DNA of 62,459 nucleotides, the filler included, from Acidimicrobiia bacterium (lineage in GTDB: Bacteria > Actinomycetota > Acidimicrobiia > Spongiisociales > CAZKJJ01), in NCBI GenBank assembly GCA_046759765.1. It is 30 parts of 30 records of this genome, joined end to end, with 100 filler letters (N's around TTAATTAATTAA, not from the genome) between each part and the next. Parts side by side here need not be neighbours in the genome. Positions count along the whole stretch, not along the records: positions 44,717 to 46,616 come from JBHICV010000293.1; 29 more parts are not named here. One strand, given 5' to 3'. How positions within the stretch are numbered: position 1 is the first letter of the stretch; each line of letters begins with the position of its first letter. The notes under the pieces were generated by a model. The model saw only the letters and a list, made by a program, of their open reading frames with translations, had not been told where the DNA came from and did no database searches. Both the position numbers and the translations under genes were made by a program. Positions 1 through 62,459 of this stretch are shown one piece after another.

Positions 1-1
1 C

Positions 2-1210
2 GTTGACGCCAGGCTGGCGGGCGACGACCAGGACCGACTGCGGACGCTGGTGGCCGGGGCTGTCGCCCGTGCTGCGGCCTACTCCGGAAGCCAAACCGAG
101 CAAGCCAAGGTGACCACCCCCTCGCACCTAACCAGGAGATCGGTCTTCACCTTCTGGACACCGGAGTATGTGGGCGCGCCTCTAATTGACCCCGGTCGCT
201 GTGTAGCCAGCCAGGGATGCAAAGCATGCGTAGAGATCTGTCCACAGGACGCATTGACATGGCGAAGGGGGCGGGTCCGGTACGACATCTCGGCCTGCGA
301 GCCCTGCGGGCGGTGCGTGACTCGATGCCCAACGGGAGCGGTCGAGAACCCGACCGTTACATCTGCGATGATCGAAGCCCAGATCCGTGCCTATGTAGCG
401 GAGTCACCACGACCCGTCGGCCTCGCCTTCATCTGTAGTCGTGGCGAAGGGCCCGAGCTAACCGGCGACTGGTTCCCGATAGAAGTGCCCTGCGCAAGCA
501 TGGCGACTTCCGCTTGGCTACTCGCTCCGCTGCTCATGGGAGCAGCGGCGGCCACAGCAATTCCATGCGGCGCGGTGGGCTGTCCCCTCCAGCAAGACGA
601 ATCCGTTGCCAGCCATAGAGCCCACGCCCGGTCGGTGCTAGATGCATTCGGTCTCTCGCCTGAGCGTGTGCCGGATGTACCAGGCTCGAGCCTCGCCGAG
701 GTGCTCTCGAAAGCGCCCCTGAGCGACCCTTTTGGTGTTCACGGCGGGGCCGAAACCGTCCTTTCGTTGTTCCGAGCAACCGACATGTCCCAGCCGATCC
801 GAGTGGACGGAGTCGGCTCACCGGTTGGTGTCATCGAGATCGACGAGGACTTATGCACCGGGTGTACGGCGTGCGTAGAGAGCTGTCCCACTGGTGCCCT
901 CTTCTCGGAGGCAGCCGATGGAATGCTAAAGATGACCTTTGATGGTTCTCTCTGCACTGCCTGCGGGCAATGCGCGCCGCCGTGTCCCGAGGCGGGAGCA
1001 ATCGCACTCCGTTACCGCACCGACACCGCTGCGTTGGCTGGAGGTTCCAGAGTCCTGTACCTCCAGCCGATTGCCACCTGCGAGATCTGCGGCAAGCCGA
1101 TCGCCTCTGAGTCCATGCTGGACCGCCTCGGCGAACTCCTGGGCGAAGACCACGCCGGAACGCTTCGGCTGATCTCGCGGAGGTGCCTCGACTGCCGAGG
1201 AGCCTGGTAG
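2..1210 (+). CDS. Polyferredoxin / multi-[4Fe-4S] protein (5' truncated)
   Basis: Several CxxCxxCxxxCP motifs (CEPCGRCVTRCP, CTGCTACVESCP, CTACGQCAPPCP) plus C-terminal CxxC pairs; frame open to the contig start. Confidence 0.85.
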   Translation, partial: VDARLAGDDQDRLRTLVAGAVARAAAYSGSQTEQAKVTTPSHLTRRSVFTFWTPEYVGAPLIDPGRCVASQGCKACVEICPQDALTWRRGRVRYDISACEPCGRCVTRCPTGAVENPTVTSAMIEAQIRAYVAESPRPVGLAFICSRGEGPELTGDWFPIEVPCASMATSAWLLAPLLMGAAAATAIPCGAVGCPLQQDESVASHRAHARSVLDAFGLSPERVPDVPGSSLAEVLSKAPLSDPFGVHGGAETVLSLFRATDMSQPIRVDGVGSPVGVIEIDEDLCTGCTACVESCPTGALFSEAADGMLKMTFDGSLCTACGQCAPPCPEAGAIALRYRTDTAALAGGSRVLYLQPIATCEICGKPIASESMLDRLGELLGEDHAGTLRLISRRCLDCRGAW

Positions 1211-1217
1211 GTGACAA

Positions 1218-1838
1218 ATGCCCGAGCTGCCTATTCCCCGTAACACGGTACGGAGACTGCCCGTTTACCTGGCTGCAACCCGAGTCCTGCAACAGGATTT
1301 CGAGTTCATAGCATCTCATCTGCTGGCCGAGGTTGCAGGCGTACATGCCGCCCAGGTGCGAAGGGATCTCTCCTACGTCGAGAAGGTGTCGCGACGCGGG
1401 CGGGGCTACGAAGTCGCGTCGCTCATCCGTGGTCTCGAAGATCTCCTTCATACCGATGAGGAGACGCCGGTGGTGATCGTAGGCGCCGGCAAACTAGGAG
1501 GGGCTGTGGCCGGTTACGAGCGCCTCGAACAAACCGGACACCGCGTTGTCGCGCTGTTCGATGTCAACCCGGCCAAGATCGGTCGCAGTGTCAACGGCGT
1601 TCCGGTTCGAGCCCTCGACGAGCTGCCGAGCGTGGTGGCTGAGAGCGGCGCGAAGATCGGAGTCGTCGCCACACCTCCAAGTGCAGGATCGGAGGCGGCC
1701 ACCCGACTCAGGGACTCGGGCATCCGCTCAATTCTCACCTTCGTCCCCATCGAAAGAGAAAATCAGACCAACGAGCACGTCCGGATGGTCGACGTCGCCA
1801 CTGAGATGCAGATACTCGACCATTACCGCGACACGTAG
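1218..1838 (+). CDS. rex: Redox-sensing transcriptional repressor Rex
   Basis: N-terminal IPRNTVRRLPVY, QVRRDLS..GRGY wHTH, and VGAGKLG Rossmann motif. Confidence 0.92.
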   Translation: MPELPIPRNTVRRLPVYLAATRVLQQDFEFIASHLLAEVAGVHAAQVRRDLSYVEKVSRRGRGYEVASLIRGLEDLLHTDEETPVVIVGAGKLGGAVAGYERLEQTGHRVVALFDVNPAKIGRSVNGVPVRALDELPSVVAESGAKIGVVATPPSAGSEAATRLRDSGIRSILTFVPIERENQTNEHVRMVDVATEMQILDHYRDT

Positions 1839-2042
1839 CGCTGACAACTCTCCGAATGCAACTCCTCTGTCACGATTTTTGACGGTTAGATCGTTTCTAT
1901 AGGCCCAAGCCGCCATCCGATCAGACGCCGATCGACAGACCGGAGGCGCATACGCGGGCGTGTGGGATCGAAACTGGCATTGGTCCCTGGTTTGGGCGCC
2001 GGTCAAGCGGGACGCTTGCCTCACCGAGAGAGGATCGAGGAC

Positions 2043-2330
2043 ATGCAGTTCCAGACCATTATTGAGCCCTTCCGTATTCACAGTGTTCAGGCGATCAGAT
2101 TCCCGGCTGAGTCCGAGCGGGAGGAGGCGTTGATTCGCGTCGGATACAACCTCTTCGGGCTGCAAAGTGATGAGGTGATCATCGACCTCCTCACCGACTC
2201 CGGGACCGGAGCAATGTCATCCCGGCAATGGGCGGGCATGATGGACGGCGACGAGTCGTACGCGGGCAGTCGGTCATTCTCCCGATTCCAAACTGCCGTG
2301 AGGGAGCTCACCGGACTCGCCGAAGTCATT
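2043..2330 (+). CDS. Tryptophanase / tyrosine phenol-lyase (3' truncated)
   Basis: EPFRIHSV..GYNLF..IDLLTDSGTGAMS..GDESYAGS beta-eliminating lyase signature. Confidence 0.9.
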
Positions 2331-2430
2331 NNNNNNNNNNNNNNNNNNNNNNNNNNNNNNNNNNNNNNNNNNNNTTAATTAATTAANNNNNNNNNNNNNN
2401 NNNNNNNNNNNNNNNNNNNNNNNNNNNNNN

Positions 2431-3064
2431 AGGCGCCCTGAGCAACGACCGCGCCGAGGTTGCCCCTCTCCGCCAAGGCCGGAAACACGGTCCGCTCAAA
2501 GGACAGTGGACCCTCCGGAAACCAGCTCATCGCCTCTTTAGTCAGGAGATAGATGCCGGCGCTGATCGTGTCGGCTGGGGCGCGCTCCGGCGACGGCTTC
2601 TCGACGAATTGAGTGACCGTGCCGTCGCTGTCTGTAACGACGACCCCGAACGAAGACGGATCGTCGACCCGGCTCAACACCAACGTCGGGCGGAACGGGC
2701 CGGCTCCAAAGACAGCAGCAAGATCCGCATCGAACAGGACATCGCCGTTGAGCGTCAAGAAGGGACCGTCCAACTTATCGAGGAGGGCACGTACCGGACC
2801 GGCCGTGTCGAGCGGATGCTCTTCAACTGCCAACGAGACGTGGGCCAGATCGGGGCGTTCCTCGAGATAGGCCTCCCAAGCTGACTGCCATGGGGCAGCA
2901 ACGGCGAGAAAGATCTGCGAGACATCGAGGTCCGCGAGCAGACGTACCTGATACTCGAAGAACGGCAGTCCGGCCACCGGGAGGAGTCCTTTGGGACGGG
3001 AATCCGTGAGCGGCCACAGGCGCGTTCCGCGGCCTCCGAGCAGCAGAACGGCCTGTTTGATCAC
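2431..3064 (-). CDS. Sugar-phosphate nucleotidyltransferase (mannose-1-P guanylyltransferase-like), 3' truncated
   Basis: LLGGRGTRLWPLT..PK, LDTAG, NGD and FVEKP motifs; GTG start overlaps the upstream stop. Confidence 0.88.
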
Positions 3065-3774
3065 CGAAGGATCATATTGCGGGGAGTAAACCGATGACGC
3101 ACGAGGGTCCAGAGGGCCGGAAATCCGTCCTTCCACGAGATCTTCTTGCCCTCGCCTGGCTCTCGACCTGCATAGCGGATCGGGACCTCCCAGATTCGAT
3201 GGCCCAGACGGAGAACTTTGGCAGTGATCTCCGGCTCGATCTCGAACCGGCTCGACTCCAGACGGAGCGAGCGGGCCAGGTCCCCGTCGAGGAGCTTGAA
3301 GCACGTTTCCATGTCCGACAGAGTCGTGTTGTAGAGCACGTTGGTCATCAGGCTCAGGAAACGATTTCCGATCCAATGCCAGAACATCATGTTGCGGCGC
3401 TCCCCCGTGAATCGGGATCCGTAGACCGCCATCGCCTGGCCCTCGATCAGAGGCCGGAGCATCGCCTCCCAGTCCCGAGGGTCGTACTCCAGATCGGCGT
3501 CATAGATGATCACGGCGTCGCCGGTGCTCGCTTCGATGCCGGCCCTGACCGCGACTCCTTTCCCCTGGTTCTGATCCCAACGTAAGACTCGAACCGTGGA
3601 GTCCCGTAGGCGCTCGATGATCTCGCCTGAGCCATCCTCAGATCCGTCATCCACAACGATCAGCTCTCGGTCGACGGGAAGATCGACCTCACGGGCCCGC
3701 CGAATCGCCTCTGCCACCGTGTTGCGCTCGTTGTAGACCGGAATGATCACCGACAGCTTCTCGTACTCCTTCAC
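3061..3774 (-). CDS. Glycosyltransferase family 2 (DPM1-like)
   Basis: SVIIPVYNE, VDDGSEDG, NQGKG, DADLEYDP, DMETCFK motifs. Confidence 0.92.
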   Translation of the reverse strand: MKEYEKLSVIIPVYNERNTVAEAIRRAREVDLPVDRELIVVDDGSEDGSGEIIERLRDSTVRVLRWDQNQGKGVAVRAGIEASTGDAVIIYDADLEYDPRDWEAMLRPLIEGQAMAVYGSRFTGERRNMMFWHWIGNRFLSLMTNVLYNTTLSDMETCFKLLDGDLARSLRLESSRFEIEPEITAKVLRLGHRIWEVPIRYAGREPGEGKKISWKDGFPALWTLVRHRFTPRNMILR

Positions 3775-4688
3775 ATAAGGCTCCGGAAGTAGTCCACGGT
3801 CAGCTCCAGACCCTCCCGCAGCCTCGTCGTTGGCTCCCACGAGAGGACCGAGCGGGCGCGAGATATGTCGGGGCATCTGCGGGCAGGATCGGCGTCCGGC
3901 AGCTCAACGTGCCGAATGCCGGTGTCGGCCACAACCTGCGCCACCATATCGGCCAGCTCCAACACGGTCATCTCTGCCGGCATACCGAGGTTCACGGGGT
4001 CTTCGTAGTCGGACTCCATAAGCCGAAGGAGCCCATCGACCAGGTCGTCCACATAGCAGAAGCTCCTGGTCTGGGTCCCCTCGCCGTAGACAGTCAGCGG
4101 TTCGCCCTTGAGAGCTTGGACGACGAAGTTCGACACGACCCTGCCGTCGCTGGGGTCCATGCCGGGTCCGTACGTGTTGAATATCCGCGCAACCCGGCTG
4201 TCGGGCACCCTTCCCGCCCGCCGGAAGGCATATACCAGCGCCTCGGCGTAGCGTTTCGCCTCGTCGTACGGTGCCCTGAGTGATGTGACCGCAACTGCCC
4301 CTCGGTAGTCCTCCTTCTGGGGATGCTCCTCGGGATCCCCATAGACTTCCGACGTTGAGGCGAGTAGGAAGCGGGTCCCCGTACCTTCCGCCAGCTCCAG
4401 CATCCTTCTCGTCCCTTCGGCTCCCGCCCTCAGGGTTTCCACCGGACGGGCCATGAACCGAGGTGGTGACGCAGGTGAAGCCAGGTGAAAAATCCGGTCG
4501 AAGGGCCCGCCGAGCGGGGGCGGGTCGATCACATCACCCTCAACTAGGCGGGCTCGGTCTGGCAGCGGGAGCGGAGAGGCAGACGAGAGATTGTCGAGCA
4601 CCACAACGTCGACACCGTCGGCGACGAGACGCTCCACGAGAACGCGCCCGAGAAACCCGGCTCCGCCGGTAACGAGGACTCTGCTCAC
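3771..4688 (-). CDS. UDP-glucuronate decarboxylase-like NAD-dependent epimerase/dehydratase
   Basis: VTGGAGFLG, HLASPASP, STSEVYGDP, YDEAKR, RIFNTYGP. Confidence 0.9.
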   Translation of the reverse strand: MSRVLVTGGAGFLGRVLVERLVADGVDVVVLDNLSSASPLPLPDRARLVEGDVIDPPPLGGPFDRIFHLASPASPPRFMARPVETLRAGAEGTRRMLELAEGTGTRFLLASTSEVYGDPEEHPQKEDYRGAVAVTSLRAPYDEAKRYAEALVYAFRRAGRVPDSRVARIFNTYGPGMDPSDGRVVSNFVVQALKGEPLTVYGEGTQTRSFCYVDDLVDGLLRLMESDYEDPVNLGMPAEMTVLELADMVAQVVADTGIRHVELPDADPARRCPDISRARSVLSWEPTTRLREGLELTVDYFRSLM

Positions 4689-4826
4689 CTGCCGATTCCT
4701 ACGTAGCGGAGCCCGAGGCGGCGGACNNNNNNNNNNNNNNNNNNNNNNNNNNNNNNNNNNNNNNNNNNNNTTAATTAATTAANNNNNNNNNNNNNNNNNN
4801 NNNNNNNNNNNNNNNNNNNNNNNNNN

Positions 4827-4884
4827 GTGGATGTCACCCTCAGAGAAACTCGCCGAAACGTTGCAATGACCCCCTGAGACCGCC
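4827..4884 (+). mobile_element. IS30-family right end (transposase C-terminus plus IR)
   Basis: WMSPSEKLAETLQ* followed by GTTGCAATGACCCCCTGAGACCGCC; matches the IS30 end at 44717-44863. Confidence 0.7.
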
Positions 4885-4899
4885 GCACATATGCGCTAC
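4885..4899 (+). repeat. dif-like repeat, right half (interrupted by IS30)
   Basis: GCAC-ATATGCGCTAC directly after the IS end. Confidence 0.85.
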
Positions 4900-5020
4900 C
4901 CGAGGTGGCGGGCTGGGAGCCACCCCTTTGCCGGATCACGCGCGGGTTCTGGGAATCTGGGAAGCTCGGGCGATGGGGGCTATCCGTGGTTCGTTTCTTG
5001 CCCGTGGATCCGATTCTTTC

Positions 5021-5060
5021 CCTATGGAGAGGGTATGTCCCCTATGGAGAGGGTATGTCC
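5021..5060. repeat. 20-bp perfect tandem duplication
   Basis: CCTATGGAGAGGGTATGTCC x2. Confidence 0.9.
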
Positions 5061-5189
5061 GATCGTCGATGGGTCCGCCTGCTAACCAATCGAGCAGGGG
5101 AGTCGACAGGGATGATCCTCAATGAGCGTGTGGTCGCCTTTTCGCTGCCAAATCGTTGAGATGTTTGCGAGACATCCCACTGTCATGGT

Positions 5190-5462
5190 TTGACGCGGCG
5201 AGAATCTTTGGGAGAGCACCAACATTCTGAGATTGCCTTGATCACCGACGCTCGGGGCCGGAAGCTGGCCCGTGCCTTGGTCGATCTTGAGACTCCATAC
5301 GAAGGCCATCCGGAGGGATGGGGTGGTTTCATCCACGCCCAGATCGTGTCGCCAGAAGTCGTGGTGAAGCTGCAGCTATCAGAAGGGCGCGCCGCGGTGG
5401 AGTCGGTCGACTCTGACACGAACCGCACTCGCATACGCGGGCTGGGTCCGGCCCCGTTCTGA
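5190..5462 (+). CDS. Small hypothetical protein
   Basis: About 90-aa ORF with protein-like composition, convergent with the kinase; no recognised motif; start uncertain. Confidence 0.45.
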   Translation: MTRRESLGEHQHSEIALITDARGRKLARALVDLETPYEGHPEGWGGFIHAQIVSPEVVVKLQLSEGRAAVESVDSDTNRTRIRGLGPAPF

Positions 5463-5540
5463 CCGGAGTCGCATCGATCCAGGATCACCGAATGTTGTGA
5501 GCGGTGTCCTCTGGTTAACCGGCTCGCGCTGGCTCCGGCG

Positions 5541-6836
5541 TCACTCAACCCGCGTTGCTCCGGTCAGCTCCGCTTCGTGTCTGTGTGCCGCCGGTTCTTC
5601 AGAAGCGACGCTCGGACCGGGGGGAAGGGTTAACTCGAACAAGCTTTGGTGCTGTTGGTATCGGTAGGTGAGGTCACCGCCCATCTTCCGAGCCAACTGT
5701 CTCGATACTGAAAGGCCCAGCCCCACTGACCCGGGTTGGCTGGTTTCGGTGTTGACCCGGAAGAAGGGAGCGAAGATGGTGTCTCGGTGCTCTTCGGGGA
5801 CGCCGTCACCATTGTCAAGGACGCGGAGCCGGACCTTTAGGTCTCCGTCTTCGATCTGGATCCGGATGTCGGAGCCTCCGTATCGTGCCGCGTTGGACAC
5901 TAGGTTGCGGATGATCTGTCGTATCCGGGCAGGATCGGCCAGAGCTTTTACTCCCTGGCCGGACACACGGAGTCGTCGGATTGCTGCATCGTCAGAATGC
6001 CACGTTTCGAGAATCTGGTTCACCTGAGCTCGGAGGTCGACCGGCGCCTGGATGACAGTCAGTTCACCGACCTCATCTCTGGCCGCCACAAGCAGATCTT
6101 CCACCAGCCCTCCTACCTCGAACGCCTCGGCCGCGATGGCAGCGATCATGGCTTCTCGTTCCTCGGGGCCGATCTCGGTGGTGCCATCAATGAGCAGCTG
6201 GGCGAACCCAGCCACCGCTGTCAGTGGGGTGCGCAGCTCGTGACTGACACTTGCCAGAAGCTCGTTCTTGTGCTCATTGGCAACGCGCAGCTCATCGATC
6301 AGGTCCTCCTGTTGTCGGCGCATGGAATGGATGCCGTGGATAGCAGATCCCAGCAGCACTCCCATTGCCCCCAAGAACACCAGCAGCGCTCCCGCGACAA
6401 GGAGCCACTGGCCAGCATCCCCGCGGTTCGCGGCTGAGCTAAAGTAAACAGCCACCAGCAGTGCGACCAGGTAGGAGAGGACCAGCAGGGCTCGACGAAG
6501 GGGAAGCAGGATCAGCGCGGCGGTCAACAGGAAGGCCAACGGAGCCGCCACAAATGCCGGCCCCCCAATCAAGAACACAGCCACCACCAGCACTGCTCCA
6601 TCGACGGCCAGGGGAATGATGGGTGAAATGCCTCGGCGGGTTCGTCGGTGAAACGCGTCCACGGCAACCACGACCAACACCGCAGCCACCAACCACAGTC
6701 CCCAGGTGCTCCACGTGACCGCCAGGATCGCCAGCGCCGCGGCCGTCACGGCCGCAGTCAGCGCCCGCACGCCGTGAAATGTGGGGGCCATCTCGCTATA
6801 CGCGACCAAAGGACCCTGCGACTGGCGAGTTCCCAT
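5541..6836 (-). CDS. Membrane sensor histidine kinase
   Basis: N-terminal TM helices; SHELRTPLT H-box, NLVSNAARY N-box, DNGDG and GLGLS G-boxes; start uncertain. Confidence 0.92.
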   Translation of the reverse strand: MGTRQSQGPLVAYSEMAPTFHGVRALTAAVTAAALAILAVTWSTWGLWLVAAVLVVVAVDAFHRRTRRGISPIIPLAVDGAVLVVAVFLIGGPAFVAAPLAFLLTAALILLPLRRALLVLSYLVALLVAVYFSSAANRGDAGQWLLVAGALLVFLGAMGVLLGSAIHGIHSMRRQQEDLIDELRVANEHKNELLASVSHELRTPLTAVAGFAQLLIDGTTEIGPEEREAMIAAIAAEAFEVGGLVEDLLVAARDEVGELTVIQAPVDLRAQVNQILETWHSDDAAIRRLRVSGQGVKALADPARIRQIIRNLVSNAARYGGSDIRIQIEDGDLKVRLRVLDNGDGVPEEHRDTIFAPFFRVNTETSQPGSVGLGLSVSRQLARKMGGDLTYRYQQHQSLFELTLPPGPSVASEEPAAHRHEAELTGATRVE

Positions 6837-6908
6837 CAAGGGGATATCGGAGCCCGCAGACCCCCTCTTAAGCGAGGACGACGTCACAGCAACGGTGATG
6901 CCAGCCTG

Positions 6909-6936
6909 ACCGCCCATATCGGCACATATGCGCTAC
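6909..6936 (+). repeat. dif-like 28-bp site (11-6-11)
   Basis: ACCGCCCATAT-CGGCAC-ATATGCGCTAC. Confidence 0.9.
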
Positions 6937-6954
6937 CCGAAGTAGACCACTGAG

Positions 6955-6984
6955 GCCGCCCATATTGAATCTCTTATGTCAAGG
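6955..6984 (+). repeat. Hybrid site: repeat left arm plus XerD-like arm
   Basis: GCCGCCCATAT-TGAATCTC-TTATGTCAAGG. Confidence 0.6.
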
Positions 6985-7274
6985 TGCCGGCGGGTATGGT
7001 GGACAGGACTGGGATGGGCCACACCTTCTGGTGGGCAGGCTCTTATTAGGTNNNNNNNNNNNNNNNNNNNNNNNNNNNNNNNNNNNNNNNNNNNNTTAAT
7101 TAATTAANNNNNNNNNNNNNNNNNNNNNNNNNNNNNNNNNNNNNNNNNNNNTGGTCCGCATCAAGATGCCGTTAAAAGTTGAAAGGGCGCACGCTTTCCT
7201 ATGGCAAATCTCGGCCTGATGGAACCAGGAAGAAGAACACGGCAAGCCGTGTCATCGCGCAACAGGGGACGCCG

Positions 7275-7820
7275 GTGAAGGCGCTTTTGGGACTCGTACG
7301 CTGGATCGACTGGCTAAACGAAAATGTCGGTCGCGCCGTCTCGTGGCTTACGCTCAGTATGGTCCTCGTAACCTTCCTGGTCGCCGCCCTGCGCTACGGG
7401 TTCAACATGGGCTGGGTATGGATGCAGGAGTCCTACGTCTGGATGCACGGGACCATATTCATGGTGGCCGTCGGCTACACGCTCCTGCATGAGGGCCACG
7501 TCCGGGTCGACATTTTCTATCGTCCGGCTAGCGATCGATATAAGGCATTGGTGGATCTGGGGGGAACGTTGTTCCTCCTGTTTCCGTCGATCGCCATCAT
7601 TTTCTGGGTTGCGCTCCCCTATCTCATCCTGTCTTGGCAGCGTCTTGAAGAGTCCCGTGAGGCCGGCGGCTTGCCGGGGCTGTTTCTCTGGAAGACCACC
7701 ATGCTCATGTTTTGCGTTCTGCTCGCGCTCCAGGGCTTGGCGATCGTGGTGCGCAGCACCCTCGTCTTGACCGGCCATCGGGAGGTCTGGCGAGAGGAGG
7801 AAAAGGGAGACATCTTCTGA
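7275..7820 (+). CDS. dctQ: TRAP transporter small permease
   Basis: 4 TM helices, HVRVDIFY motif, upstream of dctM. Confidence 0.9.
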   Translation: MKALLGLVRWIDWLNENVGRAVSWLTLSMVLVTFLVAALRYGFNMGWVWMQESYVWMHGTIFMVAVGYTLLHEGHVRVDIFYRPASDRYKALVDLGGTLFLLFPSIAIIFWVALPYLILSWQRLEESREAGGLPGLFLWKTTMLMFCVLLALQGLAIVVRSTLVLTGHREVWREEEKGDIF

Positions 7821-7821
7821 C

Positions 7822-9204
7822 ATGGATGTTGGCGGGGCCCTCAGCCTTCTTCTGTTAGGCGCAGTTTGTTTTGTCCTGCTTCTAGGCTTTCCGGTTGCGT
7901 TCACGCTCTCCGGGGTCGCGATCCTGCTCGCCCTCGTCGGCACGGCATTCGACGCCTTCAACCTCCACTTTTTCACCGCCTTGCCGTCCCGCTACTTCGG
8001 CGTGATGAACAACGAGGTCCTCGTGGCCGTGCCGTTGTTCGTCTTCATGGGCGTGATGCTCGAACGCTCGAAGGTGGCCGAGGACCTGCTGCTCACGATG
8101 GGGCAGTGCTTCGGCCGCTTGCGCAGCGGCCTTGGCCTCTCGGTGACGTTCGTCGGGATGTTGCTGGCGGCCTCGACGGGCATCGTCGGCGCAACCGTCG
8201 TCACGATGGGCTTGCTCAGCCTGCCAACGATGCTGAAGGCGGGCTATAACCCGAGGCTCGCCTGCGGCTCGATCTGTGCCGCGGGGACGTTGGGCCAGAT
8301 CATCCCGCCCTCGATCGTCCTCGTGCTCCTGGGCGACGTCCTGGCCGGCGTCTACACCGAAGCCCAGCTCGCCAAGGGCATCTTCGCGGTCGAACCGTTC
8401 TCCGTCATCGATCTGTTCGCCGGTGCCTTTATCCCAGGACTCGTGTTGGTCGCCCTCTATATGACTTGGCAGATGATTATCGGGATAGTCCGCCCCGACC
8501 ACTGCCCGCCGTTGTTCGAGGAGTCGGTCGGACGCGGCGAACTCGCTTCCCGGGTCTTCAAGGCATTGCTGCCGCCGGCATTCCTGATCGTGGCCGTGCT
8601 TGGCTCGATCCTCGGAGGGCTCGCCACCCCGACGGAGGCTGCGTCGTTCGGCGCCCTGGGGGCGATGCTGCTCGCCGCCTCGCGCCGCCAACTGAAGCTC
8701 GAGATTCTGAGGGACGTCATGCGGTCCACCACTCGGATTAGCTGCATGGTCTTCGCGATCCTCCTCGGGGCTTCCCTCTTTTCCCTGACCTTCCGAGGCT
8801 TCGGCGGCGACAGACTCGTCGAGGAATTCCTGACGGGTCTGCCGGGCGGCTTCTTCACCGCCATGGTGCTGATCATGGCCCTGATGTTCATATTGGGCTT
8901 TGTTCTCGACTTCATAGAGATCGTCTTCGTCGTCGTACCGATCGTGGCGCCGGCGCTTCTTGCGGCCGACATCAGCCCGGTGTGGTTGGGGGTGATGATC
9001 GCGGTCAATCTGCAGACGAGCTTCCTCACGCCGCCCTTCGGCTGGGCCTTGTTCTACCTGCGCGGTGTCGCGCCGGCCAGCGTCGAGACGCTGGACATTT
9101 ATCGCGGGGTTGTCCCGTTCGTCATCATCCAGCTCATGGGGCTTTGCATCCTTGGCTATTATTCCCAGCTGGCGACTTGGTTGCCCTCGGTGATTTTGGA
9201 CTGA
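7822..9204 (+). CDS. dctM: TRAP transporter large permease
   Basis: AVPLFVFMG, GTLGQIIPPS, ATPTEAA, QTSFLTPPFG. Confidence 0.95.
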   Translation: MDVGGALSLLLLGAVCFVLLLGFPVAFTLSGVAILLALVGTAFDAFNLHFFTALPSRYFGVMNNEVLVAVPLFVFMGVMLERSKVAEDLLLTMGQCFGRLRSGLGLSVTFVGMLLAASTGIVGATVVTMGLLSLPTMLKAGYNPRLACGSICAAGTLGQIIPPSIVLVLLGDVLAGVYTEAQLAKGIFAVEPFSVIDLFAGAFIPGLVLVALYMTWQMIIGIVRPDHCPPLFEESVGRGELASRVFKALLPPAFLIVAVLGSILGGLATPTEAASFGALGAMLLAASRRQLKLEILRDVMRSTTRISCMVFAILLGASLFSLTFRGFGGDRLVEEFLTGLPGGFFTAMVLIMALMFILGFVLDFIEIVFVVVPIVAPALLAADISPVWLGVMIAVNLQTSFLTPPFGWALFYLRGVAPASVETLDIYRGVVPFVIIQLMGLCILGYYSQLATWLPSVILD

Positions 9205-9316
9205 CCTATGAGCGGCGAACGATTGGAGGCGAGTATAGGAATAATTCTTTCGTTTGGTGCATAACGGAAAGGCTGAAGCACCGTACTCGAAACCCACTTA
9301 AAGCAAGGAGACAGTG

Positions 9317-9344
9317 ATGAGAAGACGCACATTCCTCAAGAAAG
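9317..9344 (+). CDS. Start of a Tat-exported protein, probably the TRAP solute-binding subunit
   Basis: AAGGAG RBS then MRRRTFLKK twin-arginine signal, following dctQM. Confidence 0.55.
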
Positions 9345-9444
9345 NNNNNNNNNNNNNNNNNNNNNNNNNNNNNNNNNNNNNNNNNNNNTTAATTAATTAA
9401 NNNNNNNNNNNNNNNNNNNNNNNNNNNNNNNNNNNNNNNNNNNN

Positions 9445-10085
9445 GCGCTGAACATGTTGATATCGTCTTCGCGGTCCTCGAAGGCGCTGACCCGGTTCGC
9501 CTGACCAAAGCCTCCAGTTCCGGCAGAGCCGCCGAACTCCAGCCGCTTGTGCCAGGCCGTCTGCCACGACCACGGCCCGGCCCCGCCCTTGACCCAGATC
9601 CCCGGGTCGTCGTCGATGTAGACCAACCCCCCGATCGGGTCCAGCGCGTAGATATCGGCGCCGACGGTGAAGGTCGAACTGATCTCAGGGAGGAGCAGGG
9701 AGAGGTTGATCCGCTCGATGTTGGGGAGGTTGCCATCGATGACCCGCTCGTCGAGCGTTCCATCCATCTCGATGGCGGTGTAGAGCGAGACCCGGTCCTT
9801 CGTCGCGGTGAAGAACAGCCGGCTCTCAACCCCGATGAGGCTGTCGTTGTCACCGAAGGACCCGAACTCCGTGATGGTCCGGAAGTTCGTGTTGTCGTTG
9901 AAGTCGAGATCCTGCACGAACATCGGCTGGAAGTCCAGGCTGGTTCCGAACTTGAAGTTGACGCCGCCCGGGGTAGTGAACTCGATCGACCCCGGCCCGA
10001 CAGGCTTGATCGCCTGAGCCATGGCGGGCGTCGCGGCGAGCACAACCAGCAAGCTGCCGCACAGCACTTCTCTTAACCGTTTCAT
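9445..10085 (-). CDS. Secreted, probable outer-membrane beta-barrel protein (3' truncated)
   Basis: Signal peptide ending AMA-QA; amphipathic strand pattern rich in aromatics and Asp. Confidence 0.55.
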
Positions 10086-10150
10086 GCTCCCTCCACTCTG
10101 TTTCGTTGGCTCGGGTGAAAGAGGTACGTCCGTCGTCGGCTAAGTCCGAT

Positions 10151-11212
10151 TCACCTCCCTCCTGTTCCACCGGTCTGGCCAGAGTCACCCTGGCCGTATA
10201 GGTTGAACACTTCAAGGAAGTGTTTGTCCTCTCCCGCGGACAGCACCACCAGCTCGACTCGGCCGTCGCCGCCAAGGTCAGCGAGAGCCAGGTCGAGGGC
10301 CTGGCCCGAGAGGCGCATGGACTCCCATCGCTTGCTGAACCGCCGACTCTGGGCATCCCAGCCATAGCCAATGGCTCGCCCTGGAGGCGTCGGAGCTTTG
10401 CCGATCCGGAGTCCGAGCTGCTGAGGGTTCGCGATCGTCACCACCTCAGAGGTCCCTGAGATCGGGGGCGCGATCACCACGCGACGTGGCAGGCTCCGCC
10501 AGACCGCCAAGGCTTCGGCGTAGGCATCGAAGTCCTTGCCCCGGTAGTCGGGGTATCGCGGAGTCTGGGCAAAGCCTCGCTGCTTCACCGCTCCGAGGGA
10601 CTCCTCGGCGTCCCACCGGAGCTGCCCCTGCTCGTCGTAGATCAGAAGCCGACCGTCGGAGGACACGACTGCCAGCTCGTTGCTCCCGTCCCCATCGAGG
10701 TCGCCGGTCCCGAACGCGTAGAGCGACCGCGTCACCGACGAGCCGACGAACCGGGACCCGAGGCGGTACCGGCCGTCCCCCCACGCCACGATCCTCACCG
10801 GCCCTTGGAACGGCTCATAGGCCCCCATCGCTTGAGCCAGGAGGACCTGAGGACTGCCGGGAGTGCGGAGGACGCGGAGATATCGGTCGAAGTTTGTCAA
10901 CAGGTATTCAAAGCGTCCCTTGCGAACTTCCGCGATCGCGGAGGTCAGTTCGTTCTCCATGCGGTTTCCCCGCGCCACTGTCCGGACCGCGGTCAGGACG
11001 ATCTCGTCTTTGCCGTTTCTGTTGAAGTCGCCGGTATCCACGTGGACATAGCTCGTGAAGGCGTCCGGCAGAGGATCATCCACCGCTAGCAGTGCCACGT
11101 CCCTGCCCGTCCACCGGTAGACGACCACCTGCCGGTAGGTGACCCCCACGATCTCGGCCCGGCCGTCCCCGTCCACATCCCCCAGCGCCATGGCCACCAG
11201 GGAGTGTGGGAG
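10151..11212 (-). CDS. FG-GAP/VCBS repeat protein (N-terminus missing)
   Basis: GDVDGDGRAE, GDFNRNGKDE, GDLDGDGSNE, ADLGGDGRVE repeats. Confidence 0.8.
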   Translation of the reverse strand, partial: LPHSLVAMALGDVDGDGRAEIVGVTYRQVVVYRWTGRDVALLAVDDPLPDAFTSYVHVDTGDFNRNGKDEIVLTAVRTVARGNRMENELTSAIAEVRKGRFEYLLTNFDRYLRVLRTPGSPQVLLAQAMGAYEPFQGPVRIVAWGDGRYRLGSRFVGSSVTRSLYAFGTGDLDGDGSNELAVVSSDGRLLIYDEQGQLRWDAEESLGAVKQRGFAQTPRYPDYRGKDFDAYAEALAVWRSLPRRVVIAPPISGTSEVVTIANPQQLGLRIGKAPTPPGRAIGYGWDAQSRRFSKRWESMRLSGQALDLALADLGGDGRVELVVLSAGEDKHFLEVFNLYGQGDSGQTGGTGGR

Positions 11213-11595
11213 CCCACCAGCTGGGTGGCCAGGCACCAGACCATGATCTTCGGATCCTCCTGGAGGTACTGCGGCTTCTTGCGGCTCTGCCAGAGGAAGG
11301 TGCTGTAGACGACTACGATGAGCGTGGCCAGGGTGGCCTTCACGTAGAGCCACTTCCCCAAGGGCGAGTCGAACGACACGATGTATCCGGACAGGCCATC
11401 GCGGATCCCCACAGCCATAGAGAGAATAACGAACACCAGGCCTGCGGCGGTGTTGAAGCGTGTGAGGCTGTAAATCCGGTTCTCGAAGACCGACGTCGCC
11501 AGCCCTTTGAAGAGCCAGTAGTACATGGTCATGAAGGCCATGAGGAGCAGCGCGATATGGAGGTGAACGAACAGCGGATGGAGAACGCCCTGCAT
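11212..11595 (-). pseudogene. DUF2231-like membrane protein, C-terminally truncated
   Basis: LHPLFVH start; closely homologous to 16257-16727 up to TQLVG, where similarity stops abruptly. Confidence 0.65.
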
Positions 11596-11726
11596 CCCGG
11601 CTGTCGCTATTTGACTACATGGTACCNNNNNNNNNNNNNNNNNNNNNNNNNNNNNNNNNNNNNNNNNNNNTTAATTAATTAANNNNNNNNNNNNNNNNNN
11701 NNNNNNNNNNNNNNNNNNNNNNNNNN

Positions 11727-12261
11727 CGAGGTAGAGCAAGGGGGGATGCACGGCCATGAGGATGTTGTTCTGCAACAAGGCGTTGGGACCCCTGCCGTCG
11801 ACGGGCACGACCTCCAGCACCCGGAACGGATTGGCCGCGGTGGCCATGAGCCCGAAGAAGAAAACGGCGACCAGCGCCATCACGGCGAGCGCGCCGGCTC
11901 CCAGCCTGTCGAAGCCTCGCCGCGACACGGCCCGGTGGACCAGGAGGATGTATCCCGCCAGGACGAGACCCCAAAGCACGATGCTTCCCTCCAGCGCCGC
12001 CCAGGCCGTGGCGATCGCGAAGACGAGGGGGGTCGTCGACCGGTGATGGTTTGCCACGTAGGAAACCGAGAAGTCGTTGGTCAGGAGGCCCAGCTCCAGT
12101 GCCAGCATGGCCGCCAGCGCACCACCGGCGAGGAGGTAGACAGGCCGGCGCATCGACGAAGGGGGAGCTGCACCCCTGAAGACGCGGAATCCCTGCACTG
12201 CCAGTGCCACCGCGGCTGCCAGCGCGAGCAGGATGCCCCCTGTCCCGAGCCAAGTGCTCAT
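11727..12261 (-). CDS. ccmF: Cytochrome c maturation heme lyase CcmF (3' truncated)
   Basis: DFSVSYV, WAALEGS, NPF..GRGPNALLQ..HPPLLY. Confidence 0.93.
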
Positions 12262-12689
12262 GACGAGCTGGAGGCCTCTCCGCCCGGCGGGCTGTAGGGG
12301 CCGTCACCGTCGGGGGAGCGGTACTCCTCATCATGCTTCACGATGAGAGTGTCGGAGGCGACGAGCTCCCCACTCCAGGCGCCTTCGACGATCACTCCGA
12401 CGTTTTCCTGGAAGAGCTGCGGTGGGGTGCCGACATGGACCACTCGCAGTGTCGTCTCTCCATCGGTGACCCGGAATGTGATCGTGTCACCCTCGGCAGC
12501 AATGGAGCCGCTCTCGACGAGCCCTCCGAGGCGGAACCGCTCGCCGTCTCGGAACTCGGACCGGCGTTCCGCGGCCTCAGTCGGCGTCAGATAGAAGATG
12601 AGGTTCTCGCCGAGATCAGCCCACGCAAGGACCCCGACTACGACCGCGGCGAGACCGAGGGCCGGAAGAACGAACCAGCGGTATGGCAC
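12258..12689 (-). CDS. ccmE: Heme chaperone CcmE
   Basis: RLGGLV..GS and KHDEEY heme-binding motif. Confidence 0.93.
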   Translation of the reverse strand: MPYRWFVLPALGLAAVVVGVLAWADLGENLIFYLTPTEAAERRSEFRDGERFRLGGLVESGSIAAEGDTITFRVTDGETTLRVVHVGTPPQLFQENVGVIVEGAWSGELVASDTLIVKHDEEYRSPDGDGPYSPPGGEASSSS

Positions 12690-12690
12690 C

Positions 12691-12807
12691 TCAAGTCTCC
12701 TCGAGGCGGCGCCGCGCCCTCCGAATCCGAAACGTCAGCCAAACTGCGTAGGCGACGATGGCACCGTAGGTGACCGCGTACGCGAAGACGATCCAACGCT
12801 CAGACAT
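12691..12807 (-). CDS. ccmD: CcmD-like small membrane protein
   Basis: 38 aa, one TM with AY motif and a basic tail, between ccmC and ccmE. Confidence 0.75.
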   Translation of the reverse strand: MSERWIVFAYAVTYGAIVAYAVWLTFRIRRARRRLEET

Positions 12808-13534
12808 CTCTGACGTGGTCGAGACGAGGCGGTTCGATCGCGCGGGAGGCCAAAGGACGGGTCGTTTGCTCATATTCGTCCTCGAGCCGGGCCAAGAACA
12901 TACGGCGGCGGACCAGCGCCGCGTACACGAGCGTGAAAGCAGCCAGCCCCAAGAAGAGGGGAGTCCGGAGAGAGGGATCGATTGGGGCCGAGTCGAGATC
13001 CGCCAAGGTCTCCGGGCGCAACAGGGTCGGTGGCTGGTGGAGTGTCCGCCACCACAGCACCGAGAAGTGAACGACAGGGACGAGCGCGAAGGCCAGCACC
13101 CCGAGAATCGCCGACCTGCGCGCTCGTTTCTCGAAGTCGTGCTCCGCCCGCCGCAAGCCCAGGTAGCCGAGATAGACCAAGAACATGAGGGCGGTTGTGG
13201 TCATGCGGGCGTCACCCCACTCCCACCAGGTTCCCCAGGTAGGCCGACCCCAGATCATTCCGGTAACGAGGGTCAGGCCGACAAAGAACACGCCGACCTC
13301 GGCCGAGGCGGCCGCCAAGCGATCCCAGCGATCCCGTCTCCGGACGAGCCAAACAACGCTGGCAAGCAATGTCACGGCGAAGGCCAGGTAGGCAAGCCAA
13401 GCAGAGGGAACGTGGACGTAGAGAATCTTGGCGAAGTCGCCTTGCACTTGATCAGGGGGCGCGCTGACGGCGGCTCCGAACGCGATCAGCAAGGCAGCGA
13501 CCGCCGCCATATCGAGCCAGGGACGTGATCTCAT
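12800..13534 (-). CDS. ccmC: Heme exporter CcmC
   Basis: YVHVPSAW, WGRPTWGTWWEWGDAR (WWD motif), WWRTLHQ. Confidence 0.94.
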   Translation of the reverse strand: MRSRPWLDMAAVAALLIAFGAAVSAPPDQVQGDFAKILYVHVPSAWLAYLAFAVTLLASVVWLVRRRDRWDRLAAASAEVGVFFVGLTLVTGMIWGRPTWGTWWEWGDARMTTTALMFLVYLGYLGLRRAEHDFEKRARRSAILGVLAFALVPVVHFSVLWWRTLHQPPTLLRPETLADLDSAPIDPSLRTPLFLGLAAFTLVYAALVRRRMFLARLEDEYEQTTRPLASRAIEPPRLDHVRDV

Positions 13535-13893
13535 CGGGAAGCCTCTTCGAGTGGACGGGCGGCCAGCACCCCTGCCAGCGCGAGCACCAGGACCATCAAT
13601 ACCTGGATCAGGATCCAGCCCAGGATACTGCGACCAACTCGCAACGCTTCCGTGGTCTGAGTAGCCGCCAACAGCAGCGGAACTGAGAACGGAATGACGA
13701 TAAGGGGCACCAGCGCCGTGCGCGTACCCACTCCCGTCGCGATCATTCCTGCCAGGGTCCCGAGCAGGGCCAGACCCACTGCGAACAAGATCCCTGTCAG
13801 AGCGAGCCAGCCCCAGTCAGGAACCGCGACCGGCTGATATAGGACAACGGTCAGCGGACCGAGCACTGCCTCGAATGCCAGGAGTAACAGCAT
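13531..13893 (-). CDS. ccmB: Heme exporter CcmB (5' truncated)
   Basis: Hydrophobic, LVPLIVIPFSVPLL; position in ccm operon. Confidence 0.8.
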   Translation of the reverse strand: MLLLLAFEAVLGPLTVVLYQPVAVPDWGWLALTGILFAVGLALLGTLAGMIATGVGTRTALVPLIVIPFSVPLLLAATQTTEALRVGRSILGWILIQVLMVLVLALAGVLAARPLEEASR

Positions 13894-13996
13894 NNNNNNN
13901 NNNNNNNNNNNNNNNNNNNNNNNNNNNNNNNNNNNNNTTAATTAATTAANNNNNNNNNNNNNNNNNNNNNNNNNNNNNNNNNNNNNNNNNNNNAAG

Positions 13997-14344
13997 ATGA
14001 CGCGTCTCCATCAAACCGTCGCGGTTGTCGCGCATGTCGATCACGACGACTTCTTTGATCACATGGGCGGTTGGGCTGGTGGCTGGTGGCTGATCTTTCC
14101 GATCATCATGCTGATCTTCATGTTGCTGATGATGTCCCGCATGTTTTTCTCCCGGCGTGGCAGCCCCGGGCGCGAGTCGGGGACGGATCCGATGTGGATG
14201 GGTCCCACGGGCAAGATGGGCGGCCACGGCGACGAGAACCGAACACGGGATGAGAGTGCCCTGGACGTGCTGCGGCTCTACGCCGCGGGTGAACTCACCG
14301 ACGAGCAGTTCGACACCATGCGCCGCAAGCTGGAGGAACGATAA
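13997..14344 (+). CDS. SHOCT-domain membrane protein
   Basis: One TM plus ALDVLR.YAAGELTDEQF. Confidence 0.8.
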   Translation: MTRLHQTVAVVAHVDHDDFFDHMGGWAGGWWLIFPIIMLIFMLLMMSRMFFSRRGSPGRESGTDPMWMGPTGKMGGHGDENRTRDESALDVLRLYAAGELTDEQFDTMRRKLEER

Positions 14345-14346
14345 TC

Positions 14347-14589
14347 GTGAAACGTCTCATCATCTGGGCGCTGCTGGCCGCCGGGATGTTGCTGGCCATG
14401 CGCAAGATGGCCGAGAACGCGGCTCCTGCGATACGAGCGAGATGCTCGGAGATGTGCGAACGGATGCTTGCCAGCATGCCCGAGTCGTTTCCCCTCAATC
14501 GCATGATGGCTGATCTCGCGGCCCTCAAGGAACAGACGGCCCGCATTCTCGAAATCCTGGAGACGCCTCAAGCAGGCGACCAGGGGTAG
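14347..14589 (+). CDS. Small hypothetical membrane-anchored protein
   Basis: N-terminal hydrophobic helix, CxxxC, coiled-coil tail. Confidence 0.6.
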   Translation: MKRLIIWALLAAGMLLAMRKMAENAAPAIRARCSEMCERMLASMPESFPLNRMMADLAALKEQTARILEILETPQAGDQG

Positions 14590-14636
14590 TCGTAGACCAG
14601 TTGCTAGCGGTTCAGGGCCGAATACCTGCCCAAGAT

Positions 14637-14771
14637 CTACACGGACTTCCGCAGCGCTCTGACTGAGGTGCCGAGCGAACGCGCCAGGACGGGGAGTTTC
14701 TTGGCACCGAACAACAACAAGAGCACCACGAGAACGATGATGAGCTCCGGGGTGCCGATCCTTCCGAGCAT
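14637..14771 (-). CDS. tatA: Twin-arginine translocase TatA/E (44 aa; not in ORF track)
   Basis: MLGRIGTPELIIVLVVLLLLFGAKKLPVLARSLG; AAGGAGG RBS. Confidence 0.9.
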   Translation of the reverse strand: MLGRIGTPELIIVLVVLLLLFGAKKLPVLARSLGTSVRALRKSV

Positions 14772-14789
14772 GGGCTCGCGTCCCTCCTT

Positions 14790-15257
14790 CTAGGAGCTGA
14801 CCTCTGCTTCACTGATAACGAGCTCTGCCTCCATCCCCGCCTCGCGATGTCCGGGAACACCGCAGAAGATCGTGTAGCGGCCTGGATCAAGCTGGATCGT
14901 CCCTGAGGCCTGCTGGGCGGGGTCGGCTTCGAGGATGAACCCTTCGACCCCTTCGATCTCGAGGTTGTGGAAGATGAGTCCCTGGTTGTCGAGTACCAAG
15001 CGGACGGCTCCAGTGACCTCGACGGAGGCCGGCTCGAAGGCGAACTCGGTCGCCGCCAGGGTGACCTCTCCTTCGGCAGTTGATCCCGCGGCGAGGGTCC
15101 CGGCGGGTCCCGCCAGCCGCACGTACTGGGGACGGGAGGTGAGTCCCATCAACACGACGAATCCGAGCACGGTGGTCAGCACGAGCCCGGCGACGGCTCC
15201 CAGGGCCCACAGCGCCCAACCGCTTCGAGGCCAGATCTCGTCGGCTTCCGCGTCCAT
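14790..15257 (-). CDS. Membrane-anchored cupredoxin
   Basis: FHNL..CGVPGHREAGM type-1 copper ligands. Confidence 0.88.
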   Translation of the reverse strand: MDAEADEIWPRSGWALWALGAVAGLVLTTVLGFVVLMGLTSRPQYVRLAGPAGTLAAGSTAEGEVTLAATEFAFEPASVEVTGAVRLVLDNQGLIFHNLEIEGVEGFILEADPAQQASGTIQLDPGRYTIFCGVPGHREAGMEAELVISEAEVSS

Positions 15258-15386
15258 GTCGGTATGACAGCATTTCGCTCCAGAGCCTTCTACGGGCTAA
15301 AGGCCTCAAAGCGCGGGACTTTCTCCCCTACCGGAGACCGCGGTGGCTCCGACAGTATGCGGCGAGAGGGCGACAAGGAGGCGACC

Positions 15387-15968
15387 GTGGCTCTCACCCG
15401 ACGTGAGTTCATTCTCATAGGAGCGGCGACTGGGGCGACCGCGGCCTCCGGCGTCCTCGTTCCGGTCTCGGTGGCGAGCCGCAAGTTCGTGTCCGAAGAC
15501 GAGGCTTCGGACACTGCGACCGTTTCGGACGAGCCCATGGCCCTGGTCCGGTTCTTTCCGAAGGTGAAGGTGGCACAGCTCTCGACACTTCGCGAGGGCG
15601 AGCCGGTGACGTTCGACTATCCGCTGGTCGGGCAGCGCAACATCCTGGTCAAGCTGGGCCGCCCGGCCGCCGGTGGCTTGGGTCCCGAGGAAGACATCGT
15701 CGCCTTCTCCAGTATCTGCACCCACATGGGCTGTCCGCTGGAGGAGTATCGCCATGACCAGAAGGTCCTCGGGCCCTGTCCGTGTCACTTCAGCACGTTC
15801 GATCTGGCCCACGGCGGGATGGTCACCCTCGGCCAGGCGACACAGAACCTCCCCCAGGTCCTCCTGACCACGGACGGTGACGACATCTTCGCAGAAGGTG
15901 TGGTGCGGCTGGTCTATGGCTTCGACAACACGCTGGAGGGCGCCGAACTGATAGAGGAGACCGCATGA
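15387..15968 (+). CDS. aioB: Arsenite oxidase-family Rieske small subunit
   Basis: Tat signal TRREF, FDYP, CTHMGC and CPCHFSTFD, GQATQNLPQV. Confidence 0.85.
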   Translation: MALTRREFILIGAATGATAASGVLVPVSVASRKFVSEDEASDTATVSDEPMALVRFFPKVKVAQLSTLREGEPVTFDYPLVGQRNILVKLGRPAAGGLGPEEDIVAFSSICTHMGCPLEEYRHDQKVLGPCPCHFSTFDLAHGGMVTLGQATQNLPQVLLTTDGDDIFAEGVVRLVYGFDNTLEGAELIEETA

Positions 15969-16149
15969 GCGATCGAGCCATCCCAGCGTCGGTGCCACTG
16001 CCTCCCCCGGACGCCGCTGTCCACGTGATCTGCTGCGAATACTGCCCGGTCGCGTGCGGTTACAAGGTCTACACCTGGCCGGTGAACCGGGCCGGGGGCC
16101 GGGAGGCGTCGGAGAACGCGCTCGATGTCGACTTCCCCACGACGGCGCT
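15965..16149 (+). CDS. aioA: Arsenite oxidase-family molybdopterin large subunit (3' truncated)
   Basis: VPLPPPDA..CEYCPVACGYKVYTWP matches the AioA-type N-terminus; overlaps the aioB stop. Confidence 0.8.
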
Positions 16150-16256
16150 NNNNNNNNNNNNNNNNNNNNNNNNNNNNNNNNNNNNNNNNNNNNTTAATTA
16201 ATTAANNNNNNNNNNNNNNNNNNNNNNNNNNNNNNNNNNNNNNNNNNNNTAGCAGA

Positions 16257-16727
16257 ATGAGAGTCCTTCACCCGCTGTTCGTGCATCTCCACGTCGCCTT
16301 CCTACTCATGGCGTTCGTGGCGATGTATACCTGGTTGTTCCGCGGCCTCGCGACCAGCGTATTCGAGGACCGGATCTACCGTTTTGCGCGAGCCAACACC
16401 TGGGCGGGTATCGTCACCGTTGCACTCTCGATGGCGGCGGGCTTGCGGGATGCCTTCTTCGGCACCATCGCCCGATTCAGCGGCCCGGTGGGCGGTTGGC
16501 TCTTGATCAAGGTCGTGCTCGCGTCGCTCATGCTTGGCGTCTATGGGCTCTTTATCTACTGGAGCGGGCGGAAGAAGACCTATCTCCAGGAAGACCGAGT
16601 GGCGATGCTGTGGTGTCTCGGGACCCAGCTCGTGGGCGTTACACTCGTCGTGGTGATTACGGTGATCGGCACGATGATTGTCTTCTATCAGGACCGCCTC
16701 CCGCGCTTCCCTGTGCCGTTCGGATGA
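16257..16727 (+). CDS. DUF2231-like 4-TM membrane protein
   Basis: LHPLFVH N-terminal motif, 4 TM helices. Confidence 0.65.
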   Translation: MRVLHPLFVHLHVAFLLMAFVAMYTWLFRGLATSVFEDRIYRFARANTWAGIVTVALSMAAGLRDAFFGTIARFSGPVGGWLLIKVVLASLMLGVYGLFIYWSGRKKTYLQEDRVAMLWCLGTQLVGVTLVVVITVIGTMIVFYQDRLPRFPVPFG

Positions 16728-17986
16728 TGAAACCCCGCGCCGTCAAAGTCGTCGTCCTAGGTGGTGGGTTCGGTGGCCTCTATGCTGCGAGCTATCTCGG
16801 CCGATCAGAGCTGAGAGAGTACAATGCCGAGGTCACGCTGGTCGATCGCAAGAACTACTTCACCTTCACTCCGTTGCTAGCTGAGGTCGCAGGCGGTACC
16901 CTCGGACGCGAGCACGTGACTTACCCGTATCGGGTACTGGCCCGTCGCTACGGATTCGGGTTCATACAGGAAACTGTGACCGGGATCGACATCGAGCGGC
17001 AGCTGGTCGAGACACCGCACTCTGAGCTGCCGTATGACTATCTGGTCATCGCCGTCGGCGCTGAACCTCGCTACTTCAACAATGAGAGGCTCGAGCGCCA
17101 GAGCGTCCCGTTCACCTCGGTTGATGAGGCGTTGGCCGTACGCGGGCGTGTGATTGGAGCGCTCGAGCGCGCAACACTCGTGTCCGACGAGGAGGAGCGC
17201 CGACGTCTCCTCACATTTGTGGTGGCAGGTGCCGGACCTGCCGGAGTGGAAGTGGCCAGCGAGATCGGCAACCTGGCGAACAACGTCCTGCGCCCGTACT
17301 ACCAGGTGCAGACACCTGCTCGTGTCGTACTCGCCGATGGCGGCTCGCGCATCCTGGCCGGTTTCGACGAGCAGCTTGCGCGCGAGGGACTCAATCGGCT
17401 GCGGGAGCGCGGGATCGACGTTCGGCTCAAGACACGGATCGAGGACGTGGCACCCGGAGTAGTCACCGTCCGGGGTCCCGACGGAGGCGATGAGATCCCG
17501 ACCCATACGCTCATCTGGACGGCCGGCACTACGCCTGTCCAGTGGGTCTCCACACTGCCCTTTCCAACCGAGCGCGCAGCGATCAAGATCGATCCGTTCC
17601 TCAGGGTTGAGGGGTTCCAGAACGTCTTTGCTGTCGGCGACGTCACCACACTCACCGACGAGCGGACGGGGCGTCCGTATCCGCGCGTGGCACCGATCGC
17701 CATCAGTCAGGGCGTTCGGGCCGCCGCAAATATCGAGAACGACGTGATGGGACGCGATCTCGAACCCTACCAGGCGTTTCATGCCGGCAAGATCGTGTCA
17801 CTCGGTTGCGGCATCGCACTGGTAGACATCCTCGGCGTGCGGGTCACGGGCTGGCTCGCATGGTGGCTCTACCGCGCCACGTACCTGCTCAAATTGGTGG
17901 GTACCAAGAACAAGATTCGGGTGCTGGTGACCCTTGCCCTCAACCGGATCTTCGAACCGGACATCTCGTACGAGCAGTATGCATGA
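16724..17986 (+). CDS. ndh: Type II NADH:quinone oxidoreductase-like flavoprotein
   Basis: LGGGFGG, FTPLL, GAGPAGVE, WTAG, FAVGD. Confidence 0.88.
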   Translation: MMKPRAVKVVVLGGGFGGLYAASYLGRSELREYNAEVTLVDRKNYFTFTPLLAEVAGGTLGREHVTYPYRVLARRYGFGFIQETVTGIDIERQLVETPHSELPYDYLVIAVGAEPRYFNNERLERQSVPFTSVDEALAVRGRVIGALERATLVSDEEERRRLLTFVVAGAGPAGVEVASEIGNLANNVLRPYYQVQTPARVVLADGGSRILAGFDEQLAREGLNRLRERGIDVRLKTRIEDVAPGVVTVRGPDGGDEIPTHTLIWTAGTTPVQWVSTLPFPTERAAIKIDPFLRVEGFQNVFAVGDVTTLTDERTGRPYPRVAPIAISQGVRAAANIENDVMGRDLEPYQAFHAGKIVSLGCGIALVDILGVRVTGWLAWWLYRATYLLKLVGTKNKIRVLVTLALNRIFEPDISYEQYA

Positions 17987-17991
17987 CTGGA

Positions 17992-18058
17992 GATTGGCGA
18001 TTAGCGATCAAAAACTGCAATTGCCAATCTGCAATCACTAATCTGCAATCGTTAATCT
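17992..18058. repeat. Inverted heptamer (NNNAATC/GATTNNN) repeat between convergent genes
   Basis: GATTGGC GATTAGC ... GCCAATC TGCAATC ACTAATC TGCAATC GTTAATC. Confidence 0.55.
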
Positions 18059-18402
18059 CGAGTCGACGATACCTTCAGCCGACCCACCATCCCCGCCGCC
18101 TCGTGCAGGAAGCAGAGGTACGTGTAGTCACCAGCGACGGTGAAGACCCTGCGATAGCTCTGACCGGGCTCCAGTAGCCCGGAATCCCACGGCGCGGCCT
18201 GGTCGGGCAAGATGTTGTGCTCATCGACCCCTGCCGTTCCCGGCTTATCGGTCGACGTGTGCAACATGCTGCCTTCGTTGATCCAGATCACCGTGTCACC
18301 GACGCTTATCGTCGGGTTTTCGGGTACGAACTTCATATCATCCGTTAAACGAATGAGGACGGTGTGTTCCCCGGCCTCAATGGCGTTTTGAGTTTGCCCG
18401 CC
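18052..18402 (-). CDS. Plastocyanin-like blue copper protein (5' truncated)
   Basis: HTST..WDSG..YLCFLHEAAGMVG. Confidence 0.9.
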   Translation of the reverse strand, partial: GGQTQNAIEAGEHTVLIRLTDDMKFVPENPTISVGDTVIWINEGSMLHTSTDKPGTAGVDEHNILPDQAAPWDSGLLEPGQSYRRVFTVAGDYTYLCFLHEAAGMVGRLKVSSTRD

Positions 18403-18564
18403 NNNNNNNNNNNNNNNNNNNNNNNNNNNNNNNNNNNNNNNNNNNNTTAATTAATTAANNNNNNNNNNNNNNNNNNNNNNNNNNNNNNNNNNNNNNNNNN
18501 NNGCCAGTGGCGGCCCGGCAAAGTTGGACAGAAACATGCAGATGCTGGGCGGACAAGGAACCTA

Positions 18565-20397
18565 GTGCCGTCGGACCGGGAGCCGACTGACACTCTGCTC
18601 GCAGGCCGGCGGGCGCTCGAGGGCATGGCCGGGGTCGTGCTTCTCGAGGATTGGGTCTGGGACGAGCGGTCCGGGCACTGGGTGCTGCACTGCCTCTTAT
18701 CCGCAGATGTCGCCCCTGACGGTCCCGTTCCGGCCACCACCGAGTGGTACCTGCTCGTCAGCCCAGCCTATCCGTGGGGCCTGATCGAGTTCTACCCCGG
18801 AAAGACCGGCGGCATTGCTCAGACGTTCCCCCACCAGATGTACAACGCTGAGGGCCCGGCCGGTCAACTCTGGCGCACCGGCGACCTCTGCGTTCGAACC
18901 GGGATGCGGGCCGTTGAGCGCCATGCCTACGACTCGGAACCGTATGACGCGCATGGTCGGCTGCGGTGGAACTTCGAGCGTGCGCTCTCGTGGCTGTCCG
19001 CTGCCTCGCGGGGGGAACTGGTCCAGGCGGGAGACCCGTGCGAACTGCCCTCGCTGCCCGCATCGGCCTCTCAAGCCGCCGTGGTGTTCTCGGAGGGGAG
19101 TGACACCTTCGGCCTGTGGCAGGAACTCCCTGAGCGGTTCGGCTTGGTCGATCTGGTGCCCTTGCGCAGCAAGCGGGAACGCCTCCTGGTAAAGGCGTTT
19201 CGGTCGAGCGCGGGGCGCGCGCTCCTTGTCCCGGCCTGGGGAACCGGGTTGGAAGTGAACATGCCTGAGGGCGTCCATGTCGGAATCTGGTTCCGTCTGG
19301 AAGAGCCCCCGATCCTTCCGCCCTATCAGATACCCATGACCTGGCGAGAGGTGCGGGCCGCCTGCCAGGCCCAGGGGATCGAACTCGACGACGTTCTGAG
19401 GCCGGTCGTGGGCTCCCTGCGCGACGGGAAATCCCATGTCGCCCTGGTTGGGTTTCCCGTCCCGGCGCGGGCCGGCGAGCCGCCTCAGCAGATGCACTGG
19501 CAGGCCCTGAGGCTGCCCGTGCTCTCCCACGGTGCTCAAAGCATGTCCGGGTTCGGGCCGAGCGAAGTGGGGTACTGGCAGCGCGACCGCTCCCAGCTGC
19601 TCGACGAGGAGCCCATCGAGTGGCTGATGTCCGAGAACTGGCACCGAGAACAGATCACCACGCGCGGTCGATTGCCGGAGATGCTCCGGTCCAAGGCTGT
19701 CTTGTTGCTCGGGGCCGGCGCGCTCGGGTCGGCGCTCGGCGAACTGTTGGTCCGCGGGGGGACACATATGCTCACCATCGTGGACCACGACACGCTCGAG
19801 GCGGGTAACCTCGTGCGCCACACCTTGGGGCTTGCGGAAATCGATGAGGCCAAGGCCGAAGCCCTAGCCGACCGGCTGAATCGAGTGTCCCCGCATGCGT
19901 CGGTCCGGTATGTCAACGGCAGGTTCCCGAGGTTCGAGGGGGACGAGCCGGGCGTTTGGGAGTGCGATGTGGTCATCGACTGCACGGGAAGTGATGAGGT
20001 GCTCCACGACCTGAGGGCCTTCGAGTGGGACTGCCCGAAGCTCTTCTTCTCGGTCTCTCTCGGGCTTGATGCCCGGCGGCTGTTCTGCTTCACTGCCGCC
20101 GGTCGGACCTTTCCTCATCCCACGTTCGTCCGAATGACCCAGCCGTGGCTGGCCAAGGAGATCGAGGAGCATGGAGGGCGGGAGTTGCCGAGGGAAGGCG
20201 TCGGCTGTTGGAGCCCGGTATTTCCCGCGAGGATCGATGACATCTGGATGATGGCGGCCGTGGCGGTCAAGGATCTCGAGCAGTCCGTGGCGTCGCCTCC
20301 GAAGGAACCCGTGCTTCGGGTGTACGTCCAGGACTACAAGAGTGGGCTGTTCACTCGCGTTCGGCTGCTGCCAGAGGATGGCCATGCCGGGCGTTGA
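18565..20397 (+). CDS. Prokaryotic E2-like / ThiF(E1) fusion protein (CBASS Cap2-like)
   Basis: N-terminal YP..FPHQ..GDLC E2-like core; C-terminal LGAGALGS, DHDTLEAGNLVRH, IDCTG ThiF domain. Confidence 0.8.
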   Translation: MPSDREPTDTLLAGRRALEGMAGVVLLEDWVWDERSGHWVLHCLLSADVAPDGPVPATTEWYLLVSPAYPWGLIEFYPGKTGGIAQTFPHQMYNAEGPAGQLWRTGDLCVRTGMRAVERHAYDSEPYDAHGRLRWNFERALSWLSAASRGELVQAGDPCELPSLPASASQAAVVFSEGSDTFGLWQELPERFGLVDLVPLRSKRERLLVKAFRSSAGRALLVPAWGTGLEVNMPEGVHVGIWFRLEEPPILPPYQIPMTWREVRAACQAQGIELDDVLRPVVGSLRDGKSHVALVGFPVPARAGEPPQQMHWQALRLPVLSHGAQSMSGFGPSEVGYWQRDRSQLLDEEPIEWLMSENWHREQITTRGRLPEMLRSKAVLLLGAGALGSALGELLVRGGTHMLTIVDHDTLEAGNLVRHTLGLAEIDEAKAEALADRLNRVSPHASVRYVNGRFPRFEGDEPGVWECDVVIDCTGSDEVLHDLRAFEWDCPKLFFSVSLGLDARRLFCFTAAGRTFPHPTFVRMTQPWLAKEIEEHGGRELPREGVGCWSPVFPARIDDIWMMAAVAVKDLEQSVASPPKEPVLRVYVQDYKSGLFTRVRLLPEDGHAGR

Positions 20398-20655
20398 GTT
20401 TTGGTCCTCTGACCGGCGTTTCGGACTCCGGCTGGGTGAGGACGAGATCCAGTCCATCCGGGATCTGTGTGCGGCAGCGAAGACCCTGGAGACGGGAGGA
20501 ATCCTCATCGGCTTCTACACCCAGCCGCACGACTGTGCGGTGGTGACGGCAGTGACCGGCCCCACTCCCGACTCGCGTGTCGGGCTCACCTGGTTCTATC
20601 GCGGGGTGCGTGGTCTCCAGGACGTGCTCAATCGTCTGTGGTCCCGGAAGCGGCA
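20384..20655 (+). CDS. JAB/Mov34 peptidase (Cap3-like), 3' truncated
   Basis: ETGGILIG.Y..VTGP..DS..F.RG; overlaps the E1 gene. Confidence 0.85.
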
Positions 20656-20755
20656 NNNNNNNNNNNNNNNNNNNNNNNNNNNNNNNNNNNNNNNNNNNNT
20701 TAATTAATTAANNNNNNNNNNNNNNNNNNNNNNNNNNNNNNNNNNNNNNNNNNNN

Positions 20756-21808
20756 CTTTCCAGCCACCGGCCCATGCATAAAGCCATGGCCACTGAAGCC
20801 GCACGCCAGATAGAATCCCGAAACCTCACTCTCGCCCATGATGGGGTGGTTGTCCGGAGAGATGTCATACAGACCGGCCCAGCCCCGTACGATCTCTGCG
20901 CCCGCAAGGGCCGGCAGTCGGTGGGTGCCGGCCGCACGTACCTCTGAGACGATCTCCCAATCAACCTCAATATTGAAACTCGACACCCGATCAGTAGGCG
21001 CCGGGATGAGCGCCCCACCCTCCTCTGTCCGGAAGTACCAATTTCGTTGCACGTCGATCGTCACCGGGACGTCTCGACCTAGTTGGGCGAGGGGAGCAGT
21101 GACGAAGAGTTGGCGCCTCCAGGGGGTGACCGGGACCTCCACGTCCGCCATCCGCCCAACGGGACCGGCAGAGGGTCCAGCAGCATTGATCACGATCGGC
21201 GCCTCGATCTCACCGTGCCGGGTCGTGACCCCCTGGACCCGCCCTCCCTGAACAATCACTCCAGTAACCTCACAGTGCTCCCGAATGTCGACACCAAGGT
21301 CGGCCGCTCGCTCGGCATAGCCCCAGACAACCTGGTAGGGGGAGGCGTATCCATCTTCGGCCGTGTAGGTCCCCTCTACGAGATCATCAACCCGGAGGCA
21401 TGGCGCGAGAGATTGAATCTCGGAAGGCGAGAGGACTTCCACATGAACGCCGAGGTGTCTCTGCAGCTCCACCGCTTTCCGAAACCGTGTCCGCTCCTCC
21501 TCCGTGCTCAGCAGGAAGAGATACCCGATTTTCCGGAAGTCAGGATCCCATCCCGTCTCTTCGCGGAAGGTCTGAAACATCTTCAGGCTTTCGATGGAGA
21601 GTTGGATATGGATCTCGGTGAGGAACTGACGCCGGACACCGCCCGCCGATCGGCCAGTCGATCCGCCCCCGAGGTGTCCCCGTTCGAGGAGAACGATCTT
21701 GAGGCGGGAAGTCCGCGCCAGATGGTAGGCAATACTACAGCCGATGACGCCTCCACCGATGATGCAGACGTCTGCCCGCTCTGGCACGGCCGGTCCGTCA
21801 CCCCCCAA
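20756..21808 (-). CDS. FAD-dependent amine oxidoreductase (sarcosine oxidase beta / DadA family), 3' truncated
   Basis: [29 protein letters not shown]. Confidence 0.9.
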
Positions 21809-22844
21809 TGTAGGACATCTCGACCTTGTCGAGCCCCACCGTCTCGGCCGAACGGATCTCCGAGTAGCGGTCGGTGCGCGCCCGCCAGATCTCAGTGATG
21901 GCGCTCAAGATCTCGGTATCCGAGGTGCCCCCGCGCAAGAGCGCGCGCAGATCGTGGCCGTCGGTGGCGAAGAGACAGGTGTAAAGCTTCCCATCGGCGG
22001 AAAGGCGCGCTCGCGTGCAATCCCCGCAAAACGGCTGCGTCACCGAGGCTATCACGCCGATCTCGCCCCCGCCATCCCGATATCGCCACCGCCGTGCGAC
22101 CTCGCCCCGATAGTTCGGGTCGACCGGCTCGAGCGGCAGCTCAGCCTGGACTCGTCGAACGATCTCGGCCGCCGGCACGACATCGTCCAGCCGCCAACCA
22201 TTGGTGTGTCCAACGTCCATATACTCAATAAACCGGAGAACATGTCCTGTCCCGTGGAAGAACCGGGCCATGGGGAGAATGCTCGCCTCATTCATCCCCC
22301 GTTTGACCACCACGTTAATCTTGACCGGCTTGAACCCCGCCGCTTCCGCCGCCGCGATCCCTTCCAGAACGCTTTCCACGGAGAAGCCCACATCGTTCAT
22401 GGCCTGAAAGACCGCGTTGTCCAGAGAATCAAGGCTGACCGTGATCCGCTGGAGCCCCGCCGCTTTGAGCGCCTGAGCCTGCTGGGCAAGCAACGAGCCG
22501 TTCGACGTGAGCGTGAGGTCGAGCCCCGGAATACGAGCCAGCATTGCAATCAGGCTGTCTAGGTTGCGGCGCAGCAGCGGCTCTCCTCCGGTCAGGCGGA
22601 CCTTCTGCACCCCGAGGGAGTGGAACAGTTCGGCGAGGCGGGTGATCTCCTCGAAGGTCAGGAGCTCTGCGCGCTCAAGGAACGGGTAATCGCGGCCAAA
22701 GACCTCCTTCGGCATGCAGTAGACGCACCGGAAGTTGCACCGGTCCGTGACTGAAACTCGGAGATCACAGAGGGACCGGCTCAGGGTGTCGGTCACACCC
22801 TTGATCGGCCCCTGAACCGCATTGATATGCGCCCGGAAAGACAT
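21798..22844 (-). CDS. moaA: GTP 3',8-cyclase MoaA
   Basis: [19 protein letters not shown]-terminal MSYIGG. Confidence 0.97.
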
Positions 22845-23000
22845 TACCGTACCTCTGGGAGTTCAAGGTTCATATCGACGACCGATGACCGGCGACCGNN
22901 NNNNNNNNNNNNNNNNNNNNNNNNNNNNNNNNNNNNNNNNNNTTAATTAATTAANNNNNNNNNNNNNNNNNNNNNNNNNNNNNNNNNNNNNNNNNNNNGC

Positions 23001-23732
23001 ATGGCGATGCGGGAATGCATGTACTCCCACGGCTCCTCGGTCCAGGACGAGGACGGCAACCTCGTGCTCAACTCGAAGGAGACCCTGGAGACGATCAAGT
23101 TCGTCAAGGCCCTGTTCCAGGAGGCCATGACGCCAGAGGTGCTGGCCTGGGATGCTTCCTCGAACAACCGCTTCATGTTAGCCGGCAAGGGCTCGCTCGC
23201 GCTCAATGCCATCTCCATCACCCGGACCGGCGAGATCCAAAAACCGAAGAACCAGTATGTCGACAACATCTGGCTGGCCAAGGCTCCCGCAGGCCCGGTC
23301 CGTCGGATGGGCCTCGAGCACGTGATGAACGTCTACGTCATCTGGAAGTTCGCCGAGAACATCGAGGGCGCCAAGCAGTTCCTCGTCGACTACGTCGGCA
23401 ACTTCCGGCAGGGGTTCATCAACAGCGCGTTCTACAACTTCCCCTGCTTCCCGCAGACGGTGCCCGATCTGAAGCAACAGATCGCCCACGACGCCCAGGC
23501 CAACCCGCCGGACAAGTACGCGGTGCTGGAGGACGTACTCGATTGGGCGACCAACGTCGGCTATCCGGGCTATGCCAACGCGGCGATCGACGAGATCTTC
23601 AGCACCTGGGTGCTCAACACCATGTTCGCCAAGGCCGCGACCGGTGCCGAGACCCCGGAGGATTCGCTCAAGGCGGCGGTCAGGACTTGCGAGCGGATCT
23701 GGGCCAAGTGGAAGGAGAGAGGGTTGATGTAA
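23001..23732 (+). CDS. Sugar ABC transporter solute-binding protein (5' truncated)
   Basis: WDASSNN and AKQFL patterns; upstream of ATPase and permease. Confidence 0.8.
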   Translation: MAMRECMYSHGSSVQDEDGNLVLNSKETLETIKFVKALFQEAMTPEVLAWDASSNNRFMLAGKGSLALNAISITRTGEIQKPKNQYVDNIWLAKAPAGPVRRMGLEHVMNVYVIWKFAENIEGAKQFLVDYVGNFRQGFINSAFYNFPCFPQTVPDLKQQIAHDAQANPPDKYAVLEDVLDWATNVGYPGYANAAIDEIFSTWVLNTMFAKAATGAETPEDSLKAAVRTCERIWAKWKERGLM

Positions 23733-23883
23733 GCCCTGCGTAGGGACCTCTGGGTCCCGCGTCAACCGGCATACACGGCGGCTCGATGCGAAGGGGAGGC
23801 TCCGGCGCGCGGAGCCTCCCTCCTTTACGGCACCTTGAGGCGCCGCTAAACCCGTGATACGCCAGAGAGACCGAGGAAGAGCG

Positions 23884-24918
23884 ATGGCAATCGTAGAGAC
23901 CAGAGTCATTACCAAATACTTCGGCGACGTCCACGCGGTGGACGGCATCGATCTCGCCACCCGGGAAGGGGAGTTCCTCGTCCTCCTCGGGCCTTCGGGC
24001 TGCGGGAAGACGACGCTGCTCCGCATGATCGCCGGGCTCGAGGAGCCGACCTCGGGCGATGTGCTCATCGGAGGCCGAGTGGTGACCGACCTCCCGCCGC
24101 GGTCACGCAACATCGCCATGGTCTTCCAGAGCTACGCCCTCTACCCTCACCTCTCGATCTTTAGGAACATCGCGTTTCCGTTGCGGGCGCAGGGCATGGA
24201 CAGGGGAGCGGTCCGCGACAAGGTGGAGTGGGCCGCAGGCATCCTCGGCATCGGGCTGCTCCTGGACCGCCGGCCGCGTCAGCTCTCCGGGGGCGAGAGG
24301 CAGCGGGTGGCCCTGGCCCGGGCGCTGGTGCGCGAGCCCGTGGTCTTCCTCTTGGACGAGCCCTTGTCCAACCTGGATGCCAAGCTCAGGACCGCGGCGC
24401 GCGACGAGCTGCGGCAGCTGCAGCAGCGCATTGGAACGACGACCATTTACGTCACCCACGACCAGATCGAGGCCATGGGGCTGGGCGACCGGGTGGCGGT
24501 GCTCAATCTGGGCAAGATCCGCCAGATCGGGACTCCGGGGGAGATTTACGCCGAGCCGAAAGACACCTTCGTCGCTACCTTCATAGGCTCGCCGCCGATG
24601 AATCTGGTCGAACAGGACAACATGATCATCGGTTTCCGGCCGGAGCACCTCCTGCCTCGCGACGTGCAGGAAGAAGGGGAAGGCCTGGAGAGCGTTCCGT
24701 TCCGGGTGACGCGGGTGGAGAATTTGGGCGCCGACCACCTGCTCTACGGCGTGCTCGAGCCGCCGTTCCCGCAGGAGAAGGTCATCGCCAGGCTTCCCTC
24801 CACGGTGACGGTGTCGGTCCAACCCGGCGAGCGCCACGAGTTCGCGGTCAAGGCAAGCGAGGTCAGGCGCTTCGATCGACAGACCGGGCTCAGGGCCGAC
24901 GTGCCGAGACGAGAGTGA
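23884..24918 (+). CDS. MalK-type ABC ATPase
   Basis: GPSGCGKT, MVFQSYALYPH, LSGGE, DEPLSNLD. Confidence 0.95.
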   Translation: MAIVETRVITKYFGDVHAVDGIDLATREGEFLVLLGPSGCGKTTLLRMIAGLEEPTSGDVLIGGRVVTDLPPRSRNIAMVFQSYALYPHLSIFRNIAFPLRAQGMDRGAVRDKVEWAAGILGIGLLLDRRPRQLSGGERQRVALARALVREPVVFLLDEPLSNLDAKLRTAARDELRQLQQRIGTTTIYVTHDQIEAMGLGDRVAVLNLGKIRQIGTPGEIYAEPKDTFVATFIGSPPMNLVEQDNMIIGFRPEHLLPRDVQEEGEGLESVPFRVTRVENLGADHLLYGVLEPPFPQEKVIARLPSTVTVSVQPGERHEFAVKASEVRRFDRQTGLRADVPRRE

Positions 24919-25139
24919 TGGCAACCGTCGGCGGCCAGGTCCTCGCCGAAGTTCCTCCATGGCGGGGTCGTCTGCGTCACGTGCTCGACAGCGAGCGGTG
25001 GCTCGGCCGGTTCATGCTCACCCCGGCCATCCTCTACATCGCCGCCCTGGTGGGGTTCCCCTTCTTCTTGGCCCTGTTCTACAGCTTCAGCGACGTCACG
25101 GTCGGCAGCCCAGCCGCGAACGTCGTCGGCCTGAAAAAC
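24918..25139 (+). CDS. Sugar ABC permease (3' truncated)
   Basis: TPAILY..FPF..SFSD..VGLKN. Confidence 0.85.
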
Positions 25140-25774
25140 NNNNNNNNNNNNNNNNNNNNNNNNNNNNNNNNNNNNNNNNNNNNTTAATTAATTAANNNNN
25201 NNNNNNNNNNNNNNNNNNNNNNNNNNNNNNNNNNNNNNNAAGGCATGGCCTATCAAGTTGAGATCACGAGGGGACCTCCAGCAGCTGCGCCTGGCGAGGG
25301 ACGCAGTCCATCGTCAGGTGGGCGGGCTTGTAGCCGACTTCCGGACGAGGTTGGCATGAGCCGGAACAGTAGCGGGAACAACGCGACGGACCGAGGGCAC
25401 GTGTGATTTGCCGAGGCCTCCAAGGGCGTCTGCTGTAGCTTCGCTTGAGGCTAAGATTCGGCAGCACTGAAATTTCGAACACGACGATTTTGGGATTGAT
25501 ATGGGCAGGAAAGCTTGGGATCTGTGCGAGCGATGCTCCCATCTCTGGTATTGGCACAGGTCTCGTGCGAATGGCCTCTGGTGCGACATCTGCCACGACT
25601 ACTGTCCCAAGCTACGGGAGAGGGTGTCGTCGTCCGACATACAGACATACTGACTGTACGCTGCTCGATTTTCCTGATCTCGATCAAAGCGGCGAATAGG
25701 CCACGACCTCACCGGTCCCATCCTTTGACGTGAGACTTCTCCGAGAACCGTTGCCCGGGATCTGAATAGAGGAT

Positions 25775-26122
25775 TTATCTCCCTGCCGCCCTCGCCTTGG
25801 TACCTTCAGTGCCTCGTACGAGGGAGGCCCGGAAGGGATGCAGAGTGGCCTTGAACAGCCCGTGTTCGACGAACGGGTCTTCCTGCATGAACCGTCGCCC
25901 CTCCTCTTCGTCTTCCGCTTCGAAGATGACGATGGCTGGGCCGCTGCCATCCAGGCTCAAGCCAGCAAGAATCAGGACTCCGTCTTCGGCCGCCTTCCTC
26001 AACCGCCGGTAGTGCGCCTCGGCGATCCGGTTGTCCGCATCGGTCCAGGCGTCCGGGTCGGTGGCGAGCCGGGGCCGGTCGCCCGGCAGGAACCGATAGA
26101 CGTACTGCTGGCGGTCGGCCAC
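25775..26122 (-). CDS. YciI-like protein
   Basis: H..L..G..ILAG..EDPF. Confidence 0.8.
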   Translation of the reverse strand: MADRQQYVYRFLPGDRPRLATDPDAWTDADNRIAEAHYRRLRKAAEDGVLILAGLSLDGSGPAIVIFEAEDEEEGRRFMQEDPFVEHGLFKATLHPFRASLVRGTEGTKARAAGR

Positions 26123-26124
26123 CT

Positions 26125-26586
26125 TCAGGCGTCCCGAATGAGTTGGGCGAGGAGATCGAGGAACTCGTTCCAGTGGCTCTCTGTCGATTCCACGGCTTCG
26201 GTCGGAAGCTGCGAATGGGTGAGGGTGATCTCAGTCCCGTCTCCCGAAGCGGTGAACTCGATGTCCACGAGGCTGGGGGTGGGCGGCTCCCGCCAGTCGT
26301 TCTTCCAGTCGAACGTGTATGACAGCCTGTTGGGCTGGTCGATCTCGTGGTAGACACCATGAAAGACCCACGGGGTCCCATCGTCCTTCCCGGTTACACG
26401 GTGGTGGATGACTCCACCCGGCCTCAGGTCGGTGTCGATGGTCACATGGTTGTACCGGCGGCCAACACCCCAGGTGGCCAGCCGATCGGGATCAGTGAAC
26501 CAGTGCCACACCGTCTCCACGGATGCCGGCAGTTCCTTGCGAATCTCGGCCGTCACGAGTTGCTCTGTTTGCGTCGTCTGCGTCAT
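26125..26586 (-). CDS. SRPBCC/AHSA1 domain protein
   Basis: VW..FTDP..W, DLRPGG, GVYHEI..P.RL. Confidence 0.9.
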   Translation of the reverse strand: MTQTTQTEQLVTAEIRKELPASVETVWHWFTDPDRLATWGVGRRYNHVTIDTDLRPGGVIHHRVTGKDDGTPWVFHGVYHEIDQPNRLSYTFDWKNDWREPPTPSLVDIEFTASGDGTEITLTHSQLPTEAVESTESHWNEFLDLLAQLIRDA

Positions 26587-26909
26587 TGGCTTTTCTCCTC
26601 CTCGATAAGTGCTTCCAACGTGTCAAGTCGCTCTTCCCAGTGACGGTGAACGCTCTCGACCCAGGCTCCGGGCAGCGCAAGCTGCTCGAGGCGCAGGCTG
26701 CATTGTCGCGTTCGGCCAAGTCGGCGTCGCTCGATGAGCCCGGCCCGCTCCAAGACGTTAAGATGCTTGGTGACGGCCGGCTGCGAGATATTGAATTCCG
26801 ATGCAATCGCCATCACCGAGCGCTCTCTGCGGGCGAGGAGCGCGACGATTTGCCTTCGTTTGGGATTCGCCAGCGCTCCGAACACGCGGTCCAGCACACC
26901 GCTATGCAT
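26583..26909 (-). CDS. ArsR/SmtB-family regulator
   Basis: FGALANPKRR..SQPAVTKHLNVLERAGL. Confidence 0.92.
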   Translation of the reverse strand: MHSGVLDRVFGALANPKRRQIVALLARRERSVMAIASEFNISQPAVTKHLNVLERAGLIERRRLGRTRQCSLRLEQLALPGAWVESVHRHWEERLDTLEALIEEEKSQ

Positions 26910-26923
26910 AACTAGTTAGTTAT
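26908..26923. promoter_or_regulatory. Putative ArsR autoregulatory operator
   Basis: ATAACT-AGTT-AGTTAT inverted repeat at the arsR start. Confidence 0.55.
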
Positions 26924-27272
26924 ATAACATGTTCGATAGGCTGGTCAATGGCCGAACGCATCGAGCTTCGGCGAAGTAGCGGACTCGGCCATACAGAGCC
27001 TTTGCTGGGAAACCAACGAAAGGTTTTCACCAAGAGTATCGATCATGGGGCTAACGTCGACTCGCCCTTAGGATGATCATCGTCATGTTCTACCTGGGAA
27101 CCCAAGGGGGTCAGGCATTTCTCGACTTGGCAGATCATATCCCGCAAGTCGGGGCCCTCCGAGAAGACGGGGTTCTAGGGTTAAGTGACGAAGTCCTCAG
27201 GACGGGGAGGCCGAGGATGAATACGCCGTCTTTCCAGGACCCCAGCGCCTCTCCAGCGCGAGGCGCCCCTGC

Positions 27273-27378
27273 ATGACCGATCGACGCGTTCGCTACCAGG
27301 GGGCGATCGTGCGGGATCACCATATTCTCCTTCTCCACGGTCGAGAGGATTGGGGCCGAGGGCCACGCAAGTTTTGGT
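27273..27378 (+). CDS. Probable NUDIX hydrolase N-terminus
   Basis: RYQGAIVRDHHILLL..FW at the contig end. Confidence 0.45.
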
Positions 27379-27478
27379 NNNNNNNNNNNNNNNNNNNNNN
27401 NNNNNNNNNNNNNNNNNNNNNNTTAATTAATTAANNNNNNNNNNNNNNNNNNNNNNNNNNNNNNNNNNNNNNNNNNNN

Positions 27479-27798
27479 AAGCCGAGCCTGAGGTTCTCCT
27501 CGACTGTGAACTCACTGAAGATGTGCCGGCCCTCGGGGACCAGAGCCAGTCCGAGACGTGAGATCTTCTCCGGTGCCATGCCCCTGATCGATAGGCCACC
27601 GAGCCTCACATCGCCCGCAGACGGCCTAAGCACCCCCATGATGGCCAGCAACGTGGTCGATTTCCCTGCTCCGTTCGGACCAATAAGCCCGAGCACCTCG
27701 GCAGGCCGGACCTGCAGGCTGACACCGCGCACCGCCGGAACCGCACCGTAACGGACCTCGAGGTCGACGAGCTCGAGCGCCGGCTCATCCGTCGTCAT
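27479..27798 (-). CDS. livF: Branched-chain ABC ATPase LivF-like (3' truncated)
   Basis: GPNGAGKST, VPEGR.IF..TVEENL. Confidence 0.88.
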
Positions 27799-28564
27799 CG
27801 CCCCCCTCCATGGACGTGCCCAGGTAGGCGGTGGCCACATCGACGTTGCCTCTTATCTCGGACGGTGCTCCTTCTGCGATCGTTTTTCCCTGGTCGAGCA
27901 CGTGAATTCGGTCGCACACCCTCAAGATCAATGTGATGTTGTGGTCGATCAGCAGAACCCCGACCTCGTGCTCATCGCGTACCTCTCGGATCGTGGTGGC
28001 GAAGTCCTCTACCTCCAGCTCGTTCAGACCTGCCGCCGGTTCGTCCATAAGGACGAACCTCGGCTCGGTGCCGAGGGCGCGGGCAACACCCAGTTTCCTC
28101 TCGTGACCGTGGGGGAGGAATGCGGCAGGAGCCGACTCCAGGTCCACGAGACCCAGCAACCTGAGAAGGCGATCGGCTCGCAAGCGTGCCTCCCTGGAAG
28201 TGGCTCCGCTTCCCAACGCGGCGACCTCTACGTTCTCTCTGGTCGAAAGGCTCGAGAACGAGTGCGCGCCTTGGAAGGTGCGTGCCAGCCCATCACGCCC
28301 CCGACGATGCGGAGTCCAGGTCGTCACATCGCGGCCCTCCAGTCTCACCATCCCGGTATCGGGGGAGTCGAAGCCCGTGATGATGTTCACGAGAGTGGTC
28401 TTGCCGGCACCGTTCGGGCCGATAAGCCCTACGACCTCGTGGCGGGCTAGCTCCAGGGAGACATCATGGAGCGCGGTCACGCCCTCGAATGATCGGAAGA
28501 TGCGGATGGCCCGCAGGGTCTCTGCGGGCCATCCGTCAGTTCGCTCAGCTTGGTCGTCAGCCAT
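27785..28564 (-). CDS. livG: Branched-chain ABC ATPase LivG-like
   Basis: GPNGAGKT, ARTFQ, DEPAAGL. Confidence 0.9.
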   Translation of the reverse strand: MADDQAERTDGWPAETLRAIRIFRSFEGVTALHDVSLELARHEVVGLIGPNGAGKTTLVNIITGFDSPDTGMVRLEGRDVTTWTPHRRGRDGLARTFQGAHSFSSLSTRENVEVAALGSGATSREARLRADRLLRLLGLVDLESAPAAFLPHGHERKLGVARALGTEPRFVLMDEPAAGLNELEVEDFATTIREVRDEHEVGVLLIDHNITLILRVCDRIHVLDQGKTIAEGAPSEIRGNVDVATAYLGTSMEGGDDDG

Positions 28565-28567
28565 CCA

Positions 28568-29614
28568 TCAGCCGGGAATGGTCGCCGGCGAGGTGGCGGT
28601 CCGGGTCTCGACCAGCGCCGGCACGGAGTCGGTGAACAGCATCATTCGATGCGGCCTTCCAAACACTGTGTGGAACTGGTCACTGAAGCTGACCTCTCCG
28701 AAGATGAACTCCTTGTCTTCGAAGGTCTCGAAGAAGGCCGCTATCGCCGCAGCATCGGTGCCGCCCGTGGCTTCAGCCGCTTCGGCGAAGGCTTGGATCT
28801 GCTGCGCACCGCCGATGAACCCTCCGGTGGCGGGAGGTTGTCCGGCTCGTGCTGTCATTTCCTCTACGAATGCGGTCATCTCCGCGCTGGGATCGTCGCC
28901 GAAGACCGACGCGAAGGTGTTGTAGTAGAGGTTCGAGACTCCTTCTGGGATCCAGAAGGTGCCGTCGCAAGCCCACGAGCACACGATCGGTGTCTCATCG
29001 CCCAAACTGCGGAGACCGGAAACCAGCGCCGGCAGGTCCGCGAAGGCGGTCGAGATGGCGATGACGTCCTTGTCCGCAATGTTTGCCACCGCACTCACGA
29101 CGTTGCCGATCGTCCCGTCGAAACCAGTCCACTCCTCCTTGCCTATGACCGTTCCACCTAGCTCCGTGAAGCGGACCTCGAAAGCATCGACGACGTTCTG
29201 GAAGTAGACGAGAAGGTTGTCTTTGACGATCACTGCATTGTTCCAGCCCTGGTCACGGGCGAACTCGGCCAGCACCGCTCCCTCATCCTGCGCCATGTTG
29301 CCGAAGCTGAACGCGATCCGGCCTGGCTCACCGAGACCCTTCGGACCCTGTCGATCAGTACCGATGCACGGGGCGACGGCCAGAACGCCTCTGTTGACCG
29401 CCTCCTGGGACGCCGGCAAGGCGAAGTCGAAGTCACAGGTCACCATGAGCATCTGGGCTCCCGCATCGAGCAGCTCGATGGCCGTGGCCTTGGTCTGATC
29501 CGGATCCACAGTCGAGTCGAGCGTTCTCAGCTCGAGTGGTCGACCCAGCACGCCACCCGCGTCGTTGATCCGGTCGACCATGATCCCGGCGGCCGTGTTG
29601 GCAGGGCCGTTGAA
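28568..29614 (-). CDS. Branched-chain amino-acid ABC solute-binding protein (5' truncated)
   Basis: INDAGGVLGRPLEL motif. Confidence 0.88.
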   Translation of the reverse strand, partial: FNGPANTAAGIMVDRINDAGGVLGRPLELRTLDSTVDPDQTKATAIELLDAGAQMLMVTCDFDFALPASQEAVNRGVLAVAPCIGTDRQGPKGLGEPGRIAFSFGNMAQDEGAVLAEFARDQGWNNAVIVKDNLLVYFQNVVDAFEVRFTELGGTVIGKEEWTGFDGTIGNVVSAVANIADKDVIAISTAFADLPALVSGLRSLGDETPIVCSWACDGTFWIPEGVSNLYYNTFASVFGDDPSAEMTAFVEEMTARAGQPPATGGFIGGAQQIQAFAEAAEATGGTDAAAIAAFFETFEDKEFIFGEVSFSDQFHTVFGRPHRMMLFTDSVPALVETRTATSPATIPG

Positions 29615-29714
29615 NNNNNNNNNNNNNNNNNNNNNNNNNNNNNNNNNNNNNNNNNNNNTTAATTAATTAANNNNNNNNNNNNNNNNNNNNNNNNNNNNNN
29701 NNNNNNNNNNNNNN

Positions 29715-29900
29715 CCGCCAACAGCTTGGCTGGTATCGGGACGTCCCTTCGCTTTGGCTCCGCCAGGGCTGGTTCACTGTGCCGGTCTGATCTGGCCGTC
29801 CGCCTCCGCCAACAGCTTGGCTGGTATCGGGACGTCCCTTCGCTTTGGCTCCGCCAGGGCGGGTTCACTGTGCCGGTCTGATCTGGCCGTCCGCCTCCGC
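29715..29900. repeat. 91-bp tandem repeat (2+ copies)
   Basis: Units start at 29715 and 29806, one mismatch. Confidence 0.92.
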
Positions 29901-29989
29901 GAGCCGTGCTAGATAAGGGTTTTGGAGGATCGGCCATCGATCGGCATCACCGTGGCGGACCCTTTCGGGGTGTGCTGGGGCGCGGGAGA

Positions 29990-30364
29990 CCTGAGCGACC
30001 CTTATCCACTCGTGGGCCACGCAGGCTTCATTCGAGACCTGGATGTGAGTAAGGACGGATCATTGATCGCCTCCGGTGGCGCTGATGGCTTCGTTCGAAT
30101 CTGGACAGCAGCACCGCTCAGCTACTACAGGCGATCCCACTGTCAACCCCCCTCACGGACACTGGAGTGACGCTGGTCGAGTTCCTGGACGAGCAGCACG
30201 TATTCGTTATCGCAGGGGAGCGGTCAGCGCGCATCAGCAGCATCGACCCCGCCGAACTCGCAGACGTAGCCCGCTCGAGGGTCACCCGAGGATTCACGGC
30301 AAGGGAATGCACGACCTACGACATCGTCCCCTGCCCGACCCTTGAGGAGATCCGACAAGTCTGA
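29990..30364 (+). pseudogene. WD40 protein C-terminal remnant with frameshift near 30104
   Basis: GHAGFIRDLDVSKDGSLIASGGADGFVRIW, then a frame switch to ..ARSRVTRGFTARECTTY..PCPT. Confidence 0.7.
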
Positions 30365-30434
30365 CCGGTTTAGTAAGGCGCCTGTAAGTGGGGTTTGCCA
30401 GACTTGGGGTTGATTCTTCAGCCTTGGAGTCGGG

Positions 30435-31823
30435 ATGAGTACTGCTGAGGCTGGTGTTCGGGCCTCAGAGTCTCCGGTAGGTGTCCTCTACGACGGGTTC
30501 TTGTCCTATAGCCATGCGGCTGATGATCTGTTGGCTCCGAGACTGCAGGCGGGGTTGCAGCGGTTTGCGAAGCCGTGGTGGAAACGCCGAGCCCTCAGGA
30601 TCTTTCGGGATGACGCTTCGCTGTCGGCTAATCCGCATTTGTGGTCTTCGATCACCGACGCACTCGATGAGTCGGGTTGGTTTGTGTTGTTGTTGTCGCC
30701 TGATGCTGCGGCGTCTGAGTGGGTGAACCGGGAAGTCGAGTACTGGCTCTCCCACAAGGAGGCGTCTCGGATTGTGCCGGTGGTGACCGAGGGGGAGTTC
30801 ACATGGGCGGACCGTGACATCAGCCCTGACACGACGGCTGCTCCGCCTGCTCTCTATGGGGCGTTTTCTGAGGAGCCCCGCTGGGTGGATCTGCGCTGGG
30901 CCCGCACTGACACCGACCTCGATCTGCGAAACACCCAGTTCAGAGCTGCGGTGGCCGATATCGCTTCGGCTATCCGGGGGGTGCCCAAGGACGAATTGGC
31001 ATCCGAGGAGGTCAAGCAGCACCGGCGCACGATCCGCATGGCCTGGGCTGCTGGAATCTCAGTCGCGACGCTGGCTCTCCCGGCCGTGGTTGCCGCCGTC
31101 TACGCCGTCGGAAAGGGGAACGAGGCCGAGGCGCAGGCTCGGATCTCCCTGTCGAGGGAGCTGGCCGCCTCTGCTATCAGTCAGCTCGACCGAGATTCCG
31201 AGCTGAGCCTTCTACTGGCCCTGCAGGCCGCAGAAGTATCCCGGGCCGTCGACGGACGCGTGCTGCGTGAGGCGGAGGAGGCGCTGCATGCCGCACTGCA
31301 GCGGTTCCGGCTCGAGCTGACGCTGCCCGAGACAGGTCGGGGCGAGTTCACAGCTGATGGTCGGTCCTTTGTTGCGGCCGACCCGATCTCCTATGGCGAT
31401 TATGTGGGGACGGGAAGCACTTCGGGCCGGCATCGCTTCGCTCGTGAGATGGACGGGGAGGTGGTGCTGTGGGATGGCGAGAGCGGAGAACGGATCGCCG
31501 GCTGGCCCGCCGATGCTCGGGGCGTCGTCGATCTGGCGCTCAGTCCTGACGGCGCGCTGCTGGCGACCACCGGCGACGACGGGGTCAAAGTCTGGGACAT
31601 GGCTGCTCGAACCGAGAAATACCCTCCTCTTTCGCTTCTGGGGCCGATCACGCCGGTTTTTAGCCCCGATGGGAGGTACCTGGCGGCAACCAGCATCCTG
31701 GGCCGGGTGAATGTATGGGACGTTGCCACCGGCGACACAGTTCAATCAATTCCGCACCCGGGTCTCAGACCTGCAGTTCGTGCTGCGATACAAGGCATCG
31801 CCTTCAGCTCCGATGGCTCCGTC
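30435..31823 (+). CDS. TIR domain - TM - WD40 repeat protein (3' truncated)
   Basis: YDGFLSYSH, IFRD, SEWVNRE (catalytic Glu position), TM helix, SPDG..VWD repeats. Confidence 0.88.
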
Positions 31824-32164
31824 NNNNNNNNNNNNNNNNNNNNNNNNNNNNNNNNNNNNNNNNNNNNTTAATTAATTAANNNNNNNNNNNNNNNNNNNNN
31901 NNNNNNNNNNNNNNNNNNNNNNNCCGCCTGTACTCGGATCCAGCAACATACGTCAACACGTCAGAGCTATGGGAGATCCATGTGGGCGCTTGGGCATCGA
32001 ATAAACGTGCCGAGGCCGAAGGCTCGTTCCGTGGCACCTAAGACTGTGGTATCTCCGACTGGGTAGAACACAGCCACCCAGCCGAGAACATCGAATACGG
32101 CAACCTCTAGGCGACATCTACCGCATTGGAGGGATGCGGGCAGCCTGCCCTTCGCCTACTTCAG

Positions 32165-32192
32165 GTAGCGCATATGTGCCGATATGGGCGGG
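32165..32192 (-). repeat. dif-like 28-bp site
   Basis: + strand GTAGCGCATAT-GTGCCG-ATATGGGCGGG. Confidence 0.9.
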
Positions 32193-32284
32193 TCGACCTT
32201 CGCCGAAAGGTTGTGTCGGCATTGGGGAGGGAACCGTGGCGTTTGGTGTGTGCGTCCAACCAGAGACATCAGCGGGAGGTTGAC

Positions 32285-32653
32285 ATGAGCGTCCTACGCA
32301 TCTCGGTGGCCCTGGCCCTTGTAGCCATGTTGGCAGCGGGATGCTCGGAAGCATCGCAACAGACCGAGGTAAGAGCAGTGGTTGCGCAACACTTCTCCCA
32401 TGAAGGCCTAGAGACGGGCGACCCGGTCCCTGGTGCCACCCTGCGCCTCTACCAAGGCGACACCGTCGTAATGGAAACCGTTCTCGATGAAGCAGGGACA
32501 GCCCTGATCGGCCCGGACCCGGGCTCGTACGACGTGCAGATCTCGCTCGACAGCACAGACCCGGAGTGCCTCTGGGGCGAAACCGTGTTCGGCGTTGCGT
32601 TCCCCTCATCGCCGCTCACTCTCGAGGTCTCACACATCTGCGCAGGCCAATAG
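32285..32653 (+). CDS. Lipoprotein (cassette-like gene)
   Basis: GGAGG RBS, lipobox LAAGC, prealbumin-like beta fold pattern (PVPGA..PGSY). Confidence 0.8.
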   Translation: MSVLRISVALALVAMLAAGCSEASQQTEVRAVVAQHFSHEGLETGDPVPGATLRLYQGDTVVMETVLDEAGTALIGPDPGSYDVQISLDSTDPECLWGETVFGVAFPSSPLTLEVSHICAGQ

Positions 32654-32665
32654 CCTCTTCCCCAC

Positions 32666-32694
32666 CCCACCCATATGTGGCCGATATGGCCGGT
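32666..32694 (-). repeat. Degenerate partner dif-like site
   Basis: CCCACCCATAT-GTGGCCG-ATATGGCCGGT. Confidence 0.7.
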
Positions 32695-32710
32695 CCCGAA
32701 GGCCCTACAG

Positions 32711-32738
32711 ATAACACATATGTGCCGATATGGGCGGG
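32711..32738 (-). repeat. dif-like 28-bp site
   Basis: ATAACACATAT-GTGCCG-ATATGGGCGGG. Confidence 0.88.
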
Positions 32739-33226
32739 TGTTTGACAGCCGACCGGCGTGACGTCGGTTGCCCTTGAGAATGTACGGTTCGGGAGCTGCC
32801 AGCAGAAGCGACTCATTGCGGATGCTGTTGCCCTTGAGGAGATGATGTGGCCTCCGATTCAACGAGTGATCCGATCACACACCGCAGCCAATTCGCCGAC
32901 GGTGATCGATTGGTGGCTGCTGTCTCCGCAGAAGGTCGCGGTGCTAGACGATGAGGCGATCGCTTCGATTTGGTTGCATTTCGATCCAGATGCTCTGGGG
33001 AGGAGGGAACGCTCGAACGTCGAATTCTGGGCGCCGTCATCAGACCCTGAACAGATGTTTCGCACTTCATGGAGCGAAGCCTTTGGCGTAACGAGCTCGT
33101 TGCCTCCCAGGCACGGGAGGAGGGCATGCCTGTCATTCATCAATCAGGCGACGAAACCGTCGAGGATCTCGTGGCAGCAGCCCTCCGGACCATCGGCAAC
33201 GAGGGTGCCGACTCCTAGCGGTCGAG

Positions 33227-33254
33227 GTAGCGCATATGTGCCGATATGGGCGGT
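33227..33254 (-). repeat. dif-like 28-bp site
   Basis: GTAGCGCATAT-GTGCCG-ATATGGGCGGT. Confidence 0.9.
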
Positions 33255-33403
33255 TGGTTGTCGAGGAATCTGTGGCTGTAGACGAGCCAGCAGTGGGGCG
33301 TAGAATCAATGGTCACGACGCTCATTTGGGGATGAGCCGTCTTGGGGGCGACCCAACACAGTCGGGTTGCCCCTGTTCTGGGCTCGGTCTCAAGTACGCC
33401 ACT

Positions 33404-33420
33404 GAGCCGATATGGGCGGC
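33404..33420 (-). repeat. dif-like half site
   Basis: GAGCCG-ATATGGGCGGC; the other arm is degenerate. Confidence 0.7.
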
Positions 33421-33498
33421 TGCCTGATGGGAGCCTAACTGCGGAGCTAGTCAGGTTGCCGTCCACAGGATTGTCTCTGGGCAGCTATCGACTCCGGG

Positions 33499-33702
33499 GT
33501 GAGACTGACGTGGATGAGTCTGAGCCGGGGGGCCAGGGTGCGAGACGACGCCGACTCAGGGACCGGCCGGTCCGAGCTGCTACGCGTTTCTCGCTGGCAG
33601 CTCATCAGATGGTGGGTCAGAGTTCAGGCCACCGACTACTTGCTGCTATTCGTCCTCGTAGCTGTCGCAATTCTGCTCGCGATCTACTTCGCCCGCCGTT
33701 AG
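33499..33702 (+). CDS. Small membrane protein (cassette-like gene)
   Basis: C-terminal TM YLLLFVLVAVAILLAIYF followed by ARR. Confidence 0.5.
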   Translation: MRLTWMSLSRGARVRDDADSGTGRSELLRVSRWQLIRWWVRVQATDYLLLFVLVAVAILLAIYFARR

Positions 33703-33776
33703 AGGCTTCGATAGTTGAGACCGTTGGCACACGATTCGTCGGGCCCGTCCGGATGTTCATTCCGCCCCGCCGTTCG

Positions 33777-33804
33777 CTAGCGCATATGTGCCGATATGGG
33801 CGGC
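33777..33804 (-). repeat. dif-like 28-bp site
   Basis: CTAGCGCATAT-GTGCCG-ATATGGGCGGC. Confidence 0.9.
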
Positions 33805-33914
33805 TGCCATGGCATGAATCCTCCGACGTCGGGCATCGCCCAGTCGTCAATTCGGGACATCCGCCTCGCCCTTTCACAAGCGCACGAGGTTGCATGGAAC
33901 TGAAAGGGGACAGT

Positions 33915-34011
33915 GTGGAACCTATCCACGGGATCGTCCTCGTGGACGTCGCAGAAGGGGGCGGGAAGTTCGAGGCCGAGGTGCTCAGAGGTATGGGACA
34001 TCCGGTCGTCG
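33915..34011 (+). CDS. Receiver-like domain protein start (3' truncated)
   Basis: AAGGGGA RBS; IVLVD..EVLRGMGHPV beta-alpha-beta pattern. Confidence 0.4.
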
Positions 34012-34111
34012 NNNNNNNNNNNNNNNNNNNNNNNNNNNNNNNNNNNNNNNNNNNNTTAATTAATTAANNNNNNNNNNNNNNNNNNNNNNNNNNNNNNNNN
34101 NNNNNNNNNNN

Positions 34112-36177
34112 GAACAACACGACAGGTGGTCGCGTTCGATGTCGCCACCGGCGCGGTCCAGTGGACATATCACGACCCGACCACGATCGGCACCTTCAGG
34201 AGAAGGAGGGTCGGCCTGAGCCCTGACGAGGAATTGGTCACGGTCCAGATCTTCGACATCCCTCTTGTTCAAGACGAGTCGGTCGCCGTTGACGCGGAGG
34301 GCAACGACGAGAACCCTGCCCGGATCGTGGTGCTCCGTGCGTCCGACGGTGAGGTGGTGCGAGTCCTTGAGCCTGGCGCTTGTCGGTTTCTCAATGCTTG
34401 GGGCAACGGGTTCTCCCGAGATGGACAATGGTTTGCGGTATTCACCGGTACTGGGGGGTGCTTCGACGATCCCGATGCCGACTGGGTGACGGTGTATGAC
34501 ACCTCAACTTGGGAGGAGGCGTATCGCCTCCAGATCGATGGTGCGTTCGGGGAGGAGGCGGTGTTCTCGGAGGATTCGAGTCGGGTTCTCCTCTACGGAG
34601 GGGGCCGCCCGACCGAGCTGAGGTCGTTTCCGGAAATGGAGTTGATCAACCGTCTTGATGAAAGCGCTATGGCAGCTCTCAGCCCCGACGGCCAGAAGGT
34701 CGTGCAGTCCTTCTCCATCGTGGTCGTGTCGAGGCCGCTGATTGTGGACGCTGAGACCGGCGAACGCATCGGCTTCCTCGAGTCGGTGGACGATTTCCTC
34801 TCGCTCGACCCCCTTTCGTTCTCTCCGGACGGAACAAAGATTGCGGCCACGACCCATGGAGCTGACTTCGTTTTCGACGCGGAGGACGGACGGATGTTGG
34901 CCAAGCTTGGTGAGCGCGGGTTCACTTTCTCGCACTCGTTCACTGAGGATGGGTCGATGCTGCTCACCGCCACGGAAACCGCCCTGCTGTTGTGGGATCT
35001 CGGTGGCGGTCTGGACGAGTTGGGTGTTCCAATAGAGCCAGCGGACGTCGAAGCGGTCTGGATCAATCCCAATCAGGTAGCTGACGGGCCGAACCTTGCT
35101 GTAAGGCTCTTATTTCCCGACGAGAACGGCGAGATACTGGACTCCAGAGTCGTCACCGCTCTGCTCGATCCCGAGACAGGACAGGTCAGAGATCAGGTAT
35201 CCGGTTTTGGCGTGCAGCTGCCGGACGGGCGTTTCTTTGTCTCACGACAGAGAACTGGCCAGGATGGGGAACGGGTTATCGGTCCTGTCGTGATCTGGGA
35301 TCCGGCTTCGGACTCGTTCGTTGAACTCACCGACTGTGCCGCCCCTGAGTCGGCGATCGATCAGATAAGCGAGATCGACTGTCCGGGAGGCGAGCCCTTC
35401 TATGGAGCCAACGACTGGTTCTTCGGGTCTGTCGTAGCGGCCCTCGATGGATCGTTTTTCGCGGCAGAGTCGTACGCGCCAGTGGGCTCAGAGAGGTCTA
35501 TACGGGTATGGGACGGGGAGACCCTCGACGTCCGATCCGAGTTCGAGGTTCCTCGAAGCCAACATGTCACGGCTGCCGGTGCGGGCTGGCTGGGGACCTT
35601 TGACAGCGATCTCTTTGGTTGGCTCACTGTCTATGACGTTGACTCGGGGGCCGTGCTCGCCGAACCTTCAAAGGCGACAGACAGGCCTTTTTGGGTGTAC
35701 GCGGTTGCTCCGGACGGGTCGCTGCTGTACGCCGCGGACTTGGAGGGGAGCGTTTGGGTCTTTGACACCTTCAGCTGGGAGACCGTGGCCACCTGGGAGG
35801 CGCATGACGCGCGACACCGAGGGCTGGCCCTCTCCCCCGAGGGAACCAGACTGGTGACGACGGGGGAGGACGATTTCGTCAAGGTGTGGGACGTCAGTCG
35901 AATAAGAGACCGATCCTCGGTCACAGAACCCCTGCCGCTTCTCGACCGTATCCCCGCACCCTTCCCATCCGACGCAGCCTGGCTATCGGCAGATCGCCTG
36001 GCAGTGTTCCTGGGCAACGACGCCAACTGGCTCGAAGTGTCACTCTCCATCGACGAGTTGGTCACGAGTGCCCGGCAGCGTCTCACCAGAGGCTTCACAG
36101 AAGGCGAATGCGCCAACTACCAGATCGACGATCCCTGCCCAACGACCCTCGAAGCCATCCAATCAGGCAGCGCATAA
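34112..36177 (+). CDS. WD40 beta-propeller protein (5' truncated)
   Basis: Multiple SPDG/FSxDG..W(D) repeats; C-terminal ARQRLTRGFTEGECANY..PCPT. Confidence 0.88.
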
Positions 36178-36192
36178 CGGCACATATGCGCT
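36167..36192 (+). repeat. dif-like site overlapping the WD40 stop codon, cut by contig end
   Basis: GCAGCGCATAA-CGGCAC-ATATGCGCT. Confidence 0.8.
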
Positions 36193-36399
36193 NNNNNNNN
36201 NNNNNNNNNNNNNNNNNNNNNNNNNNNNNNNNNNNNTTAATTAATTAANNNNNNNNNNNNNNNNNNNNNNNNNNNNNNNNNNNNNNNNNNNNAGCGACCT
36301 CGACGAACCGCGAGTCCAACAGGCCGTGCAGGCTTCGAAGGACTACCCTTCGCTAACAGCCCGTCGCGACACCAAAACTCTCAAGATTCCTGGGTTGTA

Positions 36400-36517
36400 G
36401 AAAAGGGGGCATTATGAAACCTATTCGACCGAGCCCAGCGTCATCCGAACGATCTTGCAACATCTCCCAAACCGCCCACCTCAAAACAGGGACCCTCCAC
36501 GCCCGGGGGTATGCTGA
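36400..36517 (+). pseudogene. Possible IS91-like transposase C-terminal remnant
   Basis: TEPSVIRTILQHL..RDPP resembles IS91-type tails; short and degraded. Confidence 0.3.
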
Positions 36518-36633
36518 ATCTTGTGTCTACGGCGGTCAATGGGGAAGTACTCCTTGATGATGTCGTCTTCACCAGAAACTGACTTTCGTGTGTTGACGAA
36601 AGGAACCGGGAGAGATTGTGATATCATAAAGTC

Positions 36634-36939
36634 ATGGCACGTACCGGAAGGCCGCGGGCGCAACATCCTCGCGGGAAGGGGCTGTTCATTCGGTTCTCCG
36701 CGACGGAGTTCGGCTCTCTGCTGCGCGCTCTCGAGGCCGAGCACCCGGTCGCCCAGCGTCGACCCAATCTGTCACAGTGGGCCCGGGAGCTACTGGTGGC
36801 CCACGCCAGCCAGGTGCTGGGTGTCGAGGTGACCCGCTCCGGCTTGAAGCGGCAAAGGGGCGGCGTGGCCGACTGGAAGCGCTGGCGTCTGGCTCGGGCG
36901 GTCCGCAAAGCCGCGAAGCGCCGCCGCCGAATCCGCTGA
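36634..36939 (+). CDS. Basic ribbon-helix-helix-like DNA-binding protein
   Basis: MARTGRPR..FIRFSATE..NLSQWARELL, MobC/RHH-like pattern. Confidence 0.55.
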   Translation: MARTGRPRAQHPRGKGLFIRFSATEFGSLLRALEAEHPVAQRRPNLSQWARELLVAHASQVLGVEVTRSGLKRQRGGVADWKRWRLARAVRKAAKRRRRIR

Positions 36940-37021
36940 ACCGTCGGCAGCGTGAGACCAACGAAAAGCCCCAGGGAGCCGCCCTGGGGCAAGGACCTGT
37001 TTACTTGAAAGGAACCAAGCA

Positions 37022-38248
37022 ATGCCTACAGATCCCAAACCCAACATATCACAAAACGCGGTGGAGTCCGACTCGCTCCAAAACGAAATCGACCGCCTGC
37101 TCAGCTCCGGCCTCGAAAACGTCAGTGTTCGCGAGCTCCTGGGACTGATGCTCTCCGCCATCGGTCAATCCGAACGCCGGGCCTATCTTGCCGAGGCGAC
37201 GGCCGACAAAGGCAATGGAGGCTACGGTCGTTCCTTGAACGTCGGCTCCATCCCGGTCGACATCCGGGTGCCCAGAACTCGCAGCGGCACCTTCCGGCCC
37301 CGCTCGCTCCCCCCACCCTACGCACGCGGATACTCCGAAGAGGTGCAGGCCCTTCTCCTCGGTGTGCTCAGCTCCACACGTTCCATCAACGCCGCCAAAA
37401 CCGCCCTCAGACAGATGGGCCTCGGTGCCTGCTCCGATGAGCTCGACACCGTCGCCTCAGGCCTGGTCGAGGAGCTGGAGCTCGTCAACTCGCGTCCCGT
37501 CGACCCTGACCTGCTCGCTGTCTTCCTCGACGGCAAATACGTCGAGGTCAAAGACGGCGACCGGCTGCGCCCGGCTTGCATCTATCTCGTCGTCGGCCTT
37601 CATCGCGATGGAAAGAAGAGAGTCTTGGGTTGCTTTACCCGATACGGACGAGAAGACCTCCAGGAGTGGAAAGCCGTCCTTCGCTCTCTCATCGAAAGGG
37701 GGCTCCGACGTGTCTTGATCGTCATCCACGACGACTTCTCGGGTTTGCTCGGTGTCACTCGAGGCATGTTCCCCAACTCCGATATCCAACTGTGCACCGT
37801 CCACATGCTCCGAAATGTCAGATCGCATCTCAGCAAGTCCGATGCCTCAGAGTTCATCAGCAGGTTTCGCTCTATCAAATCGGCCTGGAATTCCGATGTC
37901 GCCGCCCAGCAGTTCGAGGAGCTCTGCCAGCGTTTCGAAAAATCCTATTCCTCCTTCGTCAAGGAGTTACGGAAGAAGCGACAACATTACCTCGCTTTTC
38001 TCAACTATCCCGATGGCGTCCGGCGCACCCTGTCCACCACCAACGTCGTCGAGGCCGTCAACGGACAACTCGAGATCCTGCGCCGAAACAGCGGTGGCTA
38101 CTTCCAGTCCGAGGAAATCACCAAACTCAAACTCGGGATCGCCATCACCTCTCTCGAAAACGGTAAGTGGCGCAACGTCGCCGCTAACATGAAAGCCGCA
38201 CTCGACCAGATCAATGCCATGTTCGAGGCGCGGTTCGAATCCGAATGA
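37022..38248 (+). CDS. IS256-family (Mutator) transposase
   Basis: NG..R, RVPRTRSGTF, FLDG, L.ERGL, QLCTVH, STTNVVE. Confidence 0.95.
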   Translation: MPTDPKPNISQNAVESDSLQNEIDRLLSSGLENVSVRELLGLMLSAIGQSERRAYLAEATADKGNGGYGRSLNVGSIPVDIRVPRTRSGTFRPRSLPPPYARGYSEEVQALLLGVLSSTRSINAAKTALRQMGLGACSDELDTVASGLVEELELVNSRPVDPDLLAVFLDGKYVEVKDGDRLRPACIYLVVGLHRDGKKRVLGCFTRYGREDLQEWKAVLRSLIERGLRRVLIVIHDDFSGLLGVTRGMFPNSDIQLCTVHMLRNVRSHLSKSDASEFISRFRSIKSAWNSDVAAQQFEELCQRFEKSYSSFVKELRKKRQHYLAFLNYPDGVRRTLSTTNVVEAVNGQLEILRRNSGGYFQSEEITKLKLGIAITSLENGKWRNVAANMKAALDQINAMFEARFESE

Positions 38249-38435
38249 TTCTCTCAGACACAACATTCTTGACAAGTGCCGCTGTTTTTGTTTCTCGAGT
38301 CGAGAGACGACGAATCGGTCATCGGGACGAGGGCGNNNNNNNNNNNNNNNNNNNNNNNNNNNNNNNNNNNNNNNNNNNNTTAATTAATTAANNNNNNNNN
38401 NNNNNNNNNNNNNNNNNNNNNNNNNNNNNNNNNNN

Positions 38436-38476
38436 AGCCCGTACAAGGTGACTTTGGCCAGCGGAACGATGCTCAT
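38436..38476 (-). CDS. V-type ATPase subunit I N-terminus
   Basis: MSIVPLAKVTLYG overlapping the subunit D stop. Confidence 0.6.
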
Positions 38477-39099
38477 GGCGCTACCCCGGTATTGGCTTCG
38501 CTCGCCACAGGGTGATGCCTCGCCTTGGCGATCTTGGAGCGGACGACCGCCGCCCGCTCTGCGTCCGCGAGAAAGACCTGGATGCGCTTGATATTCTGTT
38601 TGGCCGTCGGAATCAGGACTTTCTCGAACAGGTTTACCCGCTGGGTGGTGCGCCGGACCGCCCGTTCGAGACAGCGCACCCGTTCGGCATAGACCTGGAG
38701 CTGGATTTTCAGCTCGGCCATGCGGCGGAGCTGGTCGACGAGCGCATCGACCCAGTGGGGCTTGGCGAGCATGGAGTAGTCGCGGACCTCGCACACGAGC
38801 TCGGCGAGGACCGGCAGCTTGACACCCACCACGTTTTCCTCGGCGAGACGCACCTCTTTCACGTGCACAAGCCCGGCGACGTCGATCTCCTGATTCGCCA
38901 GCATCGGGAGCATCTTGCCGATTTGGGCCGTCAGCTCAGCCACCTTGGCCTCACGCTCGGCCAGCGCCTGCGTGGCACGGGCCTGTTCGCCGATCAGCTG
39001 CCGCCGCTTGAGGTCGAGCGAGGGGAGGAACCGCTGGTACAGACGGAGCTGGTTGCGTTGTTGACTCATTGCGCTCTTGCTGAGGATGAGTCGCGCCAT
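38473..39099 (-). CDS. V-type ATP synthase subunit D
   Basis: LPSLDLKRRQL, TTQRVNLFEKVLIP. Confidence 0.93.
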   Translation of the reverse strand: MARLILSKSAMSQQRNQLRLYQRFLPSLDLKRRQLIGEQARATQALAEREAKVAELTAQIGKMLPMLANQEIDVAGLVHVKEVRLAEENVVGVKLPVLAELVCEVRDYSMLAKPHWVDALVDQLRRMAELKIQLQVYAERVRCLERAVRRTTQRVNLFEKVLIPTAKQNIKRIQVFLADAERAAVVRSKIAKARHHPVASEANTGVAP

Positions 39100-39109
39100 G
39101 TCGGCCTCA

Positions 39110-40459
39110 CTAGGCCCGGTCTACTGCTTGGCCCGAACCGCCGTCTGTCCGCGGGAAATATTTGTCGATGAGCGCCTGCTTGATGAACAATTCCTGCGGC
39201 TCGAAACACTCGGCCAGGGTCTGCCAGCACAGGTTGAGGGCGTCCTCGAGTGACAGCGAGACCTTGATGTCCATAAACCGCTGGCGGAAGAGGCGGCCGA
39301 ATTTCAGCAGCTTCTCGTCGAACGGCGACAGTTCAAAGGCCATGGCCTGCTTCTTTGCCGCTTCCTGCCCACCTGAATAGAAGCGGATCATCGTGTTCAT
39401 GATCTGTGAGTGATCCTCACGCGTCACTTTGCCGATGACGCGCTGCTTGAGGCGCGACAGCGAGCCGAAGGGGTCAATCACGCCGTCGTGCAGGTACAAC
39501 TGCCCCTCTGTGATATAGCCGGTGTTATCCGGTACCGGGTGCGTCACGTCGTTCCCAGGCATGGTGGTCACGGTAAGGATCGTCACCGATCCCGCCCCCT
39601 TGAAGTCGCACGCCTTCTCGTAGCGGACCGCGAGCTGCGTGTAGAGGTCTCCCAAATATCCACGGCTCGCGGGGATGTGTTCCAAAGCAATGCCGATCTC
39701 TTTCATCGCGTCGGCGTACGCCGTCATATCGGTGAGCAGCACGAGGACCCGCTTGCCCTCCTCGACCGCGAAACGTTCGGCGACGGCGAGCGCCATGTCC
39801 GTGACCAGCAACCGCTCGATAATCGGATCTGATGCCAGGTTGACGAACATCACCGTGCGGTGGAAGACACCATGGTCTTCAAATGTTGTGCGGAAGAAGT
39901 GGTAGTCGTCAAAGATCAGACCGAGTCCACCGAAGACGACGACGTCTGCGTCCGCCTGAAACCCGATGCGCGCGAGCAGCTCGTTGTACGGTTCCCCGGC
40001 AACGGTGAAGATCGGGATCTTCTGACTTTCGACCAGGCAGTTGAAAAGATCGATCATCGGGATGTTCGTCTGGATCATCTTTTGCGGCAGGATCCGCATC
40101 ATGGGGTTGACGGTCGGTCCGCCGATGGCGATCTTTGGGTCGGTCGAAAGATCCGGGCCGCCGTCCATTAGCTCGCCGGACCCTCGAAAGATGCGGCCCA
40201 AGATGTTGGGCGAATACGTCACCCCCATGGGATGGCCGAGAAACCGTACGGCCGCCCCAGTGGATAAGCCCTTGGTCCCGGCAAAGACCTGAAGACTCAC
40301 CACATCGCGATCCAACTCGACGACCCGCGTCAGGGACTCCTCGCCGTTGACATTTTCGACCACCGCCACATCACCGAGCGGAACCTTTTCGGCCCGCACC
40401 CGCATGATGTCGCCCACAATTTGGAGCACGCGTGTATACCGAGTGAGGTCTCGACTCAT
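39110..40459 (-). CDS. V-type ATP synthase subunit B
   Basis: SQKIPIF, LTDMTAYADA, THPVPDNTGYITEGQ, SLSRLK. Confidence 0.95.
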   Translation of the reverse strand: MSRDLTRYTRVLQIVGDIMRVRAEKVPLGDVAVVENVNGEESLTRVVELDRDVVSLQVFAGTKGLSTGAAVRFLGHPMGVTYSPNILGRIFRGSGELMDGGPDLSTDPKIAIGGPTVNPMMRILPQKMIQTNIPMIDLFNCLVESQKIPIFTVAGEPYNELLARIGFQADADVVVFGGLGLIFDDYHFFRTTFEDHGVFHRTVMFVNLASDPIIERLLVTDMALAVAERFAVEEGKRVLVLLTDMTAYADAMKEIGIALEHIPASRGYLGDLYTQLAVRYEKACDFKGAGSVTILTVTTMPGNDVTHPVPDNTGYITEGQLYLHDGVIDPFGSLSRLKQRVIGKVTREDHSQIMNTMIRFYSGGQEAAKKQAMAFELSPFDEKLLKFGRLFRQRFMDIKVSLSLEDALNLCWQTLAECFEPQELFIKQALIDKYFPRTDGGSGQAVDRA

Positions 40460-40559
40460 NNNNNNNNNNNNNNNNNNNNNNNNNNNNNNNNNNNNNNNNN
40501 NNNTTAATTAATTAANNNNNNNNNNNNNNNNNNNNNNNNNNNNNNNNNNNNNNNNNNNN

Positions 40560-41110
40560 GACCCTGCATCCTCTGGGAGCTCCACTGAAAGAGAGTACGC
40601 GCACCCACCGGAGTGAGCTTTCTGGCACAGTCCCACGTCCGGGTCAAGCTTCATCGGTAACTTCATCGCCTCGAACCAGCCAAGCACGCGCTCGAAGGGA
40701 CCGCAGTGGTATACCTTCGCGACCCCGGCCCGGTTGACGCCGGTATACGCGAAGCAACTTTTCACCCGAATGTGATGGGTCGTCCCTTCAAACGACTCTT
40801 CATAGTCAAAAAGGTCTCCGACATAGAGCTTGACAGCGACTTGGAAAAGACGGCGATACTGCGCCGCCGACGTAATCTCGCTGATCCCAAGCGCACGAAG
40901 CAGCCGCCGCATTTCGAGACGGCCAAACTCGCGGACCACCGCGACGTTCAACTTATTGGCCACGTCGGGACCATAATTGGCAAACGTCTGGTAGAACCAA
41001 AACCCGTCGTTTGCCATCCACGAACGACGCAGGAGGTTTTCGCGCTGAGTTGGAGAAAGCTCTGGGATTTCCTCCACTTCAATCACGCTGCCAGCTAAGG
41101 TAGTTTCCAT
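40560..41110 (-). CDS. Hypothetical protein (DUF6125-like)
   Basis: WMANDGFWF motif and conserved Cys residues. Confidence 0.55.
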
Positions 41111-41370
41111 AGAGACTCTCCTTTCATCCTGTCAGACTCGAAGCTCACCCACTCGGCCGCTTCTTGCCGCAGCCAAGGGCGGTCCCTTACCCTCTAATTC
41201 CCGAACCCCCTTCGCTGTGATGACAGAAAGTAAGACATCTCCTCATGCGTGCCGTCTGTTACAAAAGTTACATAGCAGAAGATCCACCGTCGGCGCCCGA
41301 ACCGCCCCTCCTGCAGTTGCCGGCGAGGTACCGGGACCGGACAGCGAAGGCCGCGCTGATCTCACAGTGG

Positions 41371-42093
41371 TCAATCGGACAAGTGATGTGTCTCTTCTAC
41401 CGCTCGCCCGAGAGCCATCAGGTCGGGGATATGAATGGCACCTCGCTCGAGGACAATCGCACCGGCGCGAGCGAGGCTTTGGAGGCTCCGTGATACGTGG
41501 ACCCGAACCGTCCCGACAGTCGACGCAACATCCTCTTCCCGGAGGCGATCTCGAGTCAATCGGATCCCTTTTCCTCGACACGCACCTTCTGCCAGGGCTC
41601 GCTCATAGAGGAATTTCGCCAGCCGGACTTTCGTTGGCTTGAGCGAAAGACTCTCCACCAAGTCAATAGCCTTTTTCGTTTCGTCGCCCACCGCGATCAC
41701 CAACTTCAAGGCCACCGACGGATTCTTCCGCACAACATCAACGACCGTCGCTCTGTCGATCAAATACAAGCTGGTCTCAGCCATTGTCCGGGCGGTAACG
41801 ATGTTTCTACCGACGGTAAACACGGCTGGGATACAGAAGGTGTTCCCGGGTCGGTCAAACACTCTCACAATCTGCTCGCGCCCTTCGGCACTTGCCCGAT
41901 ACGTATTCACATGTCCGTCGACCAGAATGTGGAGGTCTTGGCAAGGGTCGCCCTCGACGAACAGCAGCTGTCTGGCCGCCAGTCGCCTCGGTCGGCAGCG
42001 CATGGAGAGGGTCGCCAGTGTCCTCGAATTCACGTCGGCGAAACACGGCACGCTCTTCAGAAAGTGGGCTGCCGCGTCATTCGCTTTCATCAC
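41371..42093 (-). CDS. Crp/Fnr-family regulator
   Basis: LFVEGDP, EGREQI, EDVASTVGTVRVHVSR HTH. Confidence 0.92.
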   Translation of the reverse strand: MMKANDAAAHFLKSVPCFADVNSRTLATLSMRCRPRRLAARQLLFVEGDPCQDLHILVDGHVNTYRASAEGREQIVRVFDRPGNTFCIPAVFTVGRNIVTARTMAETSLYLIDRATVVDVVRKNPSVALKLVIAVGDETKKAIDLVESLSLKPTKVRLAKFLYERALAEGACRGKGIRLTRDRLREEDVASTVGTVRVHVSRSLQSLARAGAIVLERGAIHIPDLMALGRAVEETHHLSD

Positions 42094-42574
42094 TGCTCCG
42101 CGATATCTTCCGGCACAGCCAGGAGGCGGCAGGCTCGGAGGATACGGCCTGATAGCTTGCGCTCTTTGACCGTGCGGGCGAGCATCACGCCCCCGACAAG
42201 CAAGGCGATCGTAGCTAACGCGCGGTCGCGCGGTGACCCTAGACTGGTTGGCATCTTCTCTTCGAATTCAGCGACGAGCTCCCGAAAGCCGGTCTCGAAG
42301 GTCTGCCACGCCCCGGCACCGGCCTGGGAGACGTCCGCCGTCAACGCGGGCATCGGGCATCCTTCCGCTACCCCATCTCGATGGACTCGACTGAGGTAGC
42401 GACGAACGATCTGTCGAAGCCAGGGTAGGCCGCGTTGGTCCTCCAGTCTCGCAAGGAGCCATCCCCGCATCCGCCCAAGCGCCAGGGATAGGGTCTCGGC
42501 GAGGAGGGCTTCCTTGGATCCGAAGTGGGCGTAGAACCCTCCGGGGGTAAGTCCGGCCGCCTTCATGACGGCAT
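42090..42574 (-). CDS. TetR-family regulator (5' truncated)
   Basis: MKAAGLTPGGFYAHFGSKE, GCP. Confidence 0.9.
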
Positions 42575-42674
42575 NNNNNNNNNNNNNNNNNNNNNNNNNN
42601 NNNNNNNNNNNNNNNNNNTTAATTAATTAANNNNNNNNNNNNNNNNNNNNNNNNNNNNNNNNNNNNNNNNNNNN

Positions 42675-43367
42675 TGGGTCATCAACGGCTCGAAGATGTG
42701 GATTACCAACGGCACCATCGCCGACCTCGCGGTAGTCTGGGCGATGACCGACGGCGGCATTCGCGGCTTCCTGGTCGAGAAGGGCACGCCAGGTTACACG
42801 ACCCGCGACATCGAGCGAAAGTATTCGCTACGAGCCTCCGTCACATCGGAGCTGTCCTTCGACAACGTCCGGGTCCCCGATGAGAACGTCCTGCCCGGAG
42901 TTCGCGGCCTGAAGGGACCGTTGAGCTGCCTGACCCAGGCCAGGTACGGCATCGCCTGGGGTGCCGTCGGCGCGGCCACCGCCTGCTTCAAGGAGGTGCT
43001 CGAGTACGCCGGGATCCGCGTCCTGTTCAACCGGCCGCTCTCGCACACGCAGACCATCCAACGTCGCCTGGCCGACATGTGCCGACGGATCACGACGGCG
43101 CAGCTTATGGCCCTGCGCCTCGGCCGCCTCAAGGACGAGGGCGCCGCGCACCACAGCCAGGTGTCGATGGCGAAGTGGAACAACGTCCGCATGGCGCTGG
43201 ACGTGGCCCGCGACGCCAGGGACATGCTCGGCGCGAGCGGCATCAGCCTCGAGTTCTGTCCCATCCGGCACATGCTCAACCTCGAGAGCGTGGTGACCTA
43301 CGAGGGGACCGAGACGATTCACGAGCTCATCGTGGGTCGTGAGCTCACCGGGCACACGGCCTTCTAA
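42675..43367 (+). CDS. Glutaryl-CoA dehydrogenase-like acyl-CoA dehydrogenase (5' truncated)
   Basis: KMWITNG, SLRASVT, ARYGIAWG, NLESVVTYEGT. Confidence 0.92.
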   Translation, partial: WVINGSKMWITNGTIADLAVVWAMTDGGIRGFLVEKGTPGYTTRDIERKYSLRASVTSELSFDNVRVPDENVLPGVRGLKGPLSCLTQARYGIAWGAVGAATACFKEVLEYAGIRVLFNRPLSHTQTIQRRLADMCRRITTAQLMALRLGRLKDEGAAHHSQVSMAKWNNVRMALDVARDARDMLGASGISLEFCPIRHMLNLESVVTYEGTETIHELIVGRELTGHTAF

Positions 43368-44561
43368 ATCACCGCTCGTGATTATGCGACACGTCGCGTC
43401 GAGCGTCGAGTGGCGGCGGGGGCAGGGTTCGCCCGTCGCCGGAGGAACGCCCGGACGCGCGGCATCAGCTTGGCCATCGTGGGACAGGTGTGGTTCCGAG
43501 TGACCTGGGCATGGAGGTCCTGCCACAGCCGTTCGATCCGGTTTTCGTTCGGGCAGTACGGCGGGAGGAAGTGGAGCACGACTCGACCGTTCAACCCGGC
43601 CACGACCGCCTGGGTGATCTTGCTGCTGTGGATGCCGAAGTTATCGACGATGACGTGAATGACCTTGGCGTTCGGGTAGGCCCTGCGCAGTTCATGGAGC
43701 AGGCCGATGAAGAGCATGCTGTTCTTCTTCTCGCCTTCGAACCATGTCAGTCGCTTTGTCGTCGCATCCATCGCTCCCGCGAGGTAGCGCTTTTCGTTCT
43801 TGCCAGGGGTGACGACCTCCTTCTGCTGACCCGGCACCATCCAGTCGTTGCCAATCTTGGGATTCAGGTGGATGTCCACTTCGTCGGCATAGACGGCAAC
43901 CTCACGAGGTCCCAGGCTCTGCAGAAGTCGGTCGATCATGCGCAACCGCTTGGCTTTGGCCTGTTTGGACCAGGGGCATCGAACCACCGGACGGGGACGG
44001 CCACGTCTGGCGCCAATCTTCTTGAGGGCTCGACTCATGGTCGAGAGGCTCACCACGATGCCCGTCTTTCGCGCCATCACCATCACCAGGAGCTCACGCG
44101 TCCAGGTCGGTCGCGTGTACTCGAACGACTCGGGCGTGGCCCGCACCACCTCGTAGAGCTGGCCGAGGTAGTCGTCGTCGATCTTGAGTTCGCCGTTGTC
44201 CTCCCGGCGATCCAGCAGGCCAGCCACGCCGAGGTCTCGGAACCGCTCCGCGACGCGGTACACGGTGGTCCGGTTCACATCGAGGGTACGGGCCACTTCG
44301 CTGACCGGCTGCCCTTGGAGGAGGTTCAAGATGATCAGGCCGCGGCGGCTGAGTCTCGCGTCCTTGCGCTGGCGGACAAACCGGCCCAATTCTCGCTGGA
44401 TGCGCTGCTTGGCGGCGAACCGAAAGTTCGGTACAATCCCGTCCATGGGAACTCCCTTCTCGGGCATCCTGCCCGGGTAGATAGGCTTTGGAGTTCCCTT
44501 TTTACAGCGCGGACCCGAATCAAAAAAGGGCCCAGGCGCTGCATAATCAAAAACGGTGATT
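43367..44561 (-). mobile_element. Complete IS630-family element
   Basis: 21-bp IRs AATCACCG.4.TGATTATGC (17/21 match), TA duplicated on both sides. Confidence 0.92.
43382..44467 (-). CDS. IS630 transposase
   Basis: HTH, YADE, VDNFGIH, LPPYCPNENRIERLW. Confidence 0.95.
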   Translation of the reverse strand: MPEKGVPMDGIVPNFRFAAKQRIQRELGRFVRQRKDARLSRRGLIILNLLQGQPVSEVARTLDVNRTTVYRVAERFRDLGVAGLLDRREDNGELKIDDDYLGQLYEVVRATPESFEYTRPTWTRELLVMVMARKTGIVVSLSTMSRALKKIGARRGRPRPVVRCPWSKQAKAKRLRMIDRLLQSLGPREVAVYADEVDIHLNPKIGNDWMVPGQQKEVVTPGKNEKRYLAGAMDATTKRLTWFEGEKKNSMLFIGLLHELRRAYPNAKVIHVIVDNFGIHSSKITQAVVAGLNGRVVLHFLPPYCPNENRIERLWQDLHAQVTRNHTCPTMAKLMPRVRAFLRRRANPAPAATRRSTRRVA

Positions 44562-44716
44562 TAGAGCTGGTTTGAGCGCTCCGTAGCGGCCTCCGGCCGC
44601 ACACTCGCTCCCTGGGNNNNNNNNNNNNNNNNNNNNNNNNNNNNNNNNNNNNNNNNNNNNTTAATTAATTAANNNNNNNNNNNNNNNNNNNNNNNNNNNN
44701 NNNNNNNNNNNNNNNN

Positions 44717-44863
44717 CCCAAAGGCACCGACATGTCCAAGCTCACCCAAGAAGACCTCGACGCTGCAGCCCACTCCCTCAACGGACGGCCTAGACAAACG
44801 CTCGGATGGAAGACACCATCAGACAAACTCGCCGAAACGTTGCAATGACCACCTGACTCCGCA
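44717..44863 (+). mobile_element. IS30-family right end
   Basis: PKGTDMS..LNGRPRQTLGWKTPSDKLAETLQ* then IR GTTGCAATGACCACCTGACTCCGCA. Confidence 0.88.
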
Positions 44864-44878
44864 GCACATATGCGCTAG
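44864..44878 (+). repeat. dif-like repeat, right half (interrupted by IS30)
   Basis: GCAC-ATATGCGCTAG. Confidence 0.85.
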
Positions 44879-44896
44879 AGAGACACAGCCGGGGAA

Positions 44897-44924
44897 GTCA
44901 CCGATATTGCCGGTTATACGCTGG
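44897..44924 (+). repeat. Degenerate partner dif-like site
   Basis: GTCACCGATAT-TGCCGG-TTATACGCTGG. Confidence 0.5.
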
Positions 44925-45021
44925 CTCGATTACGCGATTCGGTACGGGTGCGCTGACCAGTGAACGCGGCAGCCTCCGGGGATCTGCAATGCTTTGCTGT
45001 CGCTAAGGGTTGTATCAGCCG

Positions 45022-45939
45022 ATGACGACGTCGCAACAAACACGCCGAATCCTCACTACCTCCGAAGGCATTAACCGCGGCGCGTTCTCGGCATTGGATT
45101 GGGCCCTGTTTGTTTCGATCTCCCTGATCTGGGGATCGTCGTTCCTGCTTATGGCGATCGGACTGGAGGCGTTCGAACCGGGCCTGATCACGCTGCTTCG
45201 TGTCGGCCTTGGGGCCGGCGCCCTTTGGTTGGTTCCTAAGGCACGCGCCACGCGCGTCGAGCGTGCCGACTGGCCTCGTCTCACCGCGCTCTCATTCCTC
45301 TGGGTGGCGATTCCGTTCACGCTTTTCCCCATCGCCCAGCAGTACATCAACTCTGCGGTTACCGGGATGCTCAACGGGGCGATGCCGATCTTCGCCGCTG
45401 TCGTGGCAGTGATCCTGCTGCGGCGCCTGCCTCGGAGGGTGACAGTCGCCGGTCTCGTGGTCGGTTTGGCAGGTGTCGTCGCGATCAGTGCCCCGTCCAT
45501 CGGACAAGGCAGCTCGGAGGCGCTAGGCGTCGCCCTGGTGGTACTCGCCACCGCCTGTTACGGACTCGCTGTGAATATCGCCGCGCCGATCCAGCAGCGA
45601 TACTCCTCAATCCCCGTGATGGCGAGGATGCTCGCCCTGGCGACGGTATGGACGACACCGCTTGGGGTCCTAGCTGTGGCGGAAAGCTCGTTTGCCTGGG
45701 TACCGTTTGTAGCGGTAGCAGCCGCTGGTGTGCTCGGTACCGGCGTCGCCTTCGTAATCATGGGGAGTCTCGTCGGCCGGGTCGGCTCGACCCGAGCATC
45801 GTTCATCACATACGCCATACCGGTGGTTGCGCTCGCACTCGGTGTCTGGTTCAGAGGGGACGAGGTGGCCCCGATCGCCGTGGCAGGCGTGGTGATGGTG
45901 GTCGTCGGAGCGGTCCTGGCGTCCCGGCGGGAGACCTGA
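45022..45939 (+). CDS. EamA/DMT transporter
   Basis: IWGSSF, about 10 TM helices, ASFITY.IP.VA..LG. Confidence 0.92.
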   Translation: MTTSQQTRRILTTSEGINRGAFSALDWALFVSISLIWGSSFLLMAIGLEAFEPGLITLLRVGLGAGALWLVPKARATRVERADWPRLTALSFLWVAIPFTLFPIAQQYINSAVTGMLNGAMPIFAAVVAVILLRRLPRRVTVAGLVVGLAGVVAISAPSIGQGSSEALGVALVVLATACYGLAVNIAAPIQQRYSSIPVMARMLALATVWTTPLGVLAVAESSFAWVPFVAVAAAGVLGTGVAFVIMGSLVGRVGSTRASFITYAIPVVALALGVWFRGDEVAPIAVAGVVMVVVGAVLASRRET

Positions 45940-46010
45940 TCGAGGTTGCGCGAGGCGCGGTGACTATCCCCCTTCCGACGTTTTCGATTTCGCTGCGTGC
46001 TTTACACCAA

Positions 46011-46038
46011 CCCGCCCATATCGGCATATATGCGCTAT
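46011..46038 (+). repeat. dif-like 28-bp site
   Basis: CCCGCCCATAT-CGGCAT-ATATGCGCTAT. Confidence 0.9.
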
Positions 46039-46055
46039 CCCACTACCGGCGGTTG

Positions 46056-46083
46056 GCCACCCATATCGGCAGATATGGTTCGG
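46056..46083 (+). repeat. Degenerate partner dif-like site
   Basis: GCCACCCATAT-CGGCAG-ATATGGTTCGG. Confidence 0.75.
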
Positions 46084-46182
46084 TCACCCGACACACGGAG
46101 CCAACGCACAAAGTCTCAGTCTGCGGTCCTGTCCCCTGTGGGAGTACGGTTGAGCTGGGGACAGCCTCTCAGGGGTGGAGCA

Positions 46183-46416
46183 GTGATCGAAGCTTACGTT
46201 CTGATCCAGGTCGAGCTGTCGAAACCGGCACACGTAGCCGCCGCGGTTAGCCGTATCCCCGGCGTTGGCACCGCCGCTGTCGTCATGAGCCCCTACGACG
46301 TGATTGTGCGCGTAGAGGCCGCAGATGTCCATTCTCTCGGGAAGCTCGTAGTTGCCAAAATCCAGGCCGTCGAGGGAGTCACCCGCACCCTGACGTGCCC
46401 CATCGTCCATCTCTAA
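46183..46416 (+). CDS. Stand-alone Lrp/AsnC ligand-binding domain protein
   Basis: AYVLIQ..PYDVIV..IQAVEGVTRTLTCP. Confidence 0.9.
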   Translation: MIEAYVLIQVELSKPAHVAAAVSRIPGVGTAAVVMSPYDVIVRVEAADVHSLGKLVVAKIQAVEGVTRTLTCPIVHL

Positions 46417-46550
46417 GCGGCTTACCCCCCCTCGCAGAAAGACGGCCCGCAGGCAGTCCACCACCGTCCACAACAGCCGAAGCATGCGATCAGATCGTTC
46501 CTATGTCGTTACGAGACCTGCCCGTGCGACGTGATTCTGAATCGGTAACA

Positions 46551-46580
46551 CCCGCGCAGATCGCAGCACATATGCGCTAC
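46551..46580 (+). repeat. dif-like site with 8-nt spacer
   Basis: CCCGCGCAGAT-CGCAGCAC-ATATGCGCTAC. Confidence 0.75.
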
Positions 46581-46716
46581 CTGGATCAGGAGACTGACAA
46601 ACGGGTTCTGAGTCCTNNNNNNNNNNNNNNNNNNNNNNNNNNNNNNNNNNNNNNNNNNNNTTAATTAATTAANNNNNNNNNNNNNNNNNNNNNNNNNNNN
46701 NNNNNNNNNNNNNNNN

Positions 46717-47156
46717 TGGATGAGCGGATGATTGAAGCCCTGTACGAGGCCTCGCAGACGGGCACGCCAATCGACCTGATCGTGCGTGGAATCTGCTGCC
46801 TCCGTCCCGGGGTGCCCGGGTTGTCGGAGAACATACGGGTTCGCTCGATCGTCGGCCGCTATCTCGAGCACTCGCGCATATACCGCTTTGGTAGCGCCGA
46901 AAGGGGATTCGACTATTACGTCGGCTCGGCAGACCTCATGCCGCGTAACCTGGACCGCCGCATCGAGGTGTTGGTCCCGGTCAAGGGTGAGAGCCTCCAG
47001 GACCGACTTTCCGAAGTACTTGACGTGAATCTCGCCGATGACGTCCTGGCCTGGGAGCTCCGGTCCGACGGCTCCTACAGCAAGGTCCCTTCTCAGACCG
47101 GTATCAGCACTCACGAACGCCTGCAGGAGCTGGCTATCGCCCGCGCCAGTGGCTGA
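46717..47156 (+). CDS. ppk1: Polyphosphate kinase 1 (5' truncated)
   Basis: [38 protein letters not shown]. Confidence 0.95.
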
Positions 47157-47231
47157 GGTCGGCGCATCGAGCTGCGGCTAGGGAAGCAACCTCCGCGTCC
47201 TAGCATGACCGCCGGTTCCAGTTGGGAGGAG

Positions 47232-47794
47232 TGATGACAGCCGACACAGGCGTGGCGGGACTTCGTTTCGAGGGTTGGCCGTGGCTGGCCGTCTTGCTAT
47301 TCGGCGCGGTGTCCATCGGCGTTGGAATCCTGGCGATCGTGTGGCCGGGACAGACTTTCCTGGTTCTGTCGATCATTCTCGGCATCTACATCATCATCTT
47401 CGGGATCTTCTGGATCGTGGCGGGCTTCGGCGGAGCCGTAGGTCACAAGTGGCTACTCGTGATCGGTGGTCTCCTCGGGGTGCTGGCAGGAGCCCTGATA
47501 CTCGCCCAACCCATCAGAGGCGGCGCTCTGATGGTTCTGGTAATCGGCTCCTACTGGCTGGTTTGGGGCGTGGTTCAGCTGGTCACCGGGATCTTCGGCC
47601 ATGGCATCGAGCACCGTGGCTGGCAGATTGTTGCCTCGCTGTTCTCGATCGCGGCAGGCCTCATCACATTGTCGTGGCCGCAGGTAACCGCTCTGGTCAT
47701 CGCATGGCTGGCCGGGATCTGGCTCATTGTTACCGGCGCGATCGAAATCGGCCGCTCACTGGAGATCCGAAGAGTCGAAAGGGCCCTCGCCTGA
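47232..47794 (+). CDS. HdeD/DUF308 membrane protein
   Basis: 6 TM helices with repeated G..A...P pattern. Confidence 0.85.
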
Positions 47795-48508
47795 GGCAGT
47801 CGCGGGTTCCGGGCCTGCGTAGCGATCGCCTCGTAAAGCCTCCTGGGGGTCTTGCCGCCACGAGCTCTTCGTTCGCCAAACGACCCACGACACGAGCCCG
47901 CCGAGGATCGGAAGTAGATAGGTCAATGCCCGCCAGAGGAACACTCCGGCGGCGATGAGCTCCTCCGTCGCGGCCGGTGCGGTCTCGGCCAGGAGAGTGA
48001 TGAAGACCAGTTCGACCACTCCGACCCCTCCTGGCGTGTATCCCGGGAGGGTTACTGCTCTTGCCAGCGAGTAGACACCGACTACCTGGATGAAGCTCAC
48101 GGTGTCTACACCGAGTCCGACCGCTCGCAGGGAGGCATAGAGAAGCACTCCGAGCATCAGCTGGGCAGCGATGGCGGAGGCGGTCAGAGCGGGCCACCGC
48201 ACGGAGGTCAGTCCGACCGTCTGCCTGCGGAGCAAGATCGCTTGCTCCGACCAGTCGAACGGACCCTTGCCAAATGGCCGGGCTGCCCAGGAAGCGAGCC
48301 GCCCTCCGACCCGCCCGGCCCACCGGGCAGGACCGTCCGAGCGGAACAGAAGGACAAGAGCCACCACAGCTGTCACAACAAAGAGAACCCCGACCAAAAT
48401 GGTGGTCAGAGCCACCGGGGGCAGGCCGTTCGCCGCGGCAACCAGTACCGCACCCGCTACAGGGACCGCGATCCTCGCCAGCTGGTCCCAGATGCCGACC
48501 ACGACGAG
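47756..48508 (-). CDS. Lysylphosphatidylglycerol-synthase TM / flippase-like protein (5' truncated)
   Basis: TPGGVGVVE..LWRALTYLLP. Confidence 0.85.
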   Translation of the reverse strand, partial: LVVVGIWDQLARIAVPVAGAVLVAAANGLPPVALTTILVGVLFVVTAVVALVLLFRSDGPARWAGRVGGRLASWAARPFGKGPFDWSEQAILLRRQTVGLTSVRWPALTASAIAAQLMLGVLLYASLRAVGLGVDTVSFIQVVGVYSLARAVTLPGYTPGGVGVVELVFITLLAETAPAATEELIAAGVFLWRALTYLLPILGGLVSWVVWRTKSSWRQDPQEALRGDRYAGPEPATASGEGPFDSSDLQ

Positions 48509-48608
48509 NNNNNNNNNNNNNNNNNNNNNNNNNNNNNNNNNNNNNNNNNNNNTTAATTAATTAANNNNNNNNNNNNNNNNNNNNNNNNNNNNNNNNNNNN
48601 NNNNNNNN

Positions 48609-50234
48609 AAACAGGAGATCGTCGCCGAGGTGGTGCCGGGTGAAACGGTCGGTGAGCTGGCCTTGTTGATCGACCAGCCTCGCGCGGCGACAGTGTTTGC
48701 GGCGCGCGATTCGACTCTCGGACGCCTTCCCCGCCGAGTCTTCGACCTGATTGGCAGCCGTTATCCGCAAACGATGCTGGAGGTGACCAGCTCGATCCTG
48801 CGCCGTTTGCGAACCTCGGACGTCCGCCGGAGAGGTGCCCTCAGACTCTCCGTTGCCGTCCTGCCCGCTACGAATGATTCCGGCGTTCGGCACTTCGCCG
48901 TCGATCTCGCCCGGGCCTTGGGCGATGTTGGAACCACCTACCAGCTCACTCGCGAGCGCATCGATGAAATATTGGGTAAACCGGGAATCGCATCGGCCTC
49001 CGCGGATGAACCAGCCGCCATCCGCCTCGGGGAGTGGCTCGGCGAGGTCGAAGATCGGTTTGAGGTAGTTGTCTACGAATGCGATCCGGAGTGGACGCCG
49101 TGGACGGAGCGCGCCATTGGTCATGCCGACTTGGTGCTGACGGTCATTGACGCACGGGCTGGCCCCTCGCTCCAGCCGGTCGAAGCGACGCTGGCGGAGA
49201 CGCTCGACGGGAAGCGTCACGCTCGCAGAGCACTCGTCATTCTGCATGAGGCGAGTGCCTCGCCTCATCGAACCGGCCGATGGCTGGATTTGAGAGACGT
49301 GGATGATCACTTCCACGTTGAGATGGGAGCCAGGGACGACCTGGCCCGGATTGCCAGAATACTTTCGGGCCGCGGCCTCGGCGTTGCCCTGGGAGGGGGC
49401 GGTGCCCGCGGACTTGCCCACATTGGAGTGCTGCGCTGCTTCGAGGAACTCCATCTCCCCATTGACCTCATAGGCGGCACAAGCATGGGCTCGGTCATGG
49501 GGTCCCTACGCGCTTTGGGCCTCGACCACACGCAGATGACCGAGGTGGTCAAAGAGAGCTTCGCAGACACCCTCGACTACACCATGCCCGTCGTCTCGCT
49601 CGTCAAGGGGCGCAGGGCGACCGACTCGATGCGGGCCGTGTTCGGATCCAGAGGGATCGAGGACCTGACGATTCCCTTCTTCTGTATCTCCACCAACATC
49701 ACACGATCTCGAACGGTCGTGCACCGGGTCGGCGACCTCACGACTGCCGTCAGGGCATCTGGCGCTCTGCCGGGGGTTTTCCCGCCCGTTCCATTCGACG
49801 GGAATCTCCTGGTGGACGGAGGCGTCCTCAACAATCTGCCGGCGGACGTTGTCCGCCGTTCGACCCCCGACGGCCGGGTGGTGGCGGTCAACGTCGCTCC
49901 GTCAGTGTGGTCGCGCGCTCGCAGCGACTTCGGGCTGTCGGTGTCCGGATTCCGCGCGCTGATGGATCGGCTGAATCCCCGGCGTCGCCCAGTGGCTCCG
50001 CCTATCACGAGCACGCTCCTGCGTTCCATGGTCGTTGGTTCGATGCGAGATCGTGATCTGCTGATCGACGGTGGAGTCGCCGACCTGTACCTCGACCTCG
50101 ACTTGCGGGGAGTGGGGATGCTCGACTTCGATGCCGTCGACCGAGTCGCCGCCACGGCCTATGAGGCGGCGATGCCTCAGTTCGAGGCTTGGCTCGAGCG
50201 TGACCCCGAAGTGGCCAATTTGGCGGGAGGCTAG
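48609..50234 (+). CDS. cNMP-binding patatin phospholipase (NTE-like), 5' truncated
   Basis: GE..PRAA cNMP domain; GGGGARG, GTSMG, DGG. Confidence 0.93.
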   Translation, partial: KQEIVAEVVPGETVGELALLIDQPRAATVFAARDSTLGRLPRRVFDLIGSRYPQTMLEVTSSILRRLRTSDVRRRGALRLSVAVLPATNDSGVRHFAVDLARALGDVGTTYQLTRERIDEILGKPGIASASADEPAAIRLGEWLGEVEDRFEVVVYECDPEWTPWTERAIGHADLVLTVIDARAGPSLQPVEATLAETLDGKRHARRALVILHEASASPHRTGRWLDLRDVDDHFHVEMGARDDLARIARILSGRGLGVALGGGGARGLAHIGVLRCFEELHLPIDLIGGTSMGSVMGSLRALGLDHTQMTEVVKESFADTLDYTMPVVSLVKGRRATDSMRAVFGSRGIEDLTIPFFCISTNITRSRTVVHRVGDLTTAVRASGALPGVFPPVPFDGNLLVDGGVLNNLPADVVRRSTPDGRVVAVNVAPSVWSRARSDFGLSVSGFRALMDRLNPRRRPVAPPITSTLLRSMVVGSMRDRDLLIDGGVADLYLDLDLRGVGMLDFDAVDRVAATAYEAAMPQFEAWLERDPEVANLAGG

Positions 50235-50499
50235 GCGCCGATCACAGATATTGACCGGTCGAGACAAGCCCCGGATCGATTGCGTCGGAGATCGCTTCCG
50301 CCTGGGCCTCTGCCTCGAGTTCCTGGGCCCGCACCGNNNNNNNNNNNNNNNNNNNNNNNNNNNNNNNNNNNNNNNNNNNNTTAATTAATTAANNNNNNNN
50401 NNNNNNNNNNNNNNNNNNNNNNNNNNNNNNNNNNNNGCCTCGAAGGGGATCAGGAACGGGTTAACAGTCTCGTGGTTGAATCCCGTTGGGGAACCGCAG

Positions 50500-50796
50500 T
50501 CACGCGTCGCCGAAGATTCGATCCCCCTGCTCGTCGATGACGCGCTTCGCCTTCTCGATCGTCATCGCGACGATCGCCTCGCGGTTGGGCGACGCGTCGG
50601 CGCGGTCGAGCTGATGGACCCTCCGGCGGCCGCTGATCTCCTTTGAGATCGTGCCGGCGACGCGCCAGCCCGCCGAGCCTTTCTCGGGCGCAGGGGTAAT
50701 CGTGTAGCCCTTGTACTCGACGCTCGCCTCAGCCCGCCGCGTCTCGCTGGCCCGGCTCCCTGGTGAGAAGAGGTCGTGCAGGAACTTCCCGAGCAT
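50500..50796 (-). CDS. HlyU-family small protein
   Basis: EYKGYTITPAP..WRVAGTISK..RAD..IDEQG. Confidence 0.8.
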   Translation of the reverse strand: MLGKFLHDLFSPGSRASETRRAEASVEYKGYTITPAPEKGSAGWRVAGTISKEISGRRRVHQLDRADASPNREAIVAMTIEKAKRVIDEQGDRIFGDA

Positions 50797-50959
50797 CGGC
50801 GCACCCCCCGAATGGCTAGGCTAAGAGTTCGATAATCCGCAAGTTGGGGGGTCCTCGTCAAGCCGGCCCGAAACCGACTCGCGGACCGCTCCCGGCTCCG
50901 CTGATCACGCGCTGTTTCGCCTTGTCGACGTCAGACCGGCGCTCTATATTGAGCTGACA

Positions 50960-51891
50960 ATGGATAAGGTTCACATTCCGAACCGCGCCACGTATTTTCC
51001 GATCGCCCTCAGCGACATCGTGATTGCCGCCCCGTTGACGTGTCGCCTCCTAGTCGGTGCTACCCTGCCGGGACGGATCCTCGCCGCCGGTGCGGCGGGC
51101 GTCTATCTGGGGAGCGCACTCGAGGACTGGCTGAGTCGCCGACACGTGAAGCGGGTCAACTTTCGCGAAGTCTTCGGCACGGATCTCCGCCACCTGACGC
51201 CGATGCCCGTGGATGCCCGCGCGCGGGAGGCTGACGAGCTGACCCAGAGGCTGAACGACCACTACGAGGCTCTGCGCATGTCCCGGCGAGAGCTCGCGAC
51301 GCAAGTCAACCAGCGGCTCACGGACTACGTCGCGGGGATCACCGGGCAGCGGGTGGAGACAAGTGCGCAAGTGCGGGACTTCATGCTCGTACAGCTCGTC
51401 TTCCCCTTCGCAGTCGGCGGCTGCGATGTTCTTTCGGGAGACATCGCCATCTTCCGGACACCGGCGTGTTCCAGCCGCACGTTCTCGCGCACGAATTTAG
51501 TCATCGAAAGGGTTACCTCAAGGAGCTGGAGGCCCAGGCGCTGGCCTACCTGGCGCTCACCGCGTCGGGAGAGAACGTGCTCGTGCAGTCCGCGTTCTGC
51601 GAGCGACTCTACCGGCAGATGGCGGTGCTGGCCAGGGGTGACGTCGAGCGGTATCACGCGGCGATCGACGCCTCCAAGCTCCGGCCGGAGCTCAAAGCGG
51701 TGTTTCGTGCGCGCTACCCGAAGCCCTCTGCCTATGAACGAGTCGTCGGCTCCGTGATTCGCGCGCTGTACCACGCGCGGATGCGCCTGACGGGCCAGAA
51801 CGGGCTTTCGGACTATGATGAAGGGTTGACGAACTTCTTATACACCGCGGAGGCCGCCACCGGCATGGGTACGACCGGCTCAGCCCGATAG
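50960..51891 (+). pseudogene. DUF3810-like zinc metalloprotease, frameshifted near 51457
   Basis: IFR then DTGVFQPHVLAHEFSHRKGY..E.EA in the next frame; adding one G restores a single ORF. Confidence 0.7.
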
Positions 51892-52065
51892 CGTGTCGCC
51901 CGCGCGTCCGTGTCCAGCCGGGGAGACATACCGTTGAGGTCGTCGCACCGGGCTTTCGGCCCTACCGCACCGAATTCACTGTCGACCCGACCTTCTCCAC
52001 CCGTCTTCGTATCGCTCTGCAGCCTGAGTGAGAGTGCCAGTACCGCAGGGCTATCAAGGCAGTGC

Positions 52066-52114
52066 TGTCGCTGTCCAGTGAAAATGTCATGTTAACTGTT
52101 CCATGAAAATGTCA
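52066..52114 (+). mobile_element. Probable IS terminus with repeated transposase-binding motifs
   Basis: TGT start; CTGT..TGAAAATGTCA twice, at the contig end. Confidence 0.45.
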
Positions 52115-52214
52115 NNNNNNNNNNNNNNNNNNNNNNNNNNNNNNNNNNNNNNNNNNNNTTAATTAATTAANNNNNNNNNNNNNNNNNNNNNNNNNNNNNN
52201 NNNNNNNNNNNNNN

Positions 52215-52756
52215 AGGTTGGATACCTGGTCGACGCCGGGGTTCGAATCGTCCAGATCGATGAGCCGGCGGTACGAGAGCGGTGGCCGTTGCCTACGGCC
52301 GATGCTGACGAGCTCCGGGGCATCTACGCACGAGGTGTGCGCGCCGCCCTCAACAAGGTCTTCTCGGCGCCCACGGACGTCCAGATGCACACGCACATGT
52401 GCTACGGGGACTTCGGAGACATCGTTCCCCTATGGGACGAAGCCGATGTTGACGTGGCGTCGATCGAGTACTCGCGGTCTAAGGACGACTCGTACATCCA
52501 CCAGTTCTACGACCTCTATGAGGACGGGCACCTACAGATCGGACCAGGCATGTTCGATGTTCACAGCCCGCACTCGCCGGGTGCCGGCGTCATGAATGAC
52601 CGTCTCGAGTATTTCCTGCGTTTCATGGACACCGATGACATATGGGTGAATCCCGACTGCGGGCTGAAGACCCGCACCTGGGACGACATCGAGGCCCAGC
52701 TCGCGGACATGGTCAAGGCAGCCAAGACCGTCCGAGCCGAGTTCGAGCCGGCCTGA
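52215..52756 (+). CDS. metE: Cobalamin-independent methionine synthase (5' truncated)
   Basis: VQIDEPA, HTHMCY, DVHSP, WVNPDCGLKTR. Confidence 0.95.
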
Positions 52757-53550
52757 TGCTCACACAGCAAGACGGATGGATCAGCATCGCGGAGGTCAAT
52801 CCACCGGATCTACCGGACCTGACCCACCGACAGCTCGACGGGCAATGGAAGCATGTGCTGATCACGGACAACGTGTTCGGAAAGATCCGAGTGTCCCCCT
52901 ACGCATACGCAGCTCGCATCACCCACGACGTCCCCCGGGTACATCCGACAGTGGTCGTGTCGACCCGGGACAGGAACATCCTGGCCATCGAGAGCGAGGT
53001 CCGGGGCGCGCTCGGCAACGGCGTCGATTCGTTCCTGGTCGTAATCGGCGACACGATGCCTGCCGTCGAGCACCACGCCGATCATCTCGACATCGTGGAG
53101 CATCTCCGGAAGCTGCAGGCGGTTACCCCACCTTTTGAAGTGGGGATGCCGACCCGGTTCAGCCGTGAGATGTTTCGGCGTCGCGTCGACCTGGGATCCC
53201 AGTTCTTCATCGTGGGACCCGTCATCGACCCGTCTCGGGTGGCGGAGAACGTGGAGCGGCTCGGCCTTAGGGCCGGTGATCCTCCTGTGTTCCTGGGAGT
53301 GATGCCGCCTTTCAGCTCGGAATGGATTCAACGGGCCGAGGGTTTTGGGGCCGTTCCGTCCACCGAGGAGCTCAAGGCCCGAGTAGAGAAGGCGCCTGCC
53401 GCCGAGCGCAGGGCCCTCGCGTGGGAGCTCGCCCGTGAGACGGCTACGGAGGCACGGGAGGCGGGCTGCTCCGGCGTCGTCGTCATGGGGCTTCGGTTCT
53501 CGACGGTGGTCGATGAAGGCAACCGGGAGTGGAACGGCTCCACGGCCTGA
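52756..53550 (+). CDS. Methylenetetrahydrofolate reductase-like protein
   Basis: EVNPP, ITDN, STRDRN, VIGD, GSQFF; translationally coupled to metE. Confidence 0.75.
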   Translation: MLTQQDGWISIAEVNPPDLPDLTHRQLDGQWKHVLITDNVFGKIRVSPYAYAARITHDVPRVHPTVVVSTRDRNILAIESEVRGALGNGVDSFLVVIGDTMPAVEHHADHLDIVEHLRKLQAVTPPFEVGMPTRFSREMFRRRVDLGSQFFIVGPVIDPSRVAENVERLGLRAGDPPVFLGVMPPFSSEWIQRAEGFGAVPSTEELKARVEKAPAAERRALAWELARETATEAREAGCSGVVVMGLRFSTVVDEGNREWNGSTA

Positions 53551-53635
53551 TCTAGCCGGCAGTCCTGCTCTTTGTCGTGAACCCGACGAAGTGCGAAGTC
53601 ACTCTCCTGCTCGGACGTTTCCGAGGGAAACAAGG

Positions 53636-53878
53636 ATGGTGACGATGATCGCACTGGACGGCTTCACAGATACAGGTCCTCCTGGCACTGTTGGTTCTCG
53701 TGTCCGCTTGCCCGTCATCAAAGAGCCCGGGAAGCTCCTACGTGTTGCCGCGGTCGCCCGTGCAATGCTGGATGAAGCTCGCAGTACTCCCTGTGATGCC
53801 GCAGGATGCGAGCGGCTCAAGGCCATTTACCTCAGGACGATCGAGGAGTTGGAGGGTTTGCTGCCCAAGGAATTGAGG
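53636..53878 (+). CDS. Bacterial proteasome activator Bpa-like (3' truncated)
   Basis: EPGKLLRV..MLDEAR..RLKAIY..IEEL...L.KEL. Confidence 0.7.
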
Positions 53879-54196
53879 NNNNNNNNNNNNNNNNNNNNNN
53901 NNNNNNNNNNNNNNNNNNNNNNTTAATTAATTAANNNNNNNNNNNNNNNNNNNNNNNNNNNNNNNNNNNNNNNNNNNNACCGCTTCGGAATAGAGAGGTT
54001 CCAGGACGCGATCTGATAAGCAATCAGCAGGTCGGTGGCCCGAGTGGAGTTGTTCGCGGCATCATCCTTGGTTCCAGTTTGGTTCCAACTCACCGAAAGG
54101 CACCGAGATGTACCAGCGTGTATGCTCATTGCGGTTCCTCGAAGTTATGTGGGGATAGATCGTCTTCAGGCGGCGTGGACGGGTCTTGGGAAGGAT

Positions 54197-54240
54197 TCGT
54201 AATCAGCAGGTCGTGGGTTCGAGTCCCACCGCCGGCTCCA
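54197..54240 (+). other. 3' half of tRNA-Thr(CGT): att core
   Basis: TCGTAATCAGCAGGTCGTGGGTTCGAGTCCCACCGCCGGCTCCA; no D-arm or 5' acceptor strand upstream. Confidence 0.85.
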
Positions 54241-54313
54241 GAAGTTTCGAGCATTTCCAAACCACTCGTTCTCGGCTCACCGCTCAAATTGTCCGAATTC
54301 TGTCCGAGTTTTC

Positions 54314-54860
54314 TCACTGCCCTGCTGCCTCTGCCGCCCTCGGAAGGGGAACCACCGCAGGAGTCGTGGGCTGGTCGGACACGTACTCGGCCACCCGGGT
54401 GGCGGCCTGTTTCAGGTCGGCCTCGCTCACGATGTTGTAGCGGTCGAAGACGGATCGGCTCTTGTGGCCGGTAGCGCTCATCGCCACACGTTCGGGCACC
54501 CCGGCTCGCACAAGATTGCGGACCACGGTTCGTCTGAGGTCGTGGAACAGCTTGCCGAGGAGTCCAGCTGCCTGGCAGGCGCGCTTCCACGTCTTGCGCC
54601 AGTCCCCAATGCGGTGGCCATTCACGTGAAAAACGAAAAGACACCCGAGCATCCGGGCCTGCCATCGCCGCTCGATGAGATCCTTGAGGGGCCGTGAGAG
54701 CACGAGTACCCGGCCGTCCTTGTTCTTCGACAGCTCCGGCCGCAGCCGGATCACACCGACCACCCGGTCCACATCGCGCCACTGTAACCCGATGATTTCG
54801 CCGCGCCGCCAGCCCGAGAGGTAGGCGAAGTCGAGCACTTCTTGGTAGTCGAGGGGACAA
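54314..54860 (-). pseudogene. Tyrosine integrase, catalytic domain only
   Basis: GWRRGE, KN, FHDLRR, TGHK..FDRY; N-terminal domains absent. Confidence 0.85.
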
Positions 54861-54933
54861 CCAGCTGTTGGACGTGAGTCACCACCACCCCGTTTTTGAG
54901 TGGCTTGGCTCCCTCCGTTCCTGCCGTCAACCC

Positions 54934-55317
54934 TCATTTCGGTCGACATTTGCGGAGGACAAGGTATCCGTGCCCATGACTTTTCTTTGAAGGGGGACGT
55001 TTCTCCGCTACGGCTCGGTAGACCTGGCTGTCATTCCACATTATCGGCGAGCGAGGCTTGATCCGCTTGGGGCCGCCAAGCCTTCCCTGCAGAGCGTCCA
55101 TCACATCCTTGAGGCGGTTATCCACGTCGTGTAACCGGAGGGCTGTCCCTTTCAGGTAAAGGCGGACCTGCAATTCTAGCTTGTCTTTCTCCCGGTAGAC
55201 CACGCCCCGCTGCTCCTGTTTCCGCAGAACTCGTTCCTGTATCTGCCGCTGCCATTCACGGGGCGGTGTGACATACTCCGGCAGCGGCACCTTGAGCGTC
55301 TTTCTCGGTTTCGCCAT
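54934..55317 (-). CDS. RusA-like Holliday-junction resolvase
   Basis: DVDNRLK..DAL..NDSQV. Confidence 0.8.
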   Translation of the reverse strand: MAKPRKTLKVPLPEYVTPPREWQRQIQERVLRKQEQRGVVYREKDKLELQVRLYLKGTALRLHDVDNRLKDVMDALQGRLGGPKRIKPRSPIMWNDSQVYRAVAEKRPPSKKSHGHGYLVLRKCRPK

Positions 55318-55734
55318 GAGGGCTACCTCTCGCAGCTACGAGCTGTCTAAGCTGAGCGCCTCCACCACTCCCGACCGTACATGATGCTGACGGTCTCATT
55401 AAGCGCGTGGGCACGTGCCAACTGGTTAGACCACCCCGCCCGCCTGATCCGGCTCTCCTCCGCCAGCAAGGTGGGGATCTAGTCGCTCAATCATGCAGGT
55501 GTCGCCGTGCACCGCGACCACATAGGTTCCCTCGGGCCGCGTGTGTACCCTCTGCCAGAGACGTCGGAAGGTCGAGGGAATCTCCACTCGTCCAGTTGGG
55601 GCAGACGACGGCCTGACCGGCGGACAACCGCCTCNNNNNNNNNNNNNNNNNNNNNNNNNNNNNNNNNNNNNNNNNNNNTTAATTAATTAANNNNNNNNNN
55701 NNNNNNNNNNNNNNNNNNNNNNNNNNNNNNNNNN

Positions 55735-56755
55735 TGATGCCGACCGAATCGAGCCGACCGGAGAGCCCAGTCCTGTCATCGAAGGTGTTGTAGTCGCCGA
55801 TACTTTGGCGAACTTCGCGGTGGCCAGCGATGGAACGCTCGTCTACGTCGCGGGTGGTGCTCAGACCTACAGGAGGTTGGTGTGGGTGGATCGCCAAGGA
55901 AAGAGCCAGCCAGTGACAGATATACTCCGTGACTATCGTACGGCCCGCTTGTCGCCCGATGGTCAGCATCTGGCGGTCGAGATACGAGACGAGCAGGGGG
56001 CAACTCCTTCCATCTGGATGTATGAATTTGCTCGGGGAATCTTAAGCCCTGTTACTTTTTCAGGCTCTGATCGCTGGCCCGTCTGGACCACCGACGGTGA
56101 GCACCTTGCATTCCATTCTCACCAAACTGGAGGGCAAAGCCTCTTTTGGATGCCGACGGATGGCGGTGGGGAGGCCGAAGAACTCCTAACCGGCGAAATC
56201 ACCAACTCTCCGACCTCTTGGTCTCCTGAGGGGCAGCTGGCTTACACACAGGGTGGCGACATTTGGTTGCTGCCGCTCGAAGGAGAACGGAAACCCCAGC
56301 CCTTCCTGGCCACCCAGTTCGAGGAAAAGAATGCCATGTTCTCCCCTGACGGACGCTGGGTAGCCTTCACTTCCGACCGCTCGGGCCGGGAGGAGGTTTA
56401 TGTGAAAGCCTATCCTGGCGAAGGTGGAGTTGTACCGATCTCAACGGATGGTGGGAGTGAGCCAGTGTGGGCGCACAGCGGGAAGGAGCTTTTCTATCGA
56501 AATGGAGACAAAATGATGGTGGTCTCGACTCAGACGGCACCGACATTCCAGGCAGGGAGACCGAGACTTTTGTTCGAGGGGGCCTACATGAGATCTGAGG
56601 GGATTAGACCAGCGAACTACGACGTCACTGCCGACGGCCAGCGCTTCCTGATGATCGAGGAAGGCGGCAGACCGGATGAGACCTCCGTGCCGACACACAT
56701 CGTCGTCGTCCTCAACTGGCATGAAGAGCTGAAGCGGCTCGTTCCGGTGGAGTGA
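55735..56755 (+). CDS. TolB/PD40 beta-propeller protein (C-terminus of a probable Ser/Thr kinase), 5' truncated
   Basis: LVWVDRQG, SPDG repeats, FTSDRSGREEVY, YDVTADGQRF..VVLNW.EEL. Confidence 0.85.
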
Positions 56756-57031
56756 GTGCGGCGGAGGGGTTAGCGAAGATTAGTCGGTGGAAGCCGGGTT
56801 GGACACAGCTCGCGAAAGGTCATGAAAATCAGGTCCGGTTTTGGCAGAGTGTTGCGGTGCGGGAGCGGCGAGATCGACGAACCATTGGGGCCATCGAGAC
56901 CGCTCAACTGGCTGATCCGGCGTGTGCGTGGTAGAGCGAATAAATGGGCGTGGCCGCATGTGCGGTGAGAGCCCGAGAGCCTGAATAACGAAGTGCTTGG
57001 CACGCGCTCCGCTCCGGCGCGAGGAGGAGCG

Positions 57032-57369
57032 ATGCCATACCGGATTGCAGGGATAGACGTACACAAGAGGATGTTGGCGGTGGTGATCGCCGACGTGGCA
57101 GTCGAGGGTGAGTATAGGTTTGTGCATCGGCGGGTGGGGACGAGTCCGAGTGAGCTGCGGGGGCTGGCGGATTGGCTGGTGGCGGAGGAGGTCGAGGAAG
57201 TGGTGATGGAATCGACCGCGCAGTATTGGCGCCCGGTGTGGGAGGCGCTGGAGGGGTCCTGGCAGCGGGAGCGTCGGACTCAGGGGGGCGCCGGAGCGAA
57301 TTCGGGCAGGCTTCATCTGGCGCAGGCCCAGTCGAATCGCGGCCCGCGAGGACGGAAGCGGGATTTCCC
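57032..57369 (+). CDS. IS110-family transposase (3' truncated)
   Basis: AGIDVHK..VVMESTAQYWRPVW..GRKRD; AGGAGG RBS. Confidence 0.92.
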
Positions 57370-57469
57370 NNNNNNNNNNNNNNNNNNNNNNNNNNNNNNN
57401 NNNNNNNNNNNNNTTAATTAATTAANNNNNNNNNNNNNNNNNNNNNNNNNNNNNNNNNNNNNNNNNNNN

Positions 57470-58046
57470 AGCTACCGCCCGACCACACCGCGCTGTTCAG
57501 CGCCGCGAACTTGTTGTCGTTGGGCGGGACGATGGTGCCGAAGTACTGGCGGACGATGTCGGGGTAGTCGCGGACGGCGGTGTCGGTGTCGACGAAGATG
57601 ACACCCAGCTTCTCCAGGTCCTCGCGGATGTTGTGGTAGACGACCTCTGAGTCGTACTGCGCCTCCACACCGGAGAGGAACTTACGCTCCGCCTCCGGGA
57701 TGCCGAGCTTATCGAAGGTGCGCTTGATCTCCGACGGCACCTCGTCCCAGGTCCGGCCCTGCTCCTGCACCGGCTTGACGTAGTAGTAGATGTCGTTGAA
57801 GTCGAGCTGGTAGTTCTGGATGTTACCGCCCCAGAACCCGGTCGGCATGGGCCGCTCCTGCCAGTGGCCGTAGGCCTTGAGCCGGAAGTCGCGCATCCAC
57901 TGCGGTTCGCCCTTCTGCTCGGAGATGCCGGCCACGACACCGGCGCTGAGTCCCTTCTTGGGCGCGTTCACCGCCTTGAACTCCGGATCGTGCCAGCCGT
58001 ACTTGTAGCCGCCCTCTCCGATGATCTCCTGTGCCTTGGTGGCCAT
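57470..58046 (-). CDS. sufB: Fe-S assembly protein SufB (3' truncated)
   Basis: YKYGW, LGIPEAE, AQYDSEVVY, DNKFAALNSAVWSGGS. Confidence 0.96.
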
Positions 58047-58123
58047 TACACCTCCAACTTCCTAGCGTATACCGCCCCACACGAACGCACGGTTACGGAC
58101 CTGTGTGTTCAGGCGGGTGTCCT

Positions 58124-58486
58124 CTAGTGACAAGCATGCGCCTGCGCGCTGCCCTGGCTGGCCGCCGTGTCGAAGCTCGAGCCGCAAGCGCAGCTCTTAA
58201 CCGCATTAGGGTTGAAGATAGTGAACCCGCTCTTCATGACGTCCTCGACATAGTCGATCTCAGCGCCCTCAAGCAGTGGTGCGCTCTCAGGGTCCACGAG
58301 CACTCGTATGCCGTCCTGCTCTATGACGAAGTCATCCTCGTCGGCCTCGTGAGCCATAGCCATGCCATACTGGTAGCCGGAGCAACCGCCGCCGGCGACA
58401 AAAACGCGGAGCGCGCCGCCCTCCGCGCCCTTCTCCCGCAGGAGATTCTTCACCCTGTCGGCCGCCTTGTTGGTAATCACGATCAT
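58124..58486 (-). CDS. A-type Fe-S carrier (IscA/ErpA/HesB)
   Basis: GGGCSGYQY, NPNA..SCACGSSF. Confidence 0.95.
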   Translation of the reverse strand: MIVITNKAADRVKNLLREKGAEGGALRVFVAGGGCSGYQYGMAMAHEADEDDFVIEQDGIRVLVDPESAPLLEGAEIDYVEDVMKSGFTIFNPNAVKSCACGSSFDTAASQGSAQAHACH

Positions 58487-58603
58487 CGTCTGTCATCCTC
58501 CCTACTGGACTATGGAAAGTTCATGCAGTTGTTACTTAGTATATAATACTGGGTGAGAGTCCTGCCAAGTGAGGAGGAACTATCCCAGGGCTGAAGCTAT
58601 GCC

Positions 58604-58837
58604 ATGCCAAACGCGACGAAGCGAGACTACGAGGTGGCTTTTGCGGGGTTAGATTTCCCCACGTCCAAAGCAGCCGTCATCAACCGGGCTCGGGACAACG
58701 GAGGAATTGATCGTGAAGTTTGCGCGATTCTTTCCCAGCTCCCTGATCGGTCGTTGGGGTCGGTCGAGGAACTGCAGCGGGCGGTTCGAGCCATCTATGT
58801 CGACGAGGGCGCACCACCAGATTCCCTGCCAGTCTGA
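58604..58837 (+). CDS. DUF2795-like protein
   Basis: GLDFPTSK..A..NG..L..LPDR. Confidence 0.75.
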   Translation: MPNATKRDYEVAFAGLDFPTSKAAVINRARDNGGIDREVCAILSQLPDRSLGSVEELQRAVRAIYVDEGAPPDSLPV

Positions 58838-58890
58838 GCTCGCCCAGAATAGTTCGGGGCAACTAAGGACTATCAGGATCGGAGGAAGCA

Positions 58891-59074
58891 ATGGTGGAGG
58901 AGCTTATTCCCGAACGCCGTAATCCAGCCGAGGGCCTCGAACCGCTCGTCGCAGCGGAGATAGCCAACTACGAGCGGGAGGCCAAGGCCTTCGAGCAAGG
59001 CGGCGGCCTTGGCGACGACTTCCGTCCCTTCCGCCTCCAGCACGGCATCTACGGCCAGCGCCAGGACGACGCCC
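58891..59074 (+). CDS. Nitrite/sulfite reductase N-terminus
   Basis: FRPFRLQHGIYGQRQ. Confidence 0.8.
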
Positions 59075-59226
59075 NNNNNNNNNNNNNNNNNNNNNNNNNN
59101 NNNNNNNNNNNNNNNNNNTTAATTAATTAANNNNNNNNNNNNNNNNNNNNNNNNNNNNNNNNNNNNNNNNNNNNGTTAGATTTTTCTCTGTACGAGTTTG
59201 TGCGTCAACCATAGTGAAAACACGTA

Positions 59227-59703
59227 ATGCGCGGTCCAGCCCCTAAAAATCCGGCTATCCGCCGGCGCAAGAATCGCGTGTCGACCGCTGCGACGCTGCC
59301 CCATCCCGGCAAGAGTAAACGGCGCAAAGTGCCGCCATTGCCGCCGCTCGATGATCCCACCGAGCAGTGGCACCCTGAGGTCATCAGTTGGTGGACTGAG
59401 GTCTGGCGGTCGCCGATGGCGGCTGAATTCCTGGACTCAGACGTCCGAGGCGAGCTCTATGCCCTCGCACGCCTCTATCAGCGGTTCTGGAAGCCGGGAC
59501 TCGACGTGCGAGAACTGTGCAGCCTCTTTCATGCGATCCAGAAGGGCGGCCAGAGCTTCGGCTTGACGCCGATCGATCGCCGTCGCCTCCAGTGGGAAAT
59601 TGAGAAGGGCGAAGAAGCGGCCGATCGCACGAAGAAACGGCGCCAGGCGAAGAAAGCGGCAAAGCGCCAGAAGGATCCACGAAAGGGTCTCAAACTCGCC
59701 TGA
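59227..59703 (+). CDS. Phage terminase small subunit
   Basis: GPAPK..WW..VW.SP..FGLTP.DRRRLQW; upstream of the large subunit. Confidence 0.85.
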   Translation: MRGPAPKNPAIRRRKNRVSTAATLPHPGKSKRRKVPPLPPLDDPTEQWHPEVISWWTEVWRSPMAAEFLDSDVRGELYALARLYQRFWKPGLDVRELCSLFHAIQKGGQSFGLTPIDRRRLQWEIEKGEEAADRTKKRRQAKKAAKRQKDPRKGLKLA

Positions 59704-59705
59704 CG

Positions 59706-60769
59706 ATGACGACGATCATCGTCCCGCCAATCGAAGCGAGCCCCTACCCGACGCTCGGCCCCTACATCTGCGAATTCATCGAAGAACGGCTCGTGCATGG
59801 CCCGGGCGATCTGCTTGGTGAGCCGGTTGCATTGGACGACGAAGCGCAGGCATGGATCTATCGAATGTATGAAGTCGAGCCGGAATATGGATTCACGGTC
59901 TCAGGCCGACGATCGAAGAAACGGAATCGTCGAGCTGGGCGCCGGCGCTTCGACCGCTGCGTCCTTTCGCTGCGGAAGGGGTCCAACAAAACCGAATTCG
60001 CTGCCTGGCTAGCAGCCGTCGAGCTCCATCCCGAAGGTCCGGTCCGCTGTGCCGGCTTTGATGAGGGTGGGCAGCCGATCCCGATGGCCGTCACCGATCC
60101 CTATATCCCGATGATCGCCTATACGGAGGAGCAGAGCGAAGAACTCGCCTATGGGGCCCTTCGCCGCATCTTGGAAGAGAGCCCGATTGCCCGGGACTTT
60201 GATATCGGGCTGGAGCGGATCATGCGGATCGGGGGTGATGGCAAGGCAGAAGCGGTCTCAGGGTCGCCCAACGCCCGGGATGGGGCCCGAACGACCTTCC
60301 AGCACGCTGATGAGACCCACCGATTCACCCTCGACCACCTCCGGCAGGCTTGGATGGTGATGTTGGCCAATCTCGCCAAGCGGCCATTGGCCGATCCTTG
60401 GGCCTTGGAGACCACGACCGCACCCGAACCGGGATCTGGATCGGTGGCCGAAACAACCATGGATTATGCACTTAAGCATCGAAGGCGCCAGCACAATGGG
60501 CGCTTTTTCTTCTTTCATCGCGAAGCCTCGGATCAACACGATCTCACGAAGAAACGCGGTCTCCGAGCGGCCATTCTTGAGGCGTCAGGGCCTCATATTG
60601 CCAAATGGACCGATGTCGAGCGGGTGATGCGGCAATTTGACGAGGACGATGCGGATCGTGCCTATTTGGAACGCGTCTGGCTCAATCGGCGGGTTCAGGC
60701 GGCCGCGAAGGCTTTTGACGTCACCGTTTGGGCACATCTCGCGCGCTTTGGCTATAGCGTGGACGATCG
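59706..60769 (+). CDS. Phage terminase large subunit (3' truncated)
   Basis: TLGP..HGPGDL.G, RKG..KTE Walker A, DETH Walker B, ETTTA, R.WLN. Confidence 0.9.
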
Positions 60770-60869
60770 NNNNNNNNNNNNNNNNNNNNNNNNNNNNNNN
60801 NNNNNNNNNNNNNTTAATTAATTAANNNNNNNNNNNNNNNNNNNNNNNNNNNNNNNNNNNNNNNNNNNN

Positions 60870-62282
60870 CTGTACATCGACGGCTCGTGGACTGAAGGCA
60901 CCGGAGACGATGCCTATGAGATCCACAGCCCGGTTACAGGTGAGCACATCGCCACGGTTCCGCTTGCCTCGAAGGCCGATATCGATCGAGCGGTCAGCGC
61001 GGCAAGACGGGCGGCCGAGGAAATGCGCCATTGGTCGGCTTTCGACCGGGCTGACCTTTGTCACCGCATCGCCGAAGCAATCGCCCGGAACGTACCCGAG
61101 ATCGCTCGCATTCAGACCCTGGAACAGGGCAAGCCTTACCACTCGGAATCTCTCGACGACATCGAGGAGGCGAACGAGTACTTCTTCAATGCGGCTGAGG
61201 ACGTGAAGCGCCTTTCCGGCGAGGTGATTCCGACCACCGATCGAAACAAGCGTATGTTCACGGTCCGCCGGCCGGTCGGAGTGTGGGCAGCCATCACACC
61301 CTGGAACTTCCCGGTCACGATTCCCCTCGAGTATCTCGGCCCGGGACTCGCAACGGGCAATGCTTTGATCGTGAAGCCACCGGCTTTCACCTCGTGGGCG
61401 TTGTTGGAACTGGCTAAGGCGTTTGACGAGGCGGGCGTCCCGGCGGGTGCTCTGCAGGTCATCCCCGGAGAGGGAGACACTGGAGACCGGTTGGTCACGC
61501 ACCCGGACGTCGATGCAGTGGGCTTCACCGGCTCTTCCGAGACCGGCAAGAAGATCATCTCGCGTATGGGCATCAAGCGCTCGATCATGGAAATGTCGGG
61601 CAACGGTCCAACGGTCATTACCTCAGACGCCAACGTCGAGGCCGCCGCGACCGCCGCCGTGTACGGCGCCTACTACAACGCCGGTCAGGTCTGCTGCGCT
61701 ACCGAGCGGGTGGTGGTCCTGGATGACGTCCACGACGAGTTCGTGGAGGCGACGCTCAATGCGGCTCAGGACGTGCGGCTGGGCGATCCCTTCGACGAGG
61801 CAACCAACATGGGACCGCTTAACAATCAGGCCACCGCACAGAAGATGGATCGCCACCTGGCCGACGCGGCCGATCATGGAGCCCAGATCCTGCTAGGTGG
61901 CAGCCGGGCCTCTGGATTCCCCACTGACCTCTACTACCAGTTCACGGTGGTGGATGCCGTCCCCGAAGGCAGCCTGCTGTCCAAGCAGGAGTCGTTCGGT
62001 CCCGTCGTTCCCATCCTCCGGGCTGCTGACGACCAAGAGGCGGCGGCCATTGCCAACCGCACCCATCTCGGCCTACAGGCGGCAGTGTTCACCCAGAGCC
62101 TCTCCAAGGCCTTCTGGTATGCCGATCACATCCGCTCGGGCACCGTAGTTGTGAACGACTCCACTGACTTCTGGGAAACCTTCCAGCCCTTTGGAGGGGC
62201 GGCGGGAACCGAAACCGGTTGGGGTCGCGGCAGAATCGAGGAGTTCACGGATCTCCAAACCATCGTCTTCGACCTCTCCTAG
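60870..62282 (+). CDS. Aldehyde dehydrogenase (5' truncated)
   Basis: ITPWNFP, FTGS, EMSGN, AGQVCCA, ESFGPV. Confidence 0.95.
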   Translation: MYIDGSWTEGTGDDAYEIHSPVTGEHIATVPLASKADIDRAVSAARRAAEEMRHWSAFDRADLCHRIAEAIARNVPEIARIQTLEQGKPYHSESLDDIEEANEYFFNAAEDVKRLSGEVIPTTDRNKRMFTVRRPVGVWAAITPWNFPVTIPLEYLGPGLATGNALIVKPPAFTSWALLELAKAFDEAGVPAGALQVIPGEGDTGDRLVTHPDVDAVGFTGSSETGKKIISRMGIKRSIMEMSGNGPTVITSDANVEAAATAAVYGAYYNAGQVCCATERVVVLDDVHDEFVEATLNAAQDVRLGDPFDEATNMGPLNNQATAQKMDRHLADAADHGAQILLGGSRASGFPTDLYYQFTVVDAVPEGSLLSKQESFGPVVPILRAADDQEAAAIANRTHLGLQAAVFTQSLSKAFWYADHIRSGTVVVNDSTDFWETFQPFGGAAGTETGWGRGRIEEFTDLQTIVFDLS

Positions 62283-62346
62283 TAACGAGTCCGCGGCGCG
62301 ACCAATAGAGTCCGCTCCCGCGATGATTTCGTAATCTCCTCTCCTG

Positions 62347-62459
62347 GTGAAGACAACTCCCTTTTGGACGGATGACTTTCCCAGACCGAACGATGTCGAG
62401 GCGGTCGACCTCCCGGCGCGGGCTGATGTTGTCGTCATCGGATCGGGCGTTACTGGACT
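62347..62459 (+). CDS. FAD-dependent oxidoreductase start
   Basis: PFW..LPARADVVVIGSGVTG. Confidence 0.8.
   Translation, partial: MKTTPFWTDDFPRPNDVEAVDLPARADVVVIGSGVTG

Follow-up and report, generated by a model that had tools for sequence, protein, structure and literature searches.

The 28-bp direct repeats described here belong to a gene-cassette system, probably one of a new class. The account that we lean towards is that they are the recombination sites of a cassette system of one actinobacterial order, with double-strand recombination at simple sites driven by REC, a tyrosine recombinase linked to the arrays; we infer that REC, not host XerC, does the recombining. Cassette shuffling is known mainly from integrons and the dif modules of Acinetobacter. 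If this is a separate system served by an enzyme family of its own, cassette platforms have evolved more than once from Xer-like parts, and a searchable 28-bp site would expose a pool of accessory genes that attC-based tools are not designed to detect. If the account is right, one protein of ~300 aa and a 28-bp site would also make a compact one-enzyme recombination tool. A literature search, mainly of open-access papers, found no description of the system.

The window, by which we mean the whole stretch of DNA that was analysed (62,459 nucleotides), consists of 30 separate short contigs joined by N linkers. The array is confined to one contig of 2,088 bp, C287, and thus stands without neighbours in the window (Table 1). 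An earlier note on this DNA had described four sites there, and their starts, their spacings (546, 516 and 550 bp) and their common orientation on the + strand are all borne out. With a 16-bp core and up to three mismatches, nine matches are found in the window against 0.25 expected, and none of 100 shuffles reaches nine. A half site had also been reported at 33404; it is real, with its match starting at 33406. About 45 bp before site 2, the position of a second site in relatives, lies a decayed dyad that scores -7.7 with the CCGGCA-type profile and is no match to it.

Cassette boundaries on C287 were inferred from relatives: each cassette starts directly behind one spacer and includes the whole of the following spacer. 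The lipoprotein-like gene of the first cassette has a weak match to PF13620 (E 8.6e-5) and a homologue with 53 % amino acid identity in another genome, G135, in a site-free context. What had been called an uncertain ORF in the second cassette resolves as a truncated and frameshifted piece of a P-loop kinase-like gene; the full-length gene encodes ~209 aa, with homologues at 46-62 % amino acid identity in site-free contexts of G274, G280 and G153, and one sequencing run shows a one-base insertion at 33057. The 67-aa ORF of the third cassette has no Pfam or NCBIfam match and no homologue among the loci searched. A supposed receiver-like gene after the last site is not confirmed: 39 codons are present, without a Pfam match.

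Table 1. Sites, cassettes, genes and insertion elements. Positions count along the window, except for the two copies at loci L215 and L216.
Feature	Contig	Position	Strand	Remark
Whole contig	C287 (JBHICV010000287.1)	31924..34011		rest of window is unrelated contigs
Site 1	C287	32165..32192	+	11-bp arm, 6-bp spacer GTGCCG (32176-32181), 11-bp arm
Site 2	C287	32711..32738	+	three changed positions, all in left arm
Site 3	C287	33227..33254	+	
Site 4	C287	33777..33804	+	
Cassette 1 (546 bp)	C287	32182..32727	+	boundary inferred
Cassette 2 (516 bp)	C287	32728..33243	+	boundary inferred
Cassette 3 (550 bp)	C287	33244..33793	+	boundary inferred
122-aa lipoprotein-like gene, cassette 1	C287	32285..32653	+	signal peptide and lipobox by inspection of the sequence
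P-loop kinase-like gene fragment, cassette 2	C287	32788..33218	+	5'-truncated, frameshifted near 33057
67-aa ORF, cassette 3	C287	33499..33702	+	hydrophobic stretch at C-terminus
ORF start, 39 codons	C287	33894..34011	+	cut by contig end
Decayed companion dyad	C287	32666..32694	+	7-bp spacer; one base longer than the sites
Right half site	C287	33406..33420	+	right arm preceded by last four spacer bases
Copy of site	C274	6909..6936	-	
Copy of site, contig end	C288	36167..36192	-	stop codon of a 683-aa ORF within its arm
Double site	C293	46011..46083	-	
Degenerate site	C293	46580		
Left half site, then IS end	C274	4899		
Left half site, then IS30 end	C293	44878		
IS30-type element copy		L215:3147-4325		
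IS30-type element copy		L216:8395-9573		

Other contigs of the window hold features of their own. On the contigs neighbouring C287 we note, by eye, an ORF resembling a TIR domain with WD40 repeats (30435-31823) and a long beta-propeller-like ORF (34126-36177) whose end lies within a cassette site. A 91-bp tandem duplication at a contig start (29715-29896) is possibly an assembly artefact.

A profile search of the source genome (G000) found 31 full sites on 18 contigs and none in the reversed-genome control; half sites and sites with lengthened spacers are present in addition. All 13 neighbouring pairs in this genome are co-oriented, and 30 of the 31 sites lie on contigs shorter than 10 kb. Among 251 genomes of the same order, 26 contain the exact core, and they represent seven families including the source genome's own; none of 394 genomes sampled outside the order contains it. 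Clustering and orientation had been put forward as a test: the sites are clustered, and over all loci 135 of 146 neighbouring pairs are co-oriented. Among the 11 pairs that are not, nine diverge, and five of these nine enclose REC. Across 230 site contexts the 11-6-11 geometry holds with an invariant asymmetric spacer, whose conservation had been seen in the four copies on C287, and the first base of the site is G in only 57 % of sites. There is a second spacer type, which makes orientation alternate only at double sites and array ends.

Records titled Gammaproteobacteria, Kiloniellales and Gemmatimonadetes raised the possibility of spread across phyla, which we reject because three such records, the one titled Gemmatimonadetes not among them, match G054, G184 and G231 of the same order and the core is missing from all 394 genomes sampled outside it. 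Several MAG titles at L022-L080 (Gammaproteobacteria, Kiloniellales) conflict with placement in the source genome's order. Among viral contigs there were no arrays, and the 80 single matches found there are about what chance would give by a rough size estimate.

In relatives the arrays tend to lie near tRNA genes. Of 13 arrays in the five genomes with the best assemblies, 12 are within 3.1 kb of one, and the array is on the 3' side of the tRNA gene at 15 of the 16 loci measured (33 scanned). The 18 site-bearing contigs of the source genome, 17 of them shorter than 10 kb, carry no tRNA genes. In G130 the entire bidirectional array (L217:4999-15948) is flanked by two tRNA-SeC calls, an arrangement that recalls an integrated island.

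Comparison of related genomes shows that cassettes move as units. At one tRNA-Arg locus G024 and G101 share blocks of 1,766 bp (99.5 % identical) and 853 bp (99.1 %) that end at sites, and between the blocks lie ~0.8 and 1.2 kb of DNA without a match. Part of the array is repeated at a second tRNA in G101, a 305-bp unit is repeated within one array of G094, and another pair shares 959 bp from site to site at 91 %. Identical cassettes in different arrays also place the crossover, for each arm stays with its own flank. Over the pairs with common upstream DNA (n = 13) left arms differ at one position in total and right arms at 22; over those with common downstream DNA (n = 15) left arms differ at 29 and right arms at two, the pairs being non-independent and one of them a chance linker match. 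This segregation holds down to the base adjoining the spacer, and on such comparisons the crossover is shown to fall within the 6-bp spacer. Gain, swap and duplication of cassettes, with breakpoints in the spacer, are thus what strain comparison finds where the earlier note had called for a search for gain, loss or reordering, and we consider it very likely that the sites bound mobile cassettes. No usable circle or clean deletion junction was found in the contigs of four sequencing runs from one study, one of which may be the source of the window itself; apparent site-to-site skips in run contigs have a short side of 20-27 letters and are explained by other repeat copies.

The segregation of arms also largely refutes a REP-like or other non-recombinational repeat, such as an HUH-mobilised, regulatory or RNA element. 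The site does begin with GTAG followed by an imperfect palindrome, as a REP would, but its arms part with their flanks across an invariant spacer and its copies stand in clustered direct arrays. No Y1/RAYT gene was found in the six genomes searched (MAGs, 92-99 % complete), folding of the 28-mer is no stronger than that of shuffled sequence (z -0.8; also +0.3), and a search of Rfam gave no match. We therefore share the doubt already expressed about a REP origin and regard it as highly improbable.

Most cassettes carry one gene: 108 of 137 cassettes in the fetched loci (median 848 bp) have a single predicted gene. By codon-score gene picks, 70 cassette genes face one way and 59 the other, with no orientation bias. 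We searched 120 cassette proteins, most of those picked, together with two controls against Pfam. The matches include cyclases, hydrolases, methyltransferases, SnoaL and glyoxalase proteins, transporters and regulators, and many proteins have no match. One cassette gene from an environmental MAG (L224:1372-2976) is predicted to encode a beta-lactamase-family (serine hydrolase) domain, PF00144.

The sites have a parasite of their own. An element that we assign to the IS30 type from its motifs, with a 392-aa transposase (PF13936 and PF00665), inserts in the site spacer, apparently duplicating 2 bp, so that half sites and longer spacers result. Half sites often adjoin it, several of them in the source genome, and three half sites of the source genome lie beside transposase fragments. 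Target-specific IS parasites are a feature shared with pdif modules, whose sites are likewise targeted by IS elements according to PMC10132070.

REC was reached through weak recombinase matches near arrays. It is a simple, Xer-like tyrosine recombinase of ~300 aa (at L171, for instance, 2856-3746) that scores below the XerC, XerD and IntI cut-offs (79 bits with the IntI model TIGR02249, cut-off 265). Among solved structures it is nearest in sequence to XerD, with which its catalytic R, HxxR, H and Y align, and the large insertion is absent. In G094, G130, G014 and two metagenome contigs REC lies between two inverted, divergent sites ~1 kb apart, with arrays running outward whose last member is often a lone site with its spacer displaced by one base; a single recombinase gene stands between sites at L170, L171, L172, L177 and L186. 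Two loci of G094 carry REC modules that are 96 % identical, and the modules of G130 and G014 agree at 94 %; identity stops at the sites, and by this comparison the module has itself moved. The single Xer-like recombinase that had been postulated for the array thus has a counterpart in one REC family linked to arrays in relatives.

Linkage to the sites is closest in the clade of the query REC, where a site is adjacent in eight of eight rows (SH-aLRT 99, quick tree). REC is present in 8 of 26 site-positive genomes versus 15 of 224 others, an odds ratio of 6.2 among non-independent kin, with G261 left out as unpublished and the duplicates G051 = G094 and G046 = G054 counted once. Eighteen of the 26 have no REC match at E<=1e-40, with at most nine candidates scored per genome. 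REC was not found in the source assembly, where the best matches are XerC/XerD at 33-38 %, nor in G024, G101 or G231; G184 retains a 54-aa fragment (87 %). Since G024 and G101 are 95 % complete in 6-7 contigs and show recent cassette shuffling with no detectable REC, the enzyme may there have been lost recently, act in trans or be unneeded.

The shuffling in G024 and G101 would also fit recombination by host XerC, alone or together with XerD or REC, in which case the arrays would be a direct-repeat variant of dif modules and REC an IS-like passenger on the same sites. The array genomes that were examined encode homologues of both XerC and XerD (on contigs C69 and C33, respectively, of the source genome), and by eye the commonest right arm agrees with the host XerC box at 9 of 11 positions in the source genome and 10 of 11 in G130. 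However, none of 308 sites has an XerD-type arm, in line with the earlier reading of the arms as not XerD-like, whereas the single host dif candidate has one. The pairing of a gene module with an empty module does recall the C/D pairs and fused CD modules described in PMC13141974. Against this, the layout with REC at the centre of the array is fixed, and REC and the sites tend to be found in the same genomes. The site is moreover absent from 225 of the 251 genomes of the order, in all of which XerC and XerD are to be expected. We judge recombination by host XerC unlikely, though not negligibly so. The dif candidate itself, a single-copy chromosomal sequence with one XerC-type and one XerD-type arm, lies at C31:1144-1177 of the source genome (compare L329, L330 and L331); its pattern has one match each in G094, G014 and G130 and none in G024 and G101.

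Sites often come with a companion. A second inverted dyad lies within 130 bp upstream in 68 of 202 sites, compared with 2 and 0 of 202 in controls, mostly at a fixed offset of about -43, and the linker of the double site measures 15-18 nt in all 45 intact doubles. Such regularity would be expected if the ~73-nt double site acted as a folded single strand like attC, with strands exchanged where the spacer ends on its right side; single sites would then have arisen by decay, and the system would be analogous to an integron but use an enzyme other than IntI. Intact doubles do form a long hairpin in which two single bases bulge out (z -5.3, -6.3), but the window's own double folds no better than shuffles, and recently moved cassettes have no recognisable second dyad. 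The crossover map is compatible with a cut at that edge, yet the outer arms show no covariation (7.67 observed versus 7.70 shuffled; 3.20 versus 3.02 across cassette ends), and the slight excess in the inner arms (3/2,000 shuffles) may reflect kinship. The even gene orientation and the lack of an IntI above cut-off in all 17 array genomes also speak against this reading, which we find improbable. A gene-facing attC reading, with crossover in the upstream dyad, was set aside because the main site's two arms segregate separately.

In the REC-driven account, a cassette consists of a right arm, usually one gene, and a left arm, joined through the invariant asymmetric 6-bp spacer. Because both arms are alike, REC could act alone, cutting cassettes out between direct sites to give double-stranded circles, which it would reinsert at any site. 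Recombination between a site in the left arm of an array and one in the right would invert the centre, so that the arms trade cassettes. New cassettes may enter as a gene plus a 17-bp empty spacer module, which would give the double sites, and the extra site would later decay. Double sites may record the first making of cassettes, a question that is open for integrons too. The 31 sites of the source genome would be enzyme-less remnants like CALINs, unless REC lies in unassembled DNA. A bolder picture, on which we are evenly divided, is that integrons and dif modules are joined by a third class of bacterial cassette platform: a Xer-like recombinase, encoded by a single gene and self-mobile, whose own end sites now serve as docking sites, which loads cassettes outward on both sides, whose centre can flip to trade cassettes between arms, and whose pool is shared across several families of an order in which we detected no integron integrase.

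The earlier note had proposed a new cassette system analogous to integrons or pdif modules, and what we find in IntI, gene orientation, XerD-type arms and alternation sets the system apart from both. Parts of PMC13141974 describe pdif modules on Rep_3/OrfX plasmids of Acinetobacter, with 28-bp 11-6-11 sites and crossover centred on the spacer. As far as those parts go, the two systems share the 28-bp site, the 6-bp spacer, crossover within the site, the shuffling of accessory genes, and empty and fused modules between direct sites. Unlike pdif modules, the present arrays have no XerD-type arm, main sites that are direct rather than alternating, two fixed spacers rather than varied ones, and, in some genomes, a dedicated recombinase gene at the array centre; they also form chromosomal islands near tRNA genes in an Actinomycetota host.

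With integrons and CALINs the system has in common mostly one-gene cassettes, direct sites, a linked tyrosine recombinase and enzyme-less arrays, and intact copies of the long (double) form of its site are predicted to fold into a hairpin as integron sites do. No complete integron was found in Actinobacteria by PMC4889954. The enzyme here, unlike that of integrons, is not IntI by the TIGR02249 cut-off and carries no extra insertion in the catalytic domain; its module is mobile and arrays extend from it both ways, genes face either way, and most sites are simple 28-bp dyads. In shufflons (Rci/sfx) a single enzyme likewise acts on direct as well as inverted sites, but they swap gene ends, whereas here whole genes are gained or lost. 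Xer integration of the CTX-phage type uses paired inverted, foldable dif-like sites; the present arrays differ in having no phage genes, with viral matches at chance level.

In being an arm-less Xer-like enzyme in a small mobile unit, REC resembles RitA/B/C, TnpA of Tn554 and IntBrujita; it is one gene rather than a trio or pair, and the parts of PMC8138268 and PMC3414803 consulted describe no cassette arrays for those enzymes. The RIT-element trio of adjacent, overlapping recombinase genes is absent at the five single-gene loci listed above. A likeness to the end repeats of RIT elements is possible.

REC has a much wider family, and 87 of 108 REC-family loci have no family site, so this wider family is not tied to arrays; a site is adjacent at 16 loci (L194 and L172, both among these, are one locus) and distant at five. 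Metagenome relatives fall into at least 6,512 clusters at E<=1e-60 among 8,000 scored, and plasmids hold five distant relatives (36-51 %). The array-less genes are probably an abundant, undescribed one-gene mobile element. At L240-L242, L187-L193 and L261-L313 the ends of such genes show conservation of a 6-bp core and of the inner arms. Many array-less loci among those listed have, by eye, end motifs that are related but weaker, and the largest clade has a different core. These motifs suggest that the one-gene mobile units form a family and that a single branch of it went on to build arrays. A more distant second recombinase, with its own palindromic site and a different spacer, adjoins a REC fragment and an array at L173:5373-6307.

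Follow-up and report, generated by a model that had tools for sequence, protein, structure and literature searches.

The four repeats that fill a 2,088-bp contig of the analysed DNA probably, on balance, belong to a REP/BIME-like family of short palindromic repeats dispersed in Acidimicrobiia-type genomes and do not form a self-contained cassette array, and the best reading of the family is that of a recombination and insertion hot spot. No description of such a family was found for Acidimicrobiia. The making and recombination of its copies would be the work of a single-copy enzyme that is unlinked to them, acts in trans and recognises their arms, either a Y1/HUH nuclease of the RAYT type or a tyrosine recombinase, and recombination between co-oriented copies would lead to the gene blocks between them being deleted, excised or swapped. 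An earlier note on this DNA had taken the same repeats for dif-like sites bounding an array of gene cassettes.

Sites and genes on the 2,088-bp contig

The window, that is, the whole stretch of 62,459 nt that was analysed, consisted of 30 contigs of 1.6-2.3 kb each, joined by linkers (N44-TTAATTAATTAA-N44). All four sites lay on one contig (31924-34011), which the array fills, so nothing before 31924 or after 34011 is physically adjacent to the array. A window search with the 27-mer on both strands, allowing up to 3 mismatches, confirmed the four near-identical copies of GTAGCGCATAT-GTGCCG-ATATGGGCGG of the earlier note, all in one orientation and with the same spacings of 546, 516 and 550 bp. 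The copies showed 0, 3, 0 and 1 mismatches in order of position, and the 21-nt core CATATGTGCCGATATGGGCGG was exact in all four. Six site matches were found in the window against 0.00 expected from 100 shuffles; a chance origin was ruled out, since none of the 100 shuffles gave a match. The half site reported at 33404 was also real, its position being that given in Table 1, and it was broken at GT|GCCG, which is the break point of the IS30-family junctions at other sites. A decayed copy, absent from the earlier list, formed a direct doublet with site copy 2. The coordinates of all features are shown in Table 1.

Table 1. Sites, part sites, insertion-element ends and genes in the window
Feature	Position	Strand	Remarks
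Site copy 1	32165..32192	+	GTAGCGCATAT (left arm), GTGCCG (centre), ATATGGGCGG (right arm), followed by G
Module 1 gene, 122-aa putative lipoprotein	32285..32653	+	signal peptide ending LAAGC; good codon score
Decayed site copy	32668..32693	+	1-nt insertion in centre (CCCATATGTGGCCGATATGGCCGG)
Site copy 2	32711..32738	+	outer left arm ATAACA; 21-nt core exact
Module 2	32842..33218	+	weak coding signal with frame shifts: ~32764-32944, then 33069-33218
Site copy 3	33227..33254	+	exact
Half site	33406..33419	+	final 4 nt of centre and right arm (GCCG ATATGGGCGG)
Module 3 ORF, 67 aa	33499..33702	+	hydrophobic C-terminal stretch
Site copy 4	33777..33804	+	head CTAGCG; core exact
ORF after site 4	33894..34010	+	first 39 codons, then contig end
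Site left half GTAGCGCATATGTGC	4885..4899	-	joined to IS30-family end (4827-4884), contig end
Exact site copy, other contig	6910..6936	-	upstream of histidine kinase gene
IS110-family right end	6937..7051	-	joined to right half of A-type site (ATATGGGCGG, 6956-6965)
Variant with two left-type arms, AGCGCATAT GTGCCG TTATGCGCT	36169..36192	-	contig end
Site left half	44864..44878	-	joined to IS30-family end (44717-44863)
Site copy, 2 mismatches	46012..46038	-	between EamA gene and stand-alone RAM-domain gene
Degenerate copy	46057..46080	-	45 nt from the 46012 copy, same orientation
Site left half	46565..46579	-	joined to degenerate stretch resembling IS30-family end

The three intervals were mutually unrelated, with local alignment scores at shuffle level, and this ruled out tandem duplication of a unit of ~540 bp. 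The intervals had been described as holding unrelated small ORFs; the lack of relation and a plausible lipoprotein were upheld, while the second interval looked like a decayed gene. The putative lipoprotein of module 1 had 11 homologs (62-77% identity), and its match to CarboxypepD_reg was weak, below the Pfam cut-off. Module 2, with its shifting coding signal, is probably a decayed gene; neither module 2 nor the module 3 ORF had a Pfam match. The gene after the last site, formerly called receiver-like, was present as only 39 codons before the contig end and matched no Pfam family. No homologs of the ORFs of this contig were found among the fetched loci, no tRNA genes were found, and no known RNA family was found in the window with Rfam. 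The 2-kb contig may represent one variable, partly decayed island that would have assembled poorly since it is full of these repeats.

Structure, spread and orientation of the repeat

The repeat unit had an asymmetric 6-nt centre that was invariant, flanked by 11-nt arms: GTAGCGCATAT or GCCGCCCATAT on the left, ATATGGGCGGN or ATATGCGCTAC on the right. The 11-6-11 layout and the inner CATAT/ATATG palindrome were seen as first described. The unit was an imperfect palindrome of 27-28 nt, with arms CGCATAT/ATATGgGCG around the centre and a conserved G-G mismatch. Subfamilies with perfect arms of 8-11 bp exist, and in one of them the 11-nt arms were perfectly palindromic (GCCGCCCATAT-GTGCCG-ATATGGGCGGC). 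Of 161 copies, 61 had the head GTAGCG and 28 the head CTAGCG, GTAG or CTAG being present in 89 of the 161 and missing from the GCCGCC subfamily (13 copies). The motif can also be written as a near tandem of two 10-mers (ATATGTGCCG ATATGGGCGG).

Units occurred singly or in doublets, the doublet partner having a flipped centre (CCGGCA). This A-type partner lay about 20 nt upstream in 53 of 158 copies, the most frequent distance being 26 nt, and the partner centre was inverted in 34 of the 35 pairs closer than 100 nt; the arms of doublets remained direct, so that only the centre was flipped (A2 form L-CCGGCA-R'). The linkers were conserved, which indicates that the doublet of ~70 nt was multiplied as a unit. 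The commonest form folded poorly (-4.6 kcal/mol, with z -0.8 for the top and -1.8 for the bottom strand). The variant with two left-type arms made a better hairpin (-7.3 kcal/mol, z -2.8), and a doublet folded as a long hairpin (-18.9 kcal/mol, z -3.3), another copy having a z of -1.0. In the commonest form the mismatch is conserved and uncompensated, which would suit a site bound by protein as double-stranded DNA no less well than a hairpin.

A scan of 185,579 species genomes with the query CATATNTGCCGATATGGGNGG matched at least 142 stretches. The exact 21-nt core was present in at least 27 public MAG assemblies, 18 of them labelled Actinomycetota or Acidimicrobiia, and was identical across many species-level MAGs. 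Four of the listed matches fell in unrelated phyla and carried odd bases at N positions, roughly as many as chance would give. One MAG had exact copies on at least 34 contigs, and one 2.09-Mb contig had them, among the listed matches, at ~226, 229 and 1,190 kb. None of 72,556 plasmids carried the site, and plasmid or phage matches were at chance level only (E = 0.6).

Full flanks were taken for 80 loci. The copies were intergenic in 85 of 89 cases and often flush with stop codons; of the downstream genes on the opposite strand, 8 of 31 lay within 12 nt of the site. The picture of a single array did not hold, as exact copies were dispersed and several stood beside housekeeping genes, for example those for transketolase and lipoyl synthase (locus L048) or moaC, moeA, plsY and bacA (locus L062). 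Copies were concentrated in small variable islands, with one copy between each gene or gene pair. Some islands had one-gene modules separated by sites (L028 and L048, for example), which gave them a cassette-like look, and island modules carried genes of accessory type (glyoxalase, SnoaL, SRPBCC, RidA).

Adjacent exact sites were co-oriented 30:1 and B-type cores within contigs 54:2, in line with the direct orientation first reported. The earlier note had weighed scattered copies in random orientation against its own proposal; the scatter was found, and the orientation was not random (54:2). Gene direction followed no such rule, the upstream gene having the same direction as the site in 37 cases and the opposite in 29, and the downstream gene in 36 and 31; within the window, the copy at 46012 ran opposite to both neighbouring genes. 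Genes inside modules were co-oriented with the site in 92 cases and anti-oriented in 111 (p = 0.21). GC skew on the site strand was positive at 21 loci and negative at 20, giving no link to strand in pieces of up to 12.6 kb, and GC3 skew was equal for co-oriented and anti-oriented genes (p = 0.93). An orientation set by the replication strand is supported neither by the skews nor by gene strand, although a weak skew could escape in pieces of this size.

A role as promoter, operator or terminator was rejected, orientation being independent of the neighbouring genes. Taken more broadly, to include a 5' leader or any regulatory DNA or RNA element common to many genes, this explanation is highly improbable. 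In its favour are the near tandem of 10-mers and, on the present contig, a distance of ~95-115 nt from each site to the start of the ORF downstream, but orientation was independent of both neighbours, many copies abutted the stop codons of convergent genes, the window gave no Rfam match, and the variation at junctions and the targeting by IS elements would be left without explanation.

Junctions, insertion elements and the search for an enzyme

Site pairs from different contigs that shared a flank at 90% identity or more were compared. Homology between near-identical contigs usually ended at a site; variation bounded by sites, which had been suggested as a check, was present. Both flanks were shared in 5 pairs, the upstream flank only in 2 and the downstream flank only in 7, and sharing of one flank reached 97-100% identity. 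When the junction sequences were read by hand, 12 of the 13 comparisons placed the break within the site. Its position varied: in L041/L069 it fell in the outer left arm, likeness stopping right after CTAG(C), and in L023/L028 it came with a flipped centre. Arm variants moved with their own flank (L065/L086 and L065/L117), and a cyclase gene had sites on both sides in L023 as well as in L028, where its neighbourhood is different. Near-identical contigs also occurred in bins labelled as different phyla. Among the fetched loci there were no filled-versus-empty insertion pairs, and no X-site-Y versus X-site-M-site-Y chains beyond L020/L052/L046. A MITE, which would have terminal inverted repeats and a target-site duplication around a unit of 100-400 bp, was rejected, as there was no duplicated flank and no filled-versus-empty pair.

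Elements of two IS families were found in the site centre. The first encoded an IS110-family transposase (PF01548, 2e-20; NF033542 match), and its two junctions rebuilt an A-type site split at CCGG|CA. Its right end was long and conserved and was found in 8 copies, including that at 6937-7051 of the window, where the A-type right half is followed by the linker and then by the site copy at 6910. The second encoded an IS30-family transposase (NF033563, 4.5e-40), and its ends abutted half sites split at GT(GC)CG. Five such junctions were at the right end and five at the left, and 3 of the ten lay within the window. Passages of PMC1525189 and PMC11208160 describe REPs as specific targets of IS3- and IS110-family elements and E. 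coli BIMEs as associated with strain-specific segments; a passage of PMC11208160 places the bridge RNA of IS1111-group elements in a conserved right end. The earlier note's dismissal of a REP, on the ground that copies were direct rather than in inverted doublets and that the GTAG varied, had wrong premises, given the doublets (53/158), the flipped centres (34/35), the GTAG or CTAG heads (89/161) and the IS elements in the centre.

Flanking proteins (ORFs of at least 70 aa from loci of at least 900 nt) were searched against Pfam, the lists excluding 17 ORFs of L027, L032 and L050, which were chance-level matches from other phyla. No tyrosine recombinase or Phage_integrase domain was found among the 230 flanking proteins (~60 loci), so that the linked recombinase anticipated earlier did not appear. 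Linkage to a RAYT, which the same note would have counted against cassettes, did not appear either: no RAYT (Y1_Tnp, PF01797) was found among the 230 flanking proteins and 150 window ORFs. The only integrase fragment in the window (54314-54949) was on another contig, which has no site. Compared by hand with the dif of Frankia alni (PMC3025954), the site agreed at 5/11 positions in the left arm, 5/11 in the right arm and 1/6 in the centre; the likeness to dif that had been claimed was therefore weak (10/22 in the arms and 1/6 in the centre), and there was no XerD-type arm. The site as the chromosome's own dif was ruled out by copy number (several per contig and per MAG) and by the arm sequence.

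It is conceivable, though doubtful, that the sites do form a gene-cassette system, in which a chromosomal recombinase encoded elsewhere binds the arms, exchanges strands in the centre, excises circles and reinserts them at any site. Modules would then be shuffled genome-wide, with co-oriented arrays at many loci and no integrase beside them. The 11-6-11 layout, the invariant asymmetric centre and the subfamily with perfect 11-nt arms are consistent with such sites, as are the weak hairpin of the main form and a co-orientation (54:2) that follows neither gene strand nor skew. The junctions add one-flank sharing at 97-100% identity with breaks inside the site (12/13), arm variants that travel with their flanks (L065/L086, L065/L117), and the cyclase gene of L023 and L028; one-gene modules with accessory-type genes (glyoxalase, SnoaL, SRPBCC, RidA) fit as well. 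However, no recombinase stood beside any of ~60 loci, copies were dispersed and included singles between housekeeping genes, the direction of module genes was random (92 versus 111), the break position was not uniform (L041/L069, L023/L028) and no filled-versus-empty pair was found. Multiplication of the doublet with its linker points to the repeat itself as what spreads, and IS insertion into the centre is a behaviour known for REPs.

The modules are unlikely to be cargo-carrying, single-stranded units of the IS200/IS605-like 'peel and paste' kind, moved at the replication fork by a Y1 HUH transposase acting in trans, with the direct hairpins as left and right ends and the 5' GTAG or CTAG as guide or target. 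Direct repeats of one hairpin type do flank the modules, a GTAG or CTAG tetranucleotide stands 5' of the palindrome, and the end of likeness after CTAG(C) in L041/L069 is as expected for insertion 3' of a target tetranucleotide; this was the only junction of the empty-target kind, however, and it was seen at one end. Y1 transposases act on the lagging-strand template, according to passages of PMC3333891 and PMC6006769, and lagging-strand targeting would give contig-wide co-orientation, but no skew or gene-strand signal was tied to site orientation. The hairpin was weak, and no Y1 transposase was present among the 230 flanking proteins and 150 window ORFs.

Significance and comparison with known systems

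As a REP/BIME-like hot spot, the repeat would give a class of actinobacteria that is uncultured but abundant in the environment a well-defined REP-type family of its own. The core of this family is conserved to an unusual degree, its copies are strictly co-oriented at the local scale, and it would have a clear role where strains differ in gene content. It would explain the poor assembly and binning of these genomes, and its sites could serve as a marker for variable islands and as natural repeated targets for the study of IS110-type (bridge-RNA) and IS30-type elements. To our knowledge, what has been worked out on REP-type repeats and the enzymes that go with them comes almost entirely from Proteobacteria. 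Literature searches found no REP with a RAYT in Actinobacteria, no integron attC in Acidimicrobiia and no mention of three site motif strings.

REPs and BIMEs are described in passages of PMC3333891, PMC2817692 and PMC1525189 as imperfect palindromes of 20-40 nt that begin with GTAG at the 5' end and conserve a mismatch in the stem. The present repeat resembles REP/BIME/REPIN elements as an imperfect palindrome that likewise conserves a stem mismatch and in part of its copies has a GTAG-type head; it is intergenic, has tens or more copies per genome and occurs as singlets and as doublets with linkers; IS families target its centre, and it borders strain-specific segments. It differs in host class (Acidimicrobiia), RAYT and REP being placed within Proteobacteria in the part of a 2010 survey consulted (PMC2817692), and in having no RAYT, the defining partner of REPs, among the 230 flanking proteins and 150 window ORFs. 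Its main form has a weak, AT-centred stem, and many species-level MAGs have the same 21-nt core. Whole contigs show their copies in one orientation (54:2), for which no description was found for REPs, and this without a link to strand composition, whereas BIMEs are described as alternating in a passage of PMC2817692. Its doublets keep the arms direct and flip only the 6-nt centre, whereas a REP/iREP pair inverts the whole unit. The one-gene modules between sites, with their cassette-like look, also speak against a REP.

Palindrome-targeting IS30-family and REP-targeting IS110-family elements (IS621, ISPpu9, ISPpu10) likewise have a fixed insertion point in the repeat centre. Such hot-spot systems account only for the half sites and some contig breaks, not for the origin and spread of the sites.

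With Xer/dif, IMEX and the pdif modules of Acinetobacter the repeat shares the 11-6-11 layout, the inner (C)ATAW/WTATG palindrome and modules bounded by 28-bp sites, and direct repeats would arise by repeated integration. It differs from dif, which is single and at the terminus, in its many copies per replicon. Sites of the pdif type are located on plasmids, with alternating orientation, whereas the present sites are direct and had no match in 72,556 plasmids.

Integron attC sites and CALINs are similar in having co-oriented sites that separate small modules of accessory genes and often directly adjoin stop codons, and in a form, here the doublet, that can fold into an imperfect hairpin of ~70 nt. 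The attC consensus includes R''/R' GTTRRRY boxes. These boxes are absent here, and two thirds of the present sites are simple 28-bp units, about one third being doublets; no IntI lies nearby, sites occur at many loci and gene direction is random to the site. Elements of the IS1111/IS110 type also target attC, according to the reference list of PMC11208160. Should the sites be recombinase substrates that move genes, genes could be exchanged in a cassette-like way by a second route that does not depend on integrons, and a true cassette system of this kind would be a dispersed counterpart of the integron with simple double-stranded sites.

Sites and gene content of the four-site contig

The window consisted of 30 contigs of 1.6-2.3 kb (2,330 to 1,590 bp) in falling length order with N44-TTAATTAATTAA-N44 linkers, and features on different contigs are therefore without physical linkage. 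The four sites occupied a single 2,088-bp contig (31924-34011), and full sites were present in 4 of the 30 contigs. A 27-mer scan (≤3 mismatches) gave plus-strand matches at 32165, 32711, 33227 and 33777, with 0.00 expected in 100 shuffles, and the 21-nt core CATATGTGCCGATATGGGCGG was exact in all four, so that the positions and common orientation described in an earlier note were reproduced. The three intervals shared no likeness with one another, and the first contained a credible 122-aa lipoprotein gene (11 homologs, 62-77% identity, mostly on short contigs). The second interval showed a weak coding signal that shifted frame, the third contained a 67-aa ORF, and the ORF past the last site, cut off by the contig end after 39 codons, matched no Pfam family. 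By eye, the third interval also showed a strong GC-rich inverted repeat (GGGGCGACCC ... GGGTTGCCCC) at 33290-33340, between the third site and the half site.

Mobile DNA was abundant on the short window contigs. The window's sole tyrosine recombinase fragment, the C-terminal portion of a phage-type enzyme at 54314-54949 (-), lay on a contig without a site copy. Two large WD40-repeat proteins, at 30414-31823 (+) and 34114-36174 (+), may act in signalling or defence; the first carries a TIR domain at its N-terminus. ARAGORN found no tRNA genes in the window.

Site copies, element ends and mobile-DNA genes in the window and in locus L009
Feature	Position	Strand	Remark
Decayed site copy	32668-32693		Carries one extra base
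Half site	33406-33419		GCCG + right arm
Further site copy	6910-6936	-	
Further site copy	46012-46038	-	
Further site copy	46057-46080	-	
Site variant with two left-type arms	36169-36192	-	At extreme contig end
IS110-family right end	6937-7051	-	
IS30-family element ends	4827-4884; 44717-44863; about 46545-46564; L009 1-405		Abut half sites, contig ends
IS30-family mirror junctions	4885-4899; 44864-44878; 46565-46579		Contig ends
IS256-type (Transposase_mut) transposase	36956-38245	+	
IS630-type (DDE_3) transposase	43385-44560	-	
Phage small terminase subunit	59218-59700	+	

Anatomy and distribution of the sites

The conserved span covered positions -9 to +22 relative to the core (CAG-G/C-TAGCG, the core, then GT). 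Two arm types were found, L (GTAGCGCATAT) and R ((G)CCGCCCATAT), and copies with the GTGCCG centre (B type) paired them as 100 L/R', 31 R/R', 15 L/L' and 0 R/L', a count biased by the scan pattern, which fixed the right arm. The R/R' copies had perfect 11-nt palindromic arms. A second class, type A, had the centre CCGGCA, approximately what the B centre gives when reverse-complemented and moved by one base, and its unambiguous A2 form had direct arms. An upstream A-type copy was present at 53 of 158 B copies, most commonly at a distance of 26 nt, and cores less than 100 nt apart had opposite centres in 34 of 35 cases. Linkers such as TCCCTCGTCCACTCTCGCAG were found again at unrelated loci, which indicates that the doublet of about 70 nt was multiplied as a unit. 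In single-stranded folding, the hairpin of the common B form was weak (-4.6 kcal/mol; z -0.8 top strand, -1.8 bottom strand), the L/L' variant reached -7.3 (z -2.8), and one doublet reached -18.9 (z -3.3) while a second had a z of only -1.0. On the site strand, flanks of 142 sites in the loci were C-rich upstream (-30 to -10) and G/T-rich downstream (+23 to +40), roughly symmetric about the site; the C-rich linker of the doublets accounts for this bias only partly.

When 185,579 species-representative genomes were scanned once for CATATNTGCCGATATGGGNGG, at least 142 stretches matched, and 127 loci were retained. Consensus-type copies came from at least 27 assemblies; of the 27 listed, 18 were labelled Acidimicrobiia, Acidimicrobiaceae, Actinomycetota or Actinomycetes and 9 otherwise. 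Four further matches listed (L027, L032, L050 and L074) had odd bases at N positions and hosts in unrelated phyla, about the number that chance predicts for 19 fixed bases. Contigs 99-100% identical were found in bins of one sampling series labelled Acidimicrobiia, Gammaproteobacteria and Kiloniellaceae (L020/L052 and L005/L035, for example), and these two pairs, together with L006/L091 and L060/L109, had MAG labels differing in class or phylum; this points to cross-binning of hard-to-assemble, repeat-rich contigs rather than cross-phylum spread; recent transfer is a possible source. On a 2.09-Mb long-read contig, exact copies lay far apart, at about 226, 229 and 1,190 kb.

Orientation, neighbouring genes, contig junctions and insertion sequences

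For adjacent exact copies within one locus, the ratio of co-oriented to opposed pairs was 30:1, with spacings from 45 to 4,367 nt (358-4,367 without the single 45-nt pair), and for all B-type cores it was 54:2, both exceptions having palindromic arms; these counts take in a few near-identical contig pairs. Loci with positive and negative site-strand GC skew were nearly equal in number (21 and 20; mean 0.005), co-oriented and anti-oriented genes had the same GC3 skew (p = 0.93), and gene strand (92 co-oriented versus 111 anti-oriented, p = 0.21) was also without signal, so that no support was found for replication-strand control of orientation in pieces of up to 12.6 kb.

Gene calls from our own simple codon-usage caller, trained on the long ORFs of the same data, placed 85 of 89 copies between genes. 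The upstream gene was on the same strand as the site in 37 cases and opposite in 29, the downstream gene in 36 and 31, and 8 of the 31 opposite-strand downstream genes ended within 12 nt of the site. With orientation independent of the neighbours and genes ending at the sites, a promoter, operator or terminator role was ruled out. Flanking genes were chiefly accessory (SnoaL, SRPBCC, glyoxalase, RidA, hydrolases, DUFs, class III cyclases), with some housekeeping neighbours, namely transketolase and lipoyl synthase (L048) and moaC, moeA, plsY and bacA (L062). In longer loci, such as L048 (4-8 kb) and L028, copies were gathered in small islands, with a copy between each gene or gene pair and the next, and housekeeping genes next to the islands had none. 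Class III adenylate/guanylate cyclase genes were unusually common beside sites (L006, L021, L023, L026, L028, L045, L051 and L065), DUF2652 occurred in L018, L053 and L065, and one cyclase gene was site-bracketed in two different neighbourhoods.

All-against-all comparison showed that most homology blocks stopped at a site, with both contigs continuing in different sequence; only three comparisons ran through sites up to contig ends. Among site pairs on different contigs with a common flank abutting the site (≥90% identity over ≥80 nt), 5 shared both flanks, 2 the upstream flank only and 7 the downstream flank only, the seven forming 5 independent groups. Informative arm variants stayed with their own flank: L065 and L086 differed in the left arm and upstream, L065 and L117 in the right arm and downstream. 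Junction sequences, read by hand, fitted exchange inside the site in 12 of 13 comparisons; the L041/L069 break lay in the outer left arm, and the L023/L028 pair had a flipped centre. No simple filled-versus-empty pair was found among the compared loci.

Two IS families, IS110 and IS30, inserted into the site centre. The IS110-family element of L036 (578-1966, about 1.4 kb) carried a frameshifted transposase gene (PF01548, 2e-20; NF033542). Its left end was short; the right end, long and conserved, contained a variable-loop stem. The junctions of the element (slash) were ...GTAGCGCATATCCGG/ on the left and /CAATATGCGC... on the right, and joined they form an A-type site. The right end, seen in 8 copies, one of them in the window at 6937-7051, reached about 200 nt past the transposase stop and may encode a bridge RNA. 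The junction ...CA/GCCGATATGGGCGG occurred in 5 loci, preceded by an IS30-family transposase end (NF033563, 4.5e-40), and the mirror junction GCGCATATGTGC/TG... was seen 5 times, three of them at window contig ends. The left and right junctions overlapped by GC, which suggests that IS30-family insertion makes a 2-bp duplication. The IS30-family ends, lying at contig ends, probably help to explain the shortness of these contigs. The half site of the four-site contig was broken at the same point as the IS30-family junctions, and its left flank matched neither an IS110-family nor an IS30-family element.

With slightly better than even confidence, the sites form a family of REP/BIME-like repeats in Acidimicrobiia-type genomes and act as a recombination and IS-insertion hot spot; within this interpretation the four-site contig is most likely a small variable island, partly decayed. 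A gene-cassette system driven by a recombinase, as proposed earlier, appears doubtful. It is retained at that level on account of three features that are atypical of REPs as described in the literature found: co-orientation that is locally strict yet shows no link to strand, a main form whose hairpin is weak and whose asymmetric centre is conserved, and the single-gene module islands. In the literature searched, outside subscription journals, no paper on such elements in Acidimicrobiia was found.

Comparison with known systems

The Xer/dif likeness drawn in the earlier note was weak: compared by hand, the dif of Frankia alni given in PMC3025954 matched 10 of 22 arm positions. The sites also have many copies per replicon. 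They differ from integrons in having no integrase nearby, copies at many loci, random gene direction and two thirds of sites as simple units. A RAYT gene, which defines REPs and whose linkage to the sites would, according to the earlier note, refute its cassette proposal, was not found among the 230 proteins encoded beside sites or the 150 ORFs of the window. PMC3333891 and PMC2817692 describe REPs as imperfect palindromes of 30-40 nt with a 5' GTAG, whose enzyme requires a stem mismatch, and as paired with inverted REPs through linkers, and PMC1525189 and PMC11208160 describe REP/BIMEs as sites that IS3- and IS110-family elements target specifically, linked to strain-specific segments and REP-REP recombination. 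Several of these REP features were matched by the sites.

Follow-up and report, generated by a model that had tools for sequence, protein, structure and literature searches.

Two diverged IS30-family elements, with a probability that we put at roughly 0.7, inserted between the arms of a multi-copy 26-bp site in this genome by ordinary hot-spot insertion. The right ends of the two elements differ in sequence and stop at the same base of the spacer of this site. These insertions fit the known habit of the family to settle in symmetric hot spots and no new mechanism has to be invoked. The array formed by the sites themselves is a more unusual object than the IS30 insertions that it hosts.

Two IS30-family right ends at one base of a spacer

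The window, i.e. the whole stretch of DNA analysed, comprises 62,459 bases and consists of 30 contigs (GC content of 59-66% across the 30) ordered by falling length, from 2,330 to 1,590 bp, with linkers of the form N44-TTAATTAATTAA-N44 between them, for instance at 2331-2430 and 44617-44716. Segments lying side by side in this arrangement are not genome neighbours, distances between contigs are meaningless and, since the window is made of joined contigs, the two IS30 junctions represent unlinked loci. Both contigs carrying a junction (contigs 3 and 21) start inside the IS, which corresponds to assembly breaks within the element. The window also encodes a bacterial proteasome activator domain and, at 37022-38245, 59227-59700 and 30435-31823, further genes of mobile or defence type, each on a separate contig (a Mutator-family transposase of the IS256 type, the small subunit of a phage terminase and a TIR-WD40 protein). 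Contig 14 opens with a tandem duplication of a 91-bp unit (29715-29896), the two copies being 99% identical, and a search for Rfam families in the window gave 0 matches. Gene content, such as the proteasome activator domain, and the Actinomycetota MAG from which the best transposase match comes point to a probable actinobacterial metagenome bin.

The first IS30-family right end lies on the plus strand at 4827-4884, at the start of contig 3 (4827-7051), and comprises the C-terminus of the transposase (4828-4869) and a 25-nt right inverted repeat (IR, 4860-4884) whose boundary is taken from relatives. The second one, also on the plus strand, covers 44717-44863 at the start of contig 21 (44717-46616), with 43 aa of the transposase C-terminus at 44717-44848 and the right IR at 44839-44863. 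The IRs terminate with ..CCCCTGAGACCGCC at 4884 and ..CACCTGACTCCGCA at 44863, and the ORFs upstream of these two positions end with WMSPSEKLAETLQ and ..LNGRPRQTLGWKTPSDKLAETLQ / PKGTDMSKLTQEDLDAAAHSLNGRPRQTLGWKTPSDKLAETLQ, each before a stop codon. The 14-mer GCACATATGCGCTA is found directly 3' of both ends (4885-4898 and 44864-44877, plus strand) and constitutes in both cases the right part of a split 26-bp site, i.e. the four spacer nucleotides GCAC and the right arm ATATGCGCTA. The two IS ends differ at 9/58 positions, the next 14 nt are identical (14/14) and the 40 nt beyond the shared 14-mer match at 12/40, which is the chance level. Two different elements at two loci thus share the same junction, as an earlier note on this DNA had claimed.

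The transposase pieces present in the window are the last 43 aa (contig 21) and the last 13 aa (contig 3). The 43-aa fragment shares 100% identity with the C-terminal end of P0002, a protein of 378 aa from an Actinomycetota MAG with rve (PF00665) and HTH_38 (PF13936) domains, annotated at its source as an IS30 family transposase; 2,307 proteins were retrieved with this fragment at E <= 0.001, and the other close relatives are 84-100% identical over it. IS30-family elements measure ~1.0-1.5 kb, are bounded by terminal IRs of 20-30 bp, duplicate 2-3 bp of their target and encode one transposase, which is of the DDE (rve) type, measures ~300-400 aa and bears HTH domains in its N-terminal part. 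The assignment of the window copies to this family goes through the identity with P0002 and the domains of the latter. A tblastn search of the window with P0002 recovered both fragments and no other IS30 piece. Likewise, no IS30 left end was detected in the window by a pattern search (matched exactly by the two right ends and by nothing else), by inspection of all 60 contig ends or by tblastn with P0002, and the junction evidence from this genome consists of two right junctions in one fragmented assembly. Both copies are in the same orientation relative to the asymmetric site, which is not expected from purely symmetric recognition, though n=2.

The boundary of the IS was set from 22 aligned full-length homologues and from 80 loci of a genome collection, the best of which (L001, from a Gemmatimonadales MAG) shows 70% aa identity and is followed by Acidimicrobiia MAGs at 62-65%. 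The right IR pattern could be paired with a left IR in 70/80 loci. Fifty-three of the 80 were used, their IRs matching at 17/25 or better and each side offering 24 nt or more of flank, and 27 were dropped, either for want of a right IR pattern or because of a contig end (10) or for a weak IR match or short flanks (17). In the 53 loci, the element is ~1.2 kb long (1.2-1.25 kb) and its 25-bp IRs end at the 25th base from GTTGC. A direct repeat located exactly at the IR end is found in 36/53 (2 bp in 17, 3 bp in 17 and 4 bp in 2, hence 2-3 bp in 34/53), as compared with 15% of mismatched left/right pairs taken as a control, and is lacking in the other 17, L001 among them. The right IRs of the window align without gap to these 25-base IRs, so that the IS ends at 4884 and 44863 and the GCAC.. 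that follows is target, which upholds the placement of the boundary inside the CGGCAC spacer.

An intergenic 26-bp site in multiple copies

The complete site reads CCGCCCATAT-CGGCAC-ATATGCGCTA, of which the 14-mer GCACATATGCGCTA is the right part. Six copies devoid of IS are present in the window at <= 3 mismatches versus 0 in 100 shuffles, and the 14-mer occurs seven times versus 0 in 100 shuffles. Four intact sites are exact and include the 14-mer, one on the plus strand at 6910-6935 and three on the minus strand at 32166-32191, 33228-33253 and 33778-33803; the two others have two mismatches in the right arm (32712-32737, minus strand) or a CGGCAT spacer (46012-46037, plus strand). The sites are intergenic and keep a single orientation within each contig: contig 15 (31924-34011) has four, all on the minus strand and separated by spacings of 546, 516 and 550 bp with unrelated sequence in between, contig 21 has three, all on the plus strand, and contig 3 has two, all on the plus strand. 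Contig 15 has the appearance of a cassette-like array of dif-type sites, with no recombinase on the contig, and one of its intervals contains a small ORF whose N-terminus resembles, by eye, a lipoprotein signal.

Several irregular copies accompany the intact ones. At 46552-46579 (plus strand), a left arm matching at 8/10 (CCGCGCAGAT) and an exact right arm enclose the 8-nt centre CGCAGCAC instead of CGGCAC; the copy with two extra nucleotides that had been reported near 46551 is thus retrieved, and the two extra bases are located at the IS30 insertion point. This centre was considered as an excision footprint and the idea was rejected, because a retained duplication of GC or GCA would give CGGCGCAC or CGGCAGCAC and because copy-out-paste-in transposition leaves the donor intact. 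Two left-type arms are associated in CCACCCATAT-CGGCAG-ATATGGTTCG (46057-46082, plus strand, 45 bp after the site at 46012) and in the variant at 32668-32693, while at 6956-6984 (plus strand, 20 bp after the end of the 6910 site) the left arm CCGCCCATAT is followed by 8 nt and then by TTATGTCAAGG. These three copies share a left-type arm and are each situated 44-46 bp, start to start, after an intact site.

Two right-type arms are found in GCAGCGCATAA-CGGCAC-ATATGCGCT at 36167-36192 (plus strand), at the very end of contig 16. This contig stops exactly where the site ends, and the stop codon of an ORF of 687 aa with WD40 repeats falls in the left arm of the site; the break may reflect several alternative right-hand neighbours in the population. 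Finally, a lone left half-site, CCGCCCATATCGGC, lies at 33406-33419 on the minus strand and stops after CGGC, the sequence that comes next matching the rest of the site at 5/12. The break falls at the position predicted for the left junction of an IS30 that duplicates GC, but no IS30 end follows, and this half-site may have decayed or may mark a past rearrangement.

The pattern CATAW-N6-WTATG occurs 8 times in the window and 0 times in the 595,648 bases surrounding the IS relatives, and a search of a plasmid collection for the site gave chance-level partial matches only (E of at least 0.7). A hairpin or REP-like nature of the site was rejected: for the four sites folded, energies of -2.1 to -5.3 kcal/mol are no better than those of shuffled sequences (z-scores from -0.6 to +0.6), 53-142 of 200 shuffles folding as well as the site.

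Target preference of the transposase clade and competing readings

The flanks of the relatives are symmetric more often than those of controls. A 7-mer mirrored at a matching distance, with at least 6/7 matches, is found in the flanks of 25/53 relatives versus 17% of mismatched pairs, and an ungapped mirrored match of at least 12/20 is found in 9/53 versus 3% and 1% in controls. A weight matrix was built from the 106 half-flanks of the 53 relatives alone, without any sequence of the window. It carries little information per position, and its control of mismatched pairs is inflated by targets common to the proteobacterial loci. The matrix favours G/C at the cut, A/T at +6 and +7, G at +11 and C at +13. 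The score was then computed for 58,566 positions of the window, each taken as the start of a 2-bp duplication. For the seven sites that could be scored, the central GC comes at rank 2 (site starting at 32166), 3 (46057), 5 (6910), 7 (46012), 10 (32712), 12 (33228) and 35 (33778), and the top 20 positions hold six of the seven site centres (hypergeometric p ~5e-21). The sites rank 4-44 when L001 is left out and 19-334, i.e. in the top 0.6%, when L001 and all actinobacterial loci are left out (41 loci left). With a model assuming a 3-bp stagger, the sites do not stand out and the best site centre is 10th, a poor showing that agrees with a 2-bp stagger. The right junctions of the window fall at the central GC of this dyad-symmetric site.

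The closest relative gives a further hint. Its flanks read ..CCGAACATAT-TGCC, then the IS, then GGCA-TTATGTTCGG.., with CATAT/TTATG half-sites mirrored at a distance of 4 nt on either side of the IS, an arrangement shared with the window. However, a direct repeat is lacking at the boundary, and the reconstructed centre would be of 8 or 4 nt and not 6. To judge from this sequence, the nearest lineage would seem to use a related target. The Proteobacteria and Acidobacteriota relatives sit in symmetric sequences other than the window site. In the former, a shared symmetric target (..TGTCCGCTTT, ~4 nt, the IS, ~4 nt, AAAGCGGACA..) is recognized at L028, L040, L042, L044, L045, L047, L049, L053-L055, L059, L061-L063, L077, L078 and L080 and perhaps represents an intergenic repeat of wide distribution on which the IS lands; it lies between ordinary chromosomal genes, with no resolvase gene close by. 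A strict regular expression for this motif, which is looser than the expression, caught 5/53 loci only. Two copies of one IS in a single Acidobacteriota MAG (L005 and L006) have similar flanks, with 12/15 matches on the right, a likeness that points to a preferred target there too.

The earlier note had gone further and proposed an IS30 subgroup specialised for these sites. The insertion point in the spacer stands. The specialisation, for which there are two right junctions from this genome and one relative (L001), goes beyond the data: a matrix drawn from relatives residing in different sequences already ranks the sites at the top, so the general preference of the clade is enough. The same note had stated that IS30 enzymes favour palindromic targets with short duplications, and this agrees with the accessible part of PMC9333248, where IS30 is described as entering near-palindromic hot spots, attacking the two strands 2 bp apart and transposing by copy-out-paste-in via an IR-IR junction. 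For target binding, an N-terminal H-HTH motif is needed according to the portion of PMC1525189 at hand. By analogy, elements of ~1.2 kb with 25-bp IRs and a 378-aa DDE transposase would be copied out as circles with abutted IRs, the transposase would select a near-palindromic hot spot, presumably by direct recognition of the DNA, and the element would enter at the central GC of the spacer (CG/GC/AC). Attack of the target strands 2 bp apart by the two 3'-OH ends would duplicate this GC, and the left junction is predicted to pass from CCGCCCATATCGGC directly into the left IR. The site would be a good target because both of its halves match the half-site preference of the clade, with G/C at the cut, an A/T-rich stretch from +5 to +8 and GCG at about +9 to +13.

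A bolder view would make the sites the crossover sites of an undescribed Xer-type cassette system in Actinomycetota, with the IS30 lineages of the window and of L001 as dedicated hunters. It builds on sites in direct orientation every ~0.5-2 kb around unrelated genes and on one array that ends next to a dif-like XerD arm, and we consider it doubtful; if true, IS30 would split the spacer and so freeze cassettes or hitch-hike on them. Recruitment of the transposase by a Xer-like tyrosine recombinase bound to the site, along the lines suggested for IS1202-family elements that neighbour dif/pdif, would also make of this subgroup a hunter of recombination sites, and we judge it unlikely. The dif-type 10-6-10 layout with its inner CATAT/ATATG, the sites flanking unrelated modules in direct orientation, a left arm that matches the XerC-side arm of the Frankia alni dif at 7/11 by eye (PMC3025954, from the part available) and the precedent of IS aimed at Xer sites in the accessible text of PMC10132070 speak in its favour. 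However, the sites are already predicted from relatives in ordinary intergenic symmetric sequences, no recombinase gene is found among the 78 longest ORFs of the window, and the IS1202 elements of the precedent lie 5 bp outside their site and not in its spacer. Moreover, the 91 ORFs adjoining 26 of the relatives' insertions include 0 with a Resolvase domain and one with a weak Phage_integrase match, the neighbours being ordinary chromosomal genes. The target of the proteobacterial relatives also resembles two arms around a short centre, but in view of these neighbours the hypothesis of a whole IS clade hunting recombination sites was rejected as a general rule. Recombinase recruitment is not needed to explain the insertions.

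The IS copies might also be passengers of site-bounded modules, the half-site next to the IS end having arisen by site-specific recombination or rearrangement and not by transposition. Unrelated modules are indeed bounded by sites, as in the array of contig 15, and some copies are irregular, such as the one at 46552-46579 with its centre of 8 nt and the isolated left half at 33406-33419. Yet tyrosine recombinases exchange strands at the borders of the spacer, whereas the break lies in the middle of the spacer and, in both copies, exactly at the IR terminus of the family, with an identical junction in two different IS variants; this position of the breaks makes such an origin quite improbable. 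A near-random insertion followed by persistence of the sole insertions in sites, as neutral places, would suit their intergenic location, but the same base-pair position in two independent copies and the strong fit to the clade preference render it very improbable.

Finally, the flanks of L001, of L024 and of L058 form almost perfect inverted repeats (14, 18 and 20 of 20) without boundary direct repeat, which possibly result from insertion into perfect palindromes with shifted ends or from inversion between IS copies in like targets. A longer terminal repeat that would include GCACATATGCGCTA, the case that the earlier note had itself named as refuting its reading, could be read in these flanks but is hardly credible and was rejected, the 14-mer being absent from all 80 relatives' loci and present four times in intact sites with no IS nearby (two IS30 fragments only by tblastn), and the IS sequences differing up to the base that precedes it; the 14-mer is thus target DNA and not IS.

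If the hot-spot reading holds, these insertions show cleanly, in a natural setting, how IS30-type elements choose a hot spot, here a defined multi-copy host repeat in which relatives of other phyla allow the cut position to be predicted with base-pair precision, and the target code of this transposase clade would be testable by a simple plasmid assay. It would further explain the bad assembly of such genomes, IS copies piling up in a repeat. Should the sites serve recombination, an IS that splits the spacer would put the site out of action. The family of sites, with its dif-like build, its multiple copies in direct orientation and the unrelated genes that it brackets, is worth a study of its own.

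Comparison with known systems

A chromosomal dif is present as a single copy per chromosome, and the sites of Acinetobacter-type dif modules alternate in orientation (C/D, D/C). In contrast, at least six intact copies plus variants are found here in 59 kb of contigs, and they are in direct orientation. The site nevertheless brackets unrelated gene modules like those of dif modules, and the dif layout of two 11-bp arms, a 6-bp centre and an inner palindrome is found in CCGCCCATAT-CGGCAC-ATATGCGCTA. Its inner CATAT/ATATG is comparable to the GATAA/TTATG of the F. alni dif as given in the available part of PMC3025954, which also reports the conserved XerD-side arm TTATGTCAAGT. By eye, the right arm ATATGCGCTAC matches this XerD-side arm at 4/11 only, while TTATGTCAAGG at 6974-6984, preceded by an 8-nt centre, matches it at 10/11 and is the only such match (same excerpt of PMC3025954).

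Among the best matches in the open full-text literature, none describes an insertion of the IS30 family into a site of the Xer type; PMC12500396 and PMC12907356, in the portions accessible, are unrelated to targeting. The IS1202 family (ISAjo2 type), which targets pdif/dif in Acinetobacter according to the accessible text of PMC10132070, is similar in that an IS recurs at one and the same place beside Xer-type sites bounding gene modules. It belongs to another family, with a TnsB-like transposase of 441-457 aa, and, as far as this text goes, lands 5 bp away from the XerC arm on its outer side, duplicates 5 bp and leaves the site intact, whereas here the spacer is split. IS elements inserting into REP sequences, for which an HTH-based recognition was proposed (PMC1525189, in the portion at hand), likewise use a multi-copy dyad-symmetric host repeat as a landing pad, but the present site forms no stem-loop and has a 6-bp asymmetric spacer between short arms.

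The hot-spot targeting of IS30 in E. coli (Olasz et al. 1998, as cited in the accessible part of PMC9333248) has the same transposase family, a near-palindromic target, a central insertion, a 2-bp stagger and an N-terminal HTH in common with the case described here. On the other hand, the hot spot is here a native 26-bp site in multiple copies with the build of a recombinase core, and the 2-bp duplication is predicted.

Follow-up and report, generated by a model that had tools for sequence, protein, structure and literature searches.

A two-cassette fragment from an Acidimicrobiia genome bounded by dif-like sites: a candidate Xer-type cassette array

The locus described here is a 1.9 kb contig (JBHICV010000293.1) from a fragmented metagenome-assembled genome (MAG) of an uncultured Acidimicrobiia bacterium (G000), and it occupies positions 44717–46616 of the window, i.e., of the whole stretch of 62,459 nucleotides that was analysed. 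It is a fragment of an array with two cassettes and consists, in this order, of the end of an IS30-family element, a half site, a second site, an EamA gene, a full site, another second site, an AsnC-domain gene and a degenerate site (Table 1). A preliminary description of the same DNA had listed seven elements, all of which we found at the positions and in the order reported, but four of them had to be redefined, namely the half site, the sites at 44897 and 46551 and the gene labelled Lrp/AsnC.

Table 1. Features of the contig and further site copies in the window (window positions)
Feature	Position	Strand	Remark
IS30-family transposase gene, 3' end, truncated at contig start	44717–44848	+	stop TGA 44846–44848
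IS30-family element, right end	44849–44866	+	junction with site inside GCAGCA, 44861–44866
A-type site, right half: GCACATATGCGCTAG (GCAC-ATATGCGCTAG)	44864–44878	+	
B-type site GTCACCGATAT-TGCCGG-TTATACGCTGG	44897–44924	+	centre inverted relative to A
EamA-family transporter gene	45010–45939	+	cargo of cassette 1; start TTG 45010 or ATG 45022
A-type site CCCGCCCATAT-CGGCAT-ATATGCGCTAT	46011–46038	+	
Second, degenerate site GCCACCCATAT-CGGCAG-ATATGGTTCGG	46056–46083	+	polarity as A
Stand-alone Lrp/AsnC ligand-binding-domain gene, 77 aa	46183–46416	+	cargo of cassette 2
Degenerate A-type site CCCGCGCAGAT-CGCAGCAC-ATATGCGCTAC	46551–46580	+	8-base centre
IS30-family end and right half of site	4827–4898	+	different contig
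Consensus A site	6910–6936	+	
Consensus A site	32165–32191	-	32 kb array of the preliminary description
A site, 3 mismatches	32711–32737	-	
Consensus A site	33227–33253	-	
A site, 1 mismatch	33777–33803	-	
A-type site truncated by contig end	36171–36192	+	

The repeated element, which we call the A site, has an 11-6-11 layout, CCGCCCATAT-CGGCAC-ATATGCGCTAC, with its arms in inverted repeat, and 24 sites of this genome were tabulated. The 6-base centre CGGCAC is invariant and the arms differ between lineages. With at most one mismatch, the 11-mer CATATGCGCTA has nine occurrences in the window (0.28 expected), and none of 100 shuffles reached nine. The core CATATCGGCACATATG was found 31 times in the genome when up to two mismatches were allowed (reversed-sequence control, 0), and a search with the 27-mer and up to six mismatches retrieved 33 copies on 18 contigs, always on a single strand per contig. 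All eight contigs compared in this genome, and 42 of the 46 other loci with at least two sites, show a uniform site orientation.

The half site at 44864 is indeed the right half of a site, but it is half because an IS30-family element occupies the site centre. All sites of the contig had been described as being in direct orientation, which is true for the arms of the site at 44897; its polarity, however, is inverted, because TGCCGG, the six bases at its centre, approximates CGGCAC read on the opposite strand. Sites of this kind are referred to as B sites. At other loci, a B site follows an A site after 33–46 nt at 58 of 217 junctions, and the distance is exactly 45 nt in 37 of these, whereas in the present genome B follows A at 2 of 31 junctions, with a noisy B count (14 vs 7 in the control). 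The site at 46551, regarded earlier as a further copy, is present but has two changes in its arms and a centre of eight bases, shows six mismatches to the A site in an ungapped alignment and is degenerate or scarred. In contigs from the source vent metagenomes, summed contig depth at site 46011 amounts to 325, 343, 52 and 378 as compared to 5–9 in the cassette bodies. One contig of run X1 omits positions 46038–46081, a stretch that includes most of the second site at 46056. The contigs of runs X3 and X4 cover only parts of the stretch, a gap to which we gave no weight.

The first cargo gene encodes a protein with both EamA repeats (Pfam PF00892, E 2.8e-27, two stretches). The second had been taken for a recognizable regulatory gene of the Lrp/AsnC type, but it encodes the ligand-binding domain alone (AsnC_trans_reg, PF01037, E 4.5e-11, residues 6–74 of 77); the Pfam search retrieved no helix-turn-helix domain in the 77-aa protein, and the full architecture of an Lrp/AsnC regulator is absent. 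The pairing of the two genes is not conserved. Synteny of EamA and Lrp in relatives without sites, the result that the preliminary description itself had named as speaking against its reading, was not seen: neither an AsnC-domain gene nor a site was present within 1.5 kb of EamA at any of the seven best EamA loci in relatives, and the AsnC-domain cassette has a second copy elsewhere in the genome (G000:C217:3178–3426, 87% nucleotide identity) after a different gene. The suggestion that cargo orientation is free also held, as crude calls gave 69 ORFs in the direction of the site and 44 in the opposite direction across 104 intervals between sites at other loci, and six and four, respectively, across 12 such intervals of this genome. 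Array units mostly contain a single gene and range from 130 to 3554 bases (median 822). None of ten ORFs on the 32 kb contig reached the Pfam cut-off. At the nucleotide level, the 18 site contigs of the genome and about 230 other loci have nothing in common but IS pieces and site-adjacent stretches.

The transposase fragment at the start of the contig matches NCBIfam NF033563 over 27 positions only (G000:C293:1–81, E 4.3e-4), and its 23 bits fall short of the cut-off of 80; a relative on contig C257 that is 74% identical to it scores 106.8 bits and thus passes. The same IS30-family end abuts ATATGCGC or ATATGGGC at position 4884 of the window and is found inverted at G000:C96:9227, and on other contigs an IS30-like end directly precedes GCAGCACATATG at the site corresponding to 46551. 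Elements of the IS30 and IS110 families are located in site centres. In some variants of the site the three bases GCA are duplicated, which fits ordinary IS insertion. No complete IS30-family copy was found in the loci, and a transposase at locus L035 that had been considered as IS30 belongs to the IS3 family.

Only 4 of 41 relatives in the order and 5 of 151 genomes in a sample of the class contain the sites. Among complete genomes of the order, G014, G024 and G156 have arrays and G025 and G030 have none. In this genome they are confined to low-GC3 islands; consensus sites are absent from the 20 largest contigs, where a match with seven mismatches on C8 is the only one. In G024 and G014, two other genomes, arrays are embedded in contigs 2.09 Mb and 2.32 Mb long, beside core genes and tRNA genes. 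When used as a probe for metagenomes, the 26-base site matched more than 128 contigs; a 19-mer probe had no match among viral contigs. Some record titles read Gammaproteobacteria, Kiloniellales or Gemmatimonadales, but these labels are unreliable: the transketolase encoded on the ‘Kiloniellales’ contig of 119 kb shares 58–67% identity with that of genomes of the present order and 32–54% with that of other orders. A spread across phyla was consequently dropped, and our claims are limited to this order. Locus L092 is syntenic with G000:C54.

Evidence for exchange comes from the comparison of flanks among 425 unique sites at loci from other MAGs and metagenomes. Sixteen pairs have only the upstream flank in common, 12 only the downstream flank and five both. 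The outer arm bases go with their own flank in 12 of the 16 upstream-sharing and 6 of the 12 downstream-sharing pairs, and locus L147 is a hybrid whose upstream flank and left arm are those of L054 and whose downstream flank and right arm are those of L118. Breakpoints lie within a 16-base core and hybrid arms occur, and we therefore conclude that exchange is site-specific. It is seen at B sites, too.

The arms resemble dif. A 24-mer, TTGACATAA-CGTGGA-TTATGGGCG, is a single-copy element in 32 of 41 genomes of the order, with two copies in a further genome (backwards control, 0), and we take it to be the dif site of the order; it was not found in the assembly of this genome. In G014, it is located at 1.59 Mb, and the arrays at 0.11, 0.52 and 1.49 Mb. 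The left arms of 20 of the 24 tabulated sites agree with the GGGCG-side arm of this putative dif, presumably the XerC-side arm, at 8–9 of 11 positions; over all 24 sites the range is 6–9 and the mean 7.9. The right arms have on average 6.4 of 11 positions in common with the inverted copy of the same arm and 4.4 of 11 with the other dif arm; a XerD-type right arm was not seen in any of the 24 sites. The inner bases are mostly ATAT on either side of the centre in this genome and in G024, and ATAA and TTAT in G014 and G156. The sites of G014, with these canonical inner bases, have right arms some of which reach 8–9 of 11 matches to the other dif arm. The centre CGGCAC differs from the dif centre CGTGGA. 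One dif-like site (G000:C21, 22593–22611) was considered as the chromosomal dif and rejected, as it is not a conserved single-copy element in relatives and proved to be a variant cassette site with the centre GTGCCG.

The explanation that we favor, and hold with about as much belief as doubt, is that the contig is a fragment of a mobile cassette array bounded by dif-like core sites of the tyrosine-recombinase (Xer) type. Each site would comprise two 11-base arms around the invariant overlap, the left one a copy of the presumed XerC-side dif arm and the right one a weaker, inverted copy of that arm. A recombinase acting in trans, most likely host XerC with or without XerD, would pair sites sharing the overlap and exchange strands within it. 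Direct-repeat sites would allow a cassette to be excised as a circle with one site, and this circle could then insert into any further site, be it in the genome of origin or in that of another member of the order. As their overlap is not that of dif, cassettes should not recombine with dif. B sites, which bound many cassettes on their other side, would constitute a second compatibility class and might permit inversion, or exchange via cointegrates. More tentatively, and with doubt outweighing belief, we read the whole as the order's integrase-less, integron-like form of gene capture, in which single-gene cassettes carrying two XerC-type half sites around CGGCAC would be moved between tRNA-side arrays by the dimer resolvase and would be exchangeable between families because the dif arms of the order are conserved, while IS30 and IS110 elements would have specialized on the centres.

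PMC11705084 bears on this proposal in both directions. It describes that Xer excises DNA between direct-repeat sites with identical central regions, and it presents the inner ATAA...TTAT as decisive for binding and cutting by XerC and XerD, while in this genome the inner bases are mostly ATAT...ATAT and the right arm is unlike the second dif arm. Against the Xer reading it also reports two direct-repeat Acinetobacter sites with the same centre between which no deletion occurred. A further objection is that the sites are patchily distributed in an order that has XerCD and dif in general, so that the presence or absence of arrays is not accounted for by host Xer alone. The same cassettes could be moved by a tyrosine recombinase dedicated to them but unlinked to most arrays, either a phage-type integrase of a tRNA-side island that seeded each array or a mobile Xer-like paralogue. 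This we consider rather unlikely, although patchiness favors it, as do integrase genes or remnants located 0–6 kb from arrays on G000:C96, L024, L172 and L224, where the arrays lie next to tRNA genes and to genes or remnants of phage-type integrases, and in G014 near 1.49 Mb. On the metagenome contig L222, a gene for a 304-aa Xer-like protein even ends nine bases from a site, and the present genome is just 92% complete. However, no recombinase consistently linked to arrays was found: 113 of 115 metagenome loci lack a recombinase gene (two contain one), and the array-side integrases are truncated or only 39–41% identical to one another and inconstant in their orientation to the arrays. XerC-like and XerD-like genes are present, and XerC/XerD is the only recombinase family that the site-bearing genomes have in common. 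G024, a well-assembled genome, contains arrays at four loci and only five tyrosine-recombinase matches, one of them a remnant and none adjoining an array. Its extra recombinase (193 aa) was rejected as the cassette enzyme, with 60–62% identical orthologues in five genomes without sites (G005, G006, G016, G026 and G033) and none found in the site-bearing G000, G014 and G003.

There are three further explanations. Intergenic and imperfectly palindromic as they are, the sites could be extragenic REP-type or regulatory palindromes (binding sites or terminators), with mosaic flanks produced by homologous recombination or by spread of the palindrome. IS elements are known to insert into REP-type palindromes in other bacteria, and neither circular cassettes (none of 569 contigs had a terminal overlap of at least 25 bases) nor a precise presence or absence of a cassette leaving one site (no case among 457 sites) was found. 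We nevertheless deem this explanation quite improbable, as the sites are limited to low-GC3 islands instead of being spread over the chromosome, are uniformly oriented within arrays and combine an invariant centre with lineage-variable arms; the junctions of the window fold no better than shuffles (z -0.7 and -1.0), and the hybrid arms have their breakpoints within a 16-base core, a length below what efficient homologous recombination requires. An IS30-family transposase could move the cassettes, the sites being its preferred targets. IS30 is known to insert at palindromic hot spots, and IS30-family ends abut site halves at three places (44864 and 4884 in the window and G000:C96:9227). Most sites have no IS nearby, however, the IS end is unlike the site arms, the GCA duplications fit ordinary insertion, an intact, IS-free allele of the 44864 junction exists in the source metagenomes (run X2), and the sole IS30-like piece found in G024 (no frame of at least 200 aa) is located away from its arrays, so that we regard this as very improbable. 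Finally, the arrays would hardly be credible as artefacts of assembly or binning, i.e., chimeric joins at a short repeat. All sites of this genome except those on C21 are on contigs shorter than 10 kb, and records from other bins carry unreliable labels, but arrays are also embedded in the megabase contigs of G024 and G014, and many contig names contain k141, presumably the size of the last k-mer used in assembly, which exceeds the 27-base site several times over.

The gene-cassette systems described so far are chiefly integrons and the Xer-site modules of Acinetobacter plasmids. Actinomycetota are said to lack integrons, and we found no published account of the present cassette system in Acidimicrobiia in the literature. 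If the Xer reading is true, Xer-type sites can sustain extensive cassette arrays on the chromosome, both in a distant phylum and in environmental bacteria, and the genes carried are not resistance genes but those of accessory enzymes, transporters and small regulators of an ordinary kind. Direct repeats with one common overlap would make excision mechanistically simple, which bears on the question of how Xer-site modules move, and the site arrays would account for the poor assembly of these genomes at such islands. The 26-base site can serve as a probe for harvesting cassettes from metagenomes.

Integrons possess the integrase IntI, structure-defined attC sites of 60–140 bases and a nearly uniform gene direction, and CALIN are arrays of this type without an integrase. 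The arrays described here resemble both in their long direct series of short, mostly single-gene cassettes with diverse accessory functions, in that every cassette ends in a recombination site, in the great diversity of the cassette pool and in the specialization of IS elements on the sites. They differ by the absence of IntI, since none of four genomes passes TIGR02249 (G000, G024, G014 and G003; best 72 bits, cut-off 265), by a site that is a conserved double-strand core of 27–28 bases and by a cargo direction that is not fixed. The core and inverse-core motifs of attC were absent from the junctions when the sequence was inspected, and neither attI nor a common promoter was recognized.

Integrative mobile elements exploiting Xer (IMEX; 10.1101/2021.09.09.459576) integrate at dif via host XerCD. 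Examples are CTX, TLC and the gonococcal island. These elements are similar in being mobile DNA with a dif-like site, no recombinase of their own and tandem build-up; unlike them, the cassettes are located away from dif, as in G014, and have a site centre that differs from that of dif. The IS1202 group, described as targeting XerCD sites (10.1101/2022.12.17.520857), provides a parallel to the IS elements that repeatedly abut Xer-type sites here, but ours belong to the IS30 and IS110 families and lie inside the site centre.

The likeness to pdif/xrs modules of Acinetobacter plasmids (PMC11705084, PMC6449649, PMC12907356 and PMC7399989) is more extensive. In both cases accessory genes are located between 28-base, 11-6-11 dif-like sites, a recombinase gene of the system's own is lacking, cargo is found in either direction, recombination is expected just between sites with closely related central regions, and insertion sequences target the sites. 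The placement of many modules between sites of opposite polarity (B left, A right) is a probable further parallel, clearer at the other loci (58 of 217 junctions) than in this genome (2 of 31). The differences from these modules are that the Acidimicrobiia arrays are chromosomal and tRNA-side, within contigs of 2.09 and 2.32 Mb and not on plasmids, and that in this genome the inner bases are mostly ATAT in place of ATAA/TTAT and both arms resemble the presumed XerC-side dif arm, the role of Xer itself being predicted here from sequence. The earlier view of a pdif-like rather than an integron-like system is thus borne out by the dif-like sites, the inverted-centre class that flanks many cassettes and the four genomes without an integron integrase, but it does not cover the fact that most junctions, unlike those of most pdif modules in Acinetobacter, are direct repeats with the one invariant centre CGGCAC, as in integron-like arrays. 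On the best reading, the closest kin of these cassettes are the pdif/xrs modules of Acinetobacter, yet in a chromosomal, tRNA-side form arranged in integron-like direct arrays.

The EamA and AsnC-domain genes under study lie on a single contig, C293 of the source assembly (1900 bases; window 44717-46616), the window being composed of 30 short contigs (1.6-2.3 kb) that are linked by N runs and TTAATTAATTAA spacers and represent several loci, not one. The assembly itself (G000) comprises 2,726,369 bases in 308 contigs with 63% G+C and is 92% complete. All seven elements of the preliminary description were recovered between 44864 and 46580, and in the order proposed there. Its view that every site lies in direct orientation holds for the centre of the degenerate site at 46056, which is of the A type, but not for the site at 44897, which belongs to a second class (B) of inverted polarity. 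Similarly, the gene described as Lrp/AsnC does encode the ligand-binding domain, but this domain stands alone, as no HTH domain was detected in the 77-aa protein by Pfam search. On the preceding contig, a 361-aa ORF (window 43382-44467, minus strand) resembles a transposase whose N-terminal part would contain an HTH.

Sites and genes on the EamA/AsnC-domain contig (window positions)
Feature	Position	Domain match
Right half of site	44864-44878	
Second site, B type (inverted centre)	44897-44924	
EamA gene	45010-45939	PF00892, E 2.8e-27
Full site	46011-46038	
Second, degenerate site with A-type centre	46056-46083	
Lrp/AsnC ligand-binding-domain gene (77 aa)	46183-46416	PF01037, E 4.5e-11
Site with two arm changes and 8-base centre	46551-46580	

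With one mismatch allowed, nine copies of the 11-mer CATATGCGCTA are present in the window, where chance would give 0.28; nine copies were reached in 0 of 100 shuffles. The consensus of the A site is CCGCCCATAT-CGGCAC-ATATGCGCTAC, and with up to six mismatches 33 copies are present on 18 contigs of G000, always on one strand only per contig; the 16-base core (up to two mismatches) is found 31 times in the genome and 0 times in its reversed sequence. All site-bearing contigs are shorter than 10 kb except C21 (24.9 kb), which has one consensus site at its extreme end, and none of the 20 largest contigs carries an A site. In public MAGs, an exact 19-mer of the site was matched by more than 141 stretches, and across several metagenome projects an exact 26-mer was matched by more than 128 contigs (both lower bounds); the 19-mer had 0 matches in viral contigs. 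When W was permitted at two places, the 16-base core was found in four of 41 genomes of the order (18 copies in G000, nine in G024, six in G014 and one in G003), and among 151 genomes sampled across the class 5 had it, each within this order, against 0 of the 114 genomes from other orders; controls gave 0. The centre CGGCAC is invariant across every lineage seen and differs in sequence from the dif centre. Bins titled Gammaproteobacteria, Kiloniellales and Gemmatimonadales also carry sites (loci L031-L095). The transketolase on the single long 'Kiloniellales' contig tested places this contig in the present Acidimicrobiia order, which casts doubt on how those records were labelled or binned; titles that assign records to other phyla cannot be relied on.

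B sites have arms of the same kinds as A sites around the centre TGCCGG, and their polarity is inverted because this centre approximates the reverse complement of CGGCAC. Of 217 junctions examined at other loci, 58 have a B site 33-46 bases behind the A site, 37 of these at a spacing of exactly 45. Together, A and B form an inverted repeat for which single-strand folding is good at certain loci (z -4.4, -2.1, -1.3); both junctions in the window fold no better than shuffled sequence (z -0.7 and -1.0). A further conserved stretch of about 90 bases with the perfect palindrome GGGCGATATCGCCC was noticed on G000:C117 (minus strand, near 7121), at C240:1949 and in loci L056, L088 and L134, where it ends in CGGCAC-ATATCGAGCGG immediately before A sites in the latter three. 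This stretch may mark where a further element ends, or it may constitute a third type of arm.

Insertion sequences are repeatedly found at the sites. The site at 44864 is halved because the contig begins within an IS30-family element, the right end of which abuts the half site. The first 81 bases of C293 match the family model NF033563 weakly (23 bits, E 4.3e-4); a copy on C257 that is 74% identical to this element scores 106.8 bits (cut-off 80). Right ends of this family adjoin ATATGCGC or ATATGGGC at window 44864, at window 4884 and, inverted, on C96. Some site centres are 2-3 bases longer (G000:C97:6928 and 8671; window 46562-46569), e.g., CGGCAGCAC; GCA is doubled in such variants, among them C97:8671, a pattern expected of a 3-base target duplication by the IS30-family element, and the 8-base centre of the site at 46551 appears to be a scar of this kind. 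B sites in G000 and in other loci are interrupted by an IS110-family element (Pfam match on L067; ends common to loci). Breaks in B-type sites after CCGCCCATATTG by such an end were seen at window ~6957-7051 (end of G000:C274) and at G000:C259:501-755. This IS110 end also lies behind sites at no fewer than four further loci (L073, L140, L044, L181), so that a second IS family specializes on the sites.

Comparison of 425 unique A sites places the exchange within the site. Among pairs from different contigs, 16 have the upstream flank alone in common, with differing downstream sequences, and 12 the downstream flank alone, and just five share both. The outer arm bases track their own flank in 12 of the 16 and 6 of the 12 pairs, respectively, and in a first set of 13 flank-sharing pairs similarity stops 0-9 bases beyond the 16-base core. 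One locus (L147) has a hybrid site: its left arm and the DNA upstream are those of L054, its right arm and the DNA downstream those of L118. Exchange also takes place at B sites, at one of them without a preceding A site. Neither circular cassettes (0 of 569 contigs) nor precise cassette gain or loss (0 cases in 457 sites) were observed. The stretch is present in four runs of one hydrothermal-vent study, which are probably source samples and thus not independent, and the assembled contigs from these runs were compared. They part from the reference exactly at 44861-44877, 46005-46006, 46040, 46563 and 46581, and the summed contig depth of the bin containing the site at 46011 is 325, 343, 52 and 378 against 5-9 for the cassette bodies. 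One contig from run X2 has the first junction intact and free of the IS, and one from X1 is devoid of 46038-46081. It is well supported, and in our judgement probable, that cassettes are exchanged by site-specific recombination at a core site of the tyrosine-recombinase type.

In other loci, site-to-site intervals (n = 104) range from 130 to 3554 bases (median 822), and 76 of them contain one predicted ORF. The proposal that cargo orientation is free was borne out: by crude ORF calls, 69 ORFs run with and 44 against the site in other loci, and six with and four against in 12 intervals of G000. Cargo of larger loci includes hydrolases, reductases, SnoaL-like proteins, a sulfatase, an ArsR-type regulator, an adenylate cyclase and many family-less ORFs, and cassette genes have a third-position G+C below that of surrounding core genes. 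A second copy of the AsnC-domain cassette (C217:3178-3426, 87% nucleotide identity) is located behind a different, 519-aa ORF, and a core paralogue on C1 is 65% identical. Of the order's 41 genomes, 37 encode EamA homologues, a count that takes in G004, flagged as unpublished. The best of them (68-71% identity) are chromosomal genes from another family of the order, and that of the one own-family relative is only 51% identical. These identities suggest that the cassette gene was captured and transferred between families. At 0 of the seven best EamA loci in relatives is an AsnC-domain gene or a site located within 1.5 kb; EamA-Lrp synteny in site-less relatives, named beforehand as the refuting result, was therefore not found.

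In well-assembled relatives the arrays are chromosomal (four loci in G024, three in G014), and each of those in G024 adjoins a tRNA gene. The spread of the sites is patchy and integrases occur close to arrays, as might be expected if a dedicated recombinase drove the cassettes: remnants were found in L024 and in L172; in L224 the integrase is complete, at a distance of 2.5 kb from an array. On C96, a tRNA-Thr gene is followed by a 195-aa integrase remnant (catalytic domain only), a site-like sequence and a left half site with an inverted IS30-family end. Here, the site-like sequence overlaps the conserved RY codons of the truncated integrase (C96:8500-9286 = L012:1303-2041), and the arrangement may reflect a recombination event at a pseudo-site within the integrase gene; contig C54 begins at the matching point of a related integrase. 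No recombinase consistently linked to the arrays was found, a recombinase gene being present in just 2 of 115 metagenome loci, and no integron integrase reached the cut-off in any of four genomes. One of the two loci, L222, encodes a 304-aa Xer-like protein, with the gene ending 9 bases from a site; it could be a recombinase-carrying cassette or a chimeric contig. This gene (2309-3223) is high in GC, and the stretch past the site, of lower G+C by the look of its ORF translations, contains a second, unrelated recombinase gene (539-1321). G024 has only five tyrosine-recombinase matches (two Xer-like genes, one remnant, one weak match and one small gene located on a separate contig). The small one was discarded as the array enzyme: orthologues exist in site-less genomes, and none was detected in G000, G014 or G003. 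Given the patchy spread of the sites and the neighbouring integrases, a dedicated recombinase stays in contention, although we regard it as rather unlikely.

The most economical reading is that the host XerC and XerD act on the sites, to which we would assign an even chance; G000 carries XerD-like and XerC-like genes. With up to three mismatches allowed, 33 of the order's 41 genomes (31 of 39 without G004 and G015, flagged as unpublished) contain a 24-mer, TTGACATAA-CGTGGA-TTATGGGCG, in single copy in 32 of them and on two small contigs in the other; a control pattern gave 0. It looks like the chromosomal dif of the order; its degenerate form is TT(G/T)ACATAA-CG(T/A/G)GGA-TTATGGGCG (relatives G002, G003, G013, G014 and 29 others), and it was not found in the assemblies of G000 and G024. 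Left arms of 24 sites in G000 agree with the GGGCG-side dif arm at a mean of 7.9 of 11 positions, and right arms at 6.4 of 11 with an inverted copy of that arm versus 4.4 of 11 with the other dif arm. Sites in G014 have the inner bases ATAA and TTAT, and some of their right arms agree with the other dif arm at 8-9 of 11 positions. The GGGCG-side arm of dif is presumably the one bound by XerC.

The system is not an integron, since IntI and attC-type sites are lacking. Literature searches gave no description of arrays of this kind for Acidimicrobiia or Actinomycetota, and the nearest known systems are found on Acinetobacter plasmids, namely the pdif modules, also called xrs cassettes. According to PMC11705084, Xer excises DNA lying between direct-repeat sites with an identical central region, most Acinetobacter site pairs are inverted or differ in their centres, plasmid cointegrates are the proposed route of exchange, and the conserved site motif is ATAA-centre-TTAT. 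The arrays described here resemble these modules in their dif-like 11-6-11 site, the lack of a recombinase of their own, the free direction of cargo and the targeting of sites by IS elements. Unlike them, they are chromosomal and adjoin tRNA genes, form integron-like direct arrays with one universal centre, and have sites in which both arms are of the same type.
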